Below, piece after piece: positions 1-64,000 of a stretch of DNA of 64,000 bases. The notes under the pieces were generated by a model. The model was not told the origin of the DNA and searched no databases. It saw only the letters and a program-made list of their open reading frames with translations. Source of the DNA: Scyliorhinus canicula (lineage: Eukaryota). The number at the start of each line of letters is the position of its first letter. The first letter of the stretch is position 1. Both the position numbers and the translations under genes were made by a program. The DNA is taken from contig NC_052153.1 in assembly GCF_902713615.1 (NCBI RefSeq), positions 51,190,763 through 51,254,762 of the forward strand. Reading direction: 5' to 3'.

Positions 1-1849
1 CATTATTATGATTTCCTGTCCGCATTGTACATCACTGGAAATAATCCACAGTCACATTCCAACAGGAAGTATTTTCCAAGATTGAGGCCTTTCAGTACAA
101 TCTTCAGAAGAAACACTGGAAAACAATCAGCAACAGTACAATATAATATCACACTTGACCATTAACTTTGTTTCATCAGCCTCCTTGCCCCATCTCTTCT
201 CAAGACATGCTGCACCATATAGCAACTCTGAAAATGCTTAACCTTCCTAATTTGCAATCCTCCTCCTCTCCATCAGGCTAGTAGAGCGCCTATGTTTTAA
301 GCCTTCTGATATAAACTAAAAATTCTGCATACACAAAGCCCTGGCATCTATGTAAAGCATTACAATTCTAATGAGTCGACATGCAGTCTTCCCATCTGTG
401 CTCTTGGATTGTTGCTCAATTGTGAAATCTCTTGACTTGGTGCTTAGCTGCTAAGACTTTAAGGTCTGGTATTCCCTCCCTAAATTTCTCTGCCTCTCTG
501 CTGCTCTCTTCTCCTTTAAGACACTTGTTAAAACCAAGCTAATTGATTATATATCTGTGCTAATATCTCTTTATGTGGCTCACTCAAATCTTCATTTGAT
601 GATGCTCCCGAGATGCACCTTGGACAGATTTTGTGTGTTAAAGTGCCATACAAATGCAAGTCTTTGTTGTTATTCTGTTGCCTGCTCCCTGGTTGTTAAT
701 CCGTTGTACACAATCTGATTGTTTGTTCTGTTGCCTGCTCTCTCTGCTTGCTTACTCTCAAGGAATTGTTGATTCCTTGCCCGCGATCTGATTGTTTGCT
801 CCACTACCTAACCCCTCGGCCTGTTGATCCTTTGTCCACTCTGTTGGGGTGTTTCCCTAATATCCTCTCCAATTGCTAACTGTGTTTCACACTCTATTGT
901 GTTGTTGTTCTGTAGTGTGCTTGCTGAAGCCAAAAAGGAAAAATATTTAAATAAGATTTGGAGAAAAAAAGGTCAAAGCAGAGCACTGAGGGAGAGAGAG
1001 AGAAGGGCAACAGGCGAGATAAATAATACAGAAGTGTGGGAGTGGAAAAGTAAAAAGAATTGAAAGGCCACAGAGGAAAATAAATGACGTCAAATAAGAA
1101 AAGAGAAATAAGATAGAGGGAAAATGAGGCGATGCAGGAAGAGCAGGGAGGTGAAGGAAAAGCGAATAGAAATGAAGGATGGACAATAGACATAAATATA
1201 AGTGATGAAGTACCAAGAAAACAAAACAGAAGAAGGAGATTGGAAAATAGAAATGAAAATAAAGCCATTTTTTAGACTAACCTGTAGCAGTTATCTTGAA
1301 TAATGGAGCAAGAGTGAAGCCTGGACCACTGTAACTGTGCAGCTCTGTTCAAGATTGATGTAACCAGCAATGGCCTGGATATTCATGCTCAATGGGGAAA
1401 AAGAAGTGGTGTTCAGGTGAAGGCTGGAAATACCAATGAGCTATTTATCTAAGATGTTGCTTTCACTGCATCAGAAGAAAATGACGGGTGGGCATCAGAA
1501 AGATTGAGGGAATTTTCTTGTTTGTTTATAATTCAATTAAAATTAAATTGTCGAGTGGCGGAGCTGGTGAGAAAGAGTCTGCAAGGGAGGAAAAGCGACA
1601 AAACTCAGCACAAGGTCGTGACTGACTGAATAAGGAGATCCTGCGGGTTAAGCACAAAGGGTTTGGAGAAAAACAGGGAAACAAGAGATGGAGTTTGAAA
1701 AAAATGCATAGGTGTATACAGCAAAACCAAACAAGAAAAATTAGAAAATATTAAAAAGTTACAGAAGTAATAAAACCGAAATATGGAATGCGATTTAACC
1801 AAACATTTACAAGTGTCATTTTGGGTGAGTTTGGTAAGGAATTCTTGCC

Positions 1850-1978
1850 AGCTTTTGGGTGAGATCCACACCACTATTTGACAACACACTGGTGAGACCA
1901 GTTCCTCAGAGATTGGGCCACCCTTTTGAAAGGGTGACCCGATCTCTAACTGAACGTGAGAGCCCCTGACAATGCCCC

Positions 1979-2009
<31 letters not shown>

Positions 2010-2712
2010 ACACACATGGGCATTATCCCACATCCTCCAAGTGAGGACACCCTGCTTTGGGGTCGGAGAGGGCCTCCCAAATTTCAGGCCTCCCCTACCC
2101 GTAATCCCCTAACCTTCATGAGGCCCCTTCATAGCCGCCTTTCACCGCCCCACCCATAATACCTGCCCTCATCCGCCTTTCACGGGCATGGCCCCCCTCA
2201 GACCAAGACCCTTGGCAGTGCCGCCTGGGTACCCTGGCAATGCCCCTTCCAACATGGCAGTGCCACCCAGGCACCTTGGCATGCTAGGGCTACAGTGCCA
2301 AGTTGCCAGACTAGCAGCGCCAAGGTGCTCGGATGCTAGAGAGAGAGAGCTGGGTGGCCACCCTGCCCTGTCCCTGACCAACCAGGGGTCTCCAATGACC
2401 TGGGAAACCCCAGATGCCATTACATCTGGTCCACATTTGTGTGAATCAGTACTAAACAACGCCTGGTCCAGGCCTTGCTGGGCAAGCTGTTAGTTCTCGT
2501 GCCCCGGGAGAATCTGGCGCAGACATATTTAATTATGATGATCTGGATCTCGCCCAACAAGGGTGAGATCCAGATCACGACATCTTGTGAGATTCTGATG
2601 AACCCCACGAGTCATCGCGAGCATTAAGAATCTCGCGAGAGGCCTCTTGCGAGATTCAAAGGCCTCATCGCATCACCAAGTCGGGGCTCAATGAGGCTGG
2701 TAAATCGCACCC
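1850..2712. mobile_element. Decayed non-autonomous DNA-transposon-like element
   Basis: Shares blocks (tctcgcgagaggcctcttg, ccaggggtctccaatg, atctggatctcg) with 21390-21720; ends in aaatcgcaccc. Confidence 0.5.
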
Positions 2713-4103
2713 ATAGAATACAGTCAGAGATATATGACAGAGACAAGAAAAATAATGTATTAACTGGAGAGAAAATACATTCAGGAACAATTTTCCAGCC
2801 TTAATTAAAATTGTGTGACACAAACATGTTAAGTTAGTTAGTTGTAGGCTTAAAACATGTTGTCATAATGATCATAGATACCTGAGACTGGTAAATATTA
2901 AGTGCTGGTGGCACGTGAGTAACCCAGCCTCCTCCAGAAAGTGTCAACAGCTTTGGGCAGGTGAGTTCCCTGAGGAGGACAAGTTAGAATCTCATGGAGG
3001 AAACACCATCAAATGACGTCATCAAACAATGGATGGGCTAATCCTTAAATTAGCTACAAGCCATGATGCAGTCATAGTACACAACAAATCAACGAAAGAG
3101 AGACTGCGGACAGTCTAACACACACCAGGGTTCTTTGCCTTAAAGAGCCACAGCAGATCTGAAAGTATCAACTGATGTTGCTGGTGCTAATAATGACATT
3201 TTGATTAATACATTTTTTCTTGGTCTGATTTAAATGACAAAGATATTTGGCTACTTTGGGGCTGGTCTTGCTCAAGACCATTCGGAAATAGTACCTTGAA
3301 AATCTGGGAATTTCTATTCCAGCATCACTTCATCTAAAGGAATGGGGAAAGAGACAGATGTGTATGGCAAACTAGGGAAATGGACAATGAATTCCCTGAA
3401 TTGATGGAATTCTCTGAATCAGGAGAGCATGTTAAATCCAGCTTATATAAAGAGATGAGCCTTGTAGTCATCAAGGTGTTTAACATAGGTTAATGCAGAA
3501 GTGTTTCACTGCGGTTAAATAGAAACAGTGCATATTTCTGCCCTGATTTCATTGTATGTGAACAATTTCAGCAAATGTGGTTTATTCACCCTGTAATATG
3601 CTTTCATATGAAGCTATCTTAGTGATTATTGATCACACTATAGAATAAGTTTATTACAAGCAATAATCTAATCGCAGGATCAAAGGGTTTTGACAAACCA
3701 CACGTATGAGGTGAGACCTATTCCTGAAAATCTACACCTGTGGATTAGATTACAGTCATGACCTGTCATGTGTTGGTGTTTCTGAATTATACATTTACTA
3801 ATGTTTAAAATGACCACAGTGAATTTACTTAAGGCTTTGTGGTAATGGATGCTTATGAGGCGGAGGTCATGTGAAGTTGGGGCCTTAGATTGTGAAGTGG
3901 CAAACCTTTTATTTCAATTGAAGATGCTCTGTGTGATTAGAACATTGCAGCCTTGTAGCCTAATATAGGTTTGTGTCCAATGTGATGTACATTATGATTA
4001 GTGCATTTTCACAAGATACAGGAAAAATTATTTAATGTAAGATAGGTGCTGAGCCGAGCGGAGGCCATCAGCAAAAATGAAAAAGGATAGGAGAGAAGAT
4101 GAA

Positions 4104-4747
4104 GGGCGTGATTCTCCTTTTTCCGACTCCAAAATCATATTTGGCGATTGGGCGGAGAATCGATTCCGACGCCGGAATCGGGGCCGCCGCTGGTTTGAAG
4201 CTGGTTTGCGATTCTCCGCCCCCTCCAAACCGGCGTCATTGTGATGCACACTGTGCGCAGTCGCAATGCCGTTGGCGCGTCATCGGCCGGCTCACCCGCG
4301 ATGCTCCACGCCCGATGGGATGTGTTCCCGATGGTGCAGACGACGTGTGGTCCCACAAATTGTGAACCCGGCGTGCCGGCTGCGGACTGTGTCCAGCGTC
4401 GCCATACTCGGCCGGGATCCGTGCCACTGTCTCGGGCTGGGGGTGGGGGGGGCTTCTGCGAGGTCTGGTGGGGGGTGGCCAGGGGGTGGGCTGTGGGGTT
4501 GTGGATGGTGGGTTGGGTCCACGCACGGCCGGCACTATGTTGTATGGCGCGACCGGTGCAGGTAGGCAGGGACCTGGTCATTCTCCGGCCGTTTCCGGCA
4601 TGGGCGATGGGTGTTTCTTTCAGCGCCGGTGCTAGCCCGGTGCTAGCTGGTACTGGAATCGGTGAATGGTTGGCACCGCTTTTTTTTCCACATGAACCAT
4701 CCTCGGATTCTCCATTCCAGCCGGCACTTAGCCGCAGAAACCAGCCC
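4104..4747. mobile_element. GC-rich MITE with GGGC..GATTCTCC / GGAGAATC..GCCC-type terminal inverted repeats
   Basis: TIR-like ends, CpG-rich interior, related copies throughout the window. Confidence 0.75.
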
Positions 4748-5570
4748 CAGGTCTGCCAAAAAAGTGTGATTAGGCCATTGTAAGGATTGGTTTAAAAGCC
4801 TGCAGACAATGCATTGCATGGATTCAGAGGCTTAAGTTGGTGAGATATATGACCAGTATTGTATAATACTTAGCTCTGCAAAAACTCACCAAAGGGATAA
4901 GGCTGACGAGAAATGTAGAGAGAGATTCATGTTTGGAACTGTGGATGTGTGGGTGCGAGAGAGACTGTTTCGAGACTCCAATCTAACCGTGATAGAGACA
5001 AGTGAGATTCACACACATGTTGGAACACCTTGAAATTATTGAGGAGCTGAAAGGACATAATGTGAGTGTGCTACTTAAACCCAAGGAAACCTCAAGATGT
5101 GAGAGAGGAAAACTTTGGGTCAACACTAAAGAGATCCCAAAGACATGTGAGTACTGCATTTCTGAGATGCATCTTAGGTTCCACAAAAGAGAGCTGTACC
5201 CAACTGTTTGGTAGGTGTGCAACAAGTGCAAAAGAACAATTATTTTTCTGAAAATGCCATGGAAAAGTATCACCTTCACACAGAGAGACAGGAAGAGCAA
5301 TAGACGAAGAACCAAGAGCAACATGTTTCATTGTCATTACTGTAGTGTGCTCTGTTGGTTTTGGATGACTCAGAGTGTTACAATTAAGTCTGGAAATGAC
5401 CAAAGATTCCAAATGAACCTGGGTGCACAACATAACATAATTCTGGTCTATCTACATTCAGAGATTTTAAACTTGCAACGATGGAACCCCTTAAGTCATT
5501 GATTGTAGAATCTGAAGGAACGAGTCTCTCATTTTTGGACAAGAATTGATTCTAGTTCAACATGTTGAAC

Positions 5571-5875
5571 GTGGCACAGTGGTTAACACTGCTGCCTCAC
5601 ATCGCCAGAGACCCGGGTTCAATTCCGGCCTTGGGTGACTGTCTCAGTTTGTACATACTCCCCATGTCTGCGTGGATTTCCTCTGGGTGCTCCCGTTTCC
5701 TCCTACGGTTCAAAGATATGCAGGTTAGGTGGATTGGCCTTGCTAAACTGCCCCTCAGTGTCCAGGGATGTGCAGATTAGGTTACAGGATTCCGGGTGTA
5801 GGGCAGAATGGATCGGTGCAAACCCGAAGGGCCAAATGGCCTCCTTCCGCACTGTAGGGATTCTATGATTCTGTG
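5571..5875 (+). mobile_element. HE1-like SINE
   Basis: tRNA A/B boxes, core, TTCTATGA tail. Confidence 0.85.
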
Positions 5876-6132
5876 TTGACTGTAAGAACAGGCTGGGCTG
5901 TAAGCTCCTCAATAGCACAGCTATCGATGAGCTTAGTGGTGTAGTGATCATGTCACTGGACCAGTAATCTAGAGGCCCAGGCTAATCCTCTGAGGACATG
6001 GGCCCAAATCCCACCATGGCAGGAATTTCAATTCAATTAATAAATCTGGAATTGAAAGCTGTCTCAGTGATAGTAACAATGAAACTCAAAACCTATCTGG
6101 TTTACTAATGCCCTTTAGGAAGGACAATCTAG

Positions 6133-6444
6133 CCCCCGAGGGCGGTGCTGGTGCGATTCCAGCGTTTCTGTGATCGGGAGAAAGTGCTGAGGTGGGCCAA
6201 GAGGGAGAAAAGCAGCAAATGGGAGAATTCGACGGTGCGGATATATCAGGACTGGAGTGCGGAGGTGGCAAAGCGGCGGGCCCGGTTTAACCGGACGAAG
6301 GCGGTGCTGCACGCAAAGAGGATCAAGTTCGGAATGCTGCAGCCAGCGCGTTTGTGGGTCACCTACAAGGACCAGCACCATTACTTTGAGACCCCAGAGG
6401 AGGCATGGACTTTTGTTCGGGAGGAAAAGCTGGACCTGAACTAG
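6133..6444 (+). CDS. L1 ORF1p C-terminal fragment (end of RRM plus CTD)
   Basis: PRAVLVRF..VRIYQDWSAEVAKRR..FGMLQPARLWVTY..FETPEEA is a typical vertebrate L1 ORF1p C-terminus. Confidence 0.85.
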   Translation, partial: PPRAVLVRFQRFCDREKVLRWAKREKSSKWENSTVRIYQDWSAEVAKRRARFNRTKAVLHAKRIKFGMLQPARLWVTYKDQHHYFETPEEAWTFVREEKLDLN

Positions 6445-7390
6445 AACTTGGGAACGCCGGCGGTCGAGGCCGCCCGAGTACCCTTGACTGATCAAGTGGC
6501 CCATGTCTTTCTTAGGCCAGGTCGGAACTTGGTTAAAGTTGATGGATCGTTTGGTTTCTTTGAAACTTGTGTTATGGGGGGTTTCTTTGTTCCTTTTTGT
6601 GTGTCTCTTCCCGTTGCCAACTTCCCTTAATTATTGTTGTTGTAGGGGGGGCTTTTTTACTGTTTTTTGATCTGTTCTTTAAGGGTTATGGTTACTGTTC
6701 TGTTCGATGGAGGGTGATGGTTAAATACGTTATTATTGGGTAGTTATTTAGTTATGCAGGCATAGTTATGTATTTATGTATTTATTTGAGATTTGTTATT
6801 TATATTGTTATATTGTTAAGTTGGGGAGGCGGGACGGGGGGGGTGCAAGTTGGTTATGCGTGTTTTCTTTTTCTCTTTTTTCTTCCTCTCGTTTTAAGGG
6901 GGCTTTTTTATGGGCTTGGATGGGGACGGGGGTGGAATTGAAGATGGCGGGGTAGGGTGTGGCCGGGCGAAAGCGCGGGCTTTCCCCTGTTTCCCGCGCG
7001 CGGGACGGAGGAAGGGGGAGGAGAGAAGAGTGGGGTGTGGCCAGCAATGGCGGCTTTTCCCGCGCTGAAGCGGGGTCAGAGAGGGATGGCAAGGGGGGGG
7101 GAGGCCCCTCCCCCCCCACATCGGGAGGAGTCGGAGTGTGGCAGGGGCAGCCGGGTCAGCGAAAACCAGCTGACTCTCGGGAGTACGATGGTGGATACAC
7201 CGCGGCTAGGAGGGGTCCTAGCCGGGGGGGGGGGGGGGGGAGGGAAGGGGGGTTAGGGGGGGATACCGGGTTGCTGCTGGAAAGGCCGAGGACGGGAAGG
7301 GAAGAACGGGAGGAGAGAGGGGGAGGGGCCATCGCCATGGGGAACGGGTCAGAAGGGGAGGGTCGACCCGGGGCGAACAGGGGACAGGAC

Positions 7391-10300
7391 ATGGCTAATA
7401 GACAGGGGAAAGGGACGGGTCGCTCCGCGACCCGGTTGATTACTTGGAACGTGAGGGGGCTGAATGGGCCGGTCAAGAGATCAAGGGTTTTTTCACACCT
7501 AAAGGGACTGCAGGCGGATGTGGCAATGTTGCAGGAGACTCACTTGAGAGTAGTAGACCAGGTACGCCTGAGAAGGGGGTGGGTGGGACAGGTGTTCCAC
7601 TCAGGCTTGGACGCAAAGAACCGGGGGGTGGCGATTTTGGTGGGAAAGAGGGTGTCGTTCGTGGCGGCGCAGGTGGTAGCAGATAAGGAGGGTAGGTACG
7701 TGATGGTGAAGGGTAGGCTGCAGGGAGAGAATGTGGTGCTGGTGAATGTGTATGCCCCGAATTGGGATGACGCGGGTTTTATGAGGCGCCTGTTGGGCCT
7801 CATTCCGGGTCTGGAGGCAGGGGGCCTGATCATGGGGGGGGACTTCAATACAGTGCTCGACCCTGGGCTGGACAGATCGAGTTCCAGGACGAATAGGAGG
7901 CCGGCAGCGGCAGAGGTGCTAAGGGGGTTCATGGAGCAGATGGGGGGGGTAGACCCTTGGAGATTTGGCAGGCCAAGGGCGAGGGAGTATTCTTTTTTCT
8001 CCCACGTCCACAGGGTGTACTCCAGAATAGACTTTTTTGTACTGAGCAGGGGGCTGATTTCGAGAGTGCAGGACACGGAGTACTCGGCCATTGCGATTTC
8101 GGACCATGCACCACACTGGGTAGAGGTAGAACTGGGGGAAGCACGGGACCAGCGCCCGTTGTGGCGCCTGGATGTGGGGCTGCTGGCGGACGAGGAGGTG
8201 TGCGGAAGGGTCCGGAAGGGCATTGAGAGATATCTGGGCACGAACGACACGGGCGAGGTGAAGGTGGGGATAGTCTGGGAGGCCCTGAAAGCAGTGATCA
8301 GAGGAGAGCTGATCTCCATAAGGGCACACAGAGAAAGGAAGGAGAGGCAGGAGAGGGAGAGACTGGTGGGGGAACTTATAGAAGTGGACAGGAGATATGC
8401 GGAGACACCAGAGGAGGGGCTGTTGAGGGAGCGGCGCAGTTTACAGGCCCAGTTTGACCTACTGACCACTAGGAAGGCGGAGACGCAATGGAGAAGGGCA
8501 CAGGGCGCGGTCTATGAGTACGGGGAAAAGGCGAGCAGGATGCTGGCACACCAGCTGCGCAAGCGAGATGCAGCCAGAGAGATTGGGGGAGTGAGAGAGA
8601 AGGGAGGGAACGTAGTGCAGAAGGGGCAAGAGGTGAACGGGGTCTTCAGGGAGTTCTACAGGGAATTGTACCGGTCTGAGCCGCCCAGGAGGAGGGGGGG
8701 AATGGAGAACTTCCTCGATAGATTGAGGTTCCCAAAGGTCCAGGAGGAACGGGTGGAGGGGCTGGGGGCGCCGATAGAGATGCAGGAGCTAGTTAAAGGG
8801 ATAGGCCAGATGCAGGCGGGGAAGGCGCCGGGGCCGGATGGGTTCCCGGTGGAATTTTATAAGAAGTATGTGGACTTGGTGGGTCCAGTGCTGGTGCGAG
8901 CCTTCAATGAGGCGCGAGAGGGGGGGGTTCTGCCCCCGACAATGTCACAGGCCCTGATCTCCTTGATCCTGAAGCGGGACAAAGACCCTGTACAGTGCGG
9001 GTCCTACAGGCCTATCTCCCTCTTGAATGTAGATGCCAAACTGTTGGCAAAGGTCCTGGCAACCAGAATAGAGGATTGTGTGCCAGGGGTAATCCATGAG
9101 GACCAGACGGGGTTCGTAAAGGGACGACAACTTAACACAAATGTCCGGAGACTGTTGAATGTGATTATGATGCCAGCAGTGGAGGGGGAGGCTGAGATAG
9201 TGGTAGCACTGGATGCGGAGAAGGCATTCGATAGGGTGGAGTGGGAATACCTGTGGGAGACGCTGGAACGGTTTGGGTTTGGGGAGGGATTTATCAAGTG
9301 GGTGAAGCTGCTGTATTCGGCCCCGATGGCGAGTGTGGTTACAAACGGGAGGAGGTCAGAGTATTTTGGGCTCCATCGAGGTACCAGGCAGGGATGCCCC
9401 CTATCCCCCTTACTATTTGCATTAGCGATCGAACCGTTGGCGATGGCACTGAGGGGTTCAGGGGGGTGGAGAGGACTGACAAGGGGAGGGGAGGAACATC
9501 GGGTATCACTCTATGCGGATGATTTGTTGTTGTATGTGGCAGACCCGGAAGGGGAATGCCGGAGGTAATGGAAATACTAGCGGAGTTTGGGGACTTTTCG
9601 GGATATAAATTAAATGTGGGTAAAAGTGAGGTCTTTGTGATACACCCGGGAGATCAGGGGGAGGGAATTGGGCGGCTCCCCTTTAAGAGAGCAGTAAAGA
9701 GCTTCAGGTACTTAGGGGTGCAGGTGGCAAGGAACTGGGGGACCCTCCACAAGCTGAACTTTTCAAGGCTGGTGGAGCAGATGGAGGAGGAGTTCAAGAG
9801 GTGGGACATGGTACCGCTGTCGCTAGCAGGGAGGGTGCAGTCAGTCAAAATGACGGTCCTCCCGAGGTTCTTGTTTCTGTTCCAGTGCTTGCCCATCTTT
9901 CTCCCCAGGGCCTTCTTCAAGAAGGTAACTAGCAGCATTATGGGCTATGTGTGGGCACATGGCACCCCTAGAGTGAGAAGGATTTTCTTGGAACGGAGTA
10001 GGGACAGTGGAGGATTAGCGCTACCCAATCTTTCCGGGTACTACTGGGCGGCGAACGCATCGATGGTGCGCAAGTGGGTGATGGAGGGGGAGGGGGCAGC
10101 TTGGAAACGTATGGAGAGGGCGTCCTGCGGCAATATAAGCCTGGGGGCGCTAGTAACGGCACCATGGCCGCTCCCCCCCACAAGGTATACCACGAGTCCG
10201 GTAGTGGCGGCCACCCTTAAAATCTGGGGGCAGTGGAGGCGACACAGGGGGGAAGTGGGGGGTCTGATGGCGGCGCCACTGAGAGGGAACCACAGATTTG

Positions 10301-11184
10301 TCCCGGGGAACACTGGCGGGGGATTCCAGAGCTGGCACAGGGCGGGCATCAGGCAACTGAGGGACATGTTCATAGAGGGGAGGTTTGCGAGCCTGGGAGA
10401 GCTGGAGGAGAAATTTGAGCTCCCCCCGGGGAACACGTTTAGATACCTGCAGGTGAAGGCATTTGCCAGACGACAGGTGGAAGGATTTCCCTTGCTTCCC
10501 GATAGAGGGGTGAGTGATAGGGTGCTGTCAGGGGTCTGGGTCGGAGAAGGGAAGGTCTCGGACATTTACAAAATAATGCAGGAGGTGGAGGAGGTATCGA
10601 TAGAGGAGCTGAAAGACAAGTGGGAAGCGGAGCTGGGAGAGCAGATAGAAGATGGGACATGGGCGGATGCCTTAGAGAGGGTCAATTCGTCGTCGTCGTG
10701 CGCAAGGTTGGGCCTCATCCAATTTAAGGTGCTGCATAGAGCCCATATGACGGGGACTAGGATGAGTCGGTTCTTCGGGGGTGAGGACAGGTGTGTTAGG
10801 TGTTCGGGAAGCCCTGCGAACCATGTACATATGTTCTGGATGTGCCCGGCACTGGAAGAGTTCTGGGAGGGGGTGGCGGGGACGGTATCGAGAGTGGTGG
10901 GAACCAGGGTCAAACCAGGGTGGGGGCTAGCGATTTTTGGGGTTGGGGTGGAGCCGGGAGTACAAGAGGCAGGGGAGGCCGGAATATTGGCCTTTGCGTC
11001 CTTGGTAGCTCGGAGAAGGATCTTGATTCAGTGGAGGGACACAAGGCCACCAAGTGTTAACACCTGGTTAAACGACATGGCAAGCTTCATCCAATTGGAA
11101 AGAATCAAATTCGCCCTGAGAGGGTCGGTACGGGGGTTCTTCCGGCGGTGGCAGCCCTTCCTTGACTTTCTGGATCAGAGATAG
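7391..11184 (+). pseudogene. L1 ORF2 (APE endonuclease, RT, C-terminal Cys/His motif) with one frameshift near 9551-9556
   Basis: TWNVRGLN, LQETH, NVYAPN, GGDFN, SRID, SDH (endonuclease); KAPGPDG, YRPISLLN, LDAEKAFD, GTRQGCPLSP, YADD (RT); CVRC..H..C. The 869-aa and 542-aa ORFs join if one G is restored in the G run at ~9551-9554. Confidence 0.92.
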
Positions 11185-11576
11185 GAACTGGAGGCCGAAA
11201 CAGCAGCAACCCGGGGAGAAAGGAGAAAGGGGGGGGGGGGGGGGGGAAGGGAGGGGGGGGGGGATAGCAACGAAGGGAGCACGTCAGCGGGGGGTCGCGG
11301 GCAATGACTGCCCGAGGCCATCGGCAGAAAGGGAAAAACGGTTTTGGTTGCTAGACTGGTAGCGCGGGGGGGGGGGGGGGGGGGAGGGTGGGGGGGTGCG
11401 CGCGGGGGAGGGCGTGGGGAGGATTTTCCAGGGGGGATTTGTTGTGTTATAATTTAAAATGTAGTAGGGGTAAATGTTTGTATCGAAAAATTTCAATAAA
11501 AATTATTTAAAAAAAAAAAAAAGGAAGGACAATCTGTCGTCCTTACCTGGTCTGGTCCAGCCTACATGTGACTCCA

Positions 11577-11879
11577 GGGCTGGGATTCCCTGAAAACGCG
11601 ACAAAGCGTTGACGCCGAGTGTTTCACGCTGACGTCAACGGGCCTCTTGGCCCAGTGATTCCGTTGCCCACAGGGGGCCAGCGCGGTGCTGGAGTGCTCC
11701 GCGCTGCTCCAGCTGCCGTACGCGGCCCTGCACTGCTCGCCGTGGGTCCGCGCACGCGCGGCTGGGGGCAATTCTCTGGTCACCGGAGAATCGCGTCCCG
11801 GTGTCGGATCGGCGTCGCGGGCCGTCTCAGTGTCATCTCCGATTCTCCGAGCAGGGGTGGGGTCGCAGAATCCCGGCCC
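11577..11879. mobile_element. GC-rich MITE (internally deleted)
   Basis: gggctgggattc...gaatcccggccc; inverted homologue at 21000-21383. Confidence 0.8.
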
Positions 11880-12248
11880 AGATCTATAGTAATCTGTTTG
11901 TCCCTTAACTGCCCTCTGAAATGGTTTTGCAAGCCACTCATTTCAAGGGCAATTTGGGATGAGCAGAAATGGTGGCCTTACCAGTGACACCCACACCCCA
12001 TTCAACAAACTTCTGTAAATTAATTTGTTATTTTATATTCAGAAAGACCTATCCAATTAGTTCCACACCCTGCTTTCTCTGTAGCCTTCATTTTTCTTCT
12101 TTTCAAATAAATGTTATCAATTCCTTTTAGAATGTTATGACTGAATCTGCTTCCGGCAGTGTATTCAAAATGACAACAACCGAGTGCGCGAAATAAACTC
12201 TCCAGTATTCAGTCTTTCTGGGTCCATATCTGGATCTGCCTGGCAGAA

Positions 12249-12428
12249 TAATAATAATAATAATCACTTATTGTCACAAGTAGGCTTCAATGAAGTTACT
12301 TTGAAAAGCCCCTAGTCGCCACATTCTGGCGCCTGTTCGAGGAGACTGGTACGGGAATTGAACCCGCGCTGCTGCCTTGTTCTGTCTTACAAGCCAGCTG
12401 TTTAGCCAACTGTGCTAAACCAGCCCCT
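12249..12428 (-). mobile_element. Short tRNA-derived SINE (ggggctggtttagc head)
   Basis: Same family at 18086-18290 (-), 41042-41224 (+) and 45807-45990 (-). Confidence 0.8.
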
Positions 12429-12464
12429 ACATTACATTCAATGGGCACACATTAATTGTGCCCA

Positions 12465-13289
12465 GAACTCTCCGGCGCCGGGGTTTTGGCGGGGGCGGGA
12501 ATCGCGGCGTGCCGGTCGGCGGCTGCTGGCAGCGGCCCCCCCCTCCCCCCGGTGATTCTCCAGCCCGCGATGGGCCAAGTGGCCACCCGTTTCTGGCGGA
12601 TCGCGCCGGCGTAAATCACAACAGGTCCTTACCGGTGGGACCTGGCTCCACGGACGGCCTGCAGAGTCCTCGGGGGGGGGGGCGCAGGGGGATCTGGCCC
12701 CCGGGGGGGTGCCCCACGGTGGCCTCGCCCGTGATCGGGGCCCACCGATCCGTGGGCGGGCCTGTGCCGTCGGGGCACTCTTTCCCTCTGCACCGGCCGC
12801 TGTTAACCTCCGCCACGGCCGGTATGGAAAAGAACCCCCCTGTGCATGCACCAACTCACGTTGGCTGGCGGATGCCCTTCTGCGCCGGTTGGCGTGGCGC
12901 CAAACATTCCGGTGCTGGCCTAACCCCGAAGGTGCAGAGGAGAAGGCGGCCCGACGCCGGAGTGGTTCATGCAACTCCTCGGCGCCGGAGTGGCCCGCCC
13001 TGCTGGTTTCCGGAGAATCCCGCCTCGAGTGTTTCACGCCAACGTCAACGGGCCTCTTGGCCCAGTGATTCTGTTGCCCACAGGGGGCCAGCGCGGTGCT
13101 GGAGTGCTCTGCACTGCTCCAGCTGCCATATGCGGCCCTGTACTGCTCACGGTGGGTCTGCGCGCGTGCGGCTGGGAGCGATTCTCTGGTCACCGGAGAT
13201 TTGTGTCCCGGCGTCGGATCGGCGTCGCGGGCCGTCTCAGCGTCATCTCCGATTCTCCGAGCAGGGGTGGGTTCGCAGAATCCCGGCCC
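12465..13289. mobile_element. Two nested GC-rich MITE pieces (12465-13025 and 13026-13289)
   Basis: Two right-hand TIRs (ggagaatcccgcc and gaatcccggccc); similar to the copies at 39332 and 11577. Confidence 0.75.
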
Positions 13290-13745
13290 AGAACTATAGT
13301 AATCTGTTTGTCCCTTAACTGCCCTCTGAAATGGCTTTGCAAGCCACTCATTTCAAAGGCAATTTGGGATGAGCAGAATTGGTGGCCTTACCAATGACAC
13401 CCACAACCCATTCAACAAAGTTTATTTTATAAAATGTAAAATCTCAATAAATATATTTTTTTACAAATGAAACTTTGTAGGGAAGAAGTTCCCTTTCCCA
13501 GATGTATTGTGGCAGAATGGAGGACTGTGTGGATCCAGCTAAAGTTAAAGTGGTTTTGGAGATATTGATGCTGCCTGATGTAGCAGGAACCCAGTGACTC
13601 TTTGGCTTGCTTACTATCGGAGTAAGTTTCTCCTGCATCTGTTAGATATAACAAAGCAACTCAGAGACTTAACACAGGATAAAGAATTGTTTTTGGGTTA
13701 ATTGCAAGAATTGGCACTGCAAATGAAGTGGTCACCAACACACCA

Positions 13746-13968
13746 GGCGGGTGGCACAATGGTTAGCACTGCTGCCTTACGGAGCTGATGACCCAGGTTC
13801 AATCCTGGCTCCAGGTCATTGTCTGAGTGGAGTTTTCACATTCTCCCAGTGTCTGTGTAGGTCCTACCCCCACAACCCAAAGATGTGCAAGGTAGATGGA
13901 CTGGACACACTAAATTGCCCCTTAATTGAAAAAAAAAATGAATTGGGCACTTTAAATTAATAAAAAAC
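13746..13968 (+). mobile_element. HE1-like SINE, short A-tailed subfamily
   Basis: Same subfamily at 17850-18063, 38090-38308, 41265-41455, 45280-45498 and 49735-49957 (all -) and 63099-63310 (+). Confidence 0.8.
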
Positions 13969-15392
13969 AATACACCAGTCCTTGGGAATTATAATCTCAA
14001 AGTAGAAGTTAGTTTACAATGCAGTGCATCTTAATCTGCGTTTGGAGTAGTATTGATCCAAAATGCACAGCCAGTCTTGTATGTATCAAGCACAACTCAG
14101 TAAAGGCAACAAGCGTATAGATCTAGAAAATATTTCTAGTGATCCTGTACATTGTGTTGATTTTGAAGATTACATCCAAGGCTGGGACATAATGAATAAT
14201 GAAACGGATCATCTGTTAGAATTAATAGTAGCACACCATTAAATAGTGCGCCTCAGAGACTTCAAAGAATGATGTTAAGATGGAAGTCTTCCAGATGTTA
14301 ATACCTATGATTTTTCTTGTGATGTAGAAGAAATTGACTCTCACGAATTACTTGGAGATTCATGCTGGCATAAATGTAATCATGCTGCAATGGATGATTC
14401 GGTTCAGAAGTAATTCCAGATTATTATTTGACAAAGCTGGCCTAGGATCAAGTCAGAGATACCCAACTTCTTAGACCTTTACTTTATCTTCCTAGTTGAA
14501 CTAACTTTCTAAGGAGATTTAATATTCAAAGGACAGCAATTAATGGTACCCGCTGTATTGCGAAAGGAATTAATGTCAATAGCTCATTCAACATACATTG
14601 ACACCAAAGATTGGACTTGAAGAGTCTGCGACTGCCTCTACCAGCCTAGGATGTCAACAGAATGTAAACACACATTGCAAAGTGTGATATCTCTTAGGCT
14701 GATTAGAGTTCTCCAAGTAAGGAACCATTACTATGACACAAGATTATGGCTAGGCCTTGGTCAAATGTTGGGTTGATCTTTGATAATTACGTGGAGGTGA
14801 CCTTGACTGTAACTTTATAGAAGTAGCCAATCTCACTCGCAGTGTTCTGAGAGAACTTCAGCAGATGTTTGGAAGGTTTGGAATACCAGACATGATAGTA
14901 ACTCAGAATTTGCAGCCACAGAATTTGTTTGTCAAGAGATGGGGATTGAGACATGTGACATCATTACATCACTACCTGCAGTCCAATGGCAAAGTTGAGA
15001 ATGTCGTCATAACTATCAAATGACTCTTCATGAAATGCAAGGAGTCTGGTCAAAGTTTTCAGCTCTGGAAGATTGGCGCAACATACCGAATGAAGGAATC
15101 CATCACATAGGTGTATTGGTCAGAGGTGGGGCACACATTCTCCTTTAGTAGCCTGGCAATACAACAGAGGAAGGCACTTGAGTGTTGGCATGAAGCAATG
15201 TCAACAGTATTACTACAACAGGAATGCTAAATCATTTCAAGGAATGGTATGATACAAATGAAATTACCAGTCCAGAGTACAGGGATTGCTGGAACAAGCA
15301 CACCCGTGATGGGTCCAAGAAGTTACAATGTACAAGCCAGAGACTCACCTTGCCACAGGAATTGTGTCAGTTGATTTGTGCTGTTTAGTTAC

Positions 15393-15662
15393 TGATGTAC
15401 CATCAATTGAACGCGAGACGAGTTGCTGAACAAAAGTATGGCTTTAATCAGCTAGATGTTAGCCCTGCGGTCGATTACAGTAGAAGGACGACCGCCGGGC
15501 GTACTGGGTATTTATACCCTGCCCCGGAGGCGGGGTTAGCTCAGCCTTTCGACCAGTCGGGGAGCCGTCACATGACTGGCCTCAACCAACCGGTCGAGAG
15601 GCACATGACCGACCAGGGCCAATGGTAAGCCGGTGTTCTGCAATGCTAATCATACCACCACA
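15393..15662 (-). mobile_element. Solo LTR (270 bp)
   Basis: TG...CA termini, perfect 5-bp TSD GTTAC (15388-15392 and 15663-15667), TATA-like and ATTAAA motifs on the minus strand. Confidence 0.85.
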
Positions 15663-15791
15663 GTTACCCAGAAGCAAAACTCCAAAGACTGAAGACTTTC
15701 CTAAAATGCAGGTCCCCATTGGTCCTCTGAGTTGTCCACAGTCTCCATGCAAACAGAAATGGAAACACATGAAACACCTTTTAGTCAAGCA

Positions 15792-15963
15792 CCAATGATG
15801 GACTTTGCGAGCAACAACAGGAACATCAGCTCCACTGTGAGCTGCTCAGACACGAGGAAGGCCAGCGTCCAGCTCATTCGCAAGCTCTACGTACTGATGC
15901 AGAGCCTTTGGCCCCTTTCCAACGACATCTGCTTGAAGATGAAGCTTTCTTACTACGACGAAG
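15792..15963 (+). pseudogene. HORMA-domain (HORMAD1/2-like) coding fragment
   Basis: PMMDFASNNRNISSTVSCSDTRKASVQLIRKLYVLMQSLWPLSNDICLKMKLSYYDE matches the vertebrate HORMAD1 segment I recall as [57 protein letters not shown]. It ends at GAAG|GTAATT. Confidence 0.85.
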
Positions 15964-15971
15964 GTAATTTA

Positions 15972-16412
15972 CCTCGGTGCAGGCATCGATGAAGCACACA
16001 GAGTGCAGTACTACTCAGTAGAGAAGATGTTCATAAGAGGGTCATTTAGGAGTCCGGTAACAGTGGGGAAGAAGCTGTTTTCGAGTCTGTTCGTGCGTGT
16101 TCTCAGACTTTTGTATCTCCTGCCCAATGGAAGAAGTTGGAAGAGTGAGTAAGCCAGTGGGGTGTCTTTGATTATGCTGCCCGCTTTCTCCAGGCAGCGG
16201 GAGGTGTAGATGGAGTCAATGGATGGGAGGCAGGTTTGTGTGATGGACTGGGCTGTGTTCACGACTCTGAAGTTTCTTACGGTCTTGGGCCGAGCAGTTG
16301 CCATACCAGGCTGTGATGCAGAGAGATATGATGCTTTCTATGGTGCATCTGTAAAAGTTGGAGAGAGTTAATGTGGACATACCGAATTTCCTTCATTTCC
16401 TGAGGAAGTATA
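15972..16412 (-). mobile_element. Rex/Babar-type LINE 3' fragment
   Basis: ORF 16011-16304 contains LFQLLPLGRRYKSLRTRTNRLENSFFP, a typical Rex1/Babar RT C-terminus. Confidence 0.75.
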
Positions 16413-16729
16413 GGCAGCATGGTAACATAGTGGTTAGCACTGTTGCTTCACAGCTCCAGGGTCCCAGATTCGATTCCCGGCTTGGGTCACCGTCTGTGTG
16501 GGTTACCTCCGGATGGTCCGGTTTCCTCCCACAGTCCAAAGATGTGCGGGTTAGGTGGATTGGCCATGCTAAATTGCCCTTAGTGTCCACAAAAGGTTAA
16601 GTGGGGGTTACTGGGTTACGGGGATAGGGTAGATACGGGGGCTTCAGTAGGGTGCTCTTTGTAAGGGCCGGTGCAGACTCGATGGGCCGAATGGCCTCCT
16701 TCTGCACTGTAAATTCTATGATTCTATGA
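16412..16729 (+). mobile_element. tRNA-derived shark SINE (HE1/V-SINE-like) with (TTCTATGA)n tail
   Basis: A/B boxes, conserved core ggtttcctcccacagtccaaagatgtgc, CR1-type tail. Confidence 0.85.
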
Positions 16730-18452
16730 ATTCCAAGGCAGCGTCAGCCTCCATCTCCATTGAAAAACAATTTGTTGACGTAGTTCCTGCTTGTTATTGT
16801 ACGCTTTGCTATGATAAGTTTTGAAGTTCCTCTATACGTGTGTTTATTTTTTAAACTGAGGGGGAAGGATGTGATGCGAGACACACATTTGCTACAGGTG
16901 CACAGCATCTGGGTAATCATCATGTGATTCATCATGCGTCTCGTCAGGTGAATTCTTTATGTGCTCTCTCTCTTGTTTATGTGATCTGATAAGCAGCACT
17001 ATACTTGTAAGTCCTGAAACTTCTGTAAATTAATTTGTTATTTTATATTCAGAAAGACCTATCCAATTAGTTCCACATCCTGCTTTCTCCGTCGCCTTCA
17101 TTTTTTTTCTTTTCAAATAAATATTATCAATTCCTTTTTGAATGTTACGACTGAATTTGCTTCAGGCAGTGTTTCCAAATGACAACAACCGAGTGCGCAA
17201 AATAAACTCTCTTCATCTCCCACCAGGTTCTTGAGATACGTTCTTGCATAGTACTATTTTAAAGCCACAGTTTTCCTTATTAGCAAGGACAAGTTCTTGG
17301 AAAATGCCTGCAGCAACATTGTGTAATATGAATAATCTTTAATCAATAATCTTCAATAATTTGAGACAAGAGCTTGCAAATACTGGTGATTTAAAGGATA
17401 AGCTATTATCATTTTGGACTTTTTGATTTCAGATTTAGTTCACTTAATGGTACCTTCCCTGTTGCAAACTGGTAAACCAAGCAAAATAATTCTTTTTCCA
17501 GAGAATTATGATGAACCCAGAACCTTAAAGCCAACTAATGATGTTTCCAGTTTCAGGATGATTAGGCCATTTTTACTTGTCATGTTCTGTTTTAATTGGA
17601 TGACTGTTGCCAAAAAAAGAATTATGCAGTTCTTTGAAATTAAAGTCAAATCAATTCTTACCCTGAAAAGTAAAGACTGTTTGTATTTAAAAGGTCTCTT
17701 GTAGATCATAACAACTTTAATACATAGAGCATGGTTTATGGTTGTGGGAGGGTGGGGGTTGGAGTTGTCTCATTGGTCTGTGTCCAGATATCCAGGATTG
17801 CCAGGGCGCATTGACTGTTCCAAAACTCGGATAGTCCATTTTTAATTTTATTTAAAAAAATAAATTTAGAGTACCCAATTAATTTTTTCCAATTAAGGGG
17901 CAATTTATCAAGGCCTACCCTGCACATCTTTGGGTTGTGGGGCGAAACCCACACAAACACGGGAAGAATGTGCAAACTCCACAGGGACAGTGACCCAGAG
18001 CCAGGATTGAATCTGGGACCTCAGTGCCGTGAGACAGCAGCACTGCGCCACCATGCTGCCCCTAGGATGGTCCTCTTTAAAAAAAGTAATATTTTATTGT
18101 CACAAGTAGGCTTACATTAACACTGCAATGAAGTTATTGTGAAAAGCCCCTAGTCGCCACATTCTGCCGCCTGTCCGGGTATACAGAGAGAGAATACAGA
18201 ATTCTCAGCCGGTACAGGAATTGAACCCGTGCAGCTAGCCTTATATGCATTACAAACCAGCTATCGATCCCACTGAGCTAAACCAGCCCTCTTTATATGC
18301 CAATGCTGAGATAATGTAGTAATCCAGGAGAAACAAAGATAAAGGTTAAACCAAATTTATTTTAACTCCAAAGTAAAGCCACACCCGTGCCATATAATAC
18401 TAGTGTCCCAGCCCAGGACTAACAGGAACTCCCAGCCCTGGCCTGGGACAGT

Positions 18453-18643
18453 GGGCGGGATTCTTCGGTCCTTCAGCCCCGTGTTTCTCGGCCGCGCGCC
18501 ATTCGCTGGCAGCGGGATTCAATCTTCCCGCTGGTTGTCAATGGGTTTTCCCATTGTAGCCACTCCACACTGCCGGGAAACCCACGGGCAAGGGTGTGCT
18601 GCCGGTGGGAGAAGAGAATCTCAATGGCTCAAAAATTCCGGCC
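18453..18643. mobile_element. Short palindromic MITE with 3-bp TSD AGT
   Basis: The empty site GGGACAGTATTT is visible in the sister LTR near 28683-28694. Confidence 0.85.
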
Positions 18644-20179
18644 AGTATTTCAAAGGCCCGATACCAAGTCCCAGCTGGATGGTTTTCAGCCTGTTACCAT
18701 GGAAACCCATACTCAACAAGCCTACCGGGAGGATTCCTTCTCATCCTCGTGAGGATTATCAGATTCTCCACCCATTCCCCAGGTTGGGATCCTCCCCCTC
18801 ATTCCAGCAACCATGAGGCCGCCTGCGCCGCTTTGCAAATGGCCTGGAGTCCATCTTCAGTGGAGTTGGGTCTGGGGGCGTAAAGTGGACGGGGAATCGT
18901 CGTTTCCTCACTGAGCACCGAAGGGCCATTGGTGGGGGTTCTACCCCAATGTTGATTTCTGGCTGCAGATCCGCCAGCTCAGTTTCCATGTCGGAACCTG
19001 AGTCTTCGTCCTACTGGGGGACAACTCACAGGTGTATCATGGGTTCTAGGCTCTTGCCCAGTGGTAGATTCCAAAGATGTTGAGGGAGTCACCCCACCTG
19101 GAGGAATCTCTGCAGCTAAGGGTTCCCTTTTCCGACGATGGTCCACGCGCTTTTTTAAGGTCCTCTCCCTGGTTTTGAACTTGTATAACACAGGGCCAGT
19201 CTTCTCAACTACCACTTCTGGGATTCAAGAGGATCAATCTCCGAAATTGCAAGTATAGATGGTACCTCCCGACCTGAAAGTCCTATCAGGTCGTCAGGTG
19301 TCAAAATGTTTCCTTTGAGCCTCCTGTGTTGACTCCACTTTCCCACCTAGGTTGGGAAACAATAGACTGACCCTGGTCCGGAGGCATTGGCCCATCAGCA
19401 GTTACATTAGCGCAACCCACCGCCATGTGATGTTGTCCTGTAGTTGAAAAAGAACCGAGCCAGTTTGGTGTCGAGCAAGCTGGTGGTCTGTTTCTTCACA
19501 CCGCTTTTTGACGTTTGGAATGTCTGCTTGGCCAAGCCATTAGAAGATGTGTGGTGGGGCAGCATCCAAATGTACTTCATCATATTGGACTTCATGAATG
19601 CCTAGAAATTTCCCTGGAGAAAGGGGTCCCATTGTCGGACACGAGGACCTCCAGTATCCCATGAATGCAAAATGATTGCCGGAGTTTTTCTATAGTATCA
19701 CTGGAAGTTGTGGAGGACACCCGATGTATGTCCAAACATTTAGAATGGGCAGTGACCAAAATCAAAAACACTGAACCCATAAATGGCCTGGCGAAATCCA
19801 CATGTACCCATATCCAAAGCCTTCCTGGCCATTCCCATGGGTATAGCAAGACCGATGATGGGAACTTCTGATTTGCCTTACATGATGGATACTGTTTCAC
19901 CAAACGTTCAATGTTGGAATCAAGCCCGGGCCACCAGACATTGTTCCTGGTGAGCATCTTCATCTTGGAGACTCCTGTGAGACCACTGTGCAGCTCCTTT
20001 AAGATTGGGCACTGGCCAGGGCGCCCCCCATGCTGGATTCTTGGCATTTAAATAGGAAGGGCTTTAGGTCCTCTGTAGGATATCCTTCGATTCTGCCGCT
20101 TAGGATCATATGGCGTAGTTTCTCCAGTAATCAGTCTTTCTGGGTCCATATCTGGATCTGCCTGGTGGAAACAGGCATG

Positions 20180-20350
20180 GGGTGGGATCCGCCGCCCCAC
20201 TGCGCCACATTTCTGCCCCGACCGGTTGGCGGGATTCTCCGTTACGCCGGCCGGTCAATGGGGCTTCCCATTGTGGGGGAGCCCCACGCCGCCGGGAAGC
20301 CCCCCGGGCACTGGCATAACGGAGAATCATGCCAGCGGAGAATCACGCCC
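20180..20350. mobile_element. Short palindromic MITE with 3-bp TSD ATG
   Basis: ATG-gggtgggatcc...gagaatcacgccc-ATG; related copy near 44140-44305. Confidence 0.8.
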
Positions 20351-20479
20351 ATGGTGTCCAAATTTAAAGTCATGATGACCGTGACTATTCTTGGTGAGGT
20401 GGGGGGCGCGGGCTTGTGGGTAATGATAGGCGACTCAAGGTGTCAGCATTGGTTATGTGCGTGCTCAGGCGCTGCTCAA

Positions 20480-21941
20480 TGTATCATGGATTAGTCCCCA
20501 ACAGTTGCTAACGTAGCGGACAGAATATTTCATTGAATTTGCAAGACTGTAGGAAAAGATATTTCGCTCCAGGAGTGATTCCATGCACAAATATGGATAT
20601 GGTGTATTAAAACAAACTTTATTATTAAGTGTCTGAAAACTAACTTTAACATCATAAAGAAAATAGCTTATAATTACCAGTTGAACAATGCGCAACAGTG
20701 ACAATGAAACATCAACTCCTAACTGCTATCTTTTATCTCACCTCAAGCAAAACCCATTTCAGGCCAAAATCCACATTTAAGTACAATTAGCAGACCCGGG
20801 AATGCTAGCTGGAAAGTGATGTCTTGGATAAACTACTTTGAGAGAGAGATCCTTCAGGAAAGAACCTGCAGATTCCTGCCTCTGTCAAACTACTGTTAAA
20901 CCTGCTAGTTGTTTCAGAAACCTCTGTTCTGTTCACAGGCAAAATCTTTTTAACTTAACATATTTGAAGGAAACTGTTAGTTGTTTCACATACAGATATG
21001 GGCCGGGATTCTCCGAGCCCGCGCCGGCTCAAAGAATCGGATATGACGGCGAGACAGCCTGCGACACCGATCCGACGCTGGGACGCAATTCTCCACGAGC
21101 GGAGAATCGCCACCAGCCGCCCGTGCGCAGTTGACATGGCGCTGGTCGGGGGCTGATGAAAGAGGCCTCTGCGGCGATTCTCTGCGGTCGATCGGCCGTG
21201 CACGGACCCGCGGTGAGTAGTGGACCACGTACGGCAGCTGGAGCAGCGTAGCGCATTCCAGTGCTGTGCTGGCCCCCTGTGGGCAGCAGAATGGCCGGGC
21301 CAAGAGGCCGTTGATGCCGGCGTGAAACACTCCAGTATTTACGCTGGCGTCAACACTTAGCCGCGTTTTCAGAGAATCCAGACTGTGGTGTCTCCCCAGG
21401 ATGCAGTGCCAAGGTTCCCAGGTGCCAGAGGGAGTGAAAGGTGTCACCCTTCCCTGTCCATGGCCACCCAGGGGTCTCCAATGGTCTGGGAGACCCCCCA
21501 GGTGCCCTTACACCTGGTCCCTCAGGCAAGACGTTAGGTCCCAGGCACCGAGAGAATCTGGCAAATGCATATTTAAATGAGACAATTGGCTCATTTAAAT
21601 ATGCTGATCTGGATCTCGTCCATGGAGAGTGAGGTCCAGATTGTGATGTCTCATGAGGTTTGGTTGAGTTGTGCGAGAAGGTTTGAGTGTCGCAAATCTC
21701 GCGAGAGGCCTCTTGTGATATTCAATTACTTTGTCCCTCAGAAGCCTTCTTTACATAAACAAAATTCCATCAGGTGAGGCTTTAATTGCTCCTCTGTAGC
21801 CAAAGTGCTTGTTTTTTCTTGTAAACCAGGATTTAAAAAAATACTACTGCATCAGTCATACACACTAACCCAGGCTTTTAACCCTTACAGCACCAAATGC
21901 ATATAATACAATGTATATCTGAAATCCCTACATTCATAACA
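20480..21941 (-). mobile_element. LTR-like insertion (TG...CA) interrupting the Gypsy pol, itself carrying MITE pieces (21000-21720)
   Basis: The host reading frame (LLTAYKYAF|EQRLSTHITNADTLSRL) resumes across it; AATAAA on the minus strand near 20620; no clean TSD. Confidence 0.6.
21000..21383. mobile_element. GC-rich MITE
   Basis: gggccgggattctcc...gagaatcc; reverse complement of the 11577 family. Confidence 0.75.
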
Positions 21942-23186
21942 GAAGGCGTATTTGTATGCTGTCAACAAGAGTCCCCTTCGCTGAATCCGAGTCAAGGGGT
22001 GGGATTTCCTTGTCCTCCTTAAAAAAGCCCAACAGAGGTTTATGGTCTGTGATTATTGTAAAGTGTTGGTCTTAGTCGTATGGATGGAATTTCTTCACGC
22101 CAAATATCATGGCCAGACTCGCTTTTTTGATTTGGGCAGAGCATCATTCCGCATCTGCCAGGGCTCGTGACACATAACGCAATCGGTTGCTTGCATGTTA
22201 GTACTAGCAGTCTTGTGGGAACATAGTGTGCCAAGGTTTGGACGACAGCAGTTGTTGCTTCATTTATGTGAATACTTCATCCTGTGGTGCCTGCCATTTA
22301 ACAAACCATTTAGTGGTGCCATTAAGGTGGCATAATAATTGATGAGGCATAGGAACAACTTCAAATCTGTCATGTTTTGTGGGGCTAGCTCCTCTTTTAT
22401 GGCCTTCACTTTGTCCTCTACAGGGTGCAGGCCATCCTTGTTGACATGCCAACTGAGGTAAGTCACCTCACCCGCCTGAAACACAAACCTTTCCCGTTTG
22501 TGCGGACGCCTGCATCTGAGAATCGTCACGAACTTCCAAGTTTTTCTGGTGTTCTTTGTCGGTGGCTCTTTGATTAACACATCATCTAGGTACACTACCA
22601 CCTCAGGCAGCCCTCAAAAGAATATTTTTCATTACCTGCGGAAAAATGGCACACGTTGATGAGACTCCAAAAGGCAGATGAGTGTATTAATCCAACCCCT
22701 TTTGGGTGGTGGTGGTGACGATCTTCCTCGATGCTGTACACAGCTCCAGCTGGAGGAATGCATGGCTCATATTCGGCTTTGTAAATGTGAGGCCTCCAGC
22801 CAGCTTTGTGTGGAGATCTTTGATGCACGGCATGGGCTACTAGTCAAGGCGAGAGGCCCTGTTAATAGTCAATTTATAGTCTCCGCAAAGGCAGACCGAC
22901 CTTTTGAGTTTTAGTATAGGAACCACTGGTGTAGCCCATTCTACAAACTGTACTGGGCGTATTATGCCAAGGTCCCCCAGGTACCAAGTTTCGGCCTCTA
23001 CTTTGGTGAGCATGGTATAAGGGACAGGTTACATTCTGAAATATTTAGGCAGGGCCTCCGGTCCATGGAGAACTTTGCCCTGGTCCTTTGATCTTGCCAA
23101 GGTCCTTCTAAAACACTTTGGGATATTTATATAGAGAAATACAGCACAGAACAGGCCCTTCGGCCCACGATGTTGCGCCGAACTTT

Positions 23187-23409
23187 TGTCCTAGGTTAAT
23201 CATAGAATTTTGGACAATTTTTCATGGCCAATCCACCCAACCTGCACATCTTTGGACTGTGGGAGGAAACCGGAGTACCCGGAGGAAACCCACGCAGTCA
23301 CGGGGAGGATGTGCAGACTCCACACAGACAGTGACCCAAGTCGAAATCGAACTTGAGACCCTGGAGCTGTGAAGCAATTGTGCTATCCACAATGCTACCG
23401 TGCTGCCCT
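23187..23409 (-). mobile_element. Internally deleted HE1-like SINE inside the CR1 3' UTR, same orientation as the LINE
   Basis: On the minus strand: cttcTTAA-gggcagcacggtagc...ttctatga-TTAAcctagg, followed by the LINE tail. Confidence 0.8.
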
Positions 23410-23441
23410 TAAGAAGTTAACCTACACTCCCTTATTCTACC

Positions 23442-35559: not shown

Positions 35560-37540
35560 AATATTTTAGAAAATGATTTTGTGAGCCAGAATGATTCATC
35601 GACCAAGATCCAAGCCCAAACACCATTGGGAGTGATGTCGGGAGAAATAGCTTCGACTTCCAAGGTGAATTCATTGTTGTAGCAAGTAAAACCAACTCTC
35701 AAGTAAATACTTGGATACTGTACTGTTGAAGCGGGGTGTCGTACAGTCGATCGCAACAGCTGCTATTGCAAGTAAAAGAGTTTTTAAAAGAAAAAAAAGC
35801 TATTGGAAAACTGCGAGTTACCGGGGCTTACTTCAGATGGAGGATCGAAGTTTTCAGTGCACTTACTGATGCAGTGAATAGAGCTGCAGAGACTGCGCAC
35901 AAGGCACTGAAACGGGCCGCGTGATCGTGAACATATGGGGCAGCAGTCTCTGTCACAGCCTGGGAATCGATAATAAGGTACAGCAACAGCTAGTCTGCAT
36001 GTGTGAAGACAGACTGAAAGCTGAGTAGCACAGATCAAGGAGCTGCAATCCAAAACGTGTGGGAAGACAAGGAGCAATGGATGTGTTTATTGAGGAGGAG
36101 GAGATATGGAACTCTTCTGAGGAGAGGTTCCAGTCGTTCCTTATAATCAACATCAGCAGACCTGCACACTGCGACTCGTCTCAGATCAGTTCGTAGGAAA
36201 ACACTCATCTTACTACAGAATTTAGTGCACCCAGCTAACCCTGGAGACAAGTCATAAGTCACAAGTTAATGACTTCCTTGCAAGAACATTTCTCTCCCAA
36301 TCCACTATTAGTTGCTGAAAGATTCCACTTTCACCATCGTGCACAGGAGGACGAGGAAAATATTTCACAATTTGTTGCATAGCTGTGAAAGCTAGCAAAG
36401 TACTGCAAATTGGGCCAGCCTTTGGATGATACACTTCGTGATTGATTAATTTGTGGCCTCAGGAATGAAACCATCCAAAGGAAATTGTTGACTGAAGGTG
36501 CATTAACCCTGAAATCTGCTCTAGAAATCGCAACATCTATGGAACTTGCTGAGAGAAAAACTTTGTTGATTCGAGTTTGAGCTAAAGTCCATAAGATGGA
36601 ATCTGTGAGAAGCAGATCCACCAAGAACATACCATGACATCGCTGTAACCAAGTGGGACATAGGGCTGGAGATTGTTGGAGCAAGGAGAACAAATGGAAA
36701 AATTATGGTAAAATTGGCCACATTGCCAAGGCATGTTGGTCACGCCAACCTTCATCATCGCAAGAAAAATACTGCAAAGTCTACACAGTGAGTTTACCAG
36801 TTAAGTGGTCCAACTAAAGACTCACTGAATAACAAAATGTCAAGTCAGTTTAAGGAATTTAATCTTGACGTTCTAGTGGTACAAGGAGACCAGCAACGAT
36901 TTTGGGTCTACCAAAATTAAATGGGACACTATTAAGATGGAAGTGGATACAGGCACTGCAATATCACTTATACTTGAATCGATATGCCATCAAAAATTCT
37001 GCCAGTACAACCATCTGATGTAGTCTTGAGGACATATAGAGAGGAGGTTGTGCCGCTGAAGGGCTTCATCAAGGTGACTGTGGAATTACTGAGCAGAAAG
37101 TGGAGTTGCTTCTTCACATTGTTCAATGAAATTTTCCAGCATTGTTTGGGAGAGCTTGGTTAAGCAAGATTAAGTTATACTGCGCTGTCGTGAACCAACT
37201 TGTTGATTCTATGAATGATCTTCAACCATTTCTGAGAAAGTATACGAAGGAATTCACTTGGATCCATGACTGGGGTCAAAATGAAACTTGAGATATAGGC
37301 AGACAGTGTGCTTAAATGTTTGAAAGCGCGTTTAGCACCGTATGTCATTCAACCTAAAGTGAAGAAGAACGTGAGAGGTTACTGAAAACAGGAGTCATTG
37401 AGCCTGTCACCACCAGTGATAGGGCAATCCCAATCGCCCCCGCCTTAAAAAAGGATGGTTCAGTATGAAAATGCAGGGATTTCAAAACAACTATCAACCC
37501 TTTATTATGTGCTGATCAATTCCCTTTATCACTGATCGAA

Positions 37541-37885
37541 GGGGCAGCACGGTAGCATGGTGGTTAGCATAAATGCTTCACAGCTCCAGGGTCCCAGGTT
37601 CGATTCCCGGCTGGGTCACTGTCTGTGCGGAGTCTGCACATCCTCCCCGTGTGTGCGTGGGTTTCCTCCGGGTGCTCCGGTTTCCTCCCACAGTCCAAAG
37701 ATGTACGGGTTAGGTGGATTGGCCAGGCTAAATTGCCCTTAGTGTCCTAAAAAATAAGGTAAATGGGGGTTGTTGGGTTACTGGTATAGGTATATGTTGG
37801 CTTGAGTAGGGTGATCATTGCTCGGCACAACATCGAGGGCCGAAGGGCCTGTTCTGTGCTGTACTGTTCTAATCTAATTCTAATC
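37541..37885 (+). mobile_element. Young HE1-like SINE
   Basis: Highly similar to the copies at 58478 and 63605. Confidence 0.9.
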
Positions 37886-38477
37886 TTCTTTTAGGCCTAT
37901 CAGGCGGCCAAAAATTTGAAAAAGAAAGAGAAGTGCAAATGTAAAAAATCTTCTATTCATTATTTTGTACACTTCATCAACTAAGACGGTCTTCACAAAG
38001 AACCGAAGAAGATGTCGGAGATTCTGGATGCTCCACAAACGCAGAACGTGACTCAATTAAATTCCTTTCTCGGATTATTAAATTACTTAAAATTTTTTTT
38101 TAGAATACTCAGTTGTTTTTTCCCAATTAAGGGGCAATTCTCGCGTGGCCAATCCACCTACCCTGCAAATCTTTGGGTTGTGGGGGAGAGACCCATGCAG
38201 ACAAGGGGAGCATGTGCAAACTCTACACAGACAGTGACCCGGGGCCGGGATTGAACCTCGGAGCCATGAGGCAACAGTGCTAACCACTGCACCAGCGTGC
38301 CACCCCCAGGATTATTAAATTACTACAGAAAACTCATACCGCACTTAGCAACAAGATGAAGCCTCTAAATATGTTGCTTTGTAACAATCAAGCATGGCTC
38401 TGGATGAAACATTGTGATGATGCTTACCAAAATATCAAAAGAAATGACAGGGATCGGAGTTATTGATCCATTATAAC

Positions 38478-39013
38478 TATTGTATCTGTAAAATCTCAGA
38501 TACTTTGACCAGTGTATTAATCAAAGGCTTTACCCAGATGTCTTTATTGACAAGGCAAAAAAAGGACAGCACAAGTGTAAAGTCAAACCAAGTTTATTCA
38601 ATACAATATATTAACCCTTCGATGAGCAATCACTATAAAGATTCCCAAGATTCTGTGTTGATGAACTCGGTTGAGCCGTGGGTCCGATTCTCTGAGTCCC
38701 GTGTTCCTCAGAGCCATCGTCGTGAAGGTAGGTCTCTGGCTGCCTCCTTCCTTCCTTCCTTTCTTCTCTGATCAGTCTTCAGAATGGTCAAGATCACCTC
38801 CACGCCGAGTTTCCGCTTGGGTGGTGTCTTTCGTGTCTACCTTTATCCCCCCCCCCCCTTCGTGCCTTTCCAGAAACTTCTCTGACTTTCGGCCAATGAG
38901 GCCTCGGGTCTAGTTTGAATTCCAATCAGCCTGCCTGAAGCTGGCTGCAGTTGATTTAACGTGTCCAATTCTTAATTTAAAATGTCCAATCCAGGCCTTT
39001 CCAGGTCACCGCA
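38478..39013 (-). mobile_element. Probable solo LTR nested in Gypsy pol
   Basis: TAAC duplicated at 38474-38477 and 39014-39017; host frame LIHYN|LKLKLQLA resumes; ends in CA; AATAAA on the minus strand. Confidence 0.65.
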
Positions 39014-39331
39014 TAACTTAAAGCTGAAGCTGCAGCTTGCTTGGGATTTATCATTCTATGGGGTTAGAGCAGTTGTCCCGCATAGGTGAAGAGCGACCAA
39101 TAGCATTCACTTCCAGGATGCCGACTAGCACTGAGTCCAACTATGCTCAACTCTAGAAAGAAGCTCTCAGCATTATTTTTAGTATTTGAAGGTTCCACCA
39201 TTATTTATTTGGGCATTGATTTGCTCAATTGACCGATGATCATTCCTTAACAGCAATTTTTGGGCCGCATAAGGGGATCCTTTTGCTCACTACTAGTTGA
39301 TGACAAGGTTAATGAGGCCATCAAATATTAT

Positions 39332-39800
39332 GGGTGGGATCCTCCCCTACCCGGCGGGAACCACTCCGGTGTTGGGTTGCTCGGAAGGTGTGGAATCCTC
39401 CGCACCTTCAGGGGCTAGGCTGGCCCCGGCGGGGTTGGCGACACGCCATCCGGCGTGGAAGGGGCTTGGTGCCACGCCAACCGGGGTTGAGGGGCCTCCG
39501 CTGGCCGGCGTGAGTTGGCGCATGCGTGGGAGCATCAGCGTGTGCTGCCGTCATCCCAGCGCATGCGCAGGGGGATTCGTCTCCGCACCGGCCATGGTGG
39601 AGTAGCTGGTGCGGAGGGAAAGAGTCCCCCCTCGGCACAGGCCCACCCACGGTTCGGTGGGCCCCGATCGCGGGCCAGGCCACCATGCGGGCACCCCCCC
39701 GGGGCAAGATTCCCCCGCGCCCCCCCCCCCCAAGGGCCCCGGAGGTCACCCGCAGAGTCAGGTATCGCTGGCCCGGCGGAGGGTAGGAGAATCCCCCGCC
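39332..39800. mobile_element. GC-rich MITE
   Basis: gggtgggatcctcccctacc...ggtaggagaatcccccgcc termini; interrupts Gypsy pol. Confidence 0.8.
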
Positions 39801-42800
39801 ATAAGTCTGAACAGCATGTGGACACTTTGCCTACGCTGCTGCTACAAGATCAACAAGACCAAAAAGTTAAACATGAATCTGATGAACACTTCAATAACAT
39901 TTTCTATCTGACTCATGTGGAAGATTTTCTGGTAACATCTTCTTGGGTGCAAATATTTACTTGAACAGATCGAGTGATGGGGAAGGTGTTGGAGATGATT
40001 CAAAAAGGAACTCTGACACAAGAACACAGAAAGATCCAGACCTTAAATCCTATCTTACCAGACATTTTGAGTTGACAGTACAAAATGGAATGTTGTTGTG
40101 GGGCATTAGAGTAATCATTCCACCATGTCTATGAAGTAAAATCCTACAACAGCTGCATGAGGGCCATCCCGGTGTAGTTAGAATGAAGGAGTTGGCGAGA
40201 AGCTGCTGGTGGTGGCCCGAGTTGGATGTCCAAATAGAAGAGAAGGTGGAGTTTTGTCAATCGTGCGTTGGTTGAGGAATGAACCTCCACTACAACATTC
40301 GGATCTATGGGAATGGCTTCATGGCAAAGAATCCATGTCAATTATGCGGGACCAGTTGAAGGACACATGTTTTTGGTCACGGTTGACACGAATTTGAAGT
40401 TTCCGGAGATTGTCATCATGAAATCCACAGCTACGGAACAGACAGGGAAAGACTTGATGACGCATTTGCAAGATTCGGGTGATCTGAACAATAACGGCCT
40501 GAAGTTCACATCTGTTGAATTCGAGGACTACCTGAAGGGGTGTGGCATCCGCTATATCAAATCTGCCCTGTACCATTCAGCTACCAATGGCTTAGCTGAA
40601 CATTTTGTACAATCGTTCAAGCATGCAATGAAGGTTTTGAGGGATAAAGGCTCTCCACCTAAACATGTCAATAGTGTCCTTATGATACACAGAAATACTG
40701 CACATTCCACAACACAAAGCTCACCTGATGTTAAAAAGGAAACTATGTGCACAGTTCGATCTCTTGACTCCCCTTTCAACTTCAGAGATAGTCAGGCCAC
40801 AACATCAGATGCAAATGGCTAGAAGAGAACAGCATTGCAAAAGCGGAGTCCTTGACCATGTGGAACCAGATGTTTACACCACAGAGCATGGACAGCGACA
40901 TGCCCGTCTTGAAGACTACAAATGCCAAGGTTAGGGAACCTGTTAAGACAGAGTCATCCACACAACCATAGACTGTTCCTGAGTTAGTTTTGTCAGATGT
41001 ACCACTGACCCGTATACTGAAAGAAATTCCTAGTGCCACTAAGGGCTGGTTTAGCTCACAAGGCTAAATCGCTGGCTTTTAAAGCAGACCAAGCAGGCTA
41101 GCAGCACGGTTCGATTCCCGTACCAGCCTCCCCGGATAGGCGCCGGAATGTGGCGACTAGGGGCTTTTCACAGTAACTTCATTGAAGCCTACTCGTGACA
41201 ATAAGCAATTTTCATTTCATTTCAAGAGCCAAATTCCTGAACGTCGTCTTCTGCCAAAAATTTGTTTTTTTGAATAAATTTGGAGTACTCAATTCATTTT
41301 TTCCAATTAACGGACAATTTCATGGGGGCGAAACCCACGCAAACAAGAGGAGAATGTGCAAACTCCAGATGGTCAGTTACCCAGAGCTGGGATCGAACCT
41401 AGGACCTCGGAGCGGTGAGGCAGCAGTGCGAACCACTGTGCCACCGTGCTGCCCGATACATATTTATTTGTGACATAACAATGCTAGTTGTGGCACAATG
41501 TGTTGGATCTGTTTAACGTGTTTAATTAAATGATAATTCCGGGGACACTAAAGGAGTAAATAAGGGGGGCATTATGTATCAGAGTAACACCATTGGGGGT
41601 TTCACAGCATTCGTAGGTTTTTGTTGAGTTCATCATTGTATCTGTTGGAGCAACATTTTGTAAATAAATCCCTTGCACTGTCTTTTACAAACTCGACATG
41701 TGCCACCTCTGATTCTTTCTCATTGCGGCTGTAACAAAGAATATAACAGCTAAAAAGAACTAAAGCCTGCTAAAATATTTGACGATTACTGATCTATAGG
41801 GCAGTATGATAATAACTACATGTGATGGTGCAAAGACTGTAGATGCTGGTACATTGGGATTGTGTCTGAAGGTACAATAGTGATTGTGTCTGATGGTACA
41901 GTAATGACTGTCTATGAAGACGCAATAACAACTGGATATATACAGTGACGCTTCTATGACACATTGGTATCTATATATACAATAGTGTAATGCATAGTAC
42001 AATATGATGGTACATTTGTGACTATATATGGCGTATTTGTGACTGGAAATTATACAGCAGTAACTGTACGTTATGTTGGTCACTGTATATGATACAATAA
42101 TAACAGAATAATGGTGACTAATGACTATATACTGATTCATTGGCAATTGCTGTATGATGGTAGTAGACGGGTGATATTGTTGGCATGTTAGTATCTATAA
42201 ATGATGATATTTGTTCTAGTGTCTGTAATAACTGAAGTTCATGGAGGTTTACATTTTAAAAATCTGACTTTATCCCAGTCTGTTCCCAGACTAAAATTAA
42301 AATGACACCTTCAAAGAAATCTGTATAACATCCGGAAAAGGCTTCAAGTTTGTTGACAAAAACAGGCAAAAGGATACCAAGTCTTACTTTTGACTCCTTT
42401 TATCCATTTGCCACCCTTTCTTGTCACTCAAGAAGAAAACATTCTTCTCTCATGAATGCAAAGGCTGAGCCAGAATGAAAGTAAGTGACATCAGCATGTC
42501 ACAGACGTCATTGTAATTGACAGAGAGCTTTGCTTACAACATATTTCTGCCACATGTCAGGAATCCAATATCAGGGCAATGCTTTCAACATCACAAGAAA
42601 TGACTGCATAAAAATGCATTATGTACGGAATACGAGTTAAATGGAAAACTATCTCTTTAATTGCAGCATTTGTGAGATGTGCAGTTTCAGGATATGATTT
42701 CAGTGGCAATGTGGGCTTCTCTGTGCAGCAATGGTGCAAATACTGTTTTTTTTAATTAATCAAATGAGTTCTGAACTTTAGCATTTTGCAATACAGAAGC

Positions 42801-43454
42801 TGTACATCAACAAAGATTGTTGAAGATACAGTTAAATGCTTTAAAGGTAAAGTCAATGGGGATTTTAGTTAATGCAAAAGGTTTGAGATGTTTCTGTCAC
42901 ACATCACACTTTGGACATTGCGCATGCAAATCTCCTGTGTCACGCTTAAATCAAAAAATAATAAAAGTGAAAGACAGTCAATCATTTTCTGTTGGCTTGC
43001 TCTGACCTCAGGCAGAGCTGGTAAATTTAAAGGTATATGCCAATCTCGAGTGAAACTTATACACAAAAACACATTATCCAACAGACAGTGGGAGTGTGGG
43101 GTATGCTTAATTAGTTACTATTTAAAATTCACTGAACTTTATTTGTTCATTGGAGTTGCTTTGGTGGAAAGGTAAAAACAGGTTCTGCACTAATAAGACA
43201 GGCCTGGAAGTATTATTTCAGAGTCCTGCGCGTTCAGTATTCAGATTCTGATTGGACACAATTCTAGTGGAGCAGCTCCTTTCACTGAAGGCTTGGAATG
43301 TGCTGGCTGATACAGAGATGCACACTTCAGAACAACTTGTATTAAGTGAGAAAGTGCACAATCTCAGATGCTGCACTGGAATGTCTGGTAGAAGAGGCCC
43401 AGAACAGGAATGCTGTCCTGTATTTTCGGGCGAAGGATGCCACACCACCCCCCT

Positions 43455-43800
43455 TATAGAATTTCATAGAATTTAAAGTGCAGAAGGAGGCCATTCAGCC
43501 CATCGAGTCTGCACCGGCTCTTGGAAGAGCACCCTACCCAAGGTCAACACCTCCACCCTATCCCCATAACCCCACCCAACACTAAGGGCAATTTTGGACA
43601 CTAAGGGCAATTTATCATGGCCAATCCACCTAACCTGCACATCTTTGGACTGTGGGAGGAAACCGGAGCACCCGGAGGAAACCCACACACACACGGGGAG
43701 GATGTGCAGACTCCGCACAGACAGTGACCCAAGCCGGAATCGAACCTGGGACCCTGGAGCTGTGAAGCAATTATGCTAACCACCATGCTACCGTGCTGCT
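43455..43800 (-). mobile_element. HE1-like SINE
   Basis: Head, core and tail on the minus strand. Confidence 0.88.
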
Positions 43801-46184
43801 CCTGTCTCGTATCCTTCTGTCTCTCTCTCCAGCAGCAGCTGGTGCTGTTCTGCCTGATTACATGTCCTCCTGTAGGCCAAGTGCGCAATCTACTGGCCAT
43901 GTCCTGCCTAAATAGGGGTGTGTCGCGGCCGGTAGATGTCAGGAGAGGTCTCTTCCTGGAATTACCCAGCTCGTTACTCCTCAAGAGGCCTAACGGGATC
44001 TTGCAAAACGTTGCGATCTGGATCACGCATATTGTGGGCGGGATCAGTATTTGGCAAATCTGCATATTAGAGTAGTCTCACTCTAACATGTGCTTGCCTG
44101 ATCTACCCGAGGTGATGGGATGTAATCCCTTTGCCTCAGAGACCTTAGGTGAGCGACACGCCACATTTCTGTTTCAGCACGCCGGTGGAATGCTCCGTTA
44201 TGCTGGCTTGCCAATGAGGTTTCCCATTGAGGGACAGCCCCACGTCCTTGGGAAACCCCCGGGCTGCCGGCAAACGGAGCAGCCCGCCGGCAGAGAATCC
44301 AGCCCTGGTGGCGCCCAATTTTTTCCTGCACTGAGGAGTTCATGTGAGCGGAGCTCCTCAATGCAGAAAACAGCACCAAGTGCAGCTTGATCATGGTGTT
44401 CCCCCTTAAAACCCTGGATTGCAACAGAGTCCTGTTTGATTGGAATTCTGTTGCAATTCGGTTAGATCGTCCCCTTAGGCCTTTGTGTAGTGAGGGGGAT
44501 GGTGTGGGTATTAGGTCAAGCACTAGACACCAAAATGCTGTACAGCCTCCTTAATGAGTCCTAGCATGAAATTTAAGATCTTAATACTGGCTATTATTCT
44601 TTTACCAAGATCACATTTTGTGCTAAACATGGCTCTACCAGCCTTTCAGTTTAAGAACCCATCTCAGGGGCTCTTTACCACCTAAAGTCTCAAGGGAAAA
44701 TTGACCCTAAGTTGTTTACTTATTTTCATAGATTGGCTTAGTCTCTCTAGATGCTTAACAGTTCACTTTACAAAAGGAAGGAAAGATACAAGTAGAGACG
44801 TGCAAAATAATGGGCTTTAATCAATATTCCTTCTAATCTGCATAGCTACAAAAGTTCCCATGCAGGCCATGCATGAGTTGGTTCCTTTAAGATACTGCTT
44901 GTGTGCGGCCATTCAAATGATTTAAAGGACCCACGCACTTAAAGTAATCAGCTGCTCATTATAAAAGAAGTTAGAGGGTACATTTGTCCTGACACTCATG
45001 AGGAGGTGGGAAGGGTGCAGGGAAGGGTAAAAGTGGAAACCCGTGTGGCAATTTTAAAATTCAAATCAGGCTTCCAATGACAAAATCCAGTGTTAATTAA
45101 GTCTTCCACCTCACCAGAGTGGGGCATCTGCATACTGTGAAAATGGCAGCATGCGGGAGTGGTGGGTTGGGGCCATGTTCCTTTTTTCTGCATATTTTAG
45201 AACCCTCAATCCTCTTCCATTACTCATAATGTCAAGACCAAAGTATCCACCTTGTACAATGAGGAATTCCATTGTTTTAAATTTTTTTTAGATGACCCAA
45301 TTATTTTTTCCAATTAAGGGGCAATTTAGCGTGGCCAATCCACCTACTCTGCACATTTTTGGGTTGTGGGGGCGAGACCCACGCAGACACGGGGAGAATG
45401 TGCAAACTCCACATGGACAGTGACCCAGAGCCGGGATTGGACCTGGGACCTCTGCGCTGTGAGGCAGCTGTGCTAACCACTAGGCCACCGTGCTGCCCGG
45501 AATTCCATTGTTTTAACCACTTGGTTCATACTATTGTGTCTGAAGGTAAATACCTTCCTTTAAGGAACATGAGGATTTTAAGGGATATGTGGGAGAGACC
45601 AATGAGACTGAATCTGAATTTAGGGTTGGTACAAAATTGAGACTTCCTCCTTCCCCCCTCTGAGGTGAATCCTTCGATTGGTAATTAGCAGATATAAATT
45701 TAAGATCATCACCATAAAAATAGATGGTGAGGTAAGAAATATTTTTATACAGATCATTGTTGGACATAAAACGCTCTTCTAGAAATCTTCTGGAAATAGA
45801 AACAATAAATGAAAATGAAAATCGCTTATTGTCATGAGTAGGCTTCAAATGAAGTTACTGTGAAAAGCCCCTAGTCGCCACATTCCGGCGCCTGTCCGGG
45901 GAGGCTGGTACGGGAATCGAACCGTGCTGCTGGCTTGCTTTGGTCTGCTTTCAAAGCCAGCGATTTAGCCCAATGAGCTAAACAGCCCCTAATAGCAATA
46001 ATAGGTTTTTTAAAAAATGCTATTAGTAGGTGTTTGGAAAGAGAGGAATGGACCGTTGGGAATTGGTCCTTCAGAAAACCCAACAAAGGATGATGGGCAG
46101 AATGACTACTTCCTATGCTATAAAATTCTAGGGCTCTATAAAAGTTGGTAACTGTCAAGCTTGCTCAGCATTTGCAAAGTTCTT

Positions 46185-46812
46185 TTTTAAAAATATTTTT
46201 ATTGGCATTTTCCAATTTTAATTGTTTGACAATATGAAACACATATTTGCAGAGTATGCGGTTTCTTTTTTTTAAAAATATTTTTATTAGGGTATTTGCA
46301 AGTTTTTATAATAATAACAATAACAGCGACATAAACATGGTACAATAAACATTTCCACCCCCATCCCAATCTTCACACACCCCAACCATAAAACAACAAT
46401 CCGGCCCACCCCCACTCCCCCCCCACTTTTGGAATACTGCATCTGCTGACATTTGATTTGTCCCTGAGAAAGTCGACAAACGGCTGCCGCCTCCGGGTGA
46501 ACCCTAACATTGACCCTCTTAAGGCAAACTTTATTTTCTCGAGACTGAGAAACCCAGCCATGTCACTCACCCAGGTCTCTACACTCGGGGGGCTTCGAGT
46601 CCCTCCACATTAAAAAGATCCGTTTCCGGGCTACCAGGGAGGCAAAGGCCAAGACTTCAACCTCTTTTGCCCCCTGAACTCCCAGCTCTTCAAACACTCC
46701 AAAGGTCGCCACCTCCGGACTTGGCACCACCTATGTTTTGAGTACCGTGAACATTGCCTTAGTGAAACCCTGCCAAAACCCTCTTAAGCATCGGGCATGC
46801 CCAAAACATGCG
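46185..46812 (-). mobile_element. L1 3' end fragment
   Basis: DMAGFLSLEKIKFALRGS..RRRQPFVDFL resembles the ORF2 end at ~11100; poly(A) signals and A tails on the minus strand. Confidence 0.85.
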
Positions 46813-47999
46813 AGCATTTGCAAAGTTACACAGCAGTTTGTGCAGGTATGTTATACTCAATGGATGTAAAATGTGTGAGGGGATAGCTGATGAATTGTGT
46901 TCGTCAGTGGGGTTCTCAGTGGGTTTATTCTCCACAGCAATAGGGATCGCATTCAAAGAGAAACATTGACCTTGATGATTCTGTTGAATGACCATCACTA
47001 ATGAAGTGTTCACAACCAAAACCAATTTTTTTTCTCGACAGTCGCTGGCTGAAATTCTGTGTATTTCTATCATTTTCTATTTTAAATTTCAGATTTGCAG
47101 TTTTTTTTAACCTTTCTTATGATTTGAAGACACAGATTTTATTTTCTGTCAGAGGAAGTGTCTTCCACCGCATTTTGCAGTGAGGCGTTTTTACCAAACA
47201 TGTAGGGAGGTGTGGGCTCAATGCTGTGGTTCATTGTGATAGCACTTTCAGCAAGAGTATTATTTCATTCAAGAACTCCCCCGTCTCAATGGGCGGGGGA
47301 AGCAGTTACGACGAGTTGGCAGGTCTGCAATTGTAACTGAACTGGTGCATGTGTGTGATACATTGCAGCATGACTTTATCCTTACACAAAAAATAATCTC
47401 ATACTTGAGATTTTAGCAACGATATGGACCAGCGGCTGAATGGTGGAGAGGAACTGCCCACATAACAGTCTCCAGAAACCGGCACTGAGCTGAGGATTTA
47501 ATGGGTTACTGATGGTGTTCAGTCAGAGAATGACTTTGCCGTGCACAAGTAAAAATCACTCTGCTACCTGAATTTGTTTACTGTCAGTCTCTGCAGGTGA
47601 TTCTGACAGAGATGTGCAATTGCTCTGAACTGAAGTGGAAGGCCTGCGTCTTACTACACTGCCCAGAGTGCCGTTTCCAGCTAAGGTCACAAAAGGAGCT
47701 TTCAAAGATCAACTATGAAGAGTTCTGTATATAAGAAAGAGTTTCAATTCTGCTGTGTATTACATCGTGCTTCAATCTTTGCATTAGTTATATTGAATTA
47801 TTGGTATGTGTTTTTCAAAGAGAATTTGTTTCAAAATATATTTTGTAGGCTAAGATGTACCACTAAGTATATTTTCCGTTATCCAGGGATATCGATAGAA
47901 TAGTCATTAGGTTTTCGTGATCTATGTTTAAATGTGATTTTAAGAAACAAAGCAGACATTTAGAATGATAAAATCCCTGGGCTGTGTGCTCCCAGCAAT

Positions 48000-48830
48000 G
48001 AGAACACAAGAAATAGGAGGAGCAGCCCATCGAGCCTCTCCGTTATTTAATACACTCCTCACTGATCTTGGGCTTCAACTCCATTTTCCTGCTCACTCCC
48101 CATATCCCTGAGACAGCCTTAAATGTACTCCACAGTGAAGCATCCACAACCCTCTAATGTAGAGAATTCCAAATATTCAAAACCCTTTGAGTGAAGTAAT
48201 TTCTCCCCATTTCAGTCCTAAATGATAACCGCTTACACTAAGATTGTACCAGCGTGCTTTAGACTGCTGAGCAGTGGAAACAATCTCTCTGTGCCCACCC
48301 TATCGAACCCCTTCGGAGTTTTATAAGTTTCAATTAAATCTTCTCTCATTCTTTTAAACTCCAGAAAATATAAGCCCAATTTACTCAGACCCTCATCATT
48401 AGACAATCCCCTCATCCCAGGGACCAATTTAGTGAACCTTCACTATACCGCCTCCACTGAGAGTATATCCTTTCTTAAATGTGGAGACCAAAACCACACA
48501 CAGTATTCCAGAGGTGGTCTTACCAAAACCCTGAATAATTGTAACATGACTTCCATAGAATCCCTGCAGTGCAGAAGGAAGCCTTTCAACCCATCAAGTC
48601 TGCACCGACCCTCTGAAAGAGCACCCCACCCCCACCCTATCTCCCCATACCCTTTAACTCCACCTAACCTGCACATCTTTGGACACACTGAGGGGCAATT
48701 TAGCACTGCCAATCCACCTATATCATACACCTTTGGACTTCTTTATTCTTGTACTTCAGTCCCCTTGCAATAAAGGCCAACATGCCATTTGCCTACCTAA
48801 TTGCTTGCTGCACCTGCATGTTAACTTTCT
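48000..48830 (-). mobile_element. Old CR1 3' fragment with nested SINE (48555-48740)
   Basis: LVRPPLEYCVWFWSPHLRKD and PGMRGLS..LGLYFLE..MREDLIETYK match the end of CR1 ORF2. Confidence 0.85.
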
Positions 48831-49077
48831 GAACCTATTTTCCGCACATTCAGGGCGGTTGACGCCTGAGTGATTGGCGCCGGTTCTCCCGCCAGCGTGG
48901 GGACTTAGTCCCCAGAAGGGAGAATCCCGTCTCTGGGCACCTCCTGGATTACGTTATTATTTGAGTCAAAGATTGAAGTGACGTCTGCATCATTTGATTC
49001 ATGTGGAAGACTGATACTTTTTAAAAATAAATTTAGAGTGCCGAATTTTATATATATATATATATTCCAATTAAAGG

Positions 49078-62189: not shown

Positions 62190-63490
62190 AAGATGCTGGT
62201 ATTGTACATTCAGCTGAGGCAAGTGATTGTACTGCAAAATAATGGTACTGTAAGATTATGATTTCACAATTTTGCACTGTAATCTGGTGGTGATAGTACA
62301 ATCAATTGTATCTGTTTACTGTACAATAAGTTGGTGATTGTACAGGTATTGTACCTTAAGGTCGTGCAAATGTGCGACAAGAGGCTGAAGTGAATTTATA
62401 GCATGATTGTGATGCACGTCAATTGTATAATCAAGTGTGGATGATTTTACAATGATTTTACCACTGATTTTACAGTGGTGTGACTGCAGAATAATGTGGT
62501 GTAAATAATTGTACATTTTGATTGTACAGTAAACTAGTGATTGTTCAGTCGTACATGAATGCACACTAAGAATACACACTGTAAGATGGCGGTTGTGATT
62601 ACAATGCAAGAGGATGTTGATTGTATCTGCACTGGCTTTCAGTCTGGCAACACTGGGGCAGCATGGTTGCACAGTAGGCAGCACAGTTGCTTCACAGCTC
62701 CAGGGTCTCAGGTTCAATTCCGGCTTGTCTGTGCGGAGTCTGCATGTTCTCCCTGTGTCTGCGTGGGTTCCCTCCGGGTTCTCTGGTTTCCTCCCACAGT
62801 TCAAAGATGTGCAGGTAAGGTGGATTGGCCATTCTAAATTGCCCTTGGTGTCTAAAAAGGTTAGGTGGGGTTACTGGGTTACGGGGATAGGGTGGAGGTG
62901 TGGGCTTAGGTAGAGTGCTCTTTCCAAGGGCCGTGCAGACTTGATGAGCTGAATGGCCGCCTTCTGCACTGTAGGGATTCTATGATTATAATATTAAAGG
63001 TGCTATATAGATACATGTGGTGGTTGTTGTTGCATTTGTACAGTAAGGTGATATGTGATGATTGTATCACATGTAATGACTATAAACATTGCTCATGAGG
63101 GCGGCACGCGGTGCAGTGGTTAGCACTGGGACTGCGGCGCTGAGGACCCGGTTTTGAATCCTCGCCCTGGGTCACTGTACATGTGGAGTTTGCACATTCT
63201 CCCTGTGTCTGCTTGGGTTTCACCCCCACAACCCAAAGCTGTGTAGGTTAGGTGGATTGGCTATGCTAAATCGCTAAAAATAATTGGATACTCTAAATTT
63301 ATTTAAAAAAACATTGTACATGAGTTACGTAACTGTAGAGCATGATTACAGTGATTGTACTGTAAGATGTAGGTGATTGGACAGTAAGATGGTCCAAAGG
63401 ATGGCGATTGTGTAATAAAATGCTGATGAGCTTGTAAAATTGTGATTGTACAGGAAGGCCATCAAAATTGGCAGAATTAATTGTATTCCA
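62190..63490. repeat. Degenerate TGATTGTAC(A)-rich array interrupted by two SINEs
   Basis: Recurrent tgattgta/attgtaca motifs; a similar array lies at 41760-42240. Confidence 0.55.
62655..62990 (+). mobile_element. HE1-like SINE
   Basis: Head, core, tail. Confidence 0.85.
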
Positions 63491-63604
63491 CCATAACCTG
63501 CAACATTATGGCCTGGCAGGTCTCTCACTCATCCATTACCGTTCAGCCAGGTTATCAAACCTGCTTCAATGTGGAATGTAGAAGATCACAGAATGTAGAA
63601 GATA

Positions 63605-63957
63605 GGGGCAGCAGGGTAGCATGGTGGTTAGCATAAATGCTTCACAGCTCCAGGGTCCCAGGTTCGATTCCCGGCTGGGTCACTGTCTGTGTGGAGTCTG
63701 CACGTCCTCCCCCTGTGTGCGTGGGTTTCCTCCGGGTGCTCTGGTTTCCTCCCACAGTCCAAAGATGTGCGGGTTAGGTGGATTGGCCATGCTAAATTGC
63801 CCGTAGTGTCCTAATAAAAGTAAGGTTAAGGGGAGGGTTGTTGGGTTACGGGTATAGGGTGGATGCGTGGGTTTGAGTAGGGTGATCATGGCTCGGCACA
63901 ACATTGAGGGCTGAAGGGCCTGTTCTGTGCTGTACTGTTCTATGTTCTATGTTCTAT
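63605..63957 (+). mobile_element. Young HE1-like SINE
   Basis: Head, core, (GTTCTAT)n tail. Confidence 0.9.
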
Positions 63958-64000
63958 CATAATAGAAGCGGATTCACGTGTACCTGAAAATGAGGTGGCA

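Follow-up and report, generated by a model that had tools for sequence, protein, structure and literature searches.

A candidate poly(A)-independent transduction of HORMAD1 exons through a CR1-type SINE tail in a shark genome

In the stretch of 64,000 nucleotides that we analysed as a whole (the window), a block of about 930 nt, located approximately at 15798-16728, links two fused pieces of HORMAD1 to the start of a HORMAD1 intron, an antisense LINE fragment and a sense SINE (Table 1). This block most likely corresponds to one RNA-mediated insertion that took place after the split from the sister species. The reading that we favor, with a probability of about 0.58, is that reverse transcription was primed from the tail of the SINE on a partly spliced HORMAD1 transcript that carried both the SINE and the LINE fragment in its intron. 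The block would then be a case of poly(A)-independent 5'-transduction of exons, which we consider as probable but unproven.

Table 1. Features of the inserted block and of its right flank (positions in the window).
Feature	Position	Strand	Evidence
HORMAD1 exon N, 3' end (..(AP)MMDFA-S)	15789..15811	+	shark HORMAD1 protein alignment
Complete HORMAD1 exon N+1 (NNRNISSTV...KLSYYDE + G, 152 nt)	15812..15963	+	PDB, Pfam, protein alignment; other-vertebrate ORF borders
Retained downstream intron start, GTAATT + ~80 nt single-copy	15964..16045	+	donor common to C. plagiosum; contig depth
LINE (non-LTR) ORF2 C-terminal fragment, 5'-truncated, frameshifted	16046..16412	-	ORFs, Atlas, copy depth
Full-length tRNA-headed SINE	16413..16728	+	relatives in window; family ends from contig loose ends
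SINE 3' hairpin, 9-bp outer stem + GGGCC/GGCCU inner stem, putative RT-binding site	16669..16709	+	predicted fold
CR1-type 8-nt microsatellite (ATTCTATG)x2, last base = last base of the insertion	16713..16728	+	sequence; sister-species contig
Right flank/target site AATTCCAAGGCA	16729..16740	+	sequence; present in sister-species contig

Components of the block

The plus-strand ORF 15732-15992 matched human HORMAD1 in the PDB search (8j69_A, residues 123-186, E=1.8e-18) and the Pfam HORMA profile PF02301 with 40.6 bits, for a cut-off of 24. An earlier inspection of the letters alone (hereafter the sequence-only reading) had described a stop-free HORMAD-like segment here and had proposed the match of its peptide to a HORMA profile as a test, so that its identification is upheld by these scores as well as by the protein alignment. 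The closest of the shark proteins was the HORMAD1 of Scyliorhinus torazame (P0270), with 52 of 56 residues identical and four substitutions. Over the stretch compared (PMMDFASNNRN...KLSYYDE), the variants were P(T/M)MDFASNNRNISSTVSCSDTRKAS(I/V)QLIRKLYVLMQSL(G/W)PL(P/S)NDICLKMKLSYYDE, and the signatures NNRN and DTRKAS.Q, otherwise unique, were common to the two sequences. To judge from this near-identity, the genome is that of a Scyliorhinus-like catshark and the HORMAD1 copy of the window is young. This copy is short, lacks a promoter, is probably inert and has no evident function. A tblastn search with four HORMAD1 proteins recovered no second HORMAD1 piece in the 64-kb window, and a word-index protein search with the window ORF as query recovered no shark genomic ORF bearing the window exon, the gene model of Chiloscyllium plagiosum being the sole match. 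The 24-mer covering exon and donor was absent from the metagenomes scanned.

Bases 15798-15963 comprise the end of one HORMAD1 exon (exon N) fused to the entire next exon (exon N+1). The two meet at the junction AG|C at 15811|15812 (..ATGGACTTTGCGAG|CAACAAC..) with no intron between them; on the exon N side, only 15798-15811 (ATGGACTTTGCGAG) is securely derived from HORMAD1, and 15789-15800 may be older flank. In genomic ORF fragments of tetrapods and teleosts (P0004, P0008, P0018, P0016 and others), the corresponding exon starts directly after an intron-encoded ..FS or ..TS, and it leaves into an intron after YY(D/E)(D/E)-G. The great white shark isoform P0271 skips the LRML..EDPQ exon, which fits the exon borders seen in these other vertebrates. 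Since MDFAS and NNRN are contiguous in the window where other vertebrates have an intron, the upstream intron appears to have been removed. Its loss at 15811|15812, with the position of the intron taken from the tetrapod and teleost ORFs, marks the segment as a putatively RNA-derived copy, the presence of a splice junction arguing for an RNA intermediate. The intron that the sequence-only reading had postulated between MDFAS and NNRN is thus supported indirectly, through these genomic ORFs and the exon skipping of P0271.

On the other side, after GAA-G, the intron begins with GTAATT at 15964. The end of the segment at YYDE G|GTAATT had been read in the same way before, and the donor matches that of the C. 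plagiosum gene model P0001, which reads through it (YYDEGN = G|GTAAT). The neighbours of P0001 are LysM, TNFAIP8 and FLAD1-like genes, as expected of the true locus; HORMAD1 genes were located in C. plagiosum (14.4 kb model), Mustelus asterias (42.6 kb) and S. torazame (58 kb). Because this downstream donor is retained, the source would have been a partly spliced transcript. The ~82 bases between the end of the exon and the LINE piece were unique, with single-copy depth in the contig pile-up, and alignment of the window with the back-translated intron read-through of C. plagiosum revealed no similarity past GTAAT.

The 82-nt stretch past GTAAT having no further intron match, the block could alternatively be a template-switch chimera. 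A CR1-type reverse transcriptase (RT) would have begun on another Pol II transcript, in which the old LINE scrap and the SINE lay internally or at the end, and then jumped to a partly spliced HORMAD1 pre-mRNA, in which case the two repeats never lay in a HORMAD1 intron. For chimeric retroposons, CR1-type enzymes have been suggested to switch templates (PMC5729268), and this model would account equally well for the absence of the block as a unit from the sister species and for its microsatellite end. However, an extra event is needed, no junction sign such as filler or microhomology is identifiable, and contig depths in the sister species (next section) weakly suggest that the parental locus there carries on with the same sequence for 24 nt or more after the exon. 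We therefore regard template switching as rather unlikely.

The antisense LINE fragment that the sequence-only reading had placed downstream of the donor was recovered through an ORF2 motif on the minus strand and a high copy number. Two minus-strand ORFs (16216-16380 and 16011-16304) bear the ORF2 C-terminal motif FYRCTIES...GRRYKSLRTRTNRLENSFFP...LLN, and Atlas grouped the fragment with chordate clusters (0.95); Pfam returned no matches for the LINE ORFs. In the contig pile-up, the region was very high-copy both in this genome (organism A) and in the sister species (organism B), the depth of the family set in close to 16047, where the ORF ends with ..LLN, and the piece departed from 70-99% of the family copies at 15 positions or more. 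No significant similarity was detected between the fragment's own 3' end and the SINE tail. We also considered GTAATTTACC as the reverse complement of a CR1-like tail belonging to the antisense LINE itself, a candidate that was rejected, its reverse-complement alignment to the SINE tail being no better than shuffles. On the plus strand, the comparison with the SINE tail gave a weak match, CGGTGCAGgCaTCGATG (z ~3.3). The sequence CGGTGCAGGCATCGATG at 15974-15991 resembles the start of the SINE 3' hairpin, CGGTGCAGACTCGATG (z ~3.3 versus shuffles); the likeness may stem from the remains of a further tail in the retained intron start, or from chance.

The SINE has at least 15 relatives in the 64-kb window. 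In the contig pile-up, loose ends placed the 5' and 3' ends of the family exactly at 16413 and 16728, and in thousands of family copies the sequence directly before 16413 and past the tail is AT-rich and unrelated. The earlier description of a sense SINE with a repeat tail was confirmed. ARAGORN detected no tRNA in the SINE head. The predicted fold of the 3' hairpin has an energy of -22.2 kcal/mol (z = -1.9), and the hairpin is followed by TAA and then by (ATTCTATG)x2, the same repeat that the sequence-only reading had written as TTCTATGA. A hairpin with an AUUCURUG microsatellite is the signature of CR1 tails and of CR1-mobilised SINEs (PMC5729268), and "stringent" LINEs require such 3' tails, which SINEs borrow (PMC3747384). 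By its hairpin and its (ATTCTATG)x2, the tail matches the published motif (PMC5729268), in agreement with the CR1-type tail suggested before; as far as sequence can tell, a hairpin and an 8-nt ATTCTRTG-type microsatellite at the extreme 3' end identify this insertion as CR1-type. The block does not end in an A-run, that is, the classical L1-type 3' tail is absent from it. There is no clear target-site duplication (TSD), as already remarked from the letters; only ATG (3 nt) is common to the end of the left flank and the end of the insert.

Compared with the majority consensus of ten window copies, the SINE exhibits 8.3% substitutions and a private 30-nt internal deletion near 16495. Its B-box has a G>A change at 16468. 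In the contig pile-up, many positions of the SINE, this one among them, and of the LINE piece differ from 97-99% of the copies of their families. Because the SINE is 8.3% off its consensus and has a private deletion, for a divergence of ~4% between organisms A and B, and because the exon part has at most four amino-acid changes and the block is absent from the ~4%-divergent species, we infer that both the LINE and the SINE predate the insertion and were hence passengers in it rather than fresh insertions. The argument based on age would be weaker if the SINE came, as it may, from an active but rare subfamily with the 30-nt deletion.

These ages bear on the possibility of stepwise nesting, in which a HORMAD1 cDNA fragment was inserted first, followed by independent insertions of the LINE and of the SINE. 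Both repeats are extremely abundant, so that chance neighbours should be common, and the SINE is full-length, like an ordinary insertion. However, the LINE and the SINE are ~8% or more off their consensus, against ~4% divergence of the locus between the species. Moreover, the three elements must abut without any sequence between them, the antisense LINE does not resume past the SINE, and no route is known by which a tailless cDNA fragment with an unspliced donor at its end could be inserted. Stepwise nesting further requires either a deletion of the whole block in organism B, which must match the end of the microsatellite to the base, or incomplete lineage sorting, and appears very unlikely to us.

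The corresponding site in the sister species

Two organisms contain the stretch, this genome (A) and the sister species (B). Contigs of three organism-A runs and of one organism-B run were aligned to 15000-17250 with at least 80% identity. An organism-B contig of 2710 nt aligned to 15000-15386 and to 16729-17250, with 36 differences in 909 aligned nt (~4%) and 118 nt of contig between the two parts. By length arithmetic, these 118 nt are accounted for by 15662-15750 and 15772-15800 (89 + 29 = 118). That the contig re-enters at 15662 follows from the organism-B depth in the bin 15608-15683, 2.06, which equals 7.1x22/76. Organism B lacks every component of the block (~15801-16728), from the HORMAD1 piece and the intron start to the LINE scrap and the SINE. 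The block is therefore present in one species and missing from the orthologous, empty site of the other, as observed in one Logan contig, with length arithmetic for its middle piece. The right breakpoint falls at 16728|16729, directly after the final base of the microsatellite. The left breakpoint lies at ~15800, with a 5' edge uncertain from 15789 to 15801 because CCAATG could have come from the exon (CCN ACG) or belong to the flank. Around the site, ..CCAATGATG | AATTCC.. looks like the microsatellite junction TATG|ATTC, a likeness predicted by annealing of the tail to a nicked target.

The sister species is also decisive for another explanation, namely that HORMAD1 RNA was taken up by a Gypsy element, through packaging or recombination, and that the fragment came in when the element integrated. 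The block is indeed flanked on one side by an integrase-like piece (14787-15020) and on the other by a polypurine-tract-like motif with a TG after it (~16859-16875). However, in the organism-B contig the degenerate remnant is present on either side of the site and the block is not, so that the block most likely arrived after the Gypsy-like remnant; in addition, the remnant was single-copy in the contig pile-up, and no family of block-carrying elements was seen. Capture by a Gypsy element, which the sequence-only reading had offered as its alternative, is contradicted by these data and hardly deserves credence. The single event that the same reading had proposed fares better: it is in line with the absence of the block as a unit from organism B, with the CR1-type tail and with the older age of the repeats.

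The unique part of the block was single-copy in the three organism-A runs (coverage ~50% each). Sampled words of the stretch were present in organism-A runs from at least three samples, and in a 31-mer search those from 15940-16040 (only five) were found only in organism-A runs. We recovered no parental contig on 15760-15911 in the three organism-A runs, a search of low sensitivity since the exon must exist there. In organism B, the depths of the bins 15836-15911 (3.4) and 15912-15987 (7.03) fit a single depth-7 contig extending from ~15875 over the end of the exon to at least 15987; by this arithmetic on depths, the contig is probably, if weakly, the parental exon running into the same intron start.

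The copy number is relevant to a further scenario, in which an older semi-processed HORMAD1 retrocopy, having received LINE and SINE insertions, was re-copied here, either by read-through transcription and priming on the SINE tail or by repair synthesis at the DNA level. Such a secondary copy would explain the presence of old repeats within a young insertion, and the four amino-acid differences from S. torazame could have accrued in the intermediate. On the other hand, the unique part is single-copy at the identity of at least 80% and the coverage given above, and a pure DNA mechanism predicts no breakpoint exactly at the end of the microsatellite. We consider this scenario improbable, to about the same degree as template switching.

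Two differences between the species were observed close to the insertion site. Just upstream of it, a 21-nt indel at 15750-15771, in the low-complexity sequence AAACAGAAATGGAAACACATGAAACACC, distinguishes this genome from the organism-B contig, one organism-B contig of depth 7.1 having a 21-nt deletion at 15750. Further upstream, a 270-nt element at 15393-15662 has TG..CA ends and a 5-bp duplication, GTTAC (15388-15392 and 15663-15667). Its summed depth reached ~10^4-10^5 in each of the three organism-A runs, against zero in organism B, and it is also missing from the organism-B contig; it looks like a solo LTR from a family that is very young, specific to the lineage and high in copy number. 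Besides, two small runs from one study (245 and 298 million letters) contain 60-80% of the sampled words of the stretch, a share that exceeds that of whole-genome runs. The locus may be transcribed, or enriched in the type of library of these two runs.

A candidate route of exon mobilisation

HORMAD1 is a germ-line meiotic gene, and a heritable retroposition event is therefore plausible. In SINE-tail-primed retroposition, the reading that we favor, the template would have been a germ-line HORMAD1 transcript with the upstream intron spliced out and the next intron retained. Within this retained intron, an antisense LINE fragment and, after it, a sense SINE would have lain, both already old, a parental HORMAD1 intron being presumably the simplest source of the two. 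A CR1-type ("stringent") LINE RT would have recognised the SINE 3' hairpin and the (AUUCUAUG)n microsatellite within the longer RNA; such internal initiation on a pre-mRNA by a shark CR1-type enzyme is assumed by analogy with other stringent LINEs. Primed on a nicked, microsatellite-like target (..ATG|AATTC..), the enzyme would have worked its way back over the SINE, then the LINE scrap, the intron start and all of exon N+1, to halt after 11-23 nt of exon N. Ending with a CR1-type tail, without poly(A) and 5'-truncated within an exon, the block suggests that a CR1-type LINE made it by target-primed reverse transcription, and we infer that a CR1-type enzyme was the agent of the event.

Several known systems share parts of this scheme. 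According to PMC3287187, which cites Hancks et al. 2009 and Damert et al. 2009, SVA_F1 of hominids gained MAST2 exon sequence via splicing. As in this SVA 5' transduction, a nonautonomous retroposon lying in a Pol II transcript of a host gene would have been mobilised by a LINE together with an upstream spliced exon. In contrast, SVA relies on L1 and poly(A) and the exon was spliced into the element, whereas the HORMAD1 block has a CR1-type hairpin and an 8-nt microsatellite, and an intron was retained; furthermore, SVA_F1 is an amplifying subfamily and the HORMAD1 block is single-copy. The semi-processed pseudogenes of mammals, such as rodent preproinsulin I and the TMF1 insertion in CYBB (PMC4151081), similarly have a partly spliced transcript as their source, with some introns gone and one kept. 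These mammalian cases are made by L1, with poly(A) at a genuine or cryptic site and TSDs, whereas the HORMAD1 block ends with the SINE microsatellite and has no poly(A).

The closest likeness at the 3' end is with ordinary CR1-mobilised SINEs, in which the hairpin and the (ATTCTRTG)n repeat also stand at the extreme 3' end and the insertion stops there. A normal copy of the SINE starts at the tRNA head (16413), whereas this insertion reaches ~615 nt further upstream and includes host exons. Among elasmobranchs, known SINE/LINE pairs are HE1/HER1 and SacSINE1 with its CR1-like partner (PMC3747384). Compared by description only, the SINE of the window is, like HE1 and SacSINE1, a tRNA-headed shark SINE presumably reliant on a partner of the CR1/L2 group via a common tail. 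Relative to the SVA and semi-processed cases, the novelty would reside in the use of a CR1-type SINE tail as the entry point, with the exon linked to it by a retained intron.

CR1/L2 genomes are thought to be poor in host retrocopies because mRNAs lack the required tail; according to PMC5729268 (citing Suh 2015, J Mol Evol) and PMC3747384, the stringent 3'-tail rule is considered to keep retrogenes rare in CR1-dominated genomes. The locus looks like a way round this rule, by which an intronic SINE lends its tail to a host pre-mRNA. If the parental intron has the same LINE and SINE, the block is a documented case of a CR1-type system that mobilises spliced exons independently of poly(A). It is tempting to speculate, although we hold this only tentatively, that intronic SINE tails are recurrent, unrecognised RT entry points on germ-line pre-mRNAs in sharks, and perhaps in other CR1/L2-dominated genomes, from which upstream spliced exons are copied without poly(A). 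If so, they would provide a route of exon shuffling and partial gene duplication, leaving SINE copies with transduced 5' flanks genome-wide. The copy itself being single, the interest of the block lies in its mechanism and in the search image that it provides, that of SINE copies with a 5' flank for which a paralogous intron-exon stretch exists at another place. A genome-wide search with this image could gauge the share of such events in the exon shuffling of cartilaginous fishes, birds and reptiles.

The surrounding sequence

Atlas placed 14787-15020 with rve integrase clusters (0.94), and this integrase-like piece is the only supported part of the Gypsy remnant. Pfam returned no matches for nine stop-free pieces of the presumed pol region, and the RT-thumb-like and polypurine-tract-like motifs were read by eye. 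At 16859-16880, the polypurine-tract-like sequence GAGGGGGAAGGA is followed by TGTGATG, where the 3' LTR of the degenerate retroelement may begin; no 5' LTR matching this region was found in the window.

A Pax motif scan detected no paired-box motif in the 64-kb window. Rfam gave nothing above threshold, its sole match being mir-488 at 13298-13380 (26 bits for a gathering threshold of 88, E=0.016), probably due to chance.

Finally, a patchwork direct repeat spans 11616-12248. Its pieces resemble three separate parts of the window (11616-12012 and 13026-13422, 93%; 12007-12202 and 17017-17211, 94%; 12199-12243 and 20121-20165, 98%) and are joined at the microhomologies AAA and TCTC. This repeat is either a pre-insertion copy, 13423-17016 and 17212-20120 being then later insertions, or a compacted template-switch copy.
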